Shown here in pieces: positions 1-64,000 of a DNA stretch of 64,000 bases (position 1 is the first letter of the stretch; the number at the start of each line of letters is the position of its first letter). A program made the translations under genes and the position numbers. The notes beneath the pieces were generated by a model. It worked only from the letters and a program-made list of their open reading frames with translations. It ran no database searches and was not told the origin of the DNA. Source of the DNA: an uncultured Trueperaceae bacterium (GTDB lineage Bacteria > Deinococcota > Deinococci > Deinococcales > Trueperaceae); contig CAWFFU010000012.1 of the NCBI GenBank assembly GCA_963815215.1, positions 90,493 to 154,492 of the forward strand. The letters are read 5' to 3'.

Positions 1-696
1 GTCGCCGCCCAGGTGCGGGTCGACGCGGAGGTAGTCGACGGTGTCGTAACGGTGGCTGGAATCCGCCTGGAAGATGGGCGTCAGGTAGAGGACCTCGATG
101 CCGAGGTGCTGCAGGTCGTCGAGGGCGTCGACGATGCCCCACAGGTCGCCACCGTAGATCTCGAGCTGACCCTGGCGCGGATCGGGCGGCTCGCCCCACG
201 TCCTGGCGACGATCGGACGGCCGTCGAAGGTCCAGGTGCCGCTCGCCGGCGCGGGCTCGGAGCTGCCCCTGCGGAACCGGTCGGGGAAGATCTGGTAGAC
301 GGTCGCGCCGACCGCCCACTCCGGCACGGTGGGCTGCGCAGGGAGGTGGAAGAAGCGGTCGTAGCGGGGGAGCACGGGCTCGAGCCCGTGGCTGCCTAGG
401 TAGCCGTGCGGAAGACGGAAGACGTAGCGCAGCGGGGACGCATGCAGCCCCACGCTCGCCTCGAGGCCGCCATCGACCCCGCGCAAGGGCAGCCGCACCA
501 GCTCGCCGTGGCGCTCGAGCACGAGCCATCCGCTGGACTCGCGCGTTCGCACTCGCAGCTGGACCGCGCCCCCCAGCTCGGGCCGCAACGGCTCGACGCA
601 GAAGGGCTCCCAGTCGTGGTACGCGCCGGCGTCGTGCGCTTCGGGAGCGACGGTCGCGTGCCGGTCCGTGCGCGCGCGCGCCCGAGAACCGCTCAC
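1..696 (-). CDS. GH13 alpha-amylase family (neopullulanase/maltodextrin glucosidase-like), N-terminal part; runs off the window edge
   Basis: Manual minus-strand translation from GTG at 696, which overlaps the malG stop: PEWAVGATVYQIFPDRF, YGGDLWGI, LGIEVLYLTPIF, HRYDTVDY, VDPHLGG. Absent from the ORF track because it is truncated. Confidence 0.9.
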   Translation of the reverse strand, partial: MSGSRARARTDRHATVAPEAHDAGAYHDWEPFCVEPLRPELGGAVQLRVRTRESSGWLVLERHGELVRLPLRGVDGGLEASVGLHASPLRYVFRLPHGYLGSHGLEPVLPRYDRFFHLPAQPTVPEWAVGATVYQIFPDRFRRGSSEPAPASGTWTFDGRPIVARTWGEPPDPRQGQLEIYGGDLWGIVDALDDLQHLGIEVLYLTPIFQADSSHRYDTVDYLRVDPHLGGD

Positions 697-2009
697 TCCT
701 TGACCGCCCCCGCCGTGTAGCCCGACACGAAGTAGCGTTGGAAGCCGTAGAAGACCGCCAGGATGGGGAGCGACCCGAGCACGCTGGCCGCCGCGAACAC
801 CCCCCAACGGGTGCTGAAGCTGCCGGTGGTGAAGTTGTACAGCCCGATGCCGACCGTCCACGACTTGACGCCGGTCAGCACCAGGCTGGCCAGCACGAAC
901 TCGGAGTAGGTGCCTACGAACTGCAACAGGAAGATGAAGACGAACATCGGCGCGGACAGGGGCAGCAGCACGCGCAGGAAGGCCTGCAAGCGGGAAGCAC
1001 CGTCGATCATGGCCGCCTCCTCCAGGCTCGGGCTCAGCGATTCGACGTACCCCTTGAACACCCAGGTGCCGAAGCTGATCACGCCCCCGGAGTAGGCCAG
1101 CAGCAGCCCGGTGAAGGTGTTGATCAGGTCGAGGGTGCTGAGCAGGTAGTAGATGGCGATGAGGGCGAGGAAGCCGGGAAACATCTGGATGAACACGAAC
1201 ACCATCAACATGCCGTAGCGGCCCGGGAAGCGGAAGCGCGCGAAGGCGTAGCCGGCCGAGGCGGTCAGCACCACCGCCAGCATGCCGGTGGCCCCCGACA
1301 GCAGCAGCGTGTTCCTGGCCCACAGCACGAAGTGCGACTCGGTGCTCATGCCCGTGAACTGCGATGGCGACAACGCCATCAACCCTCCGAAGAGCAGCAC
1401 GGCGAAGGTGAGCAGGGTACGGTTCTGCCAGCGCTCGAGGCGGTGCGCGCCGGGGGTCCAACGCCGGCCCACGCCGAGGGCCAGCGCGCCGATCAGCAGC
1501 GCCGCCAGCACCGCGATCAGGACCCACTGCCAGGCGGGCACGACCACGCCCTCGACCAGCTTGGCGTAGTTCTCCAGGCTGGCCTGCGACAGGTCGGGCA
1601 GGACCTTGGCCCGGACGAGCAGGTTGCTGCTCTTGATCTGGCGGAAGCTGAACAGGTTGTTGCGGGGGTCGAAGGAAGCGCCGACGACCTGCAGCACCGG
1701 GTAGTACACGACCGCGATGAGGATCCACAACCCAAGGTGCGTCACGCTCTGGCGGAACAGCGGCCACGCGGTGCGGGTCCGTCCGCGCGCGCGGTTGGCG
1801 AGGGCGGTGTAGATCAGGCTGTAGGCCAGCAACGCCACCACTGCGCCGGCCAGCGACAGCGTGACGGTGAGCCAGCCGTTGGCGATGAAGACGCTTCCGA
1901 ACGCCTTGCTGTGCGGCACGCTCGCCACCATCGAGCGGAACAGGAGCGTCCCGTAGACGAGCACGGCGAGGCCGATCAGCCAGCCGACGGCGCTGCGCGC
2001 GACCCTCAT
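693..2009 (-). CDS. malG: Maltose/maltodextrin ABC transporter permease (MalG-like), with N-terminal extension
   Basis: EAA motif SLEEAAMIDGAS, C-terminal FQRYFVSGYTAGAVKE, multiple TM segments; overlaps both neighbours. Confidence 0.88.
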   Translation of the reverse strand: MRVARSAVGWLIGLAVLVYGTLLFRSMVASVPHSKAFGSVFIANGWLTVTLSLAGAVVALLAYSLIYTALANRARGRTRTAWPLFRQSVTHLGLWILIAVVYYPVLQVVGASFDPRNNLFSFRQIKSSNLLVRAKVLPDLSQASLENYAKLVEGVVVPAWQWVLIAVLAALLIGALALGVGRRWTPGAHRLERWQNRTLLTFAVLLFGGLMALSPSQFTGMSTESHFVLWARNTLLLSGATGMLAVVLTASAGYAFARFRFPGRYGMLMVFVFIQMFPGFLALIAIYYLLSTLDLINTFTGLLLAYSGGVISFGTWVFKGYVESLSPSLEEAAMIDGASRLQAFLRVLLPLSAPMFVFIFLLQFVGTYSEFVLASLVLTGVKSWTVGIGLYNFTTGSFSTRWGVFAAASVLGSLPILAVFYGFQRYFVSGYTAGAVKE

Positions 2010-3367
2010 CGCGCCTCCTCCTTGAACGCGCCGGTGAGGTTGAAGTTGATGAGGCTGATGCCCACGGTCACCACGAAGATGATCAAGGCGATCGCCGACC
2101 CGAGCCCGTAGGCCGAGCCGCCCTCAGCGCGGAAGGCGGTCTTGTAGGCCCAGGAGATCAGGATGTCGGTGGAGTTGGCGGTCGCCATCCCGCCGGGGAT
2201 CGCCGGGCCCCCCTGCGGGAGCAGCAGGTAGATCAGGTTGAAGTTGTTGAAGTTGAAAGCGAACGACGTCAGCAACACCGGAGTGAAGGCGGTCCTCACC
2301 AGCGGCAGGGTGATGCCGCGGAACGCCTGCCAGGGGCTGGCGCCGTCGATCTGCGCCGACTCGTAGAGCTCGTTGGGGATGGTCGACAGCGCTCCCAGGG
2401 TGGCGGTCATCATGAAGGGGAAGCCCAGCCACAGGTTCACCAGGATGATGCCGAGCTTGGCCCAGCCGGTCTGCGTGAGCCAGGGGATGGAGTAGATTCC
2501 CAGCAATCCCAGCAACCGGTTGACGGCGCCGAACTGCTGGTTGAGTAGCGCGTTCCACATCTGGATGGTGATGATGTTCGGCAGCGCCCAGCTGATGATC
2601 AGGGCGGTCCGGTAGAAGTTGCGGAAGCGCAACTTGGCGTCGTTGAGCACCACGCCCAGGACCAGCCCCATCAGGGCCGTGAGGAGCACGCTGGCGGCGG
2701 CGAACACCACGTTCCAGCGGAACACCGGCCACAGCGAGGTGGCGGCGTTCGACAGGATGTACGTGAAGTTCTTGAAGCCGATGAAGCGGTAGTTGCTGAT
2801 CCTCGCGACGTAGAGCTGACCAGGCTGGGTCGAGGGAGCGAACGCCGGGACGCGGTTCAAGGTGAGCGTCGTCGGCCCTTCGCCCGTCACCGTCTGCCGC
2901 GCCCGGTCGTTGCCCCGGTACACCTCGAGCTGGGCCCCCACGCAGCTGTCACCGCACTGCAACGCCTGGTTCGGATCGGAGGGGAAGACCAGGGTGTCGG
3001 GCGCGACGAACGTCACCGCGGTCTCGGTGGCGCGATCGGGGCGCCCGTAGTTCTTGCCGGAGAAGTTCGTGAATGCCAGCGCCATCGTCAGCACGATGGG
3101 GTAGACGGTGAAGGCGAGCAGGAAGAGGGTGGCCGGCAGCAGATAATACCAGTCGGAAAGGAACGGGAAACGTCGCCGGAACAGCGCCAGCATGGGCAGC
3201 AGCGCCAGCCCGGTGGTGAGTAGCAGAAGATAGTTCGGCAGGTCGTGAGCCCACACGCGGACGAGCCAGAACAGCAGCACGCCCACCACCACCGCCAGGC
3301 CTACTGCGGCGGTGAGGGCGGCCAGCGCGAGCAGCAGACCGCGGAATCCCGGGGGATGTCGGTGCAT
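2006..3367 (-). CDS. malF: Maltose/maltodextrin ABC transporter permease (MalF-like)
   Basis: ELYESAQIDGAS EAA loop, FAFNFNNFNLIY and TDILISWAYK motifs typical of MalF. Confidence 0.88.
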   Translation of the reverse strand: MHRHPPGFRGLLLALAALTAAVGLAVVVGVLLFWLVRVWAHDLPNYLLLLTTGLALLPMLALFRRRFPFLSDWYYLLPATLFLLAFTVYPIVLTMALAFTNFSGKNYGRPDRATETAVTFVAPDTLVFPSDPNQALQCGDSCVGAQLEVYRGNDRARQTVTGEGPTTLTLNRVPAFAPSTQPGQLYVARISNYRFIGFKNFTYILSNAATSLWPVFRWNVVFAAASVLLTALMGLVLGVVLNDAKLRFRNFYRTALIISWALPNIITIQMWNALLNQQFGAVNRLLGLLGIYSIPWLTQTGWAKLGIILVNLWLGFPFMMTATLGALSTIPNELYESAQIDGASPWQAFRGITLPLVRTAFTPVLLTSFAFNFNNFNLIYLLLPQGGPAIPGGMATANSTDILISWAYKTAFRAEGGSAYGLGSAIALIIFVVTVGISLINFNLTGAFKEEAR

Positions 3368-3401
3368 CGGGGTCCTCCAGAGGGGCGGGCGGCGTACGGG
3401 A

Positions 3402-3439
3402 AGCGCCCCCGACCGGCGATCGGCCGGGCCGGGGGCGCT
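3402..3439 (-). terminator. Intergenic GC stem-loop between malE and malF (mRNA stabiliser or partial terminator)
   Basis: Inverted repeat AGCGCCCCCG (3402-3411) / CGGGGGCGCT (3430-3439). Confidence 0.5.
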
Positions 3440-3463
3440 CGGAGTCCGTGCGGGGCCGGCGCG

Positions 3464-4666
3464 CTACTGCGAGCCGGCGATGCCCTTCTGGATCTGCGTG
3501 ACGAAGTCGCTGGCGATCTGGGTGGTGTCCGAGTCCTGCTTGGCCTCGGCGAGCTTCAGGGCGTCGGCCATCGGGCCCCAGACCTTACCCATCGCCGGCA
3601 CGTTGGGCATCGGGGTGCCCAGCGCGATGGCCTCCGAGAAGCCCTTGACCACCGGATCGGACGAGAGCTGCGCGAGGGCGGTGGTGGAGACCGGGATGCG
3701 GCCGCCGGCCTGGTTGAACGACACCTGCGACTCCGGCGTCACCAGGAACTTCGCGAAGTTGACCGCCGCTACCTTGTCCTTCGAGTAGGCGTTGACGACG
3801 ACACCCTGGACGCCCACGAACGGACCCCACGGCTGCTTGGCGCCCGGAGGCGTCGGGAACGGCATGACGCCGAAGTCGAGGTTCGCCTTCTTGTAGTCGC
3901 CCAGCGCCCACGGGCCGTTGAGGATCATGGCGAGCGCGCCGTCCTTGAAGGCCCCGTCGGCCACGCCGTAGTCGACGCCGTCGGGCACCAGCCCGTAGGT
4001 GTAGCGCAGCGCCTTGATGAAGTCGAGCGCCTTGGCGCCCGCCGCGCCGCCCATCCCGATGTCGGAGGTGTTGGCGCTGCCGTCGGCGTTCTTGCCGAAG
4101 ACGTAGGCCCCCTCCATGCGGAAGAACCCGTAGTTGAAGTAGGCGTCGGTCTCGTTGTAGAGGAAGCCGAAGGTGTCGCCGGTGGTGAACTTCTTGGCGA
4201 TCGCCAGGAACTCGTCCCAGTTCTTGGGCGGTTGCGGCACCAGCTTCTTGTTGTAGATCAGCGCGACCGATTCGGCGCTCATGGGCATGCCGAAGAGCTT
4301 GCCCCCGTAGGTGAAGGCGTCCACCGACACCGGCTCGAGCCCGGAGATGTAGTTCTCGGTGACGTACTTGTCCAGCGGTTCGAGAACGCCGGCCACCGCC
4401 ATCTCGCCCATCTGGTCCTGGGGCAGGGTGACGACCAGATCGGGTCCCTTGCCTTGCGGCGCGCCCAGGATGAACTTCTGCTTGATGTCCGCGAACGGCA
4501 CCGTAACGATGTTGACGGTGGTACCGGTCGCCTTCTGGAAGCTCTGGGCCGCACTCTGCAGCCACTGCTGCTCCGGGCCGCCGAAATGGGTCCAGACGGT
4601 GATGGTGCCTTGCGCGAAGACGAACCCGAACAAGGCGAAGAAGAGCGTGAACAGCACCTTCCTCAT
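3464..4666 (-). CDS. malE: Maltose/maltodextrin-binding protein (MalE-like)
   Basis: Signal peptide ending VFA-Q; GPDL, ALIYNK, AMILNGPW, PFVGV and MPNVPAMGKVW motifs; GGGGAGG RBS. Confidence 0.88.
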   Translation of the reverse strand: MRKVLFTLFFALFGFVFAQGTITVWTHFGGPEQQWLQSAAQSFQKATGTTVNIVTVPFADIKQKFILGAPQGKGPDLVVTLPQDQMGEMAVAGVLEPLDKYVTENYISGLEPVSVDAFTYGGKLFGMPMSAESVALIYNKKLVPQPPKNWDEFLAIAKKFTTGDTFGFLYNETDAYFNYGFFRMEGAYVFGKNADGSANTSDIGMGGAAGAKALDFIKALRYTYGLVPDGVDYGVADGAFKDGALAMILNGPWALGDYKKANLDFGVMPFPTPPGAKQPWGPFVGVQGVVVNAYSKDKVAAVNFAKFLVTPESQVSFNQAGGRIPVSTTALAQLSSDPVVKGFSEAIALGTPMPNVPAMGKVWGPMADALKLAEAKQDSDTTQIASDFVTQIQKGIAGSQ

Positions 4667-4703
4667 GCGGATACCTCCCCTAAGGGATCTCCTGACGAGA
4701 TCC

Positions 4704-4728
4704 TGTTATCGTTATCGCTTCAAGCATA
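4704..4728 (-). promoter_or_regulatory. Putative malE promoter -10 (TGgTATGCT) with a downstream LacI-type operator
   Basis: Minus-strand TATGCT at 4723-4728; imperfect palindrome TGTTATCGTTATCG at 4704-4717 with central CG. Confidence 0.45.
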
Positions 4729-4852
4729 CCAAGCCGCTCGTGGCGCGCCGTGAGCGGATTCGCAGCGCTCCCTGGCGCCGCGGCGCCGGCCTCCGATGGC
4801 CGGGCCGGGGCATCGCGCGACGGGTCGGACGCGGCGTACACTACCGATCGCG

Positions 4853-5740
4853 ATGGACGGTCCGAACGATGTGCGCGGCGTGATCTCGGCGGTGGGCAGC
4901 CTGACTCTGGGCGAAGCGCGGGGGATCGTGATCCGCCGCCTGCAGGCGGCCGGGATCGATAGCGCGGCGCCGGAAGCGCTGGCGCTGCTGGAGGCCGCGA
5001 CCGGGCTGGAGCGTTCGGTCCTGATGCTCCGCCCCGAGCGCGAACTGCACGGCGACGAGCGGCGGCGCCTGCGCGACAGCCTGCGCCGCCGCGTGGCGCG
5101 CGAGCCGCTCCAGCACATCCTGGGCACCGCCCCCTTCTACGGGCTCGAGCTCGCCGTGGACACGACGGTGCTGGTACCGCGGCCCGAGACCGAACGTCTG
5201 GTGGAGCTGGTGCTGGAAGGGCTGCAGGGCGTGGAGCGTCCGCGCGTGCTCGATGTCGGCACGGGCAGCGGCGCCATCGCGCTGGCGCTGCGCGCCGAGC
5301 GTCCCGACGCCGAGGTCATGGCAACCGACGTGGTCCCCGAGGCGGTGGCCCTGGCGCGCCGCAACACCGAGCGGTTGCGCCTCGACGTCAGGGTCCTTCG
5401 CTCCGACCTGCTGGCCGAGGCCGACGTCGCCGCCTTCGCGGCCGGGTGCCATGCACTGGTCGCGAACCTCCCCTACCTTCCCGAGGCGGATGCCGGCACG
5501 CTACAGCCCGAGGCCGAGCGCGATCCGGCTCTAGCCCTGTACGCCGGCCCGGACGGTCTGCGGCTGGCGCGGCGACTGCTGAGGCAGGCCTCGAGATTGC
5601 TGTCCGGCGGTGCGTTGCTGGCGCTGGAACTCGACCCGCGCAACGTGCGCGCGGCCTTTCGCGAGGCCGGCGCCTGGCGCGATGCCCGCATCGAGCGGGA
5701 TCTGACGGGTCGCGAGCGGTTCCTGCTGGCGCGTCGCTGA
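4853..5740 (+). CDS. prmC: Release factor glutamine methyltransferase PrmC/HemK
   Basis: REPLQHILG, VLVPRPETE, LDVGTGSGAIA and NLPY motifs; start uncertain (4853 or 4880). Confidence 0.92.
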   Translation: MDGPNDVRGVISAVGSLTLGEARGIVIRRLQAAGIDSAAPEALALLEAATGLERSVLMLRPERELHGDERRRLRDSLRRRVAREPLQHILGTAPFYGLELAVDTTVLVPRPETERLVELVLEGLQGVERPRVLDVGTGSGAIALALRAERPDAEVMATDVVPEAVALARRNTERLRLDVRVLRSDLLAEADVAAFAAGCHALVANLPYLPEADAGTLQPEAERDPALALYAGPDGLRLARRLLRQASRLLSGGALLALELDPRNVRAAFREAGAWRDARIERDLTGRERFLLARR

Positions 5741-5834
5741 CTTCGTTGATGCTGTGGGGTCGATCAGTCGATGGCCCGGGGCGTGCGGCCTCGCCGCTAC
5801 GGGCCGTCGCGCCAAGGGCCGGCGCTCCAAAGGC

Positions 5835-6473
5835 CTAGTCGCTGCGCGCCGACTCGCCGCGAGTGCCGCCGCCCGCCTCCTCGCGCCGGTCCGGACGAAG
5901 CGGGGGCAGGTCCGGGAAGTCCGTGACGGCGACGACTGAACGATCGGTGTGGGGATGGCTCGGCGCACGGCGTCGTGACGCCGTCGCCTCCCCCACGCCA
6001 GACGACAGCACGCTCGCGAGCAGCAGCAGCCCGGCCCCGATGACGATGCTGGCGTCGGCAACGTTGAAGACCGCGAAATCGAAGCCCCGTACGTGGAAGT
6101 GGATGAAATCCACCACGTAGTGCAGGCGGAAGCGGTCGATCATGTTGCCCGTCGCGCCCGCCAGCACCAACGCCAGCGCCACGCGCGTTACGGTCGACAG
6201 ACGGCGCCCACTGCGCAGCAGGTAGACCGCGATCACCAGCGCCACCACCGCCGACAGGATGCCGAGCAGGAAGGTACCGTCGATGGTGAGCGGTCCGAGT
6301 TGCAGGTGGAGGTTGCGCAACATACCGAACGCGGCGCCGTTGTTGCGGATGTGCACGATATGGAAGCCGAGGCCGATGGACACCTCGCGGCTGCCCTCCG
6401 GCAGCGCCGCGACCACCCACGCCTTGCTGATCTGGTCCGCGGCGACGAGCAGGGCCGCCAGGAGCAATGCCAT
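5835..6473 (-). CDS. lspA: Lipoprotein signal peptidase II
   Basis: DQISK, NNGAAFG, GATGNMIDR, VVDFI and FNVAD motifs. Confidence 0.95.
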   Translation of the reverse strand: MALLLAALLVAADQISKAWVVAALPEGSREVSIGLGFHIVHIRNNGAAFGMLRNLHLQLGPLTIDGTFLLGILSAVVALVIAVYLLRSGRRLSTVTRVALALVLAGATGNMIDRFRLHYVVDFIHFHVRGFDFAVFNVADASIVIGAGLLLLASVLSSGVGEATASRRRAPSHPHTDRSVVAVTDFPDLPPLRPDRREEAGGGTRGESARSD

Positions 6474-6672
6474 CTCGCACAGTATAGGCGGGTCGCGGCG
6501 GCCGGGAGGTTCGCCGTGGCACGCCCACCGCTGAGGGGGCGGGCGGTGTCCCGGTCCCGTCGTGGCGCCAGGGACCCGCTTCTGGAGCCTTGGTTATAGT
6601 GGGGCGCATACGTGCAAGCGTCTGCCGGCCTGGGGTGCGGTATGCCCACGGGCCGTTGAGAGGCGGCAGAAC

Positions 6673-9600
6673 ATGCCAGCAACCCTGGAACAGGTACGCA
6701 ATCGGATCCGGCGCTCCGGCAGCCAGGAAGGCCCTCTCCTGACCCGGTTCGCCGAGATCCTCTTCGGCAAGGCTGACGACGCGTTCCTGGACGAGTTCGA
6801 TTCCGACAGCCTGTTCGCCATGGCGGTCGACGGCCTCCATTTCCTGGAGGGCGGTCTGCGGGACGGTCCGCGCGTGCAGGTCTTCAACCCGCGGTTCGAC
6901 ACCGACGGTTGGGACGCCCCCTACACCGTGATCCGTTTGCTGCTCTACGATCGACCGTTCATCGTCGATTCGGTCCGGGCCGAGCTCGGCCGGCATGGCG
7001 TGGAGCTGTTCCACTTGCTCCACCCGATGGTCACTCCGGAGCGCGACCCTTCGGGGGCGGTCGTCGGCGTCGGCGTCAAGGGGGAGCGGGAACGGCGCGA
7101 AGCGGTCGAGATGTACTTCGTGGAGCGTCTGGAGAGTGAAGAGAAGCGGGCCGATCTGGCAGCCGCCATCCGGCGCGTGCTGCAAGACGTGCTCCTGGCC
7201 ACCGGCGACTACGCGGCGATGCGCGAGCGGGCGCTGGCGATGCGCGCCTACGTAGCCGGACTGCGCCAGAAGAGCGCGCAGGGCTACCATCGTGATCGCG
7301 GCGAGGAGCTCGAGGAGTACGGCGCCTTCATGGAGTGGCTCGACGACGACAACTTCGTGTTCCTGGGCTATCGCGAGTACGACATCACCACGGTGGACGG
7401 GGTGCGCTCGCTGCAGGTCACGCCCGACAGCGGCCTGGGCATCCTACGCAAGACCGAGACCAGCGCCTACGAACAGGCGGTAGCCATCGCGGACCTCCCC
7501 GAGGGTCTGCGGGAGCGCGTCACCGGCGGCCGCGTGTTCGTGGTGACCAAGACCAACGCCGAGTCGACCGTGCACCGTCCGGCGCGCATGGACTACATCG
7601 GCATCAAGAAGCTCTCGGACAGCTGGCAGGTGCTGGGCGAGCACCGCTTCCTGGGCTTGTTCACGTCCAAGGCGCACTCCACCCCGGTCGAGCACATCCC
7701 CATCCTCCGGCGCAAGCTGCGACAGGTGCTGGAGCTCGACGACGCGCTCCCGGGGTCGCACGACTACAAGGGCATCGTGGCGGTGTTCAACACCATGCCG
7801 CGCGAGGAGCTCTTCTGGTCGGATGCCGAACAGCTCCACCGCGACATCCGCACCATCCTCGGGCTCGAGCAGGAGCGGGGTGTCCGCGTGACGCTGCGCC
7901 CGGACCCGCTGAGCAGGGGCGTGGGCGTCATGGTCATCATGCCGCGCGAGAGCTTCAACTCCGAGGTTCGCCGCACTGTGCAGCACTTCCTCGCCCGCAA
8001 GCTCGTGGCCGACCATGTCGACTACAACCTGGCGATGGGCGAGGACCAGGCGCAGGTGCGCTTCCACTTCTTCTTCACCACTTCCCTGCGTGCCGACGAG
8101 ATCGACCTGAAGGGGCTGGAACGCGAGGTCGCCGACCTGGCGCGAAGCTGGCGCGACGAGCTCCGCGAGCGCCTGGTGTCCGCGCACGGCGCGCGCGAGG
8201 GCCGCAGGTTGGCGGAGCGGTACTCGGAGGCGTTCGACCAGCGCTATACCGCCGACACCGGTGCCGCCCTGGCGCTGCGCGATATCGCGAACCTCGAGCG
8301 GCTCGGTGGCGACACCGTCCTGGCCGACGTGCTCAACCCACCCGAGGAGCGCGGCGAGGATGCCGCCAGCCTGGTGCGCATCTACCACCAGGGCCACGGC
8401 ATGGCGTTGTCCGACGTGCTTCCCGTGCTCGAGAACGTGGGCTTCCGGGTGATCGAGCAGGTCCCCTACATGTTCACGCTCGAAGGCGGCCAGCGCGGCA
8501 TCGAGGTGTTCCGGGTGCGGGATGCCGAGGGCCGAGCGCTCGACGTGCGTCGCCATCGGCAGCGGTTGGTGGATGCCCTGGAGAGCCTGCTGTTGGGTCG
8601 CGCCGAGAACGACCGCCTCAATCGGCTGGTGCTCAAGGCCGGGCTCACGGTCCGTCAGGTTGCGCTGCTGCGCACCTACCAGATGGACTTCGCGCAGCTC
8701 AACGCGGTCACCAGCCGCCGCTTCGTCAACGACACCCTGCTGGCGCACCCGTCCGTGGCGGCCGATCTGGTGACCTTCTTCGAGGCCCGTTTCGACCCCG
8801 CCCGCGCCGATGGTCGTGACGAGCGCATGGAGCAGGCGCGGCAGGCGGTCCTCACCGGTCTAGCCGAGGTGCGCTCGCTGCCGGAGGACCGTTCCCTTCG
8901 GGGCCTGCTCGACCTCATGGAGGCGACGGTCCGCACCAACTACTTCCTCGACAAGGACTACATCGCCTTCAAGCTCGCGTCGGGGCAGGTGGCCAGCATG
9001 CCGGACCCGCGACCGCTGTACGAGATCGCCGTGGCCGGGCTTGGCGTCGAGGGCGTGCACCTGCGCGGCGGCAAGGTAGCTCGCGGTGGCATCCGCTGGA
9101 GCGACCGACCGGACGACTTCCGCACGGAGATCCTGGGGCTCATGAAGACGCAGATGACCAAGAACGCCGTCATCGTGCCGGTGGGCTCCAAGGGGGGCTT
9201 CGTGCTCAAGCGGGCGCCGCTGGGCCGCGATGCGCTGCGCGCCTACGTGCGCGAGCAGTACCAGGTGTTCATCAGGGGCCTGCTCGACCTGACGGACAAC
9301 CGCGTCGACGACCGCGTGGTCCACCCCGAGGGGCTCGTCATCTACGACGAGGACGACCCCTACCTGGTGGTGGCGGCCGACAAGGGCACCGCGACCTTCT
9401 CGGACCTCGCCAACGAGACCGCCGCCGAGTACGGCTACTGGCTGGGCGACGCCTTCGCCTCGGGCGGCTCGCACGGCTACGACCACAAGGTCATCGGCAT
9501 CACCGCCCGCGGCGCCTGGGAGTGCGTGGCGCGTCACTTCGACGAGCTGGGACTCGACGTCTTCGAGGACGCGTTCAGCGTGGTCGGGATCGGCGACATG

Positions 9601-11499
9601 TCGGGCGACGTCTTCGGCAACGGCATGCTGTATACCGACCGCATCCGACTCCAGGCCGCCTTCAACCACCTGCACATCTTCCTCGATCCCGACCCCGACC
9701 CGGCGGCGAGCTTCGCCGAGCGCAAGCGGCTGTTCGAGCTGCCGCGCTCCTCCTGGAGCGATTACGACGGGCAGCTCATCAGCGCCGGCGGCGGCATCTT
9801 CGAGCGCGGCGCCAAGAGCATCCCGCTGAGCCCCGAGGTCCGGCGCATGCTGGGCGTCGATGCCGCGGCGTTGAGCGGCCAGGATCTGGTGCGCGCCATC
9901 CTGTCCATGCCGGCCGACCTGCTGTGGAACGGTGGCATCGGCACCTACGTGCGCGCCAGCAGCGAGCGCGACGCCGACGTCGGCGACGCCACCAACGACC
10001 CGGTGCGCATCACCGCTCCGGAGCTGCGCTGCAGGGTGGTGGGGGAGGGTGGCAACCTGGGGCTGACGCAACTGGCGCGCATCGAGTACGCGCGCGGTGG
10101 AGGTCGCATCAACACCGACGCCATCGACAACTCCGCGGGCGTGGATACCTCCGACCATGAGGTCAACATCAAGATCCTGCTGCAGCCGCTGGTGGCGTCG
10201 GGCGAGCTCAATGCCAAGCAGCGCAACCGGCTGCTCAAGGACACGGAGGACGAGGTCGCGGGACTGGTGCTGCGCGATAACGACCAGCAGTCGCTGGCGC
10301 TCAGCCTGGCCGAGCGCCGCAGCGTCGAGGACCTCGCCCTCTTCGACTCGTTGCTGGAGGAGCTGACAGTGCGCGGCGGTCTCAACCCGCGGGTCGAGTT
10401 CCTGCCCACCCGGCGCCAGCTCCAGGAGCGCCAGCGCGCCGGAGAGGGCCTGGCGCGGCCCGAGCTCGCCGTCACCATGGCCTACGTCAAGATGGGGCTC
10501 TATCGGAAGCTCCTGGAGACCGCGCTCCCGGACGACTCCTGCTTCGAGCACTACCTCTTCGAGTACTTCCCGGGCGCCTTGCAGGAGCGCTTCGCCGACG
10601 GCATCCGCCGGCACACGCTGCGTCGCGAGATCACCGCCACGCAGTTCACCAACACGGTGGTCGATCTGCTTGGAGCGAGCTTCGTGCACCGGGCGGCGCG
10701 CGACAGCGGAGCCGGCGACATGGACGTCGTCAAGGCGGCCCTCATGGCGCTCGAGGTCCTCGACGCACGCGGCGTGGGGGAGAGGCTGGAGCGGCACCAG
10801 CCCCGTCTTCCCGCGGAGGCCCACTACGAGGCCCTGCACCATCTGGTGCACGCCGTTGAGGGCGTGGTGAGCTGGATGCTGTTCAACGACCTCACGCGCC
10901 GTAACGTTGGCGACTTCGTCGAGACCTACCGGGAGCCATTGCAGACACTTCGCAACGGGATCGAAGGCACCTTGCCGCCGGCCGAGCGGCGCCGCTTCAA
11001 GCGGCGCACCAAGCAGCTCGCCAAGCTCGGCTTCGGTGCCGAGTTGGGGGCCGAGATCGCCAGTCTCGACTATCTGCCGACCAGCGTGGGCATCATCGAG
11101 GTCAGCCGCCGGACCGAGATCGGCCTGGAAGAGGCCGCGACGCGCTTCTACGCCCTGGGCGAGCGTCTGGCGCTGGGATGGCTGCGCGATGGTCTGGGGC
11201 AGCTACCCGCCCAGGGGACCTGGGAGAAGATCGCGGCCGTCGGACTGGTGATGGACCTGCGCGAGGCCCAGCGGAAGCTCGCCACCGCCTTCATCGAGGC
11301 CCGCAAGCAGGAGGACGGGCTGTCGGCCGAGAGCTTCCTGGCTCGTCACCCGCATCTGCTCGAACGTTTCGACGAAGCGCTCGAGGAGTTGAAGCTGCCC
11401 GGAGCCCTGACCCTGGCCGGAGCCGCGGTGTTGGTGCGGCTGCTGGCGCAGGCGCAGCGGACGGGCGCCAACGGTGCGGCCGTGCGCGCCGCCGGCTGA
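6673..11499 (+). CDS. Large NAD-specific glutamate dehydrogenase (~1600 aa type)
   Basis: RGGKVARGGIRWSDR, KNAVIVPVGSKGGF, YLVVAADKGTATFSD, GDMSGDVFGNG and NTDAIDNSAGV motifs. Confidence 0.95.
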   Translation: MPATLEQVRNRIRRSGSQEGPLLTRFAEILFGKADDAFLDEFDSDSLFAMAVDGLHFLEGGLRDGPRVQVFNPRFDTDGWDAPYTVIRLLLYDRPFIVDSVRAELGRHGVELFHLLHPMVTPERDPSGAVVGVGVKGERERREAVEMYFVERLESEEKRADLAAAIRRVLQDVLLATGDYAAMRERALAMRAYVAGLRQKSAQGYHRDRGEELEEYGAFMEWLDDDNFVFLGYREYDITTVDGVRSLQVTPDSGLGILRKTETSAYEQAVAIADLPEGLRERVTGGRVFVVTKTNAESTVHRPARMDYIGIKKLSDSWQVLGEHRFLGLFTSKAHSTPVEHIPILRRKLRQVLELDDALPGSHDYKGIVAVFNTMPREELFWSDAEQLHRDIRTILGLEQERGVRVTLRPDPLSRGVGVMVIMPRESFNSEVRRTVQHFLARKLVADHVDYNLAMGEDQAQVRFHFFFTTSLRADEIDLKGLEREVADLARSWRDELRERLVSAHGAREGRRLAERYSEAFDQRYTADTGAALALRDIANLERLGGDTVLADVLNPPEERGEDAASLVRIYHQGHGMALSDVLPVLENVGFRVIEQVPYMFTLEGGQRGIEVFRVRDAEGRALDVRRHRQRLVDALESLLLGRAENDRLNRLVLKAGLTVRQVALLRTYQMDFAQLNAVTSRRFVNDTLLAHPSVAADLVTFFEARFDPARADGRDERMEQARQAVLTGLAEVRSLPEDRSLRGLLDLMEATVRTNYFLDKDYIAFKLASGQVASMPDPRPLYEIAVAGLGVEGVHLRGGKVARGGIRWSDRPDDFRTEILGLMKTQMTKNAVIVPVGSKGGFVLKRAPLGRDALRAYVREQYQVFIRGLLDLTDNRVDDRVVHPEGLVIYDEDDPYLVVAADKGTATFSDLANETAAEYGYWLGDAFASGGSHGYDHKVIGITARGAWECVARHFDELGLDVFEDAFSVVGIGDMSGDVFGNGMLYTDRIRLQAAFNHLHIFLDPDPDPAASFAERKRLFELPRSSWSDYDGQLISAGGGIFERGAKSIPLSPEVRRMLGVDAAALSGQDLVRAILSMPADLLWNGGIGTYVRASSERDADVGDATNDPVRITAPELRCRVVGEGGNLGLTQLARIEYARGGGRINTDAIDNSAGVDTSDHEVNIKILLQPLVASGELNAKQRNRLLKDTEDEVAGLVLRDNDQQSLALSLAERRSVEDLALFDSLLEELTVRGGLNPRVEFLPTRRQLQERQRAGEGLARPELAVTMAYVKMGLYRKLLETALPDDSCFEHYLFEYFPGALQERFADGIRRHTLRREITATQFTNTVVDLLGASFVHRAARDSGAGDMDVVKAALMALEVLDARGVGERLERHQPRLPAEAHYEALHHLVHAVEGVVSWMLFNDLTRRNVGDFVETYREPLQTLRNGIEGTLPPAERRRFKRRTKQLAKLGFGAELGAEIASLDYLPTSVGIIEVSRRTEIGLEEAATRFYALGERLALGWLRDGLGQLPAQGTWEKIAAVGLVMDLREAQRKLATAFIEARKQEDGLSAESFLARHPHLLERFDEALEELKLPGALTLAGAAVLVRLLAQAQRTGANGAAVRAAG

Positions 11500-11525
11500 G
11501 CGCGCCGGTTGAGCGGCGCGGCGCG

Positions 11526-12647
11526 TCAGGTCGAGCGCACGTACGCCCGCAGGAGCGCGTCGAGACGGGCGAGGCCGTCGTCGGTAGCGCGCAGCTGGCT
11601 GCCGTCGAGGGTGAGCAGGCGGTGGCGCAGGGCTTCGTCGAGCCAACGTGGCGCGGTGGTCTCGGGTCCCAGCCCGGTGACGGCGCGCAAGTTGGCGAGG
11701 TCGACGCCCTCGCGGGTGCGCAGGCCGGTCAGCAGGCGCTCGAGTACCACGCCCTCGGCGTCGAGCACGTCGCGCTCGGGGGGCGCTCCTTCGAGCCAGG
11801 CGCGGATCGGCGGGTTGCGCAGGCGGGTGCCGTAGGCCCCGCCCTCCGGCAGGTAGGAGGAGGCGGAGGGGCCGAGTCCGAGGTAGAAGCCTCCGCGCCA
11901 CGCCGCCAGGTTGTGGCGCGCCTCCTCGCCCGGGCGCGCGTAGTTCGACACCTCGTAGCGTCGTAGGCCGTAGGCCGCCAGCAGCGGGGCGGTGGCCTCG
12001 AAGTCGTCGGCCTCGCGTTCCGGGTCGACGCGTACGCCGCGACGGGCGAACGGTGTGTTCGGCTCGATCGTGAGCGAGTAGACGCTCATATGGCCGACCC
12101 CCGTGTCCGCGACGCGCCGCAGGTCGAGCGCGGCGTCCTGGCCCGGCACCGCGGTGATCACGTCGGCGTTGACGCGCAGGCCCGCCTCGAGCGCCCACGC
12201 CACCGCCTGCAGACCCTGCTTCCCGTCGTGGACGCGGCCGAGGAAGCGCAGCACGGCGTCCTGCGTCGACTGCAGGCCGATCGACAGCCGGTCGAAGCCG
12301 AACTCCCGGAAGCGTCGCAACCGCTCGGGCGTGAACGTCAGCGGATCGGCCTCGAGGGTCGTCTCGAGCTGGGCAGGCAAGCCGAAGGTGCGCTGCAGGA
12401 GGGACGCGACCTGGGACAGCTCGTCGTCGGTGAGGTGCGACGGGGTGCCGCCTCCGAAGTAGAGGGTGTCGAGCGGTCCGGGGTAGCGCTCGGCCAGGTC
12501 GTGGGCTTCGCGTTCGAGTCTGTCGAGGTAGCGCGCCACAAGTCCGTCGTTCCGGAGCATCTTGTGGAAGTCGCAGTAGGGACAGACGCTGGGGCAGAAG
12601 GGGACGTGCAGGTAGATCGAGCGCACCACCAGGCAAGGGTAGTCCAC
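11526..12647 (-). CDS. hemW: Radical SAM heme chaperone HemW (HemN-like)
   Basis: YLHVPFCPSVCPYCDF (CxxxCxxC), YFGGGTPS, YEVSNY, HNLAAW, YLGLGPSA. Confidence 0.88.
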   Translation of the reverse strand: MDYPCLVVRSIYLHVPFCPSVCPYCDFHKMLRNDGLVARYLDRLEREAHDLAERYPGPLDTLYFGGGTPSHLTDDELSQVASLLQRTFGLPAQLETTLEADPLTFTPERLRRFREFGFDRLSIGLQSTQDAVLRFLGRVHDGKQGLQAVAWALEAGLRVNADVITAVPGQDAALDLRRVADTGVGHMSVYSLTIEPNTPFARRGVRVDPEREADDFEATAPLLAAYGLRRYEVSNYARPGEEARHNLAAWRGGFYLGLGPSASSYLPEGGAYGTRLRNPPIRAWLEGAPPERDVLDAEGVVLERLLTGLRTREGVDLANLRAVTGLGPETTAPRWLDEALRHRLLTLDGSQLRATDDGLARLDALLRAYVRST

Positions 12648-12805
12648 GGACGGGGCATGCAGGGTGGCGCCATCTTGCGCGTTGCACCATGAGCGAGCTC
12701 GTGGCTGTGGAGTGAGAAAGCCCCGGCAGCCCGGGACGTTTGTCCTATGCGTCTGGGATGTCCGCGCAGCCTCATCCGTCGCTCACATGAAGGAGACCGA
12801 ATTCC

Positions 12806-14364
12806 ATGAAGCGAATGTTCCTCGGTGCTGGCTGCGCTCGTGCTCACGGTGCTCCTGGCCGTCGTGCAGCCAGCAGGCCAGCCTGTCGGTGGCGCTCGGT
12901 AGCGCCAGTGGTTCGGTGGTGCGCGGTGACCAGGTGAGCGTGCCGGTCACGGTGAGCAACGCCTCCGGGAGCGTGACGCTGTCGGTTAGCGGCGCGCCCG
13001 CCGGTGTGACGGCGAGTCTGGCGAGCACCACGTTGAGCGGTGGGGCGACGTCGACGACGCTGGACGTGCAGGTCTCGGCGGCGGTTGCCGAGGGCGCCAC
13101 GACGTTGACGGTCGATGCCACGGAAGGCAGCAACGCGGCGTCCGCGACCTACGATGTGACGATCACCAGCCTGTCGGTGCACGGGAAGGTCGTGGGCCTG
13201 CTCGACATCCCCGTGGCGGGAGCGGTCGTGTCGATCCAGGGGACCAACGCCTTCACGGCTTCGGACGGTAGCTTCACGGTCGGCGGGGTCGCCGTTCCCT
13301 ACGATCTCGCCGTCATCCAGCACGGCACGACCCCCTCGACGGGCTACGCGCACGTGTTCCAGGGGCTCACGACCTCCAATCCGACGGTCCTGCCCGTGTC
13401 CGTGCTCAGCGGCACGGGAACCCCTCAGAGCGCCACGATCACCGGAACGCTCGGATCGGCCGTGGCGACGGGCTACACGGCAAAGGTTGCGTGCAAGCGG
13501 TGTCTCGGTGGTGGTGTTCGGTTGCGCGACCGTGCCTGCCGGCGGCACCAGCTTCTCGCTCCCGGCGGCCTGGGGGTCAGGGCCGACCGTTGTCGCGACG
13601 GTCCGGGTGCTCGAGGTGCAGACCGATGCCAGCGGGGTCGCGACCGGCTACGGCAGGTACGGCACGGCCAGCGTCACCCTGTCCAACGGCGGCAGCACGC
13701 CGGTCACCGTGAACCTGGGCAGCGGGGCCCGCGCCAGCGACGTTGTCGGCGAACGTCACCGTCCCTTCCGGCTACTCGCTCAACAGCATCTCCGTGAGCG
13801 CCTCGCTCGATGCGATGAGCAGCCTCTCGCTGTTCGGCAACGACCTCGGTGTCCAGTTTCAGCGGGGTGGTCCCGCAGCTCGCGGGGGCCAGCTACGCCG
13901 TCGTCGCGAATGCCTATTCCTCCGGCACGGGCGGCGCGTCGATCGCCTGGAAGACGGGGCTCGCGGGTGGCGATAGTGCCACGCTGGGCCTCCTCGCGCC
14001 GCCGGCACTGATTGCGCCGGCCGACGGGGCCACCGGCGTAGGCGTCGGCTCGACGCTGAGCGTAGCGGCGTCGGGGGGCGGAGCGGTCACCTTCTTGGTG
14101 CAGCGGTCTGGACAGGAGTTCGCGGTCACGACCATGAGCACGAGCGCGACCATCCCGGACCTCAGCGCACTGGGATTCACGCTCGCCGCCGCCACCAACT
14201 ACACTGGGAGGTGATCCTCGACTACGGCCACCACGGCCGACGACGCGGCCGACGGTTGGATCAGCGGCTACCTCGATGCGCTTATCGCGGCAAGCGGCGG
14301 CCCGGCGCCGACTGCCGACGGCGCGATCGTGTCGACGGCGACGAGGGGTTTCACGACGCCCTGA
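12806..14364 (+). pseudogene. Frameshifted paralog of the adjacent Ser/Thr-rich lipoprotein (pseudogene or sequencing/assembly error)
   Basis: AGGAG RBS and ATG at 12806 (MKRMFLGA...). Fragments in different frames align collinearly with 14639-16213 through to ...RGFTTP-TGA at 14364, with several single-base indels. Confidence 0.8.
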
Positions 14365-14396
14365 GGACGGTGCGCGCGACGCTCATCACGCGTCCG

Positions 14397-14424
14397 GCGG
14401 GGGCGGCCTTCGGGCCGCCCCCGC
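14397..14424 (+). terminator. Stem-loop after lipoprotein copy 1
   Basis: Perfect 12-bp stem GCGGGGGCGGCC-TTCG-GGCCGCCCCCGC; no U-tract. Confidence 0.6.
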
Positions 14425-14638
14425 TGCATCGTTGGCGGACCCGGAGAGCCGGTGGATGTGCGTCACGACGCCGGAGCGCGAGCCCAGGGATCGCGGGACG
14501 GCGCACGAGGTCGCGCCGAGGTGTCATGAGCTTCGCGTGGGTTTGCTGTGAGAAACGTCATGGGGCGCCGGGACAGATGTCCCTATGGTCGAGAAGGGAC
14601 CGAATGTCCGCTCCGCTCTACGATCAGGAGGACCCGCC

Positions 14639-16213
14639 ATGAAGAGACTGCTCTTCGGCGCCAGCGCGCTTGCGCTGGCCCTGCTGCTGGCGTCGTGCAG
14701 CCAGCAAGCAAGCCTTTCCGTTCAGCTCGGTAGCACGACCGGATCGGTCGTGCGCGGCGACCAGGTGAGCGTACCGGTCACCGTGAGCAACGCCTCCGGG
14801 TCGGTGAGCCTGTCGGTCACAGGTGCTCCAGCCGGGGTGACGGCGACGCTGGCGAGCTCCACGCTGAGCGGCGGGGCCACCTCGACCACCCTGGACGTGC
14901 AGGTCTCGGCCGCCGCCGCCGACGGTAGTGCGACCCTGACGCTCAACGCCGTGGAGGGCAGCAATGCCGCCTCCGCCACGTTCGACCTGACGATCACCAG
15001 CCTGTCGGTGAGCGGAGCGGTGGTCGACGCGCTCGGGAGCGGCATGGCGGGCGCCACGGTCGCCATCCAGGGCACCACGGCGACGACGGATGCCAACGGC
15101 GCCTTCACGATCGGGGGGGTCGCGGTCCCCTACGACCTCATCGTGAAGCAGACGTCCGGAAGTACTCCCGTAGCACAGGTGTTCGAGGGCCTGACGAGCG
15201 CGTCGCCGACGGTCAATACCTTTGTCGGGGCCCTTGGCATGAGCGCACCGCCGTTGTCGGCCACCATCAGCGGGAACCTTTCCGCGGCCGTCGCGACCGG
15301 TTTCACCGCTGTGGTCTGTGTACAGTCCACGACGACCTGGGTGCAGGGGTGCACGAGCGTCGGCGCTGGCTCGAGCGGCTATTCCTTCACCCCACGCTGG
15401 GTGACGGGGGCGAGCGTTCCGGTGACGGTCCACGCCCTCGAGGTGGCGACGGACAGCAACGCCATGGCGACCGGCTACGGCCGGTACGGGACCGCAACGG
15501 GCACCGTGTCCAACGGCGGGACGCCCACGATCGACGTGACGTGGGGGAGCACGCCGAGCACCGGGACCATCGCGACGAGCGTGAACGTTCCGGCCGGCTT
15601 CCAGCTCGAGGACGTCTACGGCGCTGCCGGCCTCGCCTCCTCGACGACCCTCCCGCTGTTCTCCGCCTTCAACGGCTCCGGTCTTCCGAGTAGTTTCAAC
15701 GCCGTCGTCCCGCAGATCTCGAGCTCGGGTTTCACGCTGGCGGTCACGGCCTACCCCGGGACCACGGGTTCGGCGATCACCATCGGTTGGAAGAGCGGCC
15801 TGATGGCCGGGAGCAGCGCCACGCTCGATCTGCCGGCGCCGCCGACGCTGACCGCGCCGGCCGACGGGGCGACCGGCGTGGGGGTCGGGTCTACCCTCAG
15901 CCTGTCGGGTACGGGTGGTGGAGCCGCCACCTTCCTCATCTCCAATCCGAGCCTCGCGATCATCGTGACCACGACGAACGCCAGCATCACCATCCCCGAT
16001 CTGACCTCGGTGGGAATGGCACTGAGCTCGGGCGGCAGCTACTCCTGGGGAGCGATCATCACTCCCTCCGCGTCCACGCCGGAGGACGCAGCCGCGCACT
16101 GGATCGACGAGTACTTCCGGTCCTTCAATGCAGTCCAGAACGGCGGTACCCTCTCGAGCCAGACGAGCGGCGCCATCATGCAAACCGATAGCCGGGGCTT
16201 CACGGCACCCTGA
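14639..16213 (+). CDS. Ser/Thr/Gly-rich surface lipoprotein with Ig-like and carboxypeptidase-regulatory-like beta-sandwich domains
   Basis: AGGAGG RBS; lipobox LLAS-C (MKRLLFGASALALALLLASC); VSGAVVD..G..AGATV....TTDANGAF motif. Confidence 0.8.
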   Translation: MKRLLFGASALALALLLASCSQQASLSVQLGSTTGSVVRGDQVSVPVTVSNASGSVSLSVTGAPAGVTATLASSTLSGGATSTTLDVQVSAAAADGSATLTLNAVEGSNAASATFDLTITSLSVSGAVVDALGSGMAGATVAIQGTTATTDANGAFTIGGVAVPYDLIVKQTSGSTPVAQVFEGLTSASPTVNTFVGALGMSAPPLSATISGNLSAAVATGFTAVVCVQSTTTWVQGCTSVGAGSSGYSFTPRWVTGASVPVTVHALEVATDSNAMATGYGRYGTATGTVSNGGTPTIDVTWGSTPSTGTIATSVNVPAGFQLEDVYGAAGLASSTTLPLFSAFNGSGLPSSFNAVVPQISSSGFTLAVTAYPGTTGSAITIGWKSGLMAGSSATLDLPAPPTLTAPADGATGVGVGSTLSLSGTGGGAATFLISNPSLAIIVTTTNASITIPDLTSVGMALSSGGSYSWGAIITPSASTPEDAAAHWIDEYFRSFNAVQNGGTLSSQTSGAIMQTDSRGFTAP

Positions 16214-16251
16214 GGTAGGGACGGTCGACGACAACTCGCTCGGAGCGCGCC

Positions 16252-16275
16252 GGGGGCGGCCCCTAGGCCGCTCCC
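16252..16275. terminator. Stem-loop between convergent genes
   Basis: GGGGGCGGCC-CCTA-GGCCGCTCCC; same left arm as the 14397 hairpin. Confidence 0.5.
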
Positions 16276-16307
16276 GACGCGTCGGTCGACGTGCGTGGGC
16301 TTCTTCG

Positions 16308-17660
16308 TCAGTTCTTCGGCAGGCCCTTGAGCTGGTCGGCCAGGATCTCGTTGGCCGTGGCGTTGGCGGTCTTCAGGGTGTCGGCGACCGGCGCGCCGTC
16401 CATGATGGCGGCCATGTCGCTGGCGACCTCGTCGCGCACGAAGTCGTAGCCGGGCACCGGCGGCTCGGCGATGCCGTAGGGCAACAGGTCGAAGGCCGTC
16501 TTGTAGGCCGGGTGGGCGTCGAAGTAGTCGGTGAGCTCGTTGGCCACGCTCTTGCGCACCGGGAAGTACTCGCTCGCCTTGGCCCACTGAGCCTGCACCG
16601 TGGGGCTGGTGTAGTACTTGATGAAGATCCAGGACGCCAGGTTGGCCTCCTTGGAGTGGCCGGTGGGGATGCTGACGCTGGCGCCGTAGATGTTCATGAC
16701 CGGGTCGGGCGTGGTGTGGGGGATGGCGGCGACGCTCCAGTCGAACTTGGCTCCCTCGTCGACGGCACTCTTGTAGAAGGGCAACCCCGAGGAGGAGCCG
16801 ATGGTGAACAGCGTGCGGCCCGCGCCGAAGTCGGTCTGGTCCCCGTAGTTCTCGGTGACGATGGTCGCGCACTTCTCGTCGAACAGGCCCTGCAGGAACG
16901 TCATCGCCTGGTTCGCTGCCTCGGAGTCGTAGGTGAAGCGGTTGGCGGCGTCATCGAAGATGTTGCCGCCGAAGGCGAACGTCCAACTCGCGAAGCGGCT
17001 GGCGTCGATGGACAGCTCGTAGCCGATGGCGCCGCTGGTGGTGGCTTTGCCATAGGGGTTCTTCGTGGCGGCGCAGGCGGCCTGCTGGAACTGCTGCGGG
17101 GTGACGGGAGGCCCGTCGAAATCGATCTTGCCGGCCGCGCGCAGCTCCTTCAGCCAGTCGATGTTGTAGTACAGGACCTCCATCGAGCGGTTGGGCGGGA
17201 AGCCATAACGCGCGCCGCCGAAGCTGGGGAAGACGTCGGCATTGAAGAAGCCCGGGAAGAAGTCGGCCTTGTCGGCGGCGCTGATGCCCCACTTGGGCGA
17301 GTCCACCAACGGCCGCATGTCGGTGACGCCGTTGCCGAGCGCGTACGTAGCCGACTGGTTCTGGTAGGCGACGACGATGTTGGGGGCGTCAGCGGTATCG
17401 AGAACGGGTAGCATCTTGCGGAAGATGTCGTTGTAGCCGCCCTGGTACTCGGCCTTGACGGTGATGTGGTACGGGTTCGAGCTGTTGAACGCCGCGACGA
17501 TCTGCTGCAGTGCGGTCTCGCGATCCAGCGTGTGCTGGTGCCAGAAGGTGATGGTCTGGCCGCTAGGGTCGACGTTCTCGTAGTCGCCCTGGGCGGACGC
17601 CGTGGCCAGCGTCGCGAACAGCAACGCGGCCCCCAATAGGACGAGCGGACCTCGCTTCAT
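16308..17660 (-). CDS. ABC transporter substrate-binding protein, family 1 (UgpB-like)
   Basis: Signal peptide ending ASA-Q; ITFWH, YQGGYND, PPNRSMEVLYYN and YFPVRKS motifs. Confidence 0.88.
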   Translation of the reverse strand: MKRGPLVLLGAALLFATLATASAQGDYENVDPSGQTITFWHQHTLDRETALQQIVAAFNSSNPYHITVKAEYQGGYNDIFRKMLPVLDTADAPNIVVAYQNQSATYALGNGVTDMRPLVDSPKWGISAADKADFFPGFFNADVFPSFGGARYGFPPNRSMEVLYYNIDWLKELRAAGKIDFDGPPVTPQQFQQAACAATKNPYGKATTSGAIGYELSIDASRFASWTFAFGGNIFDDAANRFTYDSEAANQAMTFLQGLFDEKCATIVTENYGDQTDFGAGRTLFTIGSSSGLPFYKSAVDEGAKFDWSVAAIPHTTPDPVMNIYGASVSIPTGHSKEANLASWIFIKYYTSPTVQAQWAKASEYFPVRKSVANELTDYFDAHPAYKTAFDLLPYGIAEPPVPGYDFVRDEVASDMAAIMDGAPVADTLKTANATANEILADQLKGLPKN

Positions 17661-17691
17661 ATGTACTCCCTTCCCTCCTGAGGAATGGCGA

Positions 17692-18600
17692 TCATCCCTT
17701 CAGCCCCGAGGTGGCGATCCCCTCGGTGAACTGACGCTGGGTGAAGAAGTAGACCACCATGACGGGCAGGATGGTGATCACCGCGCCCGCCATGAGGTAG
17801 TGCGTCTGCGGACCCGCCTCGGTGATGAAGGTGTACAGCCCCACGCCGAGCGGGCGCCAGGTGGGCGTGGTCGTGACCAGCAGCGGCCATAGGAACTCGT
17901 TCCAGGTACGGACGAAGGTGAGCAGGGCGGCGGTCATCATGACCGGGCGGCTCATCGGCACCACCACCGCGGTCAGGAAGCGAAGGTGCCCGGCGCCGTC
18001 GATGCGCGCGGCGTCCCACAGCTCGTCGGGGATGCCCTGGAAGAACTGCCGGAACAGGAAGATGATGAACGCCGTCGACAGGAACGGCACCGTCAACGCC
18101 GGCAGCTTGTTGATCCAGGAGCCCCAGGGGATGATGTCGCCCCGGATCAGCAGGAAGTTGGGGATGAAGGTGACCGTGCTGGGGATCATCAGGGTGGTGA
18201 GCAGCACCATGAAGATGATCTCCCGCCCCGGGAAGCGGATCTTGGCGAAGGCGTAGCCCGCCAGCGTACAGGTGACCAGCACCCCCAGGATCACGATGGC
18301 GCTGATGACGACGCTGTTGCGGAAGTACAGCGCGAAATCGGCCTCGGTCCAAGCCCGCTGATAGTTGATCCACTGAGGATGGGCGGGCACCAGGCGCCGG
18401 TTGATGGTCTCGCCGAGTGTCATCAGCGAGGTCGAGGCCATGTAGAAGAACGGCGTGAACGAGACCAGCGCGCCCACCAGCAGCAGGAAATAGACGGGTA
18501 GTTGAGAGAGCCTGAACTCGAAGGGCTCGCTGCCGGCGCGGGCCGCCCGGGCGCCGGCCCCGCGCGCGGAGCGGACGGCGTCGGACGGGAGGCTAGCCAC
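17692..18600 (-). CDS. Carbohydrate ABC transporter permease (UgpE/MalG type)
   Basis: ELWDAARIDGA, WNEFLWPL and QRQFTEGIATSGLKG motifs. Confidence 0.9.
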   Translation of the reverse strand: MASLPSDAVRSARGAGARAARAGSEPFEFRLSQLPVYFLLLVGALVSFTPFFYMASTSLMTLGETINRRLVPAHPQWINYQRAWTEADFALYFRNSVVISAIVILGVLVTCTLAGYAFAKIRFPGREIIFMVLLTTLMIPSTVTFIPNFLLIRGDIIPWGSWINKLPALTVPFLSTAFIIFLFRQFFQGIPDELWDAARIDGAGHLRFLTAVVVPMSRPVMMTAALLTFVRTWNEFLWPLLVTTTPTWRPLGVGLYTFITEAGPQTHYLMAGAVITILPVMVVYFFTQRQFTEGIATSGLKG

Positions 18601-19771
18601 GGAACACGCTCCTCCCGAAGAAGCGGCTCTGGTAGAGCGTGAGGATCAGGATGATGGCGAACAACACCACCGACTGCGCCGCGGCCAGGCTCCAGTTGTT
18701 GCGCTTGTAGAAGGTATCGAAGATCACGATGCTGGCCGTATCGACGGCGTCCCGCACCGCCAGCTGGCGCATGACGTAGATGTGGGTGAAGGCCTGGAAG
18801 GTGCCGATGAAGCCGAGCACGGTCAGGTAGAACGTCACCGGCGACAACAGCGGCACGGTGATGTGGCGGAAGCTCTGGATGCGGTTGGCGCCGTCGATGG
18901 CGGCGGCCTCGTAGAGATCCTGGGGGATGTTGCCCAGGCCCGCCAGGAAGATCACGGCGTTGTAGCCCGTGAAGGTCCAGATGCCGAACAGGATGATGGT
19001 CACCAGCGCCAGGCTCGGGCCCGCCCAGAAACCGGTGATGTGCTCGACGCCCAGGCGGTGCAACAGGCCGCCGAAGAGCACCTCGGTGACCGGCTTCGTC
19101 TCGAACAGCCAGCGCTGCGGCGGGATATGCAGCCACGACAGCACCGTGTTGGCGAGGAACTCGGGGCGCGGACTGAAGATGGCTCGGAAGACCGCGGCGC
19201 CGGCGACGGCGGGAGCGACATAGGGCAGGAAGTAGAACATGCGGAAGAACTCGCGCCCGCGGATGCGCTGGAACAGCAGGCTGGCGATCACCAGCGCCAG
19301 GGCGATCTGGATGGGCACCGATCCGAAGCCGTAGTAGACGGTCCGGACCAGTCCCTGCAGGAACGCGCGGTCGCCGCTGTGGGCCATCAACTGCCAGCCC
19401 AGGGCGACGCTCACGCCGCTGGCCAGCAACAACAGGGCGCCTCCCGCCTGCAGGTAGCGCCGCGCCTCGGCCCGGCCGCCGCGGAAGGCGTCGGTCCACA
19501 ACCAGTGCGCCACCAGCACGAGCAACAAGCCCCCGAAGAAGGCCGCGACCCCGCCGGCGTGCCCGAGGGTGCGGGCGTAGTTCGACAGACCCACGAACGC
19601 ACCCTGGCGTACCCGCCAGGTGTACAGGCTCATGTAGACGGCGTAGGCGATGGGGAAGAGGCCGAAGATCGCGATGATCACCACCGCCGGAAGGATGAAC
19701 ACATAGCCGGTCATCCACTCGCGCCACACCCGCTTGCGGAGGCGCTCGCGTGGACCGGTGTTGACCGTCAC
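18593..19771 (-). CDS. Carbohydrate ABC transporter permease (UgpA/MalF type)
   Basis: FLAGLGNIPQDLYEAAAIDGA EAA motif; multiple TM segments. Confidence 0.9.
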   Translation of the reverse strand: MTVNTGPRERLRKRVWREWMTGYVFILPAVVIIAIFGLFPIAYAVYMSLYTWRVRQGAFVGLSNYARTLGHAGGVAAFFGGLLLVLVAHWLWTDAFRGGRAEARRYLQAGGALLLLASGVSVALGWQLMAHSGDRAFLQGLVRTVYYGFGSVPIQIALALVIASLLFQRIRGREFFRMFYFLPYVAPAVAGAAVFRAIFSPRPEFLANTVLSWLHIPPQRWLFETKPVTEVLFGGLLHRLGVEHITGFWAGPSLALVTIILFGIWTFTGYNAVIFLAGLGNIPQDLYEAAAIDGANRIQSFRHITVPLLSPVTFYLTVLGFIGTFQAFTHIYVMRQLAVRDAVDTASIVIFDTFYKRNNWSLAAAQSVVLFAIILILTLYQSRFFGRSVFRG

Positions 19772-19868
19772 GGCCGCTTCACCACCCCAAGTATAGGTGT
19801 CCGGGCCGCCACTGACACGGGCACCCGTCCCGCCGGCAGGACACGTTGCCCGGACGGTAGAGTGCGGC

Positions 19869-20894
19869 GTGTCCGATGGGTACGAGATCGAGGTACTGGA
19901 GGGCCTTCAGTCGTTCGCGCGGTCGGAGGCGGAGGCTGCCGGTGCGACCGTCGTGGCTGAACATGCCGACGGACTCACGGTTCGCGCTCCGGATCCCGAG
20001 GCGCTGTTGGCGATGAGGCTCGCGGCCGCCGTGTACCGCCGTCTGCACTTCGAGGTGCCGCGTCCCAAGGCGCTCCTGGGCGACCGTCACTTCCGGCGCT
20101 TGCTCGCCGCAGTGAGCGACGTCGCGCGCCGCGCTCCCTTCCGGGGCTTCCGCTTCGCCGCCGCCGGGGCCGACTCGACCGTGTTCCGGCGTCTGGCGGA
20201 CGCCCTACAGGAGGCCACCGGTCTGCCGTTCGACGCGGCGGAGGGCGACCTGCTCCTGAGGGTGCGGCCGGTGCCGGAAGGGGTCGGCTGGGAGGTGCTG
20301 GTGCGGTTGACGCCGCGTCCGCTGTCGGCGCGCACCTGGCGCGTGTGCAACCGCGCCGGCGGCCTCAATGCCACGCTGGCCGCCGCCATGGTGGTCGAGG
20401 CCGGGGCGCGCCCCGGCGATCGCTTCCTGAACCTCATGTGCGGCTCGGGCACGCTGCTGGTCGAGCGCTACCTGGCGGGCCCCGCGGCCGAGCTCACGGG
20501 CCTCGACGTCGACGGTGAGGCGCTCGCCTGCGCGCGCGCCAACCTGGAAGCGGCCGGCGCCGCCGAAGGGTGCCGCCTGGTGCGTGCCGACGTGCGCGCG
20601 GCGCCGCTCGACGACGGGGCGTACGACGTGATCGTGGCGGATCTTCCCTGGGGGGACGCGGTGGGCAGCCACGCCGACAATCGCTCGCTCCACCCGGCGG
20701 TACTGGAGACGATCGAGCGGCTGGCTGCCCCCGGAGCGCGCGTGGTGCTGCTGAACCACGAGCTCAAGCTCTTCCGGCGCCTGCTGGCGGAGCCGTCGCG
20801 CTGGCGGGTGGAGGCGGAACGGAAGGTGGAGCATGGCGGCCACTTCCCCCACCTCTACCGGCTCCGGCGCGACGCACCGGGAACGGGGTCATGA
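19869..20894 (+). CDS. THUMP/UPF0020-type RNA methyltransferase (TrmN/Trm14-like)
   Basis: RPLSAR...GGLNATLAAAM, NLMCGSGT (SAM-binding motif I) and DLPWG; start chosen from an upstream -10 TAGAGT. Confidence 0.75.
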   Translation: MSDGYEIEVLEGLQSFARSEAEAAGATVVAEHADGLTVRAPDPEALLAMRLAAAVYRRLHFEVPRPKALLGDRHFRRLLAAVSDVARRAPFRGFRFAAAGADSTVFRRLADALQEATGLPFDAAEGDLLLRVRPVPEGVGWEVLVRLTPRPLSARTWRVCNRAGGLNATLAAAMVVEAGARPGDRFLNLMCGSGTLLVERYLAGPAAELTGLDVDGEALACARANLEAAGAAEGCRLVRADVRAAPLDDGAYDVIVADLPWGDAVGSHADNRSLHPAVLETIERLAAPGARVVLLNHELKLFRRLLAEPSRWRVEAERKVEHGGHFPHLYRLRRDAPGTGS

Positions 20895-21012
20895 GCCGCG
20901 CATCGCGCGCCCCTCACGCGGCGAAGTCGCCGACAGACGCGTGATAGACTCGCCCCGTGAAGAACGGTCGGCGCGCTCAGGGGCCGCACCCGCGGCCTAG
21001 GATGGAACGGTC

Positions 21013-21792
21013 GTGAGCCGCTTGTCGCGCGTCCGGCCGGGGTGGTACCTGCTCCTGGCGCTGGCGGTCTATGCCCTGGTGACGACCGTGCTACTGAGCA
21101 GTAGTCGGGCCGAGATCGGCCGGCTGCGGGCGCAGCCGGCCGCCGCCGCGGCCGCCGCGGCGCCGGCGCCCGTTGCGGCGCCCGCGAGCACCGCACGAGC
21201 CTCGGCGGGCCCGAGTGGCGGCGCGACCGCGCCGGCCGGGCTGTGGTTCCCGTTGCCGGGCGCCGGCGTGCCCAAGGACGCCAACGATCTGCCTGGAGCG
21301 CAGCGCCCCTACCGCCACGGCGTCAGCCAGGGGTTCGACTTCGTCGACGGTGACGCAGGCATCCCCATCGCCTACGGACAGCCGGTCATCGCCTCCGCCG
21401 GCGGCGAGATCGTGCGTGCCGATACCAATTACGTGGAGATGACGCAGGACGCGTGGAAGCAGCTCCTGACACAGGTAGGGAGCGGCGGGGCGGACGCCAG
21501 CCAGCTCGACAAGTTGCGGGGGCGGCAGGTGTGGGAGCGCCTCCCGGACGGCCGTGTGCTGCGCTATGGGTTCCTCTCCGGCGTCCGTGACGGCATCACC
21601 ACCGGCATCCGGGTCTACCGCGGCGAGGTGATCGGCTACGTCGGCAACTCCGGCACCGGGGACGGCATCGCCGGGACCAGCCTCCACCCCCGCCTGCACT
21701 TCGAGATCTGGCAGGGCGATCGGTTCTTCGGTGAGGGTCTGAAGCCCGATGAGGTCCGCATGCAGGCAGCTTCGCTGTTCGTGGGGCCCTAG
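21013..21792 (+). CDS. Membrane-anchored M23/LytM-domain protein, catalytically degenerate
   Basis: N-terminal TM; GQPVIASAGGEIV, GEVIGYVGNSG and LHFEI motifs; metal/catalytic His positions substituted. Confidence 0.8.
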   Translation: MSRLSRVRPGWYLLLALAVYALVTTVLLSSSRAEIGRLRAQPAAAAAAAAPAPVAAPASTARASAGPSGGATAPAGLWFPLPGAGVPKDANDLPGAQRPYRHGVSQGFDFVDGDAGIPIAYGQPVIASAGGEIVRADTNYVEMTQDAWKQLLTQVGSGGADASQLDKLRGRQVWERLPDGRVLRYGFLSGVRDGITTGIRVYRGEVIGYVGNSGTGDGIAGTSLHPRLHFEIWQGDRFFGEGLKPDEVRMQAASLFVGP

Positions 21793-21796
21793 CGTC

Positions 21797-23035
21797 GTGG
21801 CCGACGACCCTCACTCTCGCGCGCCTGAGGGCCAGCGCGTCACCGCCGTGGAAGTGGTGTGGCGTAACGTGTGGGTGCGGGCCTGCAGCTACGTGGCGCT
21901 GGCCGCCTTCATCGTCTACGCGCTGTGGCGACTGCGGGGCGGCTACGCCTTCGCGCTGCAGGTCGGGGTCGTCGGGTTCATCATCGCCTACATCCTCAAC
22001 CCCGTGGTGGAAGCGCTCGAGCGTCTCCGCATCCGGCGCCCGGTGGCCGTGGTCATCGTGTTCTTCCTGCTGCTGAACCTGGTGGTGCTGGGCTCGGTGC
22101 TCGTCAGCCAGGTGGTCACCGAGATGGGGCGCTTCGTCAGCCTGGTGCCCAAGGCCATCGACAACCTGACCTCGCTCTCGACCCACGTACAGGCGTGGCT
22201 GGCCGGCGTGATGACCAACCTGCCCGACGCCATCTCCAGTCGCCTGGGGGTACCCGCCGACCAGACCCAGCTCAGCCAGCAGATCCGTCAGGAGCTGGTG
22301 AACTTCGCGACCCAGCTCGCGCAGAGCCTCAACCGGCTGCTGCAGCACATCATCACCGGCGGTCCCAGCCTGTTGGTCTCGGGCGCCACCGCGGTCATCT
22401 CCACCACCTTCCAGGTGGTGCTCATCTTCATCGCCAGCGCCTACTTCCTGTACGACTTCCCGCGCTTCACCTCGAACTTCCACCGCTTCGTGCCGGTGCG
22501 CTGGCGGCCCCTCTACGAAGATCTCACCGAGAAGGCCGATCGCGCGGTCGGCGGCTACCTGCGCGGCCAGGTCCTCATCACGCTGACGTTGGGCATCCTC
22601 ATCTGGCTGGGGCTGACGATCATCGGCGTTCCGCTCGCCACCGCGATCAGCTTCCTAGCCGCCATCTTCAACCTGGTGCCGTACCTGGGGCCGATCATCG
22701 GAGTGCTTCCGGCGGTGCTTCTGGGATTGACGGTCAGTCCGCTGACCAGCGTGCTGGCCATCGTGGTGTTCCTGCTGGCCAATCAGCTCGAGGGGCACGT
22801 ACTGTCGCCGTTGATCCTGTCGCGGTCCACCAATCTCCACCCCGTCACCGTGCTGCTGGCCATCATGGCCGGTCTGGGGCTGTTCGGGCTGGTGGGAGCG
22901 CTGCTCGCCGTCCCCCTGGTCGCCTTGCTCAAGGTGGTGCTGGAAGAATACCTGTTGACGCGCCCGGCCTACGCTACGGTGCCGCCCCCCCTGTCCGAGG
23001 GTTCGGACGGCGCGACGCCCGATGGGGACGGATAG
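21797..23035 (+). CDS. AI-2E family transporter (PerM-like)
   Basis: AYILNPVV, GGYLRGQ, NLVPYLGP and QLEGHVLSP..LHPV motifs. Confidence 0.9.
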   Translation: MADDPHSRAPEGQRVTAVEVVWRNVWVRACSYVALAAFIVYALWRLRGGYAFALQVGVVGFIIAYILNPVVEALERLRIRRPVAVVIVFFLLLNLVVLGSVLVSQVVTEMGRFVSLVPKAIDNLTSLSTHVQAWLAGVMTNLPDAISSRLGVPADQTQLSQQIRQELVNFATQLAQSLNRLLQHIITGGPSLLVSGATAVISTTFQVVLIFIASAYFLYDFPRFTSNFHRFVPVRWRPLYEDLTEKADRAVGGYLRGQVLITLTLGILIWLGLTIIGVPLATAISFLAAIFNLVPYLGPIIGVLPAVLLGLTVSPLTSVLAIVVFLLANQLEGHVLSPLILSRSTNLHPVTVLLAIMAGLGLFGLVGALLAVPLVALLKVVLEEYLLTRPAYATVPPPLSEGSDGATPDGDG

Positions 23036-23205
23036 CCACCCGCGGGAGGGGGCGGTCACGGGCGCGACCCGGATAAGGGCCTCGTCACTGAGGGCGCCGG
23101 CGTCCTGACCATGATCGGCAACCACGTGCAGGACGCGGAGGTAGCACCGCCGCGATGTCCCGATTTTCGCGTGCGGTGGTTCCGACGCGCGATAGACTAC
23201 CTCAC

Positions 23206-26200
23206 GTGGCACGGCGAGGCAAAGGCAAACGCACTAAGAAGCGCGTCCAGCTCGACCTGGAGGCCATCGGTCTGGTGTTGCTCGCCGGCGGCATCTTCGT
23301 GCTCGGCGTGGTCCTGCCCGGGTTGCCGACCGGACAGCTGGGGCGCGGCGTCGGGAGTACGCTGACCGGCCGTTTCGGTTGGGGCGCCTATGCGCTGCCG
23401 CTGCCGCTGCTGGGTCTCGGCGGGCTGTTCCTGTTGCGTCGCAGCCCGGACTGGTGGCCGCGGCTGCTGGCCGGCTACCTGCTCTTCGTGGCGGGTGCCT
23501 GGGGCGTCGTGGTGGCGGTCGCGGCGGCGCATACCGGTCGCTACGGGATGGCGCTGCGGGCGTCGTTGACGGGGTCCTGGGGCGGTCTGGCGGTGCTGCC
23601 GGCGCTCTTCGTCGCCTCGCTCGGGTTGGATCTGATGCTCGGGCTCGTTCCCACGCACCTCACGCGCTCGCTGCTTCTCACCGTAGTGAAGGCGGTGCGG
23701 GGCACAGGCAGGGGCTTGTGGCGGGCGCGCCTGAGGGCCAAGGAGCGCGCCGCCTTCCGAGCCGACGTGGCCCTGGCGCGCAAGGCGTTGCAGGAGCTCG
23801 ACCGCGACCTGCACGCGCTGAGCAGTCTCTACCCGGGAAGTGCCGAGCTCGACCGTTGGCGCAACGAGGTCAAGGCCTCGATCCGGAACCTGTCCGGCCG
23901 TCCCGAGGCCCACCACCTCAGCGACGCCCGCGCCGACCTGAAGGCGTGGGAGAGCGCCGTGCGGGACTTCGCGCGCGACCGGGCGGCCGAGATGGTCGAG
24001 CTCCTCAAGGCAGAGGGCGCGCGGCCCCCGCAGGATACGTTCGGCGCCGGAGGCGACGGCGTCGTCGCGGTGCGCGCGACGACCTTCGACGGTTGGGCGC
24101 GCGGCCTCAAGGCTGCGCTCGACGATTCCGTTCCGGGCCGGGCGGCGTCCGCGCGCGGGCTCGACCGGATCCGCAAGACGCTGGCGCTCGACCTGACGGG
24201 CCTCACCGAGCGCTACCGGAGGGTGACGCGCGAGCGTGATCTTGACCAACGCGCCATGAAGGGCATGAGCCCGCGCCAGCTCGCCAGGGCCTCGGCCGAC
24301 CACGGCCGCCGCCTGCAGGACTACGCCCGCTTCGAGGTAGACGCCGAGCGGCTGGCGGCGGACGCCGCTCGGTTGGAGCCGTGGCGTGGTCTTCTCGGGG
24401 AGCTCGAGCAGGTACGCGAGGCCCATCCCGACTTCGAGGAGATCGGCGAGTTCGACGGCACGCTGGCCGCCGATCTCGACCGCGCGGGGGTCGAGGCGTT
24501 GGCGAAGCTGGCGGGCTGGCGCAGCGCGCTCAGCGCGGTCGCCGAGCGCGCCGAGGCGGCGGCGCGCGAAGCGCGCGACGCGGTCCCCGTCGGGGTGGCG
24601 GCGGAGGTGCTCGGCGGCGCTGCGGGACATGCCGAGCCCGCGACGGGTGGCTTCGAGGACGAGGACCTGCCGCCGTGGCTGGCTTCCGACGGTGAGGATC
24701 CCTTCCTGGTCGATGACGGCACGGACGGCGCGCACGAGGCTCCCGCCGTCCCCGACCCGGAGCTGGAGGCCGCGCTGCTCGACGACGGCGTCGATGCCGT
24801 GCGGGCGGCCTCCGCGCGCGAGGCCCCTCAGGTCGACGCCGTGCCCGAGGTGGGCGGCATCCCCATCCAGGTGCCGCCGTTGACGTTGCTGGACGAGCCG
24901 GAGTCGGCGGTGGAGGACCGCAGCGAGCTGGCGCGCGAGCGCCGTGAGCGTGTGAAGAAGATCGACGAGACGCTCAACAGCTTCAAGTTGGAGGGGCGGG
25001 TGGTGGCGGCGGTGCGCGGGCCGACGGTGACACGGTTCGAGGTGGAGCCGGCGCCGGGGGAGAAGATCGCGCGCTTCGCCAACCTGTCCGACGACCTGGC
25101 GCTGGCCATGGCGGTGGGGAGCGTGCGTATCGAGGCGCCGATCCCCGGCAAGAGCGTGATCGGTCTGGAGGTCCCCAACGCCAACCGCGAGCTGGTGAGC
25201 TTCCGGGAGGCGGCCGAGTCGGCGAGCTACCGCCGCACCAAGGCGCGGCTCCCCATCATCCTGGGGAAGTCGATCGACGGCGAGATGGTGGTGGGTGACC
25301 TGGCGAGGATGCCGCACCTGTTGATCGCCGGTTCCACCGGTTCGGGCAAATCGGTGGCGGTGAACACGCTGATCGGCAGCTTGCTCTACCGCTTCCTGCC
25401 GACCGAGCTGCGGCTACTCATGATCGACCCGAAGATGGTGGAGCTGACGCCCTTCGACGGCGTCCCGCACCTGCTGCGCAACGTCGTGACCAACCCCACC
25501 GACGCCGCGGGGGTGCTGCTCGGGGCGGTGGCGCACATGGAGCGGCGCTACAAGATGATGTCCAAGCTGGGCGCCAAGAACCTGGATCAGTACAACGAGA
25601 AGGCGCGCAACCTGGACTTGCCGGAGCTGCCGTTCATCGTCGTCGTCATCGATGAGCTTGCTGACCTGATGATCACCAGCCCCAAGGAGGTGGAGTCGGC
25701 CATCATGCGCCTGGCGCAGATGGCGCGCGCCACCGGCATGCACCTGATCCTGGCCACCCAGCGCCCCAGCGTCGACATCCTGACCAGCCTCATCAAGGTC
25801 AACGTGCCGGCGCGCATGGCGTTCGCGGTGTCGAGCAGCCACGACTCGCGCACCATCCTGGACAGCATGGGCGCGGAGCGGCTCATCGGGTTGGGCGACA
25901 TGCTGTACTACCAGCCGGGGCTGGTGAAGGCGGTGCGCTTGCAGGGGCCGTTCGTCAGCGAGCGTGAGGTGGGACGCATGAGCGACTTCCTGCGGCGCGA
26001 GTACTTCGACGACGACTTCGTGGAGGCCTACGGCGCCGACTTCGACCCGCCCAGCTCGTTCGAGTCCGACGCCAGCGGCCTGATCGACTGGAACGACGAC
26101 AAGCTGCGCGTTGCCGCCGAGCTGGTGATCAACGAGGGACAGGCCAGCGTGTCGCGGCTGCAGCGCCGCCTGCAGGTCGGGCACGCCCGGGCCGGGAAGC

Positions 26201-26307
26201 TCATGGACTCGCTCGAGGCGCTCGGGGTGGTCGGCCCGCACCAGGGCAGCAAGCCGCGCGAGGTGCTCATCGACTTCGAGGAACTGCCGAACGTGTTCGG
26301 GAAGTAG
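23206..26307 (+). CDS. ftsK: DNA translocase FtsK/SpoIIIE
   Basis: N-terminal TMs; [15 protein letters not shown]alker [22 protein letters not shown] and gamma domain [16 protein letters not shown]. Confidence 0.95.
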
Positions 26308-26472
26308 CGATCCGGGTTCGGGGCCGATAGGCGGGCCCTCCGGCAACGAACCGACGGGGGCCAGGGAAGGGACGTCCCGGCGCGGAACGGTCCGGCCATC
26401 CCCGGCGTGTCACGGCCCGAGACCTCTCGCCGGCCGGTCCGTCCCGGCGGAGGGTGCTTCCGCTGACGGGCC

Positions 26473-27639
26473 TCAGGGGTCGCCGGTCGATGGGGCGGGG
26501 CCGTGGTCTGCGGTGGCGAGAGCCTCCCGGATGTGGGTGCCCAGCCGTTGTCCCACGGCGTCCCAGTTGTAGCGCTCACGCGCGAGCACCCGCCCCCGAG
26601 CGCCCATCGCGCGGCACGTCTCCGGCTCGCCGAGCAGCGTGATCAGCCGCTGCGCCAGCGCCGCCGCGTCCCAGGGGTCGACCAGGTAGCCGTTGACGCC
26701 GTTCTCCACCATGTCCGGCAGGGCACCGACGTTGGTGGCAACCACCGGCAAGCCATGGGTCATGGCCTCCACGAAGACGATGCCGAACGCCTCGCGCTGT
26801 GTCGGCATGCAGAAGACGGTGGCCCGGTCGTAGATCGCGGACACCTCGTCGACGGGGACCTCCCCGAGCACCTCGACGTTGGGTTCGGGCACGGGCGGAC
26901 CGGAACCAACGATCGTCAGCTGCGCGTCGGGATGGGCCAGGCGGACCTGTCGGAAGGCCTCGATCAGCATCGGTCCCCCCTTGCGCTCCCAGTCGATCCC
27001 CACGAACAGGATGCGCTTCGCCTCGTAGCGCCCTTCGACGTCTCGAGCGCTGCGCGGTGCGCCGGCGTTGCTGCCGGCGAAAACGCAGCGGATGCGTTCT
27101 GGGCGGATGCCGTAGTGCTCCACCAACGACCGCTGCACGTGCGAGCTGCGGACGAAGAGCAGGGCGGCGTTGCGGTAGATGGAGGTCTCGAGCCGGCGCC
27201 ACGCTTCGGGGTAGAGGACGTGGTCGTTCGGTCCCACGTACAGCAGGTTGGCCAGGTTCGTGTGGTCGGTATAGACGAAGTGGGGCAGGCCCGGTGTGCT
27301 GGCGTCGAAGAGCGACTGGATCTGGAAGCTGAAGCGGTACGGTCCGGAGTCGAGGCGTTGCCGGACGAGGCGGCGCGCCTGATGGAACACGAACGTGGTG
27401 TGGAAGAACGAGGCGCGAACCTGGCGGCGCCCCCGCACGATCCCGGGCCCATAGGCCAGGAGCGTCTCGAACACGTTTCGCAGGAACAGCAGGGGACGCG
27501 CCCGCAGCAGATCCCGGACGTTGATGACGTCGACCGGGTACTCGGGGAAGTGCTTCTGGAGCTGCTCGGCGACCGAGGCGTTGGAGAGCGGGAAGGGCTC
27601 GATCTGTACGAAGGCGATGCGCTCGCGCTCGGGGCTCAT
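26473..27639 (-). CDS. Glycosyltransferase family 4
   Basis: ILFVG...RKG, EAFGIVFVEAMTHGLPVVAT and ENGVNGYLV motifs. Confidence 0.9.
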   Translation of the reverse strand: MSPERERIAFVQIEPFPLSNASVAEQLQKHFPEYPVDVINVRDLLRARPLLFLRNVFETLLAYGPGIVRGRRQVRASFFHTTFVFHQARRLVRQRLDSGPYRFSFQIQSLFDASTPGLPHFVYTDHTNLANLLYVGPNDHVLYPEAWRRLETSIYRNAALLFVRSSHVQRSLVEHYGIRPERIRCVFAGSNAGAPRSARDVEGRYEAKRILFVGIDWERKGGPMLIEAFRQVRLAHPDAQLTIVGSGPPVPEPNVEVLGEVPVDEVSAIYDRATVFCMPTQREAFGIVFVEAMTHGLPVVATNVGALPDMVENGVNGYLVDPWDAAALAQRLITLLGEPETCRAMGARGRVLARERYNWDAVGQRLGTHIREALATADHGPAPSTGDP

Positions 27640-28021
27640 GCGGCCGCGGTCGACCGTGGGACACAGGGGCCCTCGGCCAGACCCGCCACCGTTGCGCACC
27701 TGTTATCCAGCCGGTCGCGACGGCGGCGCTCTCTTCGCATCACACGATTATCGCAGGATTCCGTTCTCGTAGGGTGTGTGGCTCGTGGGCCCGGTGCGAT
27801 CGCCGGCACCGCATCCCGATCCCGCGGCGCAGCGAGGGCCGAACGTCACTGGCGGGCCCGTCCGCTTGGCGCTAGCCTCGTGGTGCACGAGGAGGAGCGC
27901 CTCGAGATCGGCGTGCGTTCACCCATCGGTCTCGACTGCAGAGACGGGGCGACGGCCTCGGACCGCGGACCCTGGCCCGCACGGTCGGGACGTGGCCTCG
28001 AGCGTCAGGAGGAGCGTACAG

Positions 28022-28687
28022 ATGGAAGACACAGAGACCATGCGGCAACCCACGATGCCGAGGTTGAACGAACCGGCACCCTACTTCGAGGCGAACACGA
28101 CGCACGGCAGGCGGACGTTGGCGGACTACACGGGCAGGTGGCTGGTGCTGTTCTCGCACCCGGCCGACTTCACGCCGGTGTGCACCACCGAGTTCCTTGG
28201 TTTCGCGCGGGCATACCCGGAGTTCCAGGCGGTAGGGGCGGAGCTGCTCGGCCTGTCGATCGACAGCATCTACTCGCACCTGGCATGGGTGCGCAACATC
28301 AAGCAGAACTTCGACGTCGACATCCCCTTCCCGATCATCGACGATCTGTCGATGACGGTGGCCAACGCCTACGGGATGGTCCAGCCCGGCGCAAGCAGCA
28401 CGTCCGCGGTGCGGGCGGTCTTCGTCATCGATCCGCAGGGCGTGCTGCGGGCGATGATCTACTACCCGTTGAGCAACGGCCGCTCCATCCCTGAGGTCCT
28501 CCGGCTGGTGAAGGCGTTGCAGGCGACCGACGCCTTCGGGATCGCGACGCCGGAGGGGTGGACGCCCGGGGACAAGGTGATGGTCCCGCCCCCAACCACC
28601 CAGGACGGGGCCCAGGCGCGTCTCGAAGAGGGCTTCGAGTGTGCCGACTGGTACTTCTGCAAACGGGAGTTGCCCACGTCGAAGTGA
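28022..28687 (+). CDS. Peroxiredoxin (Prx6/TDXH type)
   Basis: FSHPADFTPVCTTEF, VRAVFVIDP, YYPLSNGR and C-terminal CADWYFC; AGGAGGAG RBS. Confidence 0.93.
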   Translation: MEDTETMRQPTMPRLNEPAPYFEANTTHGRRTLADYTGRWLVLFSHPADFTPVCTTEFLGFARAYPEFQAVGAELLGLSIDSIYSHLAWVRNIKQNFDVDIPFPIIDDLSMTVANAYGMVQPGASSTSAVRAVFVIDPQGVLRAMIYYPLSNGRSIPEVLRLVKALQATDAFGIATPEGWTPGDKVMVPPPTTQDGAQARLEEGFECADWYFCKRELPTSK

Positions 28688-28800
28688 GCGCCGGACCCCG
28701 GGAGGCGCCTACGGTCGAGCGCCTGGGGTCGAAGCCGACGGGCCTGCGGTGCTAGCGCAGGCCCGTCTTTCGCCAGCGCGCGTCGGTCTCGGACGGCGGC

Positions 28801-29469
28801 TCAAGGGAAGGGTCGGGCCGAGATCCAGCGGACCTTCCCAGCGTCGACCCGACCGGACAGCAGCGTCCAGCCGTCCGCTGTCGGGGAGGGGGGCGTGAGC
28901 CCCGCCGGAAGGGTCGCCCAGGCGCCGTCCACGGCGCGCAGCAGGGCCACCGGCGCACGCTCCTGGACCGTCGTCCGACGGATCGTCAGCGCTTCGGCGT
29001 GGGCATCCGGTGTGGCGCCCTCGAACCACGCCTCCACCCAGCCCGCGCCCAACCCCAGGGGCGCGCCCGGGCCAAGGTAGTAGCTGAAGTAGGCGGGCCG
29101 CGCCACTTCGAGCTGGCTGACGCGGAAGGTCTCGCCTTCCCAGGCGCCTTCAAGGCGCAGCCACATGCCGGGCGCGAGGTAGTTCGACCAGGCGGTCGGT
29201 ACGTCGACGCTGCCCCCGTCGATCACCAGCGTGCCTCCGGAGGCGTAGCGCAGCGCCGCTACCAGCACGTGGTGGTCCTCCGCCGCGGGACGCGGGCGCG
29301 CTTCCTGGCTCGGCGCCTGCCCTCCGCCCCCGCGATCGGAGCCGCCCGACGGTCCTCCGTTGCCGTTGCCCCCGCCCTGAGCGCTGGCAGGAGCCATCGT
29401 CGCCAGGGCCATCAGCGCCACCAGGGACCCTCGCAGCAACGCGACTGCCCAGCGGGGGGCGGGATCCAT
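28801..29469 (-). CDS. Secreted hypothetical protein (possible DUF5666/OB-fold-like), co-transcribed with the two-component system
   Basis: Signal peptide ending ASA-Q, Gly-rich linker; starts 1 nt after the kinase stop. Confidence 0.6.
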   Translation of the reverse strand: MDPAPRWAVALLRGSLVALMALATMAPASAQGGGNGNGGPSGGSDRGGGGQAPSQEARPRPAAEDHHVLVAALRYASGGTLVIDGGSVDVPTAWSNYLAPGMWLRLEGAWEGETFRVSQLEVARPAYFSYYLGPGAPLGLGAGWVEAWFEGATPDAHAEALTIRRTTVQERAPVALLRAVDGAWATLPAGLTPPSPTADGWTLLSGRVDAGKVRWISARPFP

Positions 29470-29470
29470 G

Positions 29471-30709
29471 TCAGCCTCCCTTCGGCAGCACCATGGCTGC
29501 CTCGAAACCGTGCGGGTCGCGGTTGCGGAGCTCGAGCCGCCCCCCCATCCCCTCCGCCACCTGACGCGCGTAGGCGAGCCCCAGGCCGATCCCGTCCGGG
29601 CCCCGGGCGTACCTTCGGAAGGGGATCCCCAGTCCCTCGAGGACGTTCGCGGGCACGCCCGGACCGTTGTCGGTCACGGCCAGCCGCACCTGGCCGCCGG
29701 CGCCGGCGCCGCAGGCGATGCCGACCGGCCCGGCGCTGTAACGCAGGGCGTTGTCCAACAGGTTGCGCACCGCGCCCTCCAACGCGACGCGCGGGCCGCG
29801 GACGGTGGCCGCATCCGCCCGCAACTGAACGCGGGCGCGGGCGTCGGGCTCGAGCGTCTGCATGGCGGCTCGCGCCAGCCCCTCGAGCGCCACCAACTCG
29901 GTGGGACCGTGCGTCCGCGTCAGCGTCAGCAGGCCGTCCAGCGTGCGCTCCAAGCGCTCGGCGTTGCGCTCGGTCACCGGGAGCAGCTCGTCGTCGTCGA
30001 GCGCCCCGCGCCGCACCGCGTCGGCCGTGGCGCGTAGGTTGGCGACCGGCGTGCGGAGCTCGTGGGAGACGTAGCGCGTGAAGCTGCGCTCGCGATCGAG
30101 CGCGCGTCGCACGTTGTCGGTCATGGCGTTGAAGCTGCGGGCGAGGCGCCCGAACTCGTCCTCCCGGTCGATCTCCATCGGCTCCGGGAAGCGCTCGTGG
30201 GCGATCGCCTCGGTCGCGGCCTCCAGGCGGCCGAGCGGCCGCAGCAGCTGGCGCCGCAGAAGCAGTGCCAGCAGCACACCGAGGAGGACGTCGGCGGCGA
30301 GAGCGGCGGCGCTCGTGCGCAGGTACTCGCGTCGGGCCGCAGTGAGCTCGCTCGTGTCGAGCGCGACCTCCAGACGGGTGGCCGGGGACAACGGGACGGA
30401 GGCGCGCACCCAGCCGGCTTCCCCGGCGGGGAAGCGGCCGCCGCCCTCCAGCACCACGGCGTCGCCGCTCAGGACACGGAAACGTCCCTCCTCTTCGGCC
30501 AGTACCGGAAGACGTTCGGCGATGGGGACGGGCACGCTGCCGCTGAGGTCGAGCGTGCTGCTCACCAGCGCCGCGTAGCGATCGAGGTCGGCGGAGCGGT
30601 CGCGCTGCAGGGCCGAGCGGAAGCTCACGTAGCCGAGCACGCCCTGCACGCTGGCCGCAGCGATGGCGAGGCCGACCAGGCCGATCAGGAGTCGTTCACG
30701 GAACTCCAA
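29471..30709 (-). CDS. HAMP-domain sensor histidine kinase
   Basis: Two TMs; DEFGRLARSFNAM (HAMP), VSHELRTP, NLLDNALRY, DNGPG and GIGLGL. Confidence 0.93.
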   Translation of the reverse strand: MEFRERLLIGLVGLAIAAASVQGVLGYVSFRSALQRDRSADLDRYAALVSSTLDLSGSVPVPIAERLPVLAEEEGRFRVLSGDAVVLEGGGRFPAGEAGWVRASVPLSPATRLEVALDTSELTAARREYLRTSAAALAADVLLGVLLALLLRRQLLRPLGRLEAATEAIAHERFPEPMEIDREDEFGRLARSFNAMTDNVRRALDRERSFTRYVSHELRTPVANLRATADAVRRGALDDDELLPVTERNAERLERTLDGLLTLTRTHGPTELVALEGLARAAMQTLEPDARARVQLRADAATVRGPRVALEGAVRNLLDNALRYSAGPVGIACGAGAGGQVRLAVTDNGPGVPANVLEGLGIPFRRYARGPDGIGLGLAYARQVAEGMGGRLELRNRDPHGFEAAMVLPKGG

Positions 30710-31355
30710 GACGGTACCCTCCCGGCAGCGTGCGGATGGCGTCCGGAGCCAGCTTGCTGCGGAGCCGGAACACGTAGGTCCGGACGACGTAGGTGCCGGA
30801 CGAGGCGTTGGGGAAGTGGCGCTCGGCCAGCTCCTGAACCGGGTAGGCGCGTTCCGGGTGGAGGGCGAGCGTCTCCAACAGCGAGAACTCGCGATCGCTC
30901 AGCTCGACCCCGACACCGCCCCAGCTCACCGAGCGCGCCCGGAAGTCGATCTGCAGCGGGCCCCGTTCCAGGAGCGCCGTTCGCTGCTCGCCGTCGCGAC
31001 GCAGCAGCGCACGGACGCGCGCCAGCAGCTCTTCGGCGTGGAAGGGCTTGGCGAGGTAGTCGTCGCCGCCGAGATCGAGCCCTTCGACGCGATCCTCGAT
31101 CGCGTCGCGGGCGGTGAGGAACAGGATCGGGATGCCCACGTGGGTCTCCCGCAAGGCGCGGGCGAAGCCGAAGCCGGCATCCTCCGACTCCGGGAACATG
31201 ACGTCCAGCACGATCAGATCTGGCTCGTTCTCGGTGAGCGCCAGGTAGGCCTCGTCGATGCTCGGCGCCCACCTCACGTCGTAGCGTTCGGCGCGCAACA
31301 GCGCGCTCACCGCACGGGAGAGGTCCACTTCGTCGTCGACCAGGAGGATGCGCAT
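30696..31355 (-). CDS. OmpR/PhoB-family response regulator
   Basis: MRILLVDDE, VLDVMFP, FLTARD, GGDDYLAKPF, winged helix ending GYRL. Confidence 0.93.
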   Translation of the reverse strand: MRILLVDDEVDLSRAVSALLRAERYDVRWAPSIDEAYLALTENEPDLIVLDVMFPESEDAGFGFARALRETHVGIPILFLTARDAIEDRVEGLDLGGDDYLAKPFHAEELLARVRALLRRDGEQRTALLERGPLQIDFRARSVSWGGVGVELSDREFSLLETLALHPERAYPVQELAERHFPNASSGTYVVRTYVFRLRSKLAPDAIRTLPGGYRLGVP

Positions 31356-31633
31356 GCTCGCGCCTACCCTTCGCCCACGAGCGCCTGCGGTCGGCCGGTC
31401 GCGGCCAGGTCGAACACGGCCAGGCCGCTCCCCTCCATGATGCCACGCACGCATACACGGCTCCTATCCGCCTGCACCACCGGCATCGGCAGCGGATATG
31501 GCGTAGATATACGGGCCGGGTAGGCTGCTTCCCGGAGTTCGGCCGCGCGAGCGAGTCGAACCGGCATGACCCCCCCACCGAGGGTGGATGTGGCCCCCGG
31601 GCCCGCCCAGGCCCGCTGCGGTCCCCGCCTCCA

Positions 31634-31664
31634 GAAGGGCTCGGAACGATGTTCCGGGCCCTTC
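31634..31664. terminator. 14-bp stem-loop in the intergenic region between the response regulator and the PfkB kinase
   Basis: GAAGGGCTCGGAAC-GAT-GTTCCGGGCCCTTC; active strand unclear. Confidence 0.45.
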
Positions 31665-31834
31665 TTCCGTGGTCTCGAAGCACGCCGCAGGGAATCGGTC
31701 AGAACGAGCCCTCCCGACCCGCGCGGCGCAGCGAACGGGATACGTGCCGACCTCGCCCGGTGGCACGTGCCCCACTCGGAAGGCCGTGGACCGCTCCGGC
31801 GGTTGCGTTGAACGGACCGTACCCATCGTGGGAC

Positions 31835-32758
31835 CTACAGGGTCTCCACGACCACCCTGGGAAGCAGGGCCTCGACCTCCCCGCGATCGCAGAGCTCCGT
31901 GCCCGGCGTCATCGCCGTGGCGGTCCCGCACGCCACGCCGAGCCGCAGCACGGTCTCCCAGGGGTCGCCGTCGACCGCGGCGACCAGAGCCCCCGCAAGC
32001 ATGGCGTCGCCCGCGCCTACCGCCGAATCGACCGTCACGCGCGGCGCGTAGGCGTGCAGGGCGCACTCCTCCGTGACCAGCACCGCTCCCTGCGCGCCCA
32101 GGCTGGTGAGCACGGCGGTGATCCCCTGTCGTATCAGCGGCTTGGAGGCGGCTACGGCATCCTCGCGCGTGCCCACCTGTTTGCCGGAGAGGCGCTCCAG
32201 CTCGTAGCGGTTCGGCTTGATGAGGTAGGCGCCGATCTCCACTGCCGCCAGGAGATCGTCACCGTCTGCATCGATGGCAACGCGGATGCCGTCGGCCATG
32301 GCGCGCCGGGCCACGTTCGCGTAGAAGTCGCGGGGGATGCCCGGCAGGCGACTGCCGCAGAGCGCGAGCACGTCGGGGGAGCGGAGGTCGAACAGGCTCT
32401 CGACGAGTTGCTCGACGTCCTCGGGCGAGGCGGACGCGCCCGGTCCGGACACCCGGATCTGGTGGTTGCTGGCGTCCTGCACGATGGCGTTGGTCCGGGT
32501 GGCGCCGGCGATGTGGGTGAACCAGGTGCGCACCGCTTCGGCCTCGAGCCGCTCGAGCAGCTCCTCGCCCGCGCGCCCCCCCACGAAGCCCATGGCCACG
32601 GTGGGGTGATCGAGCCTGGCCGCCACCCTGCTGACGTTGATCCCCTTGCCCCCCGGGGACCGCAGCACCTCGTCCGCCCGCACGGTGTCGTCGAAGACGA
32701 TCTCGGACACCCGGTAGGTGAGGTCCAGCGCGGGATTCACCGTCACCGTGTGGATCAC
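31835..32758 (-). CDS. 1-phosphofructokinase-family hexose kinase (PfkB family)
   Basis: IHTVTVNPALD, PGGKGINV, IKPNRYEL and DSAVGAGDA motifs. Confidence 0.9.
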   Translation of the reverse strand: MIHTVTVNPALDLTYRVSEIVFDDTVRADEVLRSPGGKGINVSRVAARLDHPTVAMGFVGGRAGEELLERLEAEAVRTWFTHIAGATRTNAIVQDASNHQIRVSGPGASASPEDVEQLVESLFDLRSPDVLALCGSRLPGIPRDFYANVARRAMADGIRVAIDADGDDLLAAVEIGAYLIKPNRYELERLSGKQVGTREDAVAASKPLIRQGITAVLTSLGAQGAVLVTEECALHAYAPRVTVDSAVGAGDAMLAGALVAAVDGDPWETVLRLGVACGTATAMTPGTELCDRGEVEALLPRVVVETL

Positions 32759-32896
32759 GGGTCGAGCATAGCAGCGCCCCGACGGCGTTCCCAGGGACGT
32801 TCGCCCACTCGGACGCAGGCCGGGGCCGTCGCCGACGGGGCTACCGGGGCCGCGTAGCGTCGATGGGCCCGCCCGTCGCGCGACCCCGATCCGGCG

Positions 32897-33787
32897 TCAG
32901 CCGCCGCGCATCACCCGGATGCCGGGCGCACGCGAGACGAGCTGCTCGCCGTCGTCGGCGTGGCGCCAACCCAGGGCCATGGACGCGCTGTTGAAGCCGA
33001 AGGCGAGACGGCCGTCGGCCGCGACCAGGATGATGCCGCCCTCGCCGCCGAAGCGGACGAGCGCGTCGAGCTCCTGTCGCAGCGCCCGTTCGACATCGTC
33101 GCCGGCCGTGATCCGGTCCGCCAGCGACTTCGCCGTGACGCCGCGGATGAACGCTTCGCCCGTGCCGGTGCAGGACACCGCGACGGTCCCGTTGGCATAG
33201 GTCCCGGCGCCGATCAATGGGGTGTCGCCGATGCGCCCGGACCACTGGCCGAGCATGCCGCCGGTGCTCGTCACCGCCGCCAGCCGGCCGTCGTCGTCGA
33301 GAGCTACGGCCCCGACCGTGCCGCTCCCGCTGGGAGGAGCGTGGCGCGCGCGCCAGGTCTCCCAACGGGCGCGAGTGCGGGGGGTGAGCAAGCGCTCGTT
33401 GGCTACCGGGTCGCGCACCAGCGCCTCGGCGCCATGGGCCGCCAGCAGCACGTGCGGCGTCTCGGTGCGGACGCGATCGGCGAGTCGGGCGACGAACGGC
33501 GTGTTGCGCACCAGGGCGACCGCGCCGCTGCTGCCGTCGGACAGCATCACGGCAGCGTCCAGCTCCACCGTGCCCTCGCGGGTCGGGGCGCCGCCGACGC
33601 CGGCATTGAAGGCGTACTCATTCCCCTCCATCGCGCTCACCGCGTCCAGGGCGGCGTCCAGCGCGCTGCCGCCGCCCCCGAGGCGGGCATGACCCGCGTC
33701 GCAGGCGGATGAGAGGCCGGTGACGGTGTCGTTCTCGACGTCGGCGGCGATGGCGCCGGCGCCGCCGTGCAGCAGGAGGATGGCCAT
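32897..33787 (-). CDS. iaaA: Isoaspartyl peptidase / plant-type L-asparaginase (Ntn hydrolase)
   Basis: LHGGAG, FNAG, ELDAAVM, GTVGAVA (catalytic Thr), TSTGG..RIGDTP..GAG. Confidence 0.88.
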   Translation of the reverse strand: MAILLLHGGAGAIAADVENDTVTGLSSACDAGHARLGGGGSALDAALDAVSAMEGNEYAFNAGVGGAPTREGTVELDAAVMLSDGSSGAVALVRNTPFVARLADRVRTETPHVLLAAHGAEALVRDPVANERLLTPRTRARWETWRARHAPPSGSGTVGAVALDDDGRLAAVTSTGGMLGQWSGRIGDTPLIGAGTYANGTVAVSCTGTGEAFIRGVTAKSLADRITAGDDVERALRQELDALVRFGGEGGIILVAADGRLAFGFNSASMALGWRHADDGEQLVSRAPGIRVMRGG

Positions 33788-33861
33788 GCACTACGTTACA
33801 ACCGCGTTCCGGCTACCGTGGCCTCTGCGGTCGCGGGCCCGGCGACGGTAGACTGGGCGCC

Positions 33862-34353
33862 ATGCGGCTGCTGCTGTTCTACCTGGTGCTGGTCATCGCG
33901 CAAGGTTTCCTGGCGGCCCTGATGACCCCGATCCCCACCCCGGACCTGTTCATGATCGCCGTGCTGACGCTCCTGTGGCGCATCCAACCGTGGCAGCTGG
34001 TGCTGCTGGCGTACGGCGTCGGGCTTCTGCAGGACGTGATGGGTGCCGGCGTGCTCGGGATCCACGCCTTCGCGCTGGCAGGCGCGGCACTCGCCGCCAG
34101 CATCGTGCGCGCGCAGCTCACGCAGTCCGGACCGTTCGAGCGCAGCCTGGTGATCCTGTCGGCGGAGGCGGGCAAGTGGTTGGTGCTTGCGCCGCTGCTG
34201 GTCTGGCTCTCGGGCTCCGCTGAGTCGCTGGTGCGCATGGCGGCCGTGGCGTCGGTCGAGACGGTGCTGACGGTGGCCGCAGGGCTGCTGCTGCTTCCCT
34301 GGGGCTCGGCGCTCTTGCAGCGCAGTCGGTTGCTCCGCAAGGAACTGCTGTGA
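33862..34353 (+). CDS. mreD: Rod shape-determining protein MreD
   Basis: Small polytopic protein with PDL and GLLQD...G motifs; directly upstream of the PBP2 gene. Confidence 0.8.
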   Translation: MRLLLFYLVLVIAQGFLAALMTPIPTPDLFMIAVLTLLWRIQPWQLVLLAYGVGLLQDVMGAGVLGIHAFALAGAALAASIVRAQLTQSGPFERSLVILSAEAGKWLVLAPLLVWLSGSAESLVRMAAVASVETVLTVAAGLLLLPWGSALLQRSRLLRKELL

Positions 34354-36155
34354 ATGGCCGCAGCCGCCTGATCCTGGCGGTCATCCTCACGGTGCTGGTG
34401 ATCTTCACCGCGCGGTTGATGTACCTTCAACTCGCCATGGCCGAGGAGTTCACGGCGCGCAGCGAGCAGAACGCCACCCAGCAGAAGCCCATCACGCCGC
34501 TCCGGGGACGCATCCTGGCCGCCGACGGAACGGTGCTGGCCGACGACCGCATCGCCTACGATCTGATGTACCGGGGCGGGCCGATCCCACAGTGGCCCCG
34601 CTTGCGGCGCCTGCTGGGCGTCTCGGGGGAACCCAAGCAACCCGATCCCACCGACGCGCAACAGGTGAGGGACGGCGTCGCCCTGGCGTGGAACATCCCC
34701 GACCGGCTGGTGCCTGCCATCGAGGAACGGGTGGCCGGCCACCCCAACCTCTACCTGCGGCAGCGCATCGAACGCACCTACCCCACCAACCTTGCCGCCC
34801 AGACGGTGGGGTACACCACCCAGGCCGATCCCAAGCGCTTCCCGGGCTACACCGTTGACGATCTGGTCGGTGTGATGGGCATCGAGAAGAGTTACGAGAA
34901 GGCGCTGCACGGCACCGCCGGAGCGCGCCTCATCGAGGTCGACAACCTCGGCAACGTGGTGCGCTCCACCCTGCTGTGGCCGGCGCGTCCGGGCGAGGAC
35001 GTGACCCTGACGCTGGACCCCAAGCTGCAGCGACTCGCCGAGGACACCTTGAAGTCGGCCCTCAGCTACGTCAACAAGGATCGCGACCGCGTCGGGCTTC
35101 CGCACGCCAAGGAGGTCCACGGCGCGATCGTGGCGGTCGATCCACGCAACGGCGACATCCTGGCCCTGGCGAGTGCGCCGACCTTCGACGAGAACGTGTT
35201 CACCCACCTCCCGGTCGATGCCAACGCCGTCAACAGCATCCTCCAGGACGCCACCAACCGGCCCCTGGAGAACCGGGCTATCCAGGCGTACCCGCCGGCC
35301 TCGACGTTCAAGATCATCACCGCCTACACCATGCTGGAGGACCGCTTCATCAACCCCGGCACCACCTTCGATTGCGGGGCCGACATCCGCTACGGCGGCG
35401 TCACCTTCCACAACTGGGCGAACTACGACAAGGGGTTGTACAACGTCGCGCAAGGGATCGCCGACAGTTGCAACACGTTCTTCTGGAACGCTGCGATCAC
35501 CACCCCGAACTTCGCGGCGGGATGGAACGGGTTCATGCAGGACGAGGTCGACAACGCCCGACGTCTCGGCTACGGCAAGCCGGTAGGTGTCGGCCTGCCC
35601 AGCGAGGAGGCGGGTCGCGTCCCCGACCTGCAATGGGTGCGTTCGCAACCGCAGTACAAGCACGGCTGGCTCCCCGGCTTCACCCTCAACACCATCATCG
35701 GGCAGGGTGACACGCTGGCCACGCCGGTGCAGCTCGCCCAGCTCATCAGCACCGTCGCCATGCACGGAGCTGAGGCGAAACCGCACCTGGTGGCCAAGGT
35801 GGGTGACACGGTGGTGCCGCCCGACATCCGCCAGATCGAGGGCTCGTCCTGGGACAGCCTGATCGGGGGCATGCGACTTGCGTTCACCGACTTCCCGGAG
35901 AAGTGGTTCCTGGGCCCGAGCGTGTTCCCCGATAACGTGAGCGTGGCGGGGAAGACGGGAACGGCACAGACCACGCGAGGCAACAATTGGACGCACGCCT
36001 GGTTCATGGGATTCAGTCCCGTCAAGGACCCGAAGATCGCCATCGTGGTATTCCTCGAATACGGCGGCGCCAGTTCCTACGTGTCGGTCCCTGTCGCGCG
36101 GGACTTCCTGGCGGGGTACTGGAAGCTGCACGGCGTGGAGGTGCACATCCCCTGA
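34350..36155 (+). CDS. mrdA: Penicillin-binding protein 2
   Basis: RGRILA; PASTFK (SxxK), SCN (SxN) and KTGTAQ (KTG) motifs. Confidence 0.92.
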   Translation: MNGRSRLILAVILTVLVIFTARLMYLQLAMAEEFTARSEQNATQQKPITPLRGRILAADGTVLADDRIAYDLMYRGGPIPQWPRLRRLLGVSGEPKQPDPTDAQQVRDGVALAWNIPDRLVPAIEERVAGHPNLYLRQRIERTYPTNLAAQTVGYTTQADPKRFPGYTVDDLVGVMGIEKSYEKALHGTAGARLIEVDNLGNVVRSTLLWPARPGEDVTLTLDPKLQRLAEDTLKSALSYVNKDRDRVGLPHAKEVHGAIVAVDPRNGDILALASAPTFDENVFTHLPVDANAVNSILQDATNRPLENRAIQAYPPASTFKIITAYTMLEDRFINPGTTFDCGADIRYGGVTFHNWANYDKGLYNVAQGIADSCNTFFWNAAITTPNFAAGWNGFMQDEVDNARRLGYGKPVGVGLPSEEAGRVPDLQWVRSQPQYKHGWLPGFTLNTIIGQGDTLATPVQLAQLISTVAMHGAEAKPHLVAKVGDTVVPPDIRQIEGSSWDSLIGGMRLAFTDFPEKWFLGPSVFPDNVSVAGKTGTAQTTRGNNWTHAWFMGFSPVKDPKIAIVVFLEYGGASSYVSVPVARDFLAGYWKLHGVEVHIP

Positions 36156-36715
36156 TGAAAGCGCGAGGAATCCGGGGCGGGATCTTGCTCAGCCTCGAGG
36201 AGACGGATACCCAGGAGGCGCTCGACGCCACGCTCGCTTCCCACGCCGAGTTGTTGCAGGGGAAAGTGGCGCTGGAGGTCGCGGGGAAGGTGCCCTTCGA
36301 CCTCGTCGAACACACCGTGGAGACGGTGCGCGAGGCCGGTGGCAGCGTCACCGACGTTCGCCCGCCCACGACCGTGATGCAGGCGCGTGGTGAGACGGTC
36401 ATCGTCGCCCGCACGGTCCGGAGCGGGGGTCGCATCGAGTCGACCGGCTCGGTGGTGGTCCTGGGCGACGTCAACGCCGGGGCCGAGATCATCGCCAACG
36501 ACGACATCATCGTGGTCGGCACGCTGCGGGGGCTCGCCCACGCCGGCGCCGGCGGGAACGACAAGGCCGTGGTCTGGGCCGAGCGCATCCGGAGCCCGCA
36601 GCTGCGCATCGGCAGCGCCGTGGCGCAGGCCGGGGAGGACACGCAGGCCGGCGACGGCCCCGAGGTGGCTCACCTGAAGGACGGCGTGATCCTGCTGCGG
36701 CCCTGGAACAGCTAG
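36155..36715 (+). CDS. minC: Septum site-determining protein MinC
   Basis: TVRSGG..GSVVVLGDVNAGAEIIA..IIVVGTLRGLAHAG beta-helix; TGATG overlap with mrdA. Confidence 0.9.
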   Translation: MKARGIRGGILLSLEETDTQEALDATLASHAELLQGKVALEVAGKVPFDLVEHTVETVREAGGSVTDVRPPTTVMQARGETVIVARTVRSGGRIESTGSVVVLGDVNAGAEIIANDDIIVVGTLRGLAHAGAGGNDKAVVWAERIRSPQLRIGSAVAQAGEDTQAGDGPEVAHLKDGVILLRPWNS

Positions 36716-36776
36716 CGGGCCCCCCGCGGGGGCGTATCGATCCGCCCCCGGAGCGGGGCATGAGGGAGCATCAACC

Positions 36777-37952
36777 GTGCGTGACGTCGTGATCACCACC
36801 GCTATCCGGACCCCGGTGGGCCGCGCCCACAAAGGCCTTCTCAAGGACACCCGGCCCGACGATCTCGCCGGCCTGGTGCTGGCCGAGGCGCTGAAGCGCA
36901 CGCCCGGGCTGGCACCCGAGCGGATCGACGATGTACTGCTCGGCAACGCCCATCCCGAAGGGGAGGCGGGCTACAACATGGCGCGCATCGCCGCCCAGAT
37001 CGCCAACCTTCCCGACAGCGTGGCCGGGGCCACCATCAACCGCTTCTGCGCCAGCGGGCTACAGGTGATCGTGCAGGGAGTGCACTCGGTCGCCAGCGGC
37101 ATGAACGACGTGGTCTTCGCCGGCGGCAGCGATTGCACCAGTCGCGTGCCGATCGGCGGTCGTGACGTGGCCGTCAACCGCGCCCTGATCGGGCGCAAGC
37201 CGGGTGCGTATCACAGCATGGGGCAGACGGCCGAGGAGGTCGCCCGCCGTTTCGGGATCACGCGCGAGGAGCAGGACCGCTTCGCGCTGAGCAGCCACCG
37301 CAAGGCGATCGCCGCCCGCAAGGCCGGCAAGTTCGACGGCCACGTCATCCCCGTTCCCACGCGGGTTCAGGACCCGGAGGGCGCCTGGCACGAGGTCGTT
37401 CTCGAGCACGACGAGGGCCCGCGGGAGGGCACCAGCCTCGAGACGCTGGCCGGCCTGCGCACTGTGTTCGCCGACGACGAGGCGGCTACCGTCACGGCCG
37501 GGAACTCCAGCCCGCTCAACGACGGAGCGGCGATGACCGTCGTCATGTCCGCCGAGGAGGCCCGCGCGCTCGGCGTCGAGCCGCTGGCGGTCTTCGTTCA
37601 GGCGGCCGTGGCGGGGGTGCCGCCGGAGATCATGGGCATCGGGCCGGTGCCCGCCATCGGCAAGCTGCTGGACAAGACCGGGATGACACTGGACGACGTC
37701 GATCTCGTCGAGATCAACGAAGCTTTCGCCAGCCAGTGCCGCTACAGCCAGCTCGAGCTCGGTATCCCCGACGAGAAGCTCAACGTCAACGGCGGCGCCA
37801 TCGCCATCGGCCACCCGCTGGGGGCCACCGGCAGTCGCATCGCCGCCGACCTGTTCGCCGAGATGCAACGGACCGGCAAGGAGTTCGGCATCATCTCGAT
37901 GTGCGTCGGGGGCGGTCAGGGGATGGCGGCGCTGTTCAAGCTGCCGGGCTGA
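36777..37952 (+). CDS. Acetyl-CoA C-acyltransferase (thiolase)
   Basis: [22 protein letters not shown] and CVGGGQG motifs. Confidence 0.95.
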
Positions 37953-38019
37953 GCGTCGTCCCGCCGGCGCCGGGCGCCTGCCGCCGGCCCGGTGCGGGCG
38001 GCGCCGAGCGGTCTCGGCG

Positions 38020-39012
38020 TCAGCCGCCGATGGCCACCATGGTGCGCTGACGCTCCACCGGCACGGTGATCCCGGAGGCCACTTTGCGGTGGGCGGCTTC
38101 GAGGAAGCGCTCGATCACGGCGGCGAGCGGGTCGGGGGCGGCCAGGGCGCTCCGGAGCTCGAGCTCGCGATCGGTCAGCAGGCAGGGTCGGAGCATGCCG
38201 TCGGAGGTGACGCGCATGCGACTGCAATGGCTGCAGAACGGCTCCGAGACGGGGTTGATGAAGCCGATGGCGCCGGGCCAGCCGGGCACCCGGAACAGCC
38301 TCGCGGGGGCACTGGGATCGGTCTCGACCGCCTCCAACGCGCCGAAGGCGGACTCGACCCGGGCGCGGATGTCGGCACCCGCCATGAACTGCTCCTGGTA
38401 GGACGAGGCGCTGGCGTTGTTCAGATGCATGTACTCGATGAAGCGCACGTGGAAGGGCCGCGTGGCCGTGAGGCGTGCCAGCGGAACGACCTCGTCGTCG
38501 TTGAGCCCGCGCATCACCACGGTGTTGAGCTTCACCGGCGTCATGCCGGCTTCCGCTGCCGCCTCGATGCCGCGCCACACCCGCCTGGCGTCGCCTCCCT
38601 GGGTGATGGCACGGAAGACGTCGGGGTCGAGAGCGTCGAGCGAGATGTTGAGCCGGTCGAGGCCCGCTTCGAGCAGTGCCGGCAGACGCTGCTCGAGCGC
38701 GCTGGCATTGGTGGTGACGGCCACGTCCGGGATGCCGAGGTCCTGCTTGGCGATGGCGATCATGGCGGGCAGCTCCTTGCGGAGCAACGGCTCGCCTCCG
38801 GTGAACCGCACCGAACTCATGCCGAGCCCGGCCGCGGCCCGCAGGACCACCTCGACCTCGGCCACGCCCAGCGTGCCGGGCGGTTCGTGCCCGCCCGCGC
38901 CGAGCGGGTCGCAGTAGCGGCATCGGAAGTTGCAGCGCGGCGTGACGCTCAGGCGCAGATCGCGAACGACCCGACCGAAGCGGTCGACGAGGGGGTTCGC
39001 CCCGGACAGCAT
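38020..39012 (-). CDS. moaA: GTP 3',8-cyclase MoaA
   Basis: LRLSVTPRCNFRCRYC, TGGEPLLR, FCSHCSRMRVT...C, and C-terminal IGG. Confidence 0.93.
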   Translation of the reverse strand: MLSGANPLVDRFGRVVRDLRLSVTPRCNFRCRYCDPLGAGGHEPPGTLGVAEVEVVLRAAAGLGMSSVRFTGGEPLLRKELPAMIAIAKQDLGIPDVAVTTNASALEQRLPALLEAGLDRLNISLDALDPDVFRAITQGGDARRVWRGIEAAAEAGMTPVKLNTVVMRGLNDDEVVPLARLTATRPFHVRFIEYMHLNNASASSYQEQFMAGADIRARVESAFGALEAVETDPSAPARLFRVPGWPGAIGFINPVSEPFCSHCSRMRVTSDGMLRPCLLTDRELELRSALAAPDPLAAVIERFLEAAHRKVASGITVPVERQRTMVAIGG

Positions 39013-39248
39013 GGAGCCACAATAGCGTACGCTCGGGCGGCAGCGTGTCCCTGTTCCGTCACGTCGACCCGCCCCTTCCGCACCGGTCGCGGCGCCCATC
39101 GGCTCGACCCCGGCCGGGAACGTCGTGCGGCGGTCGCGTGAAGGGTGGCTTCAAGGCCTTCTCACGATCCTCGTGGGGCGCATCCCCTACCATGGCGACG
39201 CGCTGGCACGGCCCCGGCACCTTCTTTGCGCGAGAGAGAGGTACGACG

Positions 39249-39794
39249 ATGTTCGACAACGTACGCACCGAGAACATCGAAGGCGGCGCTGCCCGGCGAG
39301 ACGGCGCCCGGCCTCGCCCGGCCTCGGTCGGGGCGCAGGCGACGTCGACCGGCACGGCCGGCCCGGGTCGCGCGGCCCTGGCCCCCGGCCGGAGGACGCG
39401 GCCGGCGCTGCTCGCGCTGGCCCTCGCCGCGCTGCTGAGTGGGTGCACGGTCGCCGTCCGCGACAGCGGACCGCGGCCCAGCACCACCGTGCGGAGCGGG
39501 GGCGTGATCGTCTGGGCCCAGGTGGGCTTGCAGTTCTCGTCCCCGGGGTTGGTGGTGGTCGAGCGCCACGCCGGCCCTCACCACTTCGACACCGTGTTCG
39601 AGTCCGAGTCGTCGCTTCAAGGCGTCTACGGCGACGTCGACGGTCGGATGCGCGCCCAGGGGTGGCGCCGGGACCGTTACGAGGAGCGCCAGCATCGGGT
39701 CACCGCGGTCTACGTTCGGAGCGGTCGGGAGGCCCACGTGACCGTCGTCCAGGAGGGTCGTAGCGGGCGCTACCGGCTCACCATCGACGACTGA
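39249..39794 (+). CDS. Hypothetical lipoprotein
   Basis: GAGG RBS; hydrophobic stretch with lipobox LLSG-C; start uncertain. Confidence 0.55.
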   Translation: MFDNVRTENIEGGAARRDGARPRPASVGAQATSTGTAGPGRAALAPGRRTRPALLALALAALLSGCTVAVRDSGPRPSTTVRSGGVIVWAQVGLQFSSPGLVVVERHAGPHHFDTVFESESSLQGVYGDVDGRMRAQGWRRDRYEERQHRVTAVYVRSGREAHVTVVQEGRSGRYRLTIDD

Positions 39795-39842
39795 GGGGCC
39801 GTCGCGAACGTCCTCGCCCCCGCCCGGTGAGCTCGGGTTCGC

Positions 39843-40082
39843 TCAGGGAAGCGGCGGCGGGCCCGGGCGCCATCCGCCCTCGGGTCCGCCTTCCCAGTGG
39901 GCGTCGCGAGCGGGTCGGCGTCGCACGGCTTCGAGCACCGCCTCGAACGGCACTCGCGAGGCGAAACGGGTCTTGAGGTACCACACCTCCAGGTCGCGGC
40001 GCGACGCGCCGCCCAGCCGGGCGGTGACCTCACCGGCGCGGTTCACCGCGAGATCGAACAGGGCGTCGCGCGAGGAGGCCAT
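39843..40082 (-). CDS. Small hypothetical protein downstream of tyrA
   Basis: 79-aa ORF with protein-like composition (WYLKTRFASRVP, HWEGG); 13 nt after the tyrA stop. Confidence 0.6.
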   Translation of the reverse strand: MASSRDALFDLAVNRAGEVTARLGGASRRDLEVWYLKTRFASRVPFEAVLEAVRRRPARDAHWEGGPEGGWRPGPPPLP

Positions 40083-40095
40083 GGGGCGCGCCCCG

Positions 40096-41190
40096 TCAGC
40101 CGCCGTTGCGGCTGCGGGCCTCGTACCCCGCGGCCTCCAGTGCGGCGCGGGCGCGGGCGAGCGCTTCGTCGGACTCCACGGCGATGCGCACCGCGCCGCC
40201 CGTCTCGCGGATGCCCAACACCTCCAGGTCCTTGATGTTCACTTCGGCCTCGCCGAGCGCGCGGGTGATCCTGGCGAACTCGCCGGGCCGGTCGGGCACG
40301 GCGATGACAAGCTCGTGGCGCGCCGGCAGCAGGCTCCGCCGCACGATCGGGATGCCGTCGCGCACCCGCTTGGCGGCCTCGGCCCGGGCCAACAGCGCGT
40401 CGTCGTCGTCCAGCAGCCCGTCGAGATCCTGCAGCTCGGACCGGAACAGGCGCATGGCCGAGCGCACGGCGTCCCGGTTCAGCGCGATCATGTCGCGGCT
40501 CATCCTGGGGCTGCCCGAGGCGACGCGGGTGAGGTCGCGGAAGCCGCCGGCGGCAAGAAGCGTGGTCAGCTCGCGTTCGTCGCCGCTTCCCACCAGGGTG
40601 GTGAGCGCCACCGCCACCAGGTAGGGGACGTGGCTGACGGTGGCGACCAGGCGGTCGTGGCGGTCGGGTCCGACCCGGATGGGCCGCGCCCCCAGCGCCT
40701 CCACGAAGCCTTGCACGCGATCGACGGCGGCCGCGTCGCTGCGCTCGTTGGGCGTGAGCACCCATACCGCGTTCTCCAGTAGCCCGGCGTCGGCGTGCAC
40801 CACGCCGGCGCGATCGCTGCCCGCCATCGGGTGCCCGCCGACGAAGCGGAGCTCGGACAGGGCTGCCACCACCTCCGCCTTGACGCTGCCCACGTCGGTC
40901 ACGACGGCGTCGTCGGCCAGATGGGGGCGCATCGCCAGCGCCAGCGGCACGATCGACTTCGAGGGCGTCGCCAGCACGACCAGGTCGGCCTCCCGCAGCC
41001 ACGGCCCGACCTCGAGGCGGGACTCGTCGATCACGCCCAGGCCGCGGGCCGCGTCGAGCGCGGCCGGGTCCTGGTCCAGACCGATGGTGCGCCGGGCCAG
41101 GAAGCGCTGGCGCACGCCGAGGCCGATCGAGCCTCCGATCAGGCCCACTCCGGCGATGACGATGGTGTCGAACAGCGGCGCCGGCCGCAT
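40096..41190 (-). CDS. tyrA: Prephenate dehydrogenase with C-terminal ACT domain
   Basis: [36 protein letters not shown] and ACT motif VPDRPG. Confidence 0.92.
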
Positions 41191-41191
41191 G

Positions 41192-42208
41192 CTACAGGCT
41201 CTTCCCCAGCGCTCCGACGACGCCGCGAAGGCGCGCCATGAGGGCGCCGAACTCGGCGTCGTCGAGTTGCTGCGCCGCGTCGGACCGCGCCTCCTCGGGC
41301 GTGGGGTGCACCTCGACGATGAGCCCGTCCGCGCCCGCGGCAGCGGCTGCCAGCGCCAGCGACGGCACCAGGCTGCGACGGCCGGCCGCGTGGCTCGGAT
41401 CGACCCAGACCGGCAGGTGACTCAGCTCCTTGAGGACCGGGACGGCGCTCACGTCGAGGGTGAAGCGCGTGGCGACCTCGAAGGTGCGGATGCCCCGTTC
41501 GCATAGCACCACGTTCGGGTTGCCCTGGCTGAGGATGTACTCCGCGGCCTGCAGGTACTCGGCGATGGAGGTGGACATGCCGCGTTTGAACAGCACCGGC
41601 TTGGCGCTGCGCCCGACCTCGGCCAGGAGGGCGAAGTTCTGCGTGTTGCGGGCGCCGATCTGCAGCATGTCCGCGGTGTCGGCGACGACCTCCACCAGGT
41701 CCGGCGAGGTCACCTCGGTGACGATCGGCAGGCCCGTGCGCTCGCGCGTCTCCCGCAGCAGCCGCAGCCCCTCCTCGCCCAGCCCCTGGAAGGCGTAGGG
41801 GCTGGTCCTGGGCTTGAACGCGCCACCTCGCAGGATGCGTGCTCCGTGCCGCTGGCCGATGTCGGCGGCGGCGTCGAGCTGTTCTCGGCTCTCCACGCCG
41901 CACGGTCCGGCGGCGACCACGAAGGCGCCGTCACCGATGGTGACGTCGCCCACCGTCACGGCGGAGTCGTCGTGGCGGAACTCACGGGAGGCCAGCTTGT
42001 AGGGCTTGGTGATCCGCACAACCGTGTCCACGCCGTGCAGGGCGCTCAGGTGCTCGCGCACCTCCTCGGTCGGGGCCGGGCCGATGGCGCCGATGAGCAA
42101 GCGCTCCTCACCCTCGCTGACGTGCGGGCTGAAGCCCAGCGAGCGGATCTCGCCCAGCACGCGGTTCACGGCCTCTTCCGAGGCCCCTTTCTGCATCACG
42201 ACAACCAT
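41192..42208 (-). CDS. aroF: 3-deoxy-7-phosphoheptulonate (DAHP) synthase, type I-beta with N-terminal regulatory domain
   Basis: [34 protein letters not shown] and DPSHA motifs. Confidence 0.94.
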
Positions 42209-42326
42209 CGGGACTCTCCCAAATCGGGCCGGCCGTCCGGGCCGGCGGGTGCTGCGTCGGTGGGTGGCGGCCGGCGGGCCCCTGGGGCGGCGAGCATCGA
42301 GCTGTCGGTCGCTGGTGGTGCTGGAC

Positions 42327-42428
42327 TCAGCGCGTCGCCGCAGGGGTACCGGTCGCGGTCATGGTGCGATACCAGACGTAGCCATAGCCATCGTCCACGG
42401 CACCACCCCCTCGCAGCGCAAGCGTCAT
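42327..42428 (-). CDS. Putative Tyr/Trp leader peptide of the aroF-tyrA operon (MTLALRGGGAVDDGYGYVWYRTMTATGTPAATR)
   Basis: Manual translation; Y-G-Y-V-W-Y cluster; ATG 7 nt after a -10 box. Confidence 0.65.
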   Translation of the reverse strand: MTLALRGGGAVDDGYGYVWYRTMTATGTPAATR

Positions 42429-42435
42429 GCCAGGG

Positions 42436-42463
42436 AGTCTACCAGAACCGCCGTCCCTGTCAA
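42436..42463 (-). promoter_or_regulatory. Sigma70-type promoter of the aroF operon
   Basis: TTGACA (42463-42458), 16-nt spacer ending TGG, then TAGACT (42441-42436). Confidence 0.75.
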
Positions 42464-42470
42464 GACTGCG

Positions 42471-43271
42471 TCAGCGCGCAGGGGCACCGCTGGTGGCGCG
42501 ATCGTCCGGGGAGGGACGGGGAGCCTCGGCGCCGGCCCGGCACGCCTCGACCAGCAGGCGGAACGGGGTGTGGTGCTCGGGGTGCGTGTCCCAGCACATC
42601 TCGGGGTGCCACTGCACGGCCACCACGAAGGCGTCGGTGCCGTCGTCGACCTCCAGCGCCTCGACCATGCCGTCCTCGCTGCGCGCCGTCACCTGCAGGC
42701 CCTCGCCCACGCGGTCGACCGCCTGGTGATGGAAGCTGTTGACGAACAGGTCGGTGGTGCCGAAGCCGGCGGCCAGGCGCGAGCCCGGCGTGATCGCCAC
42801 GCGTTGGAGCGGCGCTCCGGTGAAGTCCTGCTGGACGTGCTGCAAGGTGTCCGCGACGGCCGGGAGGTGCTGGTGGAGGCTGCCCCCGTGCGCGACGTTG
42901 ACGAGCTGGATCCCTCGGCAGATGCCCAGCACGGGCTTGCCGAGCGCCCGGAAGGCGCGGTAGAGCGTCAGCTCGAAGGCGTCGCGGCGTCGATCCACCG
43001 ATCCCAGGTCGCGTTCCGGCGGCGCGCCGAACAGGTAGGGATCGATGTCGACGCCCCCCGTCAACAGCAGGCCGTCGGCGCGATCGGCGTAGACCTCGGC
43101 CAGCTTGGCGTCGACGTTGGGCGCCAGCATCGGCACGGCCCCCGCTGAGGTCAGCGCCAGGGCGTAGTTGTGCCCCTGGACGGTGTCGTTACGGCGTAGA
43201 CCGCGCTCGCGGGGCACGGTGCCGCTCGTCATCAGGATGACCGGTCGATACTTCTGGGCTGGCGTGGACAC
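42471..43271 (-). CDS. Gamma-glutamyl-gamma-aminobutyrate hydrolase family (peptidase C26, PuuD-like)
   Basis: LLLTGGVDIDP, LGICRGIQ, VNSFHHQ and VQWHPE; GTG start 7 nt after TAAGCT. Confidence 0.88.
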   Translation of the reverse strand: MSTPAQKYRPVILMTSGTVPRERGLRRNDTVQGHNYALALTSAGAVPMLAPNVDAKLAEVYADRADGLLLTGGVDIDPYLFGAPPERDLGSVDRRRDAFELTLYRAFRALGKPVLGICRGIQLVNVAHGGSLHQHLPAVADTLQHVQQDFTGAPLQRVAITPGSRLAAGFGTTDLFVNSFHHQAVDRVGEGLQVTARSEDGMVEALEVDDGTDAFVVAVQWHPEMCWDTHPEHHTPFRLLVEACRAGAEAPRPSPDDRATSGAPAR

Positions 43272-43414
43272 GGGCCGTAGCTTACATCGTGGGCGTCGAG
43301 GCGACCAGCGCTCACGACGCACGTGGCGACGTCGGGCCGGGCGGCGGCCGTGGCTCACCGATCGCCGCCCGGCATGCGTCGCGGTGGCGGCGATCCGTTT
43401 GGGCGGCCCGCCGG

Positions 43415-44194
43415 TCAGTCGGCCCGCGTCAGCCGGCGGAACAGCAGCAACAGTGCGAAGGCGGTCAAGGTGAGGATGGCCCCCATCGCCAGTGCCGCGT
43501 CGAGATTGCGCTCCAGCTCGGCGTAGATCGCCAGCGGCAGGGTCTGGGTCCGACCGGCGAGGCTGCCGGCGACCACGATGGTCGCTCCGAACTCGCCCAG
43601 CGCCCGCGTCCACGCCAGCACGCACCCTTCCACGAAGGCGGGCACGGTGAGGGGCAGGGTCACCCGGCGGAAGGCGCGCCAGCGGGTGGCGTGCAGGGTG
43701 ATGGCCGCGGCCTCGAGGCTCCAGGGGGTCGACAGGAAGGCCGCCTTCATGCTGCGGATGTACAACGGGCTGGCGACGAAGAGCTGAGCCAGCACCACGG
43801 CGGTGCTGGTGAAGGCGACATGCACCCCGATGGCGGCGAGGGGCGCGCCCAGCAGACCGCGGCGCCCCACCAGCAGCAGCAGGGCCAGGCCGGCCACCAC
43901 CGGCGGCAGGACCAGCGGTAGGTCGAGGAGTGCCTCGAGCAGCACCTTCCCGCGGAAGGTGTAGCGGGCCAGCAGGTAGGCCACAGGCGTCCCGAACGCC
44001 ACCGTGGCCAGAAGGCTCACCGCGGTGGTGGTGAGGCTCAGGCGGAGCGCGGCGGTGACGGTCGGATCGAAGAGCGCTGAGCCCAGCGCAGGACGGGCCG
44101 CCCGGGCCAGCAGCGCCAGCGTGGGAAGCACCAGCAACAGCATCAGCACCAGACCGGTGCCCACCAGCAGGCCGGGGGAGAGGCGCGCGCGCAT
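43415..44194 (-). CDS. modB: Molybdate ABC transporter permease
   Basis: DLPLVLPPVVAG, RALGEFGAT and TLPLAIY motifs. Confidence 0.92.
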   Translation of the reverse strand: MRARLSPGLLVGTGLVLMLLLVLPTLALLARAARPALGSALFDPTVTAALRLSLTTTAVSLLATVAFGTPVAYLLARYTFRGKVLLEALLDLPLVLPPVVAGLALLLLVGRRGLLGAPLAAIGVHVAFTSTAVVLAQLFVASPLYIRSMKAAFLSTPWSLEAAAITLHATRWRAFRRVTLPLTVPAFVEGCVLAWTRALGEFGATIVVAGSLAGRTQTLPLAIYAELERNLDAALAMGAILTLTAFALLLLFRRLTRAD

Positions 44195-44204
44195 CGCCGT
44201 CGCG

Positions 44205-44966
44205 CTAGGGCGGGGGCGTGAAGCCGTAGTCGGCCAGCGCCGCCAGGCCCACGGAGGAGAGCACGTACGCGCGGAAGGCGCGCGCCGCGGCGGGATGCGC
44301 CGAGTCCCGCAACGTCACCAGCGGGTAGCGGATGGTGGGCTGCAGCGCGGCGGGGATCGCGATGGTGCGGACCTTCGACAGACCGTGGGCGTCGGTGGCA
44401 TAGACGATGGCCGCGTCGGCCGCGCCGAGCGCGACCTTGGCCGCCGTCTGGCGCACGTTGGGTTCGCGCGAGACCACGTTGCCTCGTACCTTCGCCACGA
44501 ACGCCGCGCCGTACACTCCGGCGGCGGCGCTCAGCATCTCGTCGGCGTAATGGCCGGCCGGAACCTGCGTGGCTGCCAGCACCAGCAGCAGGCCCGGTCG
44601 GGCGAGCTGCTCGAAGGTGCGCAGGTCGGAGCCGGACGGGACCACCACCACCAGCCGGTTGCCCGCGAACGAGGAGGGGGATTCGGCCTCGAGACCGGCC
44701 TCCGTGACGCGTCGCATCTGCAGGAGGTTGGCGCTGGCGAAGACATCGGCGGGAGCGCCCTGGAGGATCTGGGTGGCCAGGGTCGAGGAAGCCGCGAAGT
44801 CGAGAGCCACCCGCATGCCGGGGTTCGCCACCTCGAAGCCGTGCGCGAGGGCCGTGAAGGCGTCGGTGAGGCTCGACGCCGCGAACACCGTGACGGTCTG
44901 AGCGGTGGCGACGGTGAGTGTCGCGGCGAGCAGCGTCGTCTGCGCCCATCGCAGGAAGCGCGTCAT
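44205..44966 (-). CDS. modA: Molybdate-binding periplasmic protein
   Basis: VFAASSL, FAASSTLA, GAPADVFASA, VPAGHYA and DAAIVYATD motifs. Confidence 0.92.
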   Translation of the reverse strand: MTRFLRWAQTTLLAATLTVATAQTVTVFAASSLTDAFTALAHGFEVANPGMRVALDFAASSTLATQILQGAPADVFASANLLQMRRVTEAGLEAESPSSFAGNRLVVVVPSGSDLRTFEQLARPGLLLVLAATQVPAGHYADEMLSAAAGVYGAAFVAKVRGNVVSREPNVRQTAAKVALGAADAAIVYATDAHGLSKVRTIAIPAALQPTIRYPLVTLRDSAHPAAARAFRAYVLSSVGLAALADYGFTPPP

Positions 44967-45084
44967 CGCCACGAATTCTAGCAGTCGCCGCGCGCGGGAG
45001 CGCAGAGCGTGTGTGTCATACTGACGCCTGGCCCGGCCCCCGACGACGGGTTAGGTCCGAGACCGGGTGACGGTAGGAGGCGAG

Positions 45085-46302
45085 ATGCCGGGAGTGGCGA
45101 TCCTTGGCGCCCAATGGGGTGACGAGGGCAAGGGCAAGGTGGTCGATGCGTTGGCGGCCGAGGCGCACTACGTGGTGCGCTACTCCGGCGGGGCCAACGC
45201 CGGTCACACCGTAGTGGTCGGCGGTGAGGTGTTCAAGCTCCATCACTTGCCCTGCGGAACGCTGCACGACGGTCCGGTGTCGGTGCTGGGCGGCGGCATG
45301 GTGATCGACCCCTGGGACTTCATCGCCGAGCTCGACGCCATGCGCCTGCGGCGCGATCCCGGCGAGGTGTGGATCTCGCACGAAGCCCACCTGGTGCTTC
45401 CACACCACCGCAAGAACGACGAGGGCGGCGGCTTCGTGGGGACCACCGGCCGCGGAATCGGGCCCGCCTACAGCGACAAGGCGCGCCGGGTCGGGCTGCG
45501 CGCCGGGGACCTGATCGACGAGGACGTGTTGCGCGAGCGCCTGACGCGGCTGCTGGAGGCCAAGCCCAACTCGACCGGCCGGGTCGGCTGGACGGACGTG
45601 GATACCGCCATGGGCGCCCTCGCCGGGGTCCGCGAGCGACTGCTTCCGCTCGTGCGCGATACCGGCGCGGAGCTGCGGCAGGCGCTCCAGGACGGCCGCC
45701 GGGTGCTGTTCGAGGGCGGCCAGGGCACCATGCTCGACCTCGCCTACGGCACCTACCCGTTCGTCACCAGCAGCCACCCCACCGTGGGGGGCATCCTGGT
45801 CGGCGCCGGGGTCAGCCACAAGGCGTTGGACGCGGTCCACGGCGTGGTCAAGGCGTTCACGACGCGCGTAGGCTACGGCCCCTTCGCGACCGAGATCGAG
45901 GACGAGGCGATGGCGTTGCGCCTGCGAGGCAGCGGCTCGAACCAGTGGGACGAGTACGGCACCACCACCGGCCGACCGCGCCGGGTGGGGTGGCTCGATC
46001 TGGTGCAGGTCAAGTACGCCTGTGCCATCAACGGTCTGGACGGTCTGGTGGTGACCAAGCTGGACGTCCTGTCCGGGCTCGAGCGGGTCAAGGTGTGCGT
46101 GGCCTACGACGACGGCCGTCCGGTCTACCGGGAGGTGGCCGGTTGGGGCCCGCTCGAGGGGTTGGGGCGCCGCGACGCGCTCCCCCGCGAGGTCCTGGAC
46201 TATCTGGAGCTGATCGAGGAGGCGACGGGGACGCCGGTGGCGATGTTCTCCACCAGCCCTCGTCGCGAGGACACCTTCGGAGAGGTCGCGTGGGCTTCCT
46301 GA
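45085..46302 (+). CDS. purA: Adenylosuccinate synthetase
   Basis: GAQWGDEGKGK, GGANAGHT, GTTGRGIGP, YPFVTSS and TTGRPRR; AGGAGG RBS. Confidence 0.97.
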   Translation: MPGVAILGAQWGDEGKGKVVDALAAEAHYVVRYSGGANAGHTVVVGGEVFKLHHLPCGTLHDGPVSVLGGGMVIDPWDFIAELDAMRLRRDPGEVWISHEAHLVLPHHRKNDEGGGFVGTTGRGIGPAYSDKARRVGLRAGDLIDEDVLRERLTRLLEAKPNSTGRVGWTDVDTAMGALAGVRERLLPLVRDTGAELRQALQDGRRVLFEGGQGTMLDLAYGTYPFVTSSHPTVGGILVGAGVSHKALDAVHGVVKAFTTRVGYGPFATEIEDEAMALRLRGSGSNQWDEYGTTTGRPRRVGWLDLVQVKYACAINGLDGLVVTKLDVLSGLERVKVCVAYDDGRPVYREVAGWGPLEGLGRRDALPREVLDYLELIEEATGTPVAMFSTSPRREDTFGEVAWAS

Positions 46303-46338
46303 GCCCGACGCGGCGCTGAGCGCGGCAGGGGCGGCGTC

Positions 46339-47493
46339 GTGAGCCCGCTGGCGGTCGGCCTGGTGGTGACCGCGTGCGCGTTGTTGGCGGGGCTGGCGGT
46401 CGCGCTGTGGACGGGCTCGAGCCTGCTCCTCGTCCCCCGCGATTACGGGCTGATGCCGGAGTTCACGGTGCTGGACTACCGGGACGGGGAGGTGACGTTG
46501 CCGGCGCCGACCTCCCGGGCGCAGTTCGCCGACACCCGCAAGCAGGGCTCCTTCGGGCTCCTGTGGGGCACCGGCTACGGCCACCTCGGGCCCGTCCTGA
46601 GCGACGACGCACGGCGCGTGGTGAGGCCCCTCCGGGTCGTCGCCGGGGTGCCCCCGGTCGCGGGCGATCCCGCCCGCATCGACACCTTCTTCCACCGCCG
46701 CGATCCCGCCCGCGACCTGGGCATGGCCTTCGAGGAAGTGCGGGTTCCGAGCGAGGTGGGTCCGTTGGCGGCCTGGTGGCTGCCGGGCGACCCCGGCGCG
46801 ACCGCGGTGCTGGCACTGCACGGAAGGCGCCGTGGCGAGCGGGCGGAGACGCTGCGCGTGCTGCCGGTCCTAGGCGACGGTGGGCGCAGCGTGCTGGTAC
46901 TCGCCTACCGCAACCACCGCGACAGCCCGCCGAGCCCCGACGGTTTCTACCACTACGGTGCGAGCGAGGCCGACGACGCCCTGGCGGGAGCGCGCTACCT
47001 CGCCGCGCGCGGCGTCGCCCGCGTGGTGCTCTACGGCTTCTCCATGGGGGGCGCCGCGGCGCTCGAAGCGGTCAAGCGCTGGCCGCCGGCAGGCGTGCCG
47101 ACGGTGGCCGGGGTGATCCTCGACTCGCCGCTCATCGATCCCACGCCGGTGGCCGAGGAGCGCGTGCGACTCGCCGGCATCCCGTTCCCGCGCGCCTGGG
47201 CTCGCGCCACGCTGGCCGTGGCAGCGTGGCGCAGCGGCCTACGCTGGCGGGAACTCGATCAGCGCCGGCACGCCGAGAGCATCGACGTGCCGGCGCTGAT
47301 CGTGGCGGGGATCGACGACCACACCGTTCCGGTCGCGGTGGTGGACGCCTTCGCCGAGCGGCTCCGCGCTCCCGTGCGTTACCATCGCGTGGCCGGAGCC
47401 GACCATATCGAGGCCTGGAACCTCGACCCGGCCGCCTACGAGCGCTGGGTGCGTGACTTCCTCGACGCGGTCAGCGCTTCTCGATCGGCGTGA
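46339..47493 (+). CDS. Membrane-anchored alpha/beta hydrolase
   Basis: N-terminal TM; LHG, GFSMGG nucleophile elbow, DDHTVP and ADHIEAWN. Confidence 0.85.
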   Translation: MSPLAVGLVVTACALLAGLAVALWTGSSLLLVPRDYGLMPEFTVLDYRDGEVTLPAPTSRAQFADTRKQGSFGLLWGTGYGHLGPVLSDDARRVVRPLRVVAGVPPVAGDPARIDTFFHRRDPARDLGMAFEEVRVPSEVGPLAAWWLPGDPGATAVLALHGRRRGERAETLRVLPVLGDGGRSVLVLAYRNHRDSPPSPDGFYHYGASEADDALAGARYLAARGVARVVLYGFSMGGAAALEAVKRWPPAGVPTVAGVILDSPLIDPTPVAEERVRLAGIPFPRAWARATLAVAAWRSGLRWRELDQRRHAESIDVPALIVAGIDDHTVPVAVVDAFAERLRAPVRYHRVAGADHIEAWNLDPAAYERWVRDFLDAVSASRSA

Positions 47494-48613
47494 ACGTGCG
47501 CCCCATGGGACCGTCGTAGGTGAGTCGCGGGCGCATGATCCGATTGTTGGCGTACTGCTCGTAGAGGTGCGCCATCCAGCCGCTGATGCGGGACACGGCG
47601 AAGATCGGCGTGTACATGTCGCGCGACAGGCCCAGCATGCGGTACACCGAGGCCGAGAAGAAGTCGACGTTGGGCTTGACCTGCTTGCCCGTCTTCGCCA
47701 TCTCGCGGTCCATCACGCGTTCCATCTCGAGGCTCATCTCGAACCACTTGCTGTCGCCCGATTCCTCGGCGAGGTGCTGGGCGACGTCCTTGAGGATCAG
47801 CGCGCGCGGGTCCATCACCTTGTAGACGCGATGCCCGAAGCCCATGACGCGGCCGTTGGGCTTCCGCAACGTCTCGATCACGTAGGGCTCGATCTCGTCC
47901 ACGCTGCCGATCGACTCGAGCGCCTGCATCACGCCAACGTTGGCGCCGCCGTGCAGCGGCCCCTTGAGCGCGCCGACCGCCGCCGTGATGGCGGAATAGA
48001 CGTCGGTGAGGGTCGACGCGGTGGCGCGGCTCACGAAGGCGCTGGCGTTCGAGCCGTGCTCGGCGTGGAGCACCAGGGCGACATCCATCACGCGGGTGGC
48101 TGCCGGCGTCGGGCGCTCGCCATTGAGCATGTACAGGAAGTTCGCGGCGATCGAGAGCTCGGGGTCGGGCGCCACCGGCTCCCTGCCGCTGCGGATGCGC
48201 TCGTACGCGGCGGTGAAGGTCGCGAACTGCGCCAGCAGCTTCAGCCCGATGCGCCGCACGTTGGCGTCGTCCACGCCCTCGGCGTCGGGATCCAGGGCGC
48301 CCAGCAGCGACGCCGCGGTACGGATGGCGTGCATCGGGTGCACGGTCCCCGGCATGCTCCGGAAGGCGTCGAAGACCGGCTCCGGCACAGGGAAGTTGGG
48401 TGCGAGCTCGGCGTGGAAGGCGTCGAGCTGCGACCGGTTGGGCAGGTCGTCGTGCCACAGCAGGTAGGCGACCTCTTCGAAGCTCGCCTTGTCGGCCAGC
48501 TCGCGGATGTCGTAGCCGCGGTAGATGAGCTCACCATGCTGGCCGTCGATGCGGCTGATCGTGGTGGTATCGATGTGGACGCCTTCGAGGCCGCGGTAGA
48601 TCGTCTGTTCCAT
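47471..48613 (-). CDS. Citrate synthase / 2-methylcitrate synthase family
   Basis: HAEHGSNAS, GPLHGGAN, GFGHRVYK and PNVDF; GGAGG RBS. Confidence 0.92.
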   Translation of the reverse strand: MEQTIYRGLEGVHIDTTTISRIDGQHGELIYRGYDIRELADKASFEEVAYLLWHDDLPNRSQLDAFHAELAPNFPVPEPVFDAFRSMPGTVHPMHAIRTAASLLGALDPDAEGVDDANVRRIGLKLLAQFATFTAAYERIRSGREPVAPDPELSIAANFLYMLNGERPTPAATRVMDVALVLHAEHGSNASAFVSRATASTLTDVYSAITAAVGALKGPLHGGANVGVMQALESIGSVDEIEPYVIETLRKPNGRVMGFGHRVYKVMDPRALILKDVAQHLAEESGDSKWFEMSLEMERVMDREMAKTGKQVKPNVDFFSASVYRMLGLSRDMYTPIFAVSRISGWMAHLYEQYANNRIMRPRLTYDGPMGRTFTPIEKR

Positions 48614-48797
48614 CAGTCCTCCGTGGTTTCGCCCGATGAGCGCTGGCTCAGACTTCGGCACGCTCGGCGCGGCGCACGCAGCGGGACTCGAGGGAGGACC
48701 CCGGGAGCGGTGGCGTTGCGTCGTGCGTTCAGTCTACCCAATGACTGCACCCCTTCCCGGTCGCGCCGGGTTCGAACGGTCTCGCCGACGACGGGGG

Positions 48798-50048
48798 TCA
48801 GGCCATGGGGATGAGCCACGCCGCCGCGATGCAGCCCACCGCCGCCAGCAGCAGCGTGACGAGCACCGAGCGGCCGAACGGCCGGGACCCGATGGTCAGC
48901 GCGATCCCCGCCTTGAACAGGCTGTTGGTGGCCGCCGCGATGGCCAGGCCGCGCGCGGCGACGTGCACGTCGAGGCCGGTTCCTACCTGGTGGGCGAGCG
49001 TGAGCGTGATGGCGTCGAGCTGCGTGACGCCGGCCAGCGCGCTCGCCAGGTACAGGCCCTGTTCCCCGAGGTAGACCTGGGCGGCTTTGGCGGCCAGCAG
49101 GATGATGCTGAACAGGACCGCGAACTGCAACGCCGTTCGCAGCTCGAACGGGTTGGTGACCTTGACGCCCTCGAGGCGGTCGCGATTGCGCTTGCGCAGC
49201 GCCGTCAGCCCGCCCACGGTGGTGATCACGAAGAGCACGCCCAGCGGGATCAGCGTGGGCACGATGAGCCTGGGCTGCAACACGCCCAGCAGCACCCACA
49301 AGCGGGGCACCATCACGGCGGAGGCCGCCAGCACCCCGATGGCGTAGACGATGGCGAGCGTTGGCTGTTTCTTGCTGCGCTCGCTGAAGCTCATCGTCAC
49401 CGCCGTGCTCGAGGCCAGGCCGCCGAGCAGTCCGCTCCAACCGATGCCGCGGGTAGCGCCGATGAGCTTGGAGGCCACGTAGCCCACGAACGAGAGCCCG
49501 GAGATCAGCACCACCAAGAGCCAGATAGTGCGGGGATTCCAGACGCCCCAGGGGCCGAACGTCTCGTTCGGTACCAGCGGCAGGACGACCAGCGACACCA
49601 CCGCGAACTGCACCACGGCGTAGAGATCTTCCCGCGAAACGGCGCCGGCGAGGCGCCTGAGCTCGGTCCGCATCGACAGCATGCCGGTCGTGATCACCGC
49701 GCCGGCCAGGGCGGGGATGAACTGGCCGTAGCCCGCCAGCACCCCCAGGCCGTAGGCGACCAGCACGGCGACCTGGGTGGTGCCGCCGATCTTCTCGCCG
49801 ACGGTCTCCCGCCAGTACGCCATGGCGATGAGCACCGCCAGGGGCAGGAAGCTTGCTACCAGCACCCACGGCGAGACCACTTGCGTGAGCGTGCCCACGA
49901 CGGCGCCGAACAGCGCGATCAAGGGGAAGGTACGGATGCCGGCGAAGATCGAGCCCTGCGTCTCGCGCTTGCGCTCGCGTTCCAGCCCGATGAGGAAGCC
50001 GAGCAGGACGGCGACGAGAAAGGAGAGGATGACCTGCTTCGAGTCCAC
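48798..50048 (-). CDS. MgtC/SapB family membrane protein (DUF4010 type)
   Basis: GFLIGLERE, AGIRTF, GGLASSTA and NPFEL..AL.F motifs. Confidence 0.88.
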   Translation of the reverse strand: MDSKQVILSFLVAVLLGFLIGLERERKRETQGSIFAGIRTFPLIALFGAVVGTLTQVVSPWVLVASFLPLAVLIAMAYWRETVGEKIGGTTQVAVLVAYGLGVLAGYGQFIPALAGAVITTGMLSMRTELRRLAGAVSREDLYAVVQFAVVSLVVLPLVPNETFGPWGVWNPRTIWLLVVLISGLSFVGYVASKLIGATRGIGWSGLLGGLASSTAVTMSFSERSKKQPTLAIVYAIGVLAASAVMVPRLWVLLGVLQPRLIVPTLIPLGVLFVITTVGGLTALRKRNRDRLEGVKVTNPFELRTALQFAVLFSIILLAAKAAQVYLGEQGLYLASALAGVTQLDAITLTLAHQVGTGLDVHVAARGLAIAAATNSLFKAGIALTIGSRPFGRSVLVTLLLAAVGCIAAAWLIPMA

Positions 50049-50091
50049 GATCCGTCATTGTAAGCCGCGGGGGCGGCGTTCGCAGGCGGGT

Positions 50092-50946
50092 TTATCGCTC
50101 CTGGTCCCGCGAATCGGTGACCGACGTCCCGCGGATCCGGTCGAGCAGCGCTGCGCCGTAGCGCTCGAGCTTGACCGGGCCGATGCCGTGCACGCGGGCC
50201 AGCGCCTGCAGGTCCTGCGGCCGGCGCTCCACGATGGCATCGATGGTGGCGTCGCCCATCACCAGCGCCTCACTGCGACCCTCGGACGCCGCGGCGTCGC
50301 GACGCCAGGCCTGCAGGGCGGCGCGCAGGGCGGTGTCCGTCGGCACAGTGTCCGTCGGCACATTGTCCGTCGGCACGGTGTGCGTCGGCGCTGTTTCAGT
50401 CGGCCCAGACGCGAACGGCGCTGCATCCAGCGGGTCTGCCGCCGACGGAGTCGTGCTCGCCGGCGCGGTCGACGGAGGCGTGGCACCCGGCCCCACGGCC
50501 ACCTCCCGAGCGGGACCGCGCCGCGACAGCACCACCATCGCGATGCCGGCCGCGATCAGCAGCACCGCGAACGCCGAGGACATCAGCACGCCGGTCTCGG
50601 CCAGGCCCGTCACCACGCCGAGCGCGATGAGCCCGAGCCCGACGATGCGCGGCCAGCGGTTCTCGCGCGGCGCCGCCAGGTCGATCGCTGCCACGCCGGC
50701 GCCGAGGCTCACCAGGAAGGCGCCCGGCCAGTGCCAGCTGCCCTCGAGCAAGATGCCGACGGCGACGCCCATCAGGATGGCGCCCAGCACCAGGAAGGCG
50801 TAGATATGCTCGCGCTGGTAGGCGACCAGGAAGCCGACGGCGACCAGGCCGATCCACAGCCAGCCCGAGTCGCCCGTGAGTCGGGACAGCAGGGCGACCA
50901 GGCCGATCGCGATGAGCGCATAGGCGACGAGGCGCGTGTTGGTCAT
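50092..50946 (-). CDS. Polytopic membrane protein with C-terminal HRDC domain
   Basis: About 6 TM segments, Pro/Thr linker, then LRAALQAWRR..A....VMGDATIDAIVERRP..L.RVHGIGPVKLERYG. Confidence 0.8.
   Translation of the reverse strand: MTNTRLVAYALIAIGLVALLSRLTGDSGWLWIGLVAVGFLVAYQREHIYAFLVLGAILMGVAVGILLEGSWHWPGAFLVSLGAGVAAIDLAAPRENRWPRIVGLGLIALGVVTGLAETGVLMSSAFAVLLIAAGIAMVVLSRRGPAREVAVGPGATPPSTAPASTTPSAADPLDAAPFASGPTETAPTHTVPTDNVPTDTVPTDTALRAALQAWRRDAAASEGRSEALVMGDATIDAIVERRPQDLQALARVHGIGPVKLERYGAALLDRIRGTSVTDSRDQER
50333..50407. repeat. Degenerate 15-bp in-frame tandem repeat, 5 units (PTETA-PTHTV-PTDNV-PTDTV-PTDTA linker)
   Basis: gtgtccgtcggcaca x2, ttgtccgtcggcacg, gtgtgcgtcggcgct, gtttcagtcggccca. 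Confidence 0.8.
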
Positions 50947-51167
50947 GGCGGGCGTGTCTCCTCTCGCGGGTTGCGGACGGACGGGACCGGCTCAGCTCAG
51001 TGTAGCGTCCCGGCGCGGGCGCGCACGCCACGACACGGTGCCACGCGCCGGCTCCCCGGTTATGGGATGGGCTACAAGGGCGCCCAAGAGGGGGTGGTAT
51101 CGTGCTCTCGAACCTGGAAGGCGAGGCGCGCCGTGAGCGTCACGGCGACTCGACGTTGGCACTCGCG

Positions 51168-51368
51168 ATGACCAAGCGTTCGGACATTCGGCTATCCGTG
51201 CTCCTGCTAGGCGACCTCAGTGCCGCCCGAGCCCCGGTGTTGCATCGCCGGGGTTTCTTCTTGGACTCGGTCGAACGAGTTCCGGAGGCGGCTCGGTCCA
51301 GCGGCGGAGCCACGGCTCCGGTGCCGGCGTTGGCATCGTTGGCGAAAGGAGGCCTGCGTGATTCGTGA
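51168..51368 (+). CDS. Putative Ile/Leu/Val-rich leader ORF of the bkd operon (MTKRSDIRLSVLLLGDL...)
   Basis: ATT-CGG-CTA-TCC-GTG-CTC-CTG-CTA cluster; the ORF crosses a terminator and stops just inside the E1-alpha coding start. Confidence 0.55.
   Translation: MTKRSDIRLSVLLLGDLSAARAPVLHRRGFFLDSVERVPEAARSSGGATAPVPALASLAKGGLRDS
51230..51262 (+). terminator. Intrinsic terminator/attenuator in the bkd 5' leader
   Basis: AGCCCCGGTG-TTGCAT-CGCCGGGGTT stem followed by TCTTCTT. Confidence 0.7.
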
Positions 51369-52455
51369 TTCGCAGCTCTTCCAGCCCTTCGGCGACGACC
51401 CGATCTCGCTCATCGGCGAGTCCGGCGAATGGAAGGGGACGTTCGATCTCGACCTCGGGCCGGACGCGCTCCTCGGTATGTACCACGACCTCGTCGCGGG
51501 CAGGATGATGGATGAACGCCTGAGCCGTTTGCAGCGGCAGGGCAAGCTCAGTTTCGTGGCGCCCAGCGCGGGCCACGAGGGTGCTCAGGTGGGCGTGGCG
51601 CACGCCCTCCGGCGCGGGCACGACTGGCTCTTCCCGTACTACCGCGATACCACTCTGTTGCTGGCGTTCGGGCTCCCGTACGTGGAGATGCTCGGCCAGG
51701 CCATGGCCACCCGGGCGGACACCAACCGTGGTCGCCAGATGCCGTCGCACAACGGCTCCAAGGACCTCAACATCTTCACCATCGCGTCCCCCATCGCATC
51801 GCACCTCGCGCCGGCGGTGGGAGCGGCGATCAGCATGAAGGTCCAAGGGAGCGGGCAGGTCGCCGCCGCCAGCTTCGGCGAGGGTGCGACCAGCGAAGGC
51901 GACTTCCATGCCGCGCTCAACTTCGCCGGCGCTCAGGGGGCGCCCGTCGTCTTCGTGTGCGAGAACAACCGCTACGCCATCAGCGTCGAGTACCACAAGC
52001 AGACCGGCGCGGAATCGATCGCCGCGAAGGCCCACGCCTACGGCATGCCCGGCTACACGGTCGACGGCATGGACGTGCTGGCGAGCTATTACGTGATGCG
52101 CGAGGCGGTCGAGCGGGCGCGCAGCGGGCTCGGCCCCACCCTGGTCGAGGCGCTGGTGTACCGCTACGGCGCGCACTCCTCGGCCGACGACGACAGCCGC
52201 TACCGGCCGCAGGAGGAGGTAGAGGCCTGGAAGCGGCGCGATCCGCTCCAGAGCTTCCGCGCCTTCCTCGAGCGACGCGAGCTGTGGGACGACGCCGCCG
52301 ACACGGAGCTCCGCACCCAGATCGACGAGGCCTTCAAAGCGGCCACCGCGGAGGCCGAGGCGGCGGGACCCATCCCGGTGTCGTGGATGTTCGACGATGT
52401 GTTCGCCTACCGGCTTCCCCACCTGGAGGAGCAGCGCCGTGATCTCCTCGACTGA
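51358..52455 (+). CDS. Branched-chain 2-oxoacid dehydrogenase E1 alpha
   Basis: GHEGAQVG, PYYRD, GRQMPSH, GEGATSEGD..ENN (TPP motif) and HSSADDDSRYR. From memory it closely resembles Thermus BCKDH E1a. AAGGAGG RBS. Confidence 0.88.
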   Translation: MIRDSQLFQPFGDDPISLIGESGEWKGTFDLDLGPDALLGMYHDLVAGRMMDERLSRLQRQGKLSFVAPSAGHEGAQVGVAHALRRGHDWLFPYYRDTTLLLAFGLPYVEMLGQAMATRADTNRGRQMPSHNGSKDLNIFTIASPIASHLAPAVGAAISMKVQGSGQVAAASFGEGATSEGDFHAALNFAGAQGAPVVFVCENNRYAISVEYHKQTGAESIAAKAHAYGMPGYTVDGMDVLASYYVMREAVERARSGLGPTLVEALVYRYGAHSSADDDSRYRPQEEVEAWKRRDPLQSFRAFLERRELWDDAADTELRTQIDEAFKAATAEAEAAGPIPVSWMFDDVFAYRLPHLEEQRRDLLD

Positions 52456-52485
52456 CGCGCGTGGGCCGGCGGAGAGGGCTGAACC

Positions 52486-53463
52486 GTGACCGTGCAAACG
52501 ATGGTCCAGACCATCGCCCGCACGCTCGACCAGGAGATGAGCGTGGACGAGCGGGTGGTCGTGATGGGGCAGGACGTGGGCAAGCGCGGGGGGGTGTTCC
52601 TCGCCACCGAGAAGCTCTTCGACCGGTACGGCCCGGATCGGGTGATCGACACGCCGCTGTCGGAGGCGGCCATCATCGGCGCGGCGCTGGGGATGGCGGT
52701 GCACGGGCTGCGGCCGGTGGCGGAGATCCAGTTCTCCGACTACGTGTTCCCCGGCTTCGACCAGTTGGTGTCGCAGGTGGCGAAGCTGCGCTACCGCTCC
52801 GGCGGCCAGTTCACGGCGCCCCTCGTGGTCCGGATGCCGTCGGGCGGTGGCGTCAGGGGGGGGCACCACCACTCGCAGTCGCCCGAGACGCACTTCGTCC
52901 ACACGGCGGGTCTCAAGGTGGTGTACCCCTCCACCCCGACCGACGCCCGGGGCCTGCTCCGCACGGCCATCCGTGACGAGGACCCGGTGGTGTTCCTGGA
53001 GCCCAAACGGCTCTACCGGGCGGTGAAGGAGGAGGTCCCCGACGATCCCGAGTTCGCGCTGCCCTTCGGGCAGGCGGCCGTCCGGAGGCAGGGTGACGAC
53101 GTGGTGCTGGTGTCCTACGGCGGCAGCATGCCGGAGACGCTGAAGGCCGCCGACGCGCTGGCGGAGCAGGGCGTGTCCGCCCACGTGATCGACCTCCGGT
53201 CGCTCATGCCGTGGGACAAGGGCGCGGTGCTGGACGCGGTCGCACGCGTGGGCCGGGTGGTGCTGGTGAGTGAGGCGCCGCGCACCAACGGCTTCATGAG
53301 CGAGGTCGGGGCCACCCTCGCCGAGGAGGCGCTCGACCTGCTGCTGGCGCCGCCGCTGCGGGTCACCGGCTTCGACACGCCCTATCCGTACGCGCAGGAC
53401 CGGGAGTACATGCCGGGTCCGAACCGCATCCTGAAGGGCGTCAAGCGGGTCCTCGAGTACTGA
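52486..53463 (+). CDS. 2-oxoacid dehydrogenase E1 beta
   Basis: [25 protein letters not shown] and HHSQSPE motifs. Confidence 0.92.
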
Positions 53464-53566
53464 CGCGCGACCGGGCGGCGGGCGCCGGAGCGCGTGGGCG
53501 CCGCGGTCCTGGTAGCGTGGCGCAAGCGAAGGGCAGGCCGCCACGGCGCGGCCGCGAGGAGTGTGC

Positions 53567-54967
53567 ATGTCAAGAGAGTTCCGGCTTCCCGAGCTGGCCG
53601 AGTCGGTGGTGGAGGGTGAGATCGTCCGCTGGCTCGTCGCCGAGGGCGAGGAGGTCCAACAGGACCAACCCGTCGTCGAGGTGATGACCGACAAGGTCAC
53701 GGTCGAGCTGCCCAGTCCCTACGCGGGCGTGTTGCTGAAGCAGCTAGCGGGGGAGGGCGACGTGGTCCCGGTACACGAGCCGATCGCGCTCTTCGGCGAC
53801 GTTGCCGACGCCGTCGGTTCCGGCGCGCCGGAGTCCAGGCCCGCTCCCAGCCTGCTGGCCGAGGAGGAGCGCTCGATCGTCGAGCCCGGCGGCGTCGCGG
53901 AGGAGGACGACGGCTCGAGCCTGTCGCTGTTCCGCCCCGGTCCGGAGGAGGAGGGAGGGGCGACCTTCCAGGTGCGTTCGGGAGGTGCCGCCGTTGCACC
54001 CCGGCCCGCCGAGCCGCGGCCTTCCGAACCTTCGGCGGCGCGACCCGGCCCGGCGGCGCGCGGCCCCTACGGTCGCGTGCTGGCCGTGCCCGCGGCCCGC
54101 AAGCTGGCCCGTGAGCTCGAGGTCGACATCGAGCAGGTCGAGGGCAGCGGTCCCAACGGCCGCATACGCGTCGACGACGTGCGCGCGCACAACGAACGCG
54201 GTCGAGGCGCGGCTGCGCCGGCGCGGCAGCCGGCCCGCTACGTGAGCCCCGAGGGCTACGGCGAGTTGGAGGAGCGCATCCCGCTGCGCGGGCTGCGGCG
54301 CATCATCTCCAACCAGATGCTGGCGTCGCACCTGCAGACCGTGCGCACCCTGCACGTCGACGAGGCCGACGTGAGCGCTCTGGTGGCGCTCCGCCGCGGC
54401 CTCAAGCCGATCGCGGAGGCTCGCGGCGTGAAGCTCTCCTACCTCCCGTTCATCATGAAGGCCGTGGTGGCGGCGCTCCAGGAGTTCCCGCAGCTCAACG
54501 CCAGCCTCGACGAGGAGAACGGCGAGATCGTCCGCAAGCACTACTACAACCTCGGCATGGCCGTCGCGACCGAGGCGGGGCTGACGGTGCCGGTGGTGAA
54601 GGACGTGGACCGCCGCACGGTGATGGAGGTCGCGGCCGAAGTGAACCGCCTGGCGGCGGCGGCGCGTGACGGCAAGCTCACCACCGACGACGTCCGCGGC
54701 GGCACCTTCTCGATCACCAACATCGGCAGTCTGGGAGGCCTGTTCAGCTTCCCGATCATCAACATCCCCGAGGCGGCCATCCTCGGCGTGCACTCCATCA
54801 AGCGCCGGCCGGTGGTGCTCGCCGACGACAGCATCGCGGCGCGCGACATGCTCTACCTCAGTCTGTCGTTCGACCATCGGGTCGTCGACGGCGCGGAGGG
54901 CGCGCTGTTCACCGGTCGGGTGATCGAGCTGCTTCAGACCCCCGAGGCGATGATGCTCGACCTGTAG
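53567..54967 (+). CDS. Dihydrolipoamide acyltransferase E2
   Basis: Lipoyl motif EVMTDKV, E3-binding PAARKLARE..GSGPNGRI, catalytic SFDHRVVDG. Confidence 0.93.
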   Translation: MSREFRLPELAESVVEGEIVRWLVAEGEEVQQDQPVVEVMTDKVTVELPSPYAGVLLKQLAGEGDVVPVHEPIALFGDVADAVGSGAPESRPAPSLLAEEERSIVEPGGVAEEDDGSSLSLFRPGPEEEGGATFQVRSGGAAVAPRPAEPRPSEPSAARPGPAARGPYGRVLAVPAARKLARELEVDIEQVEGSGPNGRIRVDDVRAHNERGRGAAAPARQPARYVSPEGYGELEERIPLRGLRRIISNQMLASHLQTVRTLHVDEADVSALVALRRGLKPIAEARGVKLSYLPFIMKAVVAALQEFPQLNASLDEENGEIVRKHYYNLGMAVATEAGLTVPVVKDVDRRTVMEVAAEVNRLAAAARDGKLTTDDVRGGTFSITNIGSLGGLFSFPIINIPEAAILGVHSIKRRPVVLADDSIAARDMLYLSLSFDHRVVDGAEGALFTGRVIELLQTPEAMMLDL

Positions 54968-55070
54968 CCGATCGCTGCCGAGGGCGTGGGCGCCCGCACG
55001 TCGGCCCCGACCCGAAGGCTCCAAGCAAGACCCGAAACGAAGACCCGAAGCCGAGAGGCCCGAAACGACG

Positions 55071-55098
55071 CGGAGCGCCCCGATCCCGGGGCGCTCCG
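55071..55098. terminator. Terminator between the bkd operon and the convergent surface-protein cluster
   Basis: CGGAGCGCCCCG-ATCC-CGGGGCGCTCCG followed by TTT. Confidence 0.7.
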
Positions 55099-55101
55099 TT
55101 T

Positions 55102-55143
55102 CGTCGTGTGTCGGCCGTCGTGTGTCGGCCGTCGTGTGTCAGC
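55102..55143. repeat. 14-bp tandem repeat x3
   Basis: cgtcgtgtgtcggc x2 plus cgtcgtgtgtcagc. Confidence 0.8.
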
Positions 55144-55170
55144 AGGTGTGGGGGTCTGCGCCCGCCTTCC

Positions 55171-57195
55171 TCACGGCGCCGCCGTGGCCGTGGCCGCCGC
55201 CGACGGTGTGCCGATGCGACCGTTCGCGACGGCCACGATCCGGTAGCGGTCGCCGGCGGCGCCGCTCTCGTCGAGGTAGCTGGTGGCGGTCAACGGGTCG
55301 GAGATCTGCACGAACGTGCCGCTCCCCTGCGCCCGCTCGACGGCGTAGGCGATGCCCTGGTCCTGGAGCGGCTGCCAGATGAGGCGCACCCCGGCCTTGG
55401 CGGCGGTGGCCGTGAGACCGTCAACGGTTCCCGGCCCCGCCAGGCTGAAGGCCGTGGCAGAGACCGCGGCCGATGGCGGCGAGGCGTTGCCGGCGGCGTC
55501 GACCGCGATCAGCTCGTAGGCGTAGCGGGTCCCCGCCGTCACCTGGTGGTCGACGAAGCTGCTGGCACTGGACGGCAGGTCCGCGCCCAGCCGGACGAAG
55601 GCGGCGCCCCCGATCGAGCGCAGCAGACGGTAGGCGTGGATGTCGGGGTTGGCGTTGCCCGCCCAGCGCAGGGCGATGGCCCCGTCCGACGGCGTGATCG
55701 AGGTCAGCACCGGCGCGGGAGGCGCGGTCTTGTCGACGACCTTCCCGGTCACGGCCGTCGACGGCTTGCTGGCCACGTCGGTGGCGTTCACGGCCACGAC
55801 CCGGAAGCTGTAGCTGTCGAGCGAGTTGGCCGGCACGGGCTGGGAGAAGTGGGTCGTCGTCACCTGAGCCACCAGCTGGTAGCTGGCCAGCGGGGCCTGT
55901 GGGTCGCGACCCGCGAAGACCTTGTAGCTGGCCACGTCGTTCTGCGGCGGAGCCTTCCAGGCAAGCTCCAGCGAGTGGGTGGTGGCCTTCAGCGTGAGGC
56001 CGGTGGGCGCGTCGGGCGGATCGAAGTCCGCGCCGCGCTCGGACCACAGCGGCCCCACCGGACCGAGCCGGCCGTCGGCGTCGACGGCCGCCAGCGCGTA
56101 GTAGTAGTTCACCCCGCCCTGCACGGGCTTGTCGAGGTAGCTGGTGGCATCCGGAGCGAGCGCCTGCGCGGTGATCTGGGTGGGGCGTTTGGCCGCGTCG
56201 GTGGTGCGTAGCACCGCGACGCCCTTCACCCGCGGGTCGTTGGGCGCCGTCCAGTGCAGGCGGATGGCTTTGTCGAGGACGTCGTCGCCGGTGATGGCGA
56301 CGCGGGGCAGGGGCTTCGGGTTCGGCACGGTGAAGGCCAGCGGCTGCGACGCCTTCGCCTTGCGCCCGAACAGGTCGATGCCCACCACCGTGTAGACGTA
56401 GCGCTGGCCAGGGGTGGCCTTGGCGTCCTGGAGGAAGTCCTCCGACGCGGCCGTGCCGGCCGCCGGAAGGAACATCGGATCGGCGGTGAGCTGGATCCGG
56501 CTGCCGTCGGGGTTGCGGCGGTAGACCTCGTAGGCGGTCACCAGGGAGTTGGCCGCGGGGCGGGACCAGTGCAGGTGCACGGCGCCCGCGCTGTAGCTCG
56601 CGGTCAGGCCCGAGGCGGGGTTCAGGGGGGTGGGTTGCCCTGCGGTGATGTGCACCGCGCCGATGACCCGGCCGCCGGCCCCGGCGACCCGCACCTGGTA
56701 GCGGTAGCTCACGCCGGCGGTGACGTCCTTGTCCTCGATGAGCAGGCCCAGCGCGCGGGCCAGGCGCGGGCGTGCCACCGTCTGCAGCACGCCGATGGCG
56801 CGGGCGAAGGCGGTGTCGCTGGAGTTGGCGTTGGAGCCCCCGAACCCAGGGGCGAAGAGCTGGGTGAGGTAGGCGTATTCGTCCTGGCTGGCGTAGCCGT
56901 CGGCGACAGCCTGTTTCTCGGGCATGGGCGACGCGACGGCGATGCGCTTGGTCGTGCCCCCGCCGGTGCGGATGACGACGAAGCCGGCCTTAGGCAGGAT
57001 GTGGTCGGGCGCGAACCAGCGCAGCAGCACACCGGTCTCGGTGGCCGCTGCGGCGACCGGGACGGGTGGCGGGCTGGCGGGCTGGCCGGCCGCCGTCTGG
57101 GCTGCGGCGGGCGCAGCGAGGGGGGCCAGCGCCAGCAAGGCGACGGCCATGCTGGTGAGGCGTCGGGTGGTGGCTCGCAGGGTGGGGATGGTCAC
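55171..57195 (-). CDS. Secreted fibronectin type III repeat protein (~6 FN3 domains)
   Basis: Signal peptide ending AAA-Q; repeated L.W..P...Y...R and D......Y.Y...AVD..G motifs; GAGG RBS before GTG at 57195. Confidence 0.85.
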   Translation of the reverse strand: MTIPTLRATTRRLTSMAVALLALAPLAAPAAAQTAAGQPASPPPVPVAAAATETGVLLRWFAPDHILPKAGFVVIRTGGGTTKRIAVASPMPEKQAVADGYASQDEYAYLTQLFAPGFGGSNANSSDTAFARAIGVLQTVARPRLARALGLLIEDKDVTAGVSYRYQVRVAGAGGRVIGAVHITAGQPTPLNPASGLTASYSAGAVHLHWSRPAANSLVTAYEVYRRNPDGSRIQLTADPMFLPAAGTAASEDFLQDAKATPGQRYVYTVVGIDLFGRKAKASQPLAFTVPNPKPLPRVAITGDDVLDKAIRLHWTAPNDPRVKGVAVLRTTDAAKRPTQITAQALAPDATSYLDKPVQGGVNYYYALAAVDADGRLGPVGPLWSERGADFDPPDAPTGLTLKATTHSLELAWKAPPQNDVASYKVFAGRDPQAPLASYQLVAQVTTTHFSQPVPANSLDSYSFRVVAVNATDVASKPSTAVTGKVVDKTAPPAPVLTSITPSDGAIALRWAGNANPDIHAYRLLRSIGGAAFVRLGADLPSSASSFVDHQVTAGTRYAYELIAVDAAGNASPPSAAVSATAFSLAGPGTVDGLTATAAKAGVRLIWQPLQDQGIAYAVERAQGSGTFVQISDPLTATSYLDESGAAGDRYRIVAVANGRIGTPSAAATATAAP

Positions 57196-57205
57196 CTCAA
57201 TCACC

Positions 57206-60200
57206 TCAGAGGGGGATGGTCGCGTGCGTCGTGACGTCGATGTCCGACAGGTGCGAGACGTGCGCCGACAGGCGCACGGTGCCGGAGAACTGGAGCGGGC
57301 TGGGTGCGGTGAGCTGGCCCTCGGCACGGACCGAGGCGTCGACCGACAGGTGGGCGTCGCCGCAGCTCCCGCCGGCGCTGGCGTTACCCCAGGCGTCGAT
57401 GGTGCCGAGCATGTGACTCGTGTTGTCGGGCTTGAGGTACACGCTCAGCCCGCCGCCGTAGCCGAAGCTGGCGTTGGCCCAGACATGGTAGTCGCAGACG
57501 GCGGCGCTTCCGCGCTTGTCGTAGCTCCAGGCGAAGCCGTACTGGCCGTTGACGAAGATGCCCTTGGAGCCCACCGGGATGTTCGGATCGACCACGCCGG
57601 CGCGTGGCACCTTGCCGGCCACCAGGTAGCCGGCCTTGAGGGAGGGGATGACGTAGATGCTGATGGGGTTGCTGTAGGTCCCGATCGCCAGGTAGTACTG
57701 GCTCTCCTTCCAGGAGGCGACGAGCTCGGCCAGGCCGGACACGCTCACCATCTTGAGGCCCGCGGCGTCGATCTCGAGCGGTTTCAGCCCGCTGCAGCTG
57801 AAGCCCTGGATGCCGGTGGCGGACGGTCCGGCGCAGAGGGTCGCGGTGATGGCGTCGGCGTTGATGGTGAAGTTGCCGGCGAGGTTCGGTGGAGCGCCGG
57901 CGTCGACGCCTTGGGCCAGGGTCTTCATGGTCCATCCCTGGCCGGCGATGGTGAGGTTCTTCGAGGCGTTTAGCACCAGGTCGCCCTTGAGGTGCCACAG
58001 CAGGCCGTAGGTGGCGCTGTCCGTGGACTGGTCGATGTAGCCGATCACGGTGCCCGCCAGGAAGTTGAAGGGGTCGGTCGGGTCGACGCACTCGCTGGCG
58101 TTGGACAGCACGCTGGGTAGCTTGCCGTCGGGGAGGTAGCCGTCGTCGGCGCGGCACGCCTGGTTGCCCTGACCGAAGGTCGTGAGCTTGAGATGGCTGC
58201 CCACGCCGCCTTCGAACTGGTAGAACGCCAGCACCGGAGCCCCCTCGACCCTCACGATGATGGGCGTGCCCGCCTTGGCGAGGTCGGTGGAGGCGTAGAC
58301 GAACCAGTAGGGCGTGCCGCTCTGCTGGCCGAAGGTACCGGCCACGCCGACGTTGAACTTGTCCTCGACGGTCAGGCTGCCGCCCCCGCTGAAGCGCACG
58401 TCGTCGGTCTTGAAGTCGACCGCGCCGCTCGCCGTCACCACGAAGCTGACGGGCGAGGCATCGCCGCCGTCGTAGCCGAGGGTCACGCCCTCGAACTTCC
58501 AGCCGCGGTCGTGACCGGAGGAGACGTAGTACCAGGACGGAGCGACGTCGGCCTTGACGCGGCCGTCGATCGACAGGTTGCCCTTGAGGCCGATGCCGTA
58601 CTCGCTTCCCTTGTGCTCGATGCCGATCTCGGCGCCCGCCCCCAGGTAGGGGAACTTCCCGATCTCCAGGGCGGGAACGTCGAGCAGGGTCTGCCAGGTG
58701 GCGCCGCCGAGCGACGCGTTGCCGTCGGCCGTGAAGGTCAGGTCGTTGAGCAGTAGCTCGAGCTTGTACAGGTTGATGATGGTGTCGGCGGTGTCCTTGG
58801 CGTGGGTATAGGCGGTCTTGGCCTTGTCCGCCAGCCCCGCAGCGCTCGGCAACGAGCCCATGACGTTGTCCGCCGCGGTGGTGTCGAGCTTGGTGGGGTC
58901 GGACGCCCACTTCGAGGAGAGCGCCCAGACGGCGTTGGGGAAGGTGAGCTCGAGCGTCCCGTCCTGCGTACCGGGCACGAACCCGAACGTCCCCTGGCCG
59001 GCCAGCACGCCGCTATGCCCGAAGTCGTGGGCGACCGGTCCGGCGGTGGCGATGCGATACGCGGGGCGCCCGAAGCGGTCGTTGCGGTTCAACGGCGTGA
59101 TCGTCACCGGAACGTCCTCGTCGAACATCGGAATGTGGACGGTCGCCACCGCGGGCTGCTCGTGGACGATGGCCGAGTCCACGAAGGCGAAGTGGGCCTT
59201 CTGGACGATGGTGAACGACCAGCCGCCCCATTTGAAGGGCCCGTGGTTGGCGCTGCCCCAGGGGCTGTCGTAGACGGTCTGGTAGCCGGCGCTGGTCCAG
59301 GCGATCTCCGCCTTGGCGGGCGCGGTCATGCTGTAGCTGGTCGTCACGTTGCGCCCGCTGCCGGACCTCAGATGCAACCACGTGTAGAAGTAGACGATCC
59401 CCGTCCAGCCCATGCTCGCTGGATCGACGGAGGGCGTGCGCCCGACGCTCGCCCAGCCCGAGTAGGCCTCCTGGGTGGCGAGCAGGCCGGGTGCGATGCC
59501 CGACTGGAGGTTGTAGTTGTTGGTGGTCGACAGGTCGATGGCCCCCATGAGCTGCTTGTTCATCAAGCCGCCGAAGGCCCAGCCGGTGGTCCCGATGGGC
59601 ACACCGTCGGTGTTCACGCCGAAGCCCAGGATGAGGCCATCGGTGGGGCCGAAACCGTGGTTGATCACGTGGCCGTCGAGCTGGAAGCCGGTTCCGGAGG
59701 GGAGCGTGCCGTGGCCGGTGAGGCCGGGATCGGCGTAGGTCCCGAAGCTGCCGAGCGTGAAGCCGGTGACGGTGATCTTCAGGCCCTCGAGCCGCAACGG
59801 CATCTTGATGTCGAGCGAGGACGGCGCCAGGTTGGCGTGGCCGCTGGTCACGGCGTCGTTGGTGTAGTTGAAGGCCGCGCTGATGTGCTGGAAGGTGAAG
59901 GGCACCGGGCCCTGCTCGCGCCCGCCAACGACCCAGCTCGGAAGGGTCGCCTCACCCGAGAAGTCCTTCAACCCGTTCGGGTACGTGAAGGGAGCGGTGA
60001 GCTTGGTGACGTGGAGCACGAAACCGTTCTGGAAAGCGAGCACGGTAGGCGGCGTCATGGTGCCGTTGAGGTCGAAGGCGTCGGTGCGGATGGCCTGTCC
60101 CCCGTCGACGGTCAGCATCAGCTTGAGCTGGTACACGCGCCGTCCGAAGCCCTGGGCGAACACGTGGTCCACCGTGCTGGTGCCATCCACGCCGACGGTG

Positions 60201-62260
60201 AGCGGCGCGCTCTTGCCGTCGCCGAAGTCGAGGCTGTAGGAGATGCCGTTGCCGTTCGCCAGGCCGCCGACGGTGAGCGTCACGTCGTTGGTGGGGTGGC
60301 CGTTCTGGAAGAACCTGGGGAACGAAGGCGTGATGGTGTTGGCGAACGTTGTTCCGGGCAGCTGCTGCGTTGCGACCTGCTGCGTGGCGCCGCCGTGGAC
60401 GAGGTACAGGGTCGCCACCGTGTACTTGAAGGTGTAGGCGTGGTGAAGCGTCAGCGCGCCGGACGCCGGCGCGGTGAAGGTGGTGGAAGTGTGGTCCCCG
60501 AAGGCGAGCTTGTAGCTGCCGCCCGGCACCAGCTCGGACAGATCGATCGCGGCCGGCTGGCCGAACACGGTCGTCTTCTCGGGGAAGGCGATGGCGCCGC
60601 TGGCGGCGTACACGGTGAGGTGGACGCTGGCGCGGGACGTGCTTCCCGGCGTGCCGGGGTAGTAGGCCATCAGGCTGACGGTGAGGGGGCCCGGCGTGCG
60701 GGGCGCGAACTCCGACACGTTCGCGGCGCCGTTCTTCGGGGTCACCACGACGGCGTTAGCGGTGTCGGTCCCGAACACCAGCCGGTACTGCACGCCGGCG
60801 ATCAGCCCGGCGGCGTGGAAGTAGAGTTCGTCGCCAGTGATGATGGGGCTCGTGTCGGGGTTGCCGGAGGCGTCGGTGCGCGTGAGCGTCTCGTTCCCCT
60901 GCGGCCAGGCGGCGGTGTAGGTGGTGCTGGCCCGGGGCTGCGGGCTGGCGCCGCCGTCGGCGGACAGCTGCAGCTTGAAGGTCCCCGCCGTGAACACGTC
61001 GGCGGTCACGGTAGCGGTGCCGGAGGTCGCGACGAAGGACGTGCTGTTGTAGTCCCCGGTGAAGAGGAGCGTGTAGTCCACGCCCGGGACCAGGCCGCTG
61101 AGGTCGACCGTCATCTTCATGCCGCCGTGGGCCGTGTCGACTCCCGTCTGCTTGGCGCTGAGGGACTCGGTGGGTGGCGGAAGGGTCACGTTCAACGGCG
61201 CCACGGCGATGATCGTCGGGGTGCCCTGCTGGGCGAGCAGCAGCTTGACGGTGGCGGCGAGCTGGACCCCCTGGTAGACGTGCGTCTCGGAGAGCGTCCC
61301 CTGGCTGTCCGCGGTCGCGCTGGTGGCCTTGCCGTCACCCCACTCGAGCCGGTAGGCGTAGCCCGCCACAAGACCGCTGGTCTTGGCGGTGACGGTCTCG
61401 CCCACGGTGGGCTGTGCGGGGGTGAGGTTCAGCGTGCCGCCGCTCTGGACGGTCACCAGCTGTTGCGCCGAGGGCGCGGACGAGCCGTTGACGGTGAGCG
61501 CCACGACGAAGTTGCCGGGGCGCTGGTAGGCGTGCTGGTAGTTGCCGCTGCCCGTCACCGCGGCGGTGGTGCCGTCGCCCCAATCGATGCTGCCGCTCCC
61601 GGACAGCCCCTGCAGGTCGGCGGTGACGGGCGAGCCGACCTGTGCCGGGTTGGGGGAGAGCTGCATGGAGAGCGGCGTGTTGCTGACGATTACCGACGCC
61701 GTGGCGTTGGGGATGGGCGTACCGCCGACCTGCAGCCGGATGAGGTAGCCGCCGACGCTCGTGTAGCGGTGCGTGTAGTTGCCGTTGGAGGCACCGGCCG
61801 TGGTGTTGCCGTCGCCCCAGTCGATGGTGAGTGTCCCGTGAACTCCGCTCAGGGCCGCCGTCACGGTGCCCCCGGGCGCCACCAGCGACGGGTTGGCGCT
61901 CACCGTCGGCGCTGCGTAGACGGTCACCGTTTGGCTCGCCAGCAACGTATTGAAGCCGCCGCCCTCCACGACCTTGACGGTGTAGGTGCCAGCGCTGGCG
62001 TAGGCGTGGGTGTCCGTCTGCGTATACACGTACTGGTTGAGCGGGACGGTGTTGCCGTCGCCCCAGTCCAGCATAGGCGCGACGTCGTAGTAGCCGTTCC
62101 AATCCGTGGTGGCCTTGACGTTGAGGCCGGCGTAGGTGGCGCCCGGGGTCAGGCTGAGTGTCGTGGTCTGGGCGTGGGCGAGCGACGGCAGCAGGAGCAG
62201 CGCAGCGAGCCAGGCGAGGCGAGCGAAGGTGGGGACGGGTCGGTGGGTGAGGAGCCGCAT
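57206..62260 (-). CDS. Large secreted protein, 1684 aa: ~8 PKD-like modules plus a long beta-rich C-terminal region
   Basis: Signal peptide ending AHA-Q; recurrent WGDG/FGD...H.Y motifs; six Cys near the C-terminus. Confidence 0.85.
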   Translation of the reverse strand: MRLLTHRPVPTFARLAWLAALLLLPSLAHAQTTTLSLTPGATYAGLNVKATTDWNGYYDVAPMLDWGDGNTVPLNQYVYTQTDTHAYASAGTYTVKVVEGGGFNTLLASQTVTVYAAPTVSANPSLVAPGGTVTAALSGVHGTLTIDWGDGNTTAGASNGNYTHRYTSVGGYLIRLQVGGTPIPNATASVIVSNTPLSMQLSPNPAQVGSPVTADLQGLSGSGSIDWGDGTTAAVTGSGNYQHAYQRPGNFVVALTVNGSSAPSAQQLVTVQSGGTLNLTPAQPTVGETVTAKTSGLVAGYAYRLEWGDGKATSATADSQGTLSETHVYQGVQLAATVKLLLAQQGTPTIIAVAPLNVTLPPPTESLSAKQTGVDTAHGGMKMTVDLSGLVPGVDYTLLFTGDYNSTSFVATSGTATVTADVFTAGTFKLQLSADGGASPQPRASTTYTAAWPQGNETLTRTDASGNPDTSPIITGDELYFHAAGLIAGVQYRLVFGTDTANAVVVTPKNGAANVSEFAPRTPGPLTVSLMAYYPGTPGSTSRASVHLTVYAASGAIAFPEKTTVFGQPAAIDLSELVPGGSYKLAFGDHTSTTFTAPASGALTLHHAYTFKYTVATLYLVHGGATQQVATQQLPGTTFANTITPSFPRFFQNGHPTNDVTLTVGGLANGNGISYSLDFGDGKSAPLTVGVDGTSTVDHVFAQGFGRRVYQLKLMLTVDGGQAIRTDAFDLNGTMTPPTVLAFQNGFVLHVTKLTAPFTYPNGLKDFSGEATLPSWVVGGREQGPVPFTFQHISAAFNYTNDAVTSGHANLAPSSLDIKMPLRLEGLKITVTGFTLGSFGTYADPGLTGHGTLPSGTGFQLDGHVINHGFGPTDGLILGFGVNTDGVPIGTTGWAFGGLMNKQLMGAIDLSTTNNYNLQSGIAPGLLATQEAYSGWASVGRTPSVDPASMGWTGIVYFYTWLHLRSGSGRNVTTSYSMTAPAKAEIAWTSAGYQTVYDSPWGSANHGPFKWGGWSFTIVQKAHFAFVDSAIVHEQPAVATVHIPMFDEDVPVTITPLNRNDRFGRPAYRIATAGPVAHDFGHSGVLAGQGTFGFVPGTQDGTLELTFPNAVWALSSKWASDPTKLDTTAADNVMGSLPSAAGLADKAKTAYTHAKDTADTIINLYKLELLLNDLTFTADGNASLGGATWQTLLDVPALEIGKFPYLGAGAEIGIEHKGSEYGIGLKGNLSIDGRVKADVAPSWYYVSSGHDRGWKFEGVTLGYDGGDASPVSFVVTASGAVDFKTDDVRFSGGGSLTVEDKFNVGVAGTFGQQSGTPYWFVYASTDLAKAGTPIIVRVEGAPVLAFYQFEGGVGSHLKLTTFGQGNQACRADDGYLPDGKLPSVLSNASECVDPTDPFNFLAGTVIGYIDQSTDSATYGLLWHLKGDLVLNASKNLTIAGQGWTMKTLAQGVDAGAPPNLAGNFTINADAITATLCAGPSATGIQGFSCSGLKPLEIDAAGLKMVSVSGLAELVASWKESQYYLAIGTYSNPISIYVIPSLKAGYLVAGKVPRAGVVDPNIPVGSKGIFVNGQYGFAWSYDKRGSAAVCDYHVWANASFGYGGGLSVYLKPDNTSHMLGTIDAWGNASAGGSCGDAHLSVDASVRAEGQLTAPSPLQFSGTVRLSAHVSHLSDIDVTTHATIPL

Positions 62261-63948
62261 CAGTCGCTACCTCCGAAGTCGTATCGCAGCCCGAGGCCGA
62301 TCGTGGCCACCGAGCCGGTGTTGCTTGCGATGGCTGTGCGATAGCCGAGCTGCGTCTGCAGCGAAAGCGCCGCGAGCATGCGTAGCCGGGCCTTGAGGTC
62401 GGTCTTGACAGCCAGTGTCGGATTCGCCTGCAGGCCGGCGCTGCCGTCGAAGGTGAAGGCACCGGTCGTGAAGCCTCCCGACAGATCGAGGCTGGCGTTG
62501 AGGTTGGTGCCGTCGTACTGCAACGATCCCTGGGCGCTGCCGTGCGCGGCGGGCGTGCCCACCTGGGCGGACAGGCTGCCGTTGGCCGAGGGCGTGACCT
62601 TGCCGTCGGTGTAGAGCTGGAAGCCTCCGCGGGCCGTGGCGCCGAAGGTCCACGGTCCGGGAGAGGCGATGATCTTGAGGCCGGCCGTGGCGCCGTTGTA
62701 GGTCCCGTCCGTCCCGCTGCCGCCCTGGTAGCCGCCGGTGACGTCGAGCCCGTGGGCGACGGGCACGTCGGCGTCGGCGCTGTAGGCGTAGCTGTCCGCG
62801 CTGCCGTCGTTGGAGCGGGTGACGGTGCCGCGGAGCGTCACGGGCGCCAGGCGCTCGGTCGACAGGCGGAGCGTCTCCTGGTTGGTGGGTGCCGCCGCGG
62901 TCGCCGTGGTCAGGCTCAAGCTCAGCGAGGCGTCGTCCTGCTTGTCCGGCCGCACGTCGAGACTCAGGCGGTGGCGATGGCTCGACGTCTGTGCCGCACC
63001 CGTGGTCTGCGTCCACTGCACCTGGTCGTCGAGCCGGGGCGTGAGGCGCAGGGCGTTGGGGCCCCAGGGTGCGAAGGTCGCCCCGACCCCGGCGCTGAGA
63101 GTCTGTGTGGTCTGGCCGTTGGCGAGGTTGGACGCCACGGCCGAGCCGGTGGTCTGGAGCGTGGTGCGCCAGTGGAGCTGCGTAATGCCCGGCGCGACCG
63201 CCTTGTAGCTGTCGCTCAGCCCGAGCTGCACGCTGCTCATGTGGTAGCCGGCGCTTCCCGCCTCGCTGGCGGCGACGCCGGTGACGAGGATCTTCGGCAG
63301 TCCCGGATCGGTCACCGACAGGGCGCCGAGGAGCGTCGTGCGGGCGCCCACGGTGCCGTCGGCGGGAACGTCGTCGAGGGCCAGCGACAGGGCGGCCTTG
63401 CGGTTGCTGAGCTGCAAGCGCACGCTCTGGTGCTGGAGGTTCACGTTGCCGGCCGTGAGGGTCACGTGGCGGTCGGGCACGTCCAGCGACAGCGAGGCGC
63501 TGACGCTCAGCCCTCGCAGGGCCCCCTGGCCGGAGCCGTAGCTCACCGCCCCGCCTTGCGTCGACGAGGCGAAGTAGTCGGTGGAGACGTACCCCTTGAG
63601 GTTGCGGATGCGAGGCCCGGTGGCCTGGCCGGGCGGCGGCGGGGGCGCCTGCACGTGCGCGGTCGCTGTGTAGAGCAGCGCCGCGTGCGTGCCGTCGACC
63701 AGGCGGACCGTGTAGCTGCCCGCCTGGGTGTAGCGGTGCGTGGCACGCTGCGGCGAGGCCACGCTCAGGCTCTGACCGTCGCCCCAGTTGACGAACACCT
63801 TGCCCGCGTCGGACGGCAACGCCGTCACGGTGAGGATCACGGCGAGCGGGTCATGGGGATCGGTCGTCAGCGACGCGACCGTCTGAGCCGCGGCGGTGCC
63901 GCAAAAGGCCAGCACCAGCGCGATCGCGTAGCTATGCGCGCGCCACAT
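62260..63948 (-). CDS. Secreted PKD-domain plus putative outer-membrane beta-barrel protein
   Basis: Signal peptide; VNWGDG..HRYTQAGSYTV; poly-Pro linker; alternating amphipathic strands ending GLGLRYDF; TGATG overlap with the next gene. Confidence 0.75.
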   Translation of the reverse strand: MWRAHSYAIALVLAFCGTAAAQTVASLTTDPHDPLAVILTVTALPSDAGKVFVNWGDGQSLSVASPQRATHRYTQAGSYTVRLVDGTHAALLYTATAHVQAPPPPPGQATGPRIRNLKGYVSTDYFASSTQGGAVSYGSGQGALRGLSVSASLSLDVPDRHVTLTAGNVNLQHQSVRLQLSNRKAALSLALDDVPADGTVGARTTLLGALSVTDPGLPKILVTGVAASEAGSAGYHMSSVQLGLSDSYKAVAPGITQLHWRTTLQTTGSAVASNLANGQTTQTLSAGVGATFAPWGPNALRLTPRLDDQVQWTQTTGAAQTSSHRHRLSLDVRPDKQDDASLSLSLTTATAAAPTNQETLRLSTERLAPVTLRGTVTRSNDGSADSYAYSADADVPVAHGLDVTGGYQGGSGTDGTYNGATAGLKIIASPGPWTFGATARGGFQLYTDGKVTPSANGSLSAQVGTPAAHGSAQGSLQYDGTNLNASLDLSGGFTTGAFTFDGSAGLQANPTLAVKTDLKARLRMLAALSLQTQLGYRTAIASNTGSVATIGLGLRYDFGGSD

Positions 63949-64000
63949 GGCGCGCCGTCGACTTTCGGCATGGCAGGAACAAACGACGACGTTTGACGCG

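Follow-up and report, generated by a model that had tools for sequence, protein, structure and literature searches.

A Conserved Leader upstream of the Branched-Chain 2-Oxo-Acid Dehydrogenase Operon in Deinococcota as a Candidate Attenuator of Inverted Logic

The Operon and Its Genomic Context

The window, that is, the whole stretch of 64,000 nucleotides analysed here, carries on its forward strand the genes for E1-alpha of a Thermus-type (branched-chain) 2-oxo-acid dehydrogenase (51358..52455, start GTG at 51358, PF00676), E1-beta (52486..53463) and the E2 dihydrolipoamide acyltransferase (53561..54967). The best match of E1-alpha was PDB 1um9_A (E 1.3e-146), against 4e-63 for PDH E1-alpha, while E1-beta matched 1um9_B (E 2.3e-159) and 2-oxoisovalerate dehydrogenase beta (4.9e-94); E2 matched the E2 families, all under their curated cut-offs. 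The structure file of 1um9 speaks only of a 2-oxo acid dehydrogenase, and we take it to be the branched-chain E1 of Thermus thermophilus. The first-pass annotation had called these genes similar to the branched-chain keto-acid dehydrogenase, and the matches agree with it: the three genes probably form a branched-chain 2-oxo-acid dehydrogenase (bkd) operon, with the substrate specificity assigned from homology. The same genome also encodes ilvB, leuA and a separate aceE PDH; therefore, the cell produces branched-chain keto acids and presumably breaks them down as well.

By its named relatives, the window belongs among the Trueperaceae/Deinococcales. Two divergent neighbours lie on the minus strand, a membrane protein with a C-terminal HRDC domain (window 50092-50946) and an MgtC/DUF4010 protein (window 48798-50048). 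Genes similar to both flank the operon in many Trueperaceae.

Anatomy of the Leader

All leader features described here are on the forward strand. An extended -10 promoter box, TG-g-TATCGT, was read from the sequence at 51095..51103 (TG at 51095-96, hexamer at 51098-51103), and by eye a similar TG-n-TAnnnT box was also seen upstream of orthologs; transcription would presumably start near 51110. A small hairpin conserved within this genus (51130..51146) lies 5' of the leader ATG. The consensus promoter/terminator scan called neither a promoter nor a terminator in the leader, and Rfam gave nothing at the gathering score, with five sub-gathering matches at chance level. About 20-35 nt 5' of the -10 box, a motif TATG..(G/C)TACA (window 51063-51077) recurs in this genus, and a GTTAC-like core is its counterpart in other Trueperaceae; the motif is a possible regulator site.

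The leader ORF (51168..51368) is 66 aa long and its translation is MTKRSDIRLSVLLLGDLSAARAPVLHRRGFF...GGLRDS*, a peptide without a Pfam match. The ORF has no Shine-Dalgarno (SD) sequence ahead of its ATG, as is also the case for the leader ATGs of this genus; it runs through the putative terminator and ends with a TGA 8 nt within E1-alpha, whose own SD, AAGGAGG, lies at 51346..51352. Its sensor codon cluster, I-R-L-S-V-L-L-L-G-D-L (51186..51218), includes ATT at codon 7 (51186) and CTA at codons 9 and 14 (51192 and 51207). Among 2065 heuristically called ORFs of the genome, CTA accounted for 1386 of 90951 Leu codons (1.5%) and ATT for 0.8% of Ile codons. The spacer at 51219..51231, which would separate the stem from the footprint of a ribosome halted at the last CTA, contains no stem-complementary G-run. 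Then follows the candidate intrinsic terminator (51232..51262), made up of a stem-loop at 51232-51253 and the U-tract TTTCTTCTT at 51254-51262. The stem begins 64 nt after the leader ATG, the hairpin core starts 22 nt 3' of the last CTA, and G-U pairs lengthen the stem to about 51229-51256. The local fold of this hairpin had a z of -2.41, and the entire 261-nt leader (z = -1.49) showed no unusual degree of structure. The U-richness of the tail equals or exceeds that of most gene-end terminator candidates of this genome.

Most of this anatomy had been described in the first-pass annotation, namely the -10 box, the ORF from ATG 51168 with its ATT, its two CTA codons and its TGA at 51368 just inside E1-alpha, the lack of a clear ribosome-binding site, and a GC hairpin with a U-rich tail at 51230-51262. 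Each of these was present as claimed, and the rarity of CTA and ATT that it had expected from the GC content is borne out by the codon counts.

Two further ideas about the leader were rejected. The GTG mini-ORF at 51133, whose end falls on the leader ATG, was considered as a loading device, and its frame was unconserved in the genus. The idea that CTA is part of a CTAG DNA site was dropped because, in the alignments, the base 3' of CTA varies while the frame holds.

Distribution of the Element in Deinococcota

E1-alpha matches at E <= 1e-100 were found in 219 of 364 genomes of the phylum (one unpublished genome included, on which nothing else here depends), and we examined 119 distinct upstream regions, which corresponds to roughly half of the matching genomes. 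These regions comprised 30 loci from the phylum search, 80 further regions and 16 named loci, less 6 duplicates and one Salinisphaera locus. The genus labels Thermus-type (g58), Meiothermus (g57), Calidithermus-type (g55) and Marinithermaceae (g51-g53) were inferred from the families to which the genomes belong and from identity to named loci. Hand curation identified the layout in 61 of the 119 regions and in 19 of 36 genus groups, the curated leaders spanning 18 Deinococcota genera and Thermomicrobia. A strict automatic rule retained 38 regions from 16 groups, all within the curated set. Applied to controls, the same rule picked none of 30 aceE leaders, none of 27 ilvB leaders and 1 of 50 E1-alpha leaders from other phyla. 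The comparison of bkd upstream regions across Deinococcota that the first-pass annotation had suggested thus revealed conserved codons, terminator and read-through frame in 61/119, and comparison of sequences confirmed that the bkd leader element is real and conserved.

The element was absent from the other 58 orthologous leaders, including all 18 of the Thermus type, and the GTG-started frame found there was unconserved; the layout was also absent from the aceE leaders, five Thermus-type ones among them. Work on amino-acid-responsive attenuation in Thermus is said to exist, and the first-pass annotation had suspected that a related mechanism was already reported there. This suspicion found no support in the Thermus-type bkd leaders (18/18 without the element), and no such paper was found in the full-text literature searched.

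When 264 terminator-like sites in this genome were scanned for the layout, 6 candidates emerged. Three of the 5 candidates other than the bkd leader were read in context and rejected, two lying inside genes and one being a gene-end terminator.

Several lineages showed features of their own. A small conserved hairpin, CCC-TTACCC-AGGG, occurs 47-130 nt upstream of E1-alpha (L111-L129, L145-L150, L012-L023, L060, L142, L144), with a single copy in each of the 18 Thermus-type leaders, while those of Meiothermus and of the Calidithermus type have one or two. The hairpin may be bound by a protein, in place of the attenuator or in addition to it. The leader module also precedes the operon copies of Thermomicrobia (L010, L020 and L022; bacterium HR26), whose E1-alpha is Deinococcota-like at 60-62% identity. 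Their leaders read through and are very rich in Leu/Ile/Val (ILV) codons, with ATA, GTA and CTT in place of CTA and a weak U-tail, which suggests that operon and leader were transferred together to these lineages. A search of 9 genomes from genera g52 and g53 gave no aceE-type PDH, and these genera may oxidize pyruvate via another enzyme.

Leader Translation, Sensor Codons and Terminator Hairpin

The leader frame was picked by a CTA/ILV score alone and then checked for ATG, the choice of starts by SD strength being unsuitable in this genus, where it picked wrong frames. An open in-frame ATG 24-130 nt upstream was present in the scored frame of 53 of the 61 leaders, compared with 8 of 122 for the other frames. 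With GTG also allowed as a start, the frame was open into the stem in 61/61, the earliest stop lying 6 nt within the stem; the absence of a stop ahead of the hairpin, first noted for this locus, is therefore common to every curated leader. A strong SD precedes the start in Marinithermaceae, Calidithermus-type and Meiothermus leaders.

Of the 549 in-frame codons located 18-44 nt ahead of the stem, 64 were CTA, but of the 366 at 0-17 nt only 1 was; the frame score rewards CTA and ILV codons, and the in-frame level is thus inflated, while the exclusion at 9-17 nt, which falls inside the scored window, is unaffected. Off-frame CTA occurred 3 times in 1098 codons at 18-44 nt, and genus-averaged values were in agreement. 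In the zone 18-53 nt before the stem, CTA accounted for 71 of 142 Leu codons, and Leu, Ile and Val together for 298 of 732 codons, including common ones (ATC 48, CTC 27, GTG 27). The last CTA lay 19-62 nt before the stem (median 29, n = 52 bkd leaders with CTA). A frame-free count around 57 hairpins picked by the automatic search, several of them wrongly, gave 80 CTA in 3078 nt upstream and 19 in 3276 nt downstream, with 46 of 82 CTA pairs in a common frame. Because related leaders are not independent, and the score inflates the counts as well, these numbers overstate significance and P-values were set aside. The peptides share composition, not sequence. On this comparative evidence the bkd leader appears to be translated, presumably also in vivo. 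In L165 and L169 the sensor region is enlarged by short tandem repeats with CTA kept in frame.

The hairpin was compared in 41 of the 61 leaders, near-duplicates and seven divergent Meiothermus hairpins being excluded. In the stem, 92% of cells were paired, 53 of them with double-sided changes, in windows anchored on hand-chosen stems, which biases them toward pairing. This covariation was reached by none of 500 shuffles, and registers slid along the alignment paired at 40-53%. The tails were variable, 15 of 61 having three T or fewer in 10 nt. Judged from this covariation, the hairpin is selected as a structure, and it would presumably terminate transcription in vivo.

The ilvB Leaders as a Control for Polarity

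The ilvB leaders of the phylum served as a control for polarity. Thirty were examined, 27 of which had a terminator by the filter, and in 26 of these 27 a CTA-containing leader stopped 14-35 nt before the stem; the exception was a false pick inside a gene. In this genome the ilvB leader has two CTA codons and stops at a TAG 21 nt ahead of the stem. This attenuator has a leaderless start and lies on the minus strand (G000:C3, about 423600-423730, L191), and classical CTA attenuators were seen upstream of ilvB across Deinococcota (L196-L224). A G-run (>=4) able to pair with the C-rich 5' arm was present in 25 of 26 ilvB leaders versus 7 of 61 bkd leaders, and the median duplex with the 5' arm was -13.6 kcal/mol for ilvB versus -6.3 for bkd.

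In classical logic, a ribosome at the leader stop must permit termination. According to PMC4824070, the leader stops of classical attenuators lie >20 bp from the terminator so that termination stays possible. The last bkd CTA is at the distance of the ilvB stop; therefore, a ribosome stalled there should also permit termination. Moreover, no stop precedes the bkd stem and a fed ribosome would enter it, and therefore stalling should mean OFF and progress ON. In the masked fold of the window the stem was disrupted only once the A site reached codon 19-20. Equilibrium folding under a ribosome mask failed the ilvB antitermination control and was used for geometry only; because of this failure, it cannot itself exclude an antiterminator.

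The separate steps have precedents in the literature. CUA has been tested as the sensor codon in the leu attenuator of Salmonella (PMC1183508), the intrinsic terminator of pyrBI is suppressed by a coupled ribosome (PMC5021804, PMC4824070), and a stall site upstream of the pyrL terminator increased termination in an engineered reporter (PMC5021804).

Proposed Mechanism

Based on the conserved anatomy and the ilvB calibration, we proposed, with a probability of about 0.7, that an inverted-logic ribosome-mediated transcription attenuator controls the branched-chain keto-acid dehydrogenase operon. The first-pass annotation had advanced the same reverse logic (plentiful amino acids ON, scarce OFF), and both lines of evidence favour it, with the ON and OFF states themselves inferred. 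By default the terminator would fold. When tRNAs for Leu (also Ile/Val) are under-charged, the leading ribosome would linger on the CTA/ILV cluster, leaving about 10 nt between its front and the stem, so that RNA polymerase would get ahead, the hairpin would form and the transcript would end near 51260. When the tRNAs are charged, the ribosome would keep up and pass codons 19-20, covering the 5' arm, and the polymerase would read on. In many relatives the ribosome would terminate on the E1-alpha start or close to it, and translational coupling might then add to the control. The predicted effect is that keto-acid precursors of Leu/Ile/Val are spared from destruction while they are being made.

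A weak point of this model is timing. In E. coli, suppression of terminators is poor within the first 100 bp of an ORF, except where a pause brings ribosome and polymerase into step (PMC4824070). The model would thus need some pause during which the ribosome could draw level with RNA polymerase over about 65-95 nt, and a search for the elemental-pause consensus in the bkd leaders found none conserved. The missing SD at the leader ATG in this genus, the T-poor tails of 15 of 61 leaders and the 58 of 119 orthologous leaders that lack the element also speak against it. In its favour, only 5 of 80 gene-end terminator candidates in this genome lie within 12 nt of a stop, a pattern used as a proxy for coupled transcription and translation (PMC7858274).

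A broader reading, toward which we lean slightly, is that one organism uses one signal, the charging of the CUA-reading tRNA, in two mirror-image leaders, so that at the same threshold ilv/leu biosynthesis would be shut and degradation opened. Such a pair would be natural and widespread and would require no alternative RNA structure in the bkd leader, the polarity being set only by the position of the stop codon and the G-run.

Alternative Explanations

The element might act mainly on translation, with leader-finishing ribosomes unwinding the 5' region and re-initiating at E1-alpha; ILV shortage would then lower E1-alpha translation, Rho polarity would follow as a consequence and the hairpin would be secondary. 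In 40 of the 61 leaders the stop falls in the interval -21..+11 nt around the E1-alpha start, with exact overlap in 22/61 from 10 genera, and some terminator-less lineages keep an SD-led ORF that overlaps the E1-alpha start (L181, L163, L160) or ends at -13 (L186). These two observations make a translational layer plausible, and the SD is also less accessible in bkd than in ilvB leaders (median 0.42 vs 0.61, from unequal windows). As the principal mode of control we nevertheless consider it unlikely: overlap of stop and start is automatic in one of three frames because E1-alpha begins ATG/GTG-AT, many leaders stop within or just past the hairpin, and the sensor codons hold their distance to the stem and not to E1-alpha, which lies 20 to about 160 nt from the hairpin. 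The four terminator-less loci belong to Trueperaceae genera g35, g15 and g36, and their upstream ORFs are ILV-rich in L181 and L186. They are possibly a translation-coupling variant and may rely on coupling alone.

The other alternatives concern what the attenuator senses, whether it switches at all, and in which direction. That the leader responds to the overall pace of translation or to coupling (growth rate, rare-tRNA supply, tRNA modification) and not to Leu/Ile/Val seems to us quite unlikely, considering that so many zone codons are pathway-matched (298/732), common codons among them, and that ilvB leaders use the same CTA; still, CTA and ATT are rare in any condition, and the pyrL terminator reacts to any loss of coupling (PMC5021804). 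A fixed damper or decaying relic, in which a terminator early in the ORF nearly always works and sets a low basal level, would agree with the efficiency of early-ORF terminators in E. coli (PMC4824070), with the missing element in 58/119 leaders and with the failure to find a pause. It would need no conserved start codon, open frame, pathway-matched codons or 18-nt exclusion zone across three families, and is very unlikely. We gave hardly any credence to classical polarity, in which stalling means ON and the operon might, for example, supply branched acyl-CoA primers in starvation. A downstream segment pairs with the 5' arm at -8 kcal/mol or below in 8/61 leaders for a stall at the last sensor codon and in 14/61 for a stall at the first, the 5' arm of the window pairs with far-upstream sequence in truncated RNA, and the ribosome-mask folding had failed its ilvB control. 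Unlike ilvB, however, the bkd leaders contain no conserved antiterminator strand, and classical polarity would have no OFF state because a fed ribosome, meeting no stop before the stem, would destroy the terminator.

Novelty and Significance

Attenuation by tRNA charging is taught as a device that switches biosynthesis on in starvation. A natural version of opposite sign would extend attenuation to catabolism without any regulator protein. No published description of this bkd leader element was found in full-text literature, a source in which subscription journals are mostly uncovered, and the available portions of PMC13323073 and PMC1262725 contain nothing on Deinococcota. The layout gives genome searches a simple target, a leader ORF that contains a terminator preceded at 18-45 nt by cognate codons, and it gives thermophile engineering an amino-acid-ON part of about 100 nt. 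In Deinococcota the bkd leader could also report, as a native element, on the coupling of transcription and translation, and together with the ilvB leader it would make both polarities testable within one cell.

Comparison with Known Systems

In E. coli tnaC, arrest induced by free Trp blocks Rho, and the tryptophanase operon is ON with its amino acid. The bkd operon resembles this system in that a leader peptide would control a catabolic operon that is ON with its amino acid. Unlike in tnaC, the ON state of bkd would come from ribosome progress and not from arrest, the terminator is a conserved intrinsic hairpin, and the peptides have no conserved arrest sequence, only a common composition.

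Classical attenuators (leu, ilv, trp, his and the Deinococcota ilvB) likewise have a short leader ORF, cognate codons, a CUA Leu sensor and a GC-rich intrinsic terminator. They control biosynthetic operons, whereas the bkd operon is catabolic. Unlike them, the bkd leader has no stop before the terminator (0/61 vs 26/27 in ilvB) and no antiterminator strand, and its predicted polarity is reversed, a stall meaning OFF.

The geometry has its closest counterpart in E. coli pyrBI, where the terminator lies inside the leader ORF (pyrL) and is blocked by a tightly coupled ribosome (PMC5021804, PMC4824070); the likeness is one of geometry only. While pyrBI senses UTP via polymerase pausing, in bkd the ILV codons would convey the signal by changing how fast the ribosome moves. 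No U-run of the kind that forms the pyrBI pause tracts was present between ATG 51168 and the stem, and T-rich positions in the leaders of relatives coincide with the second positions of ILV codons. The engineered reporter that joins a stall site to pyrL (PMC5021804) follows the same logic with an in-frame terminator, but it is synthetic, based on polyproline and EF-P, and is not a natural amino-acid sensor. The bkd element falls outside both the pyrBI and the leu/ilv classes, and combines a pyrBI-like geometry with leu/ilv-like sensing.
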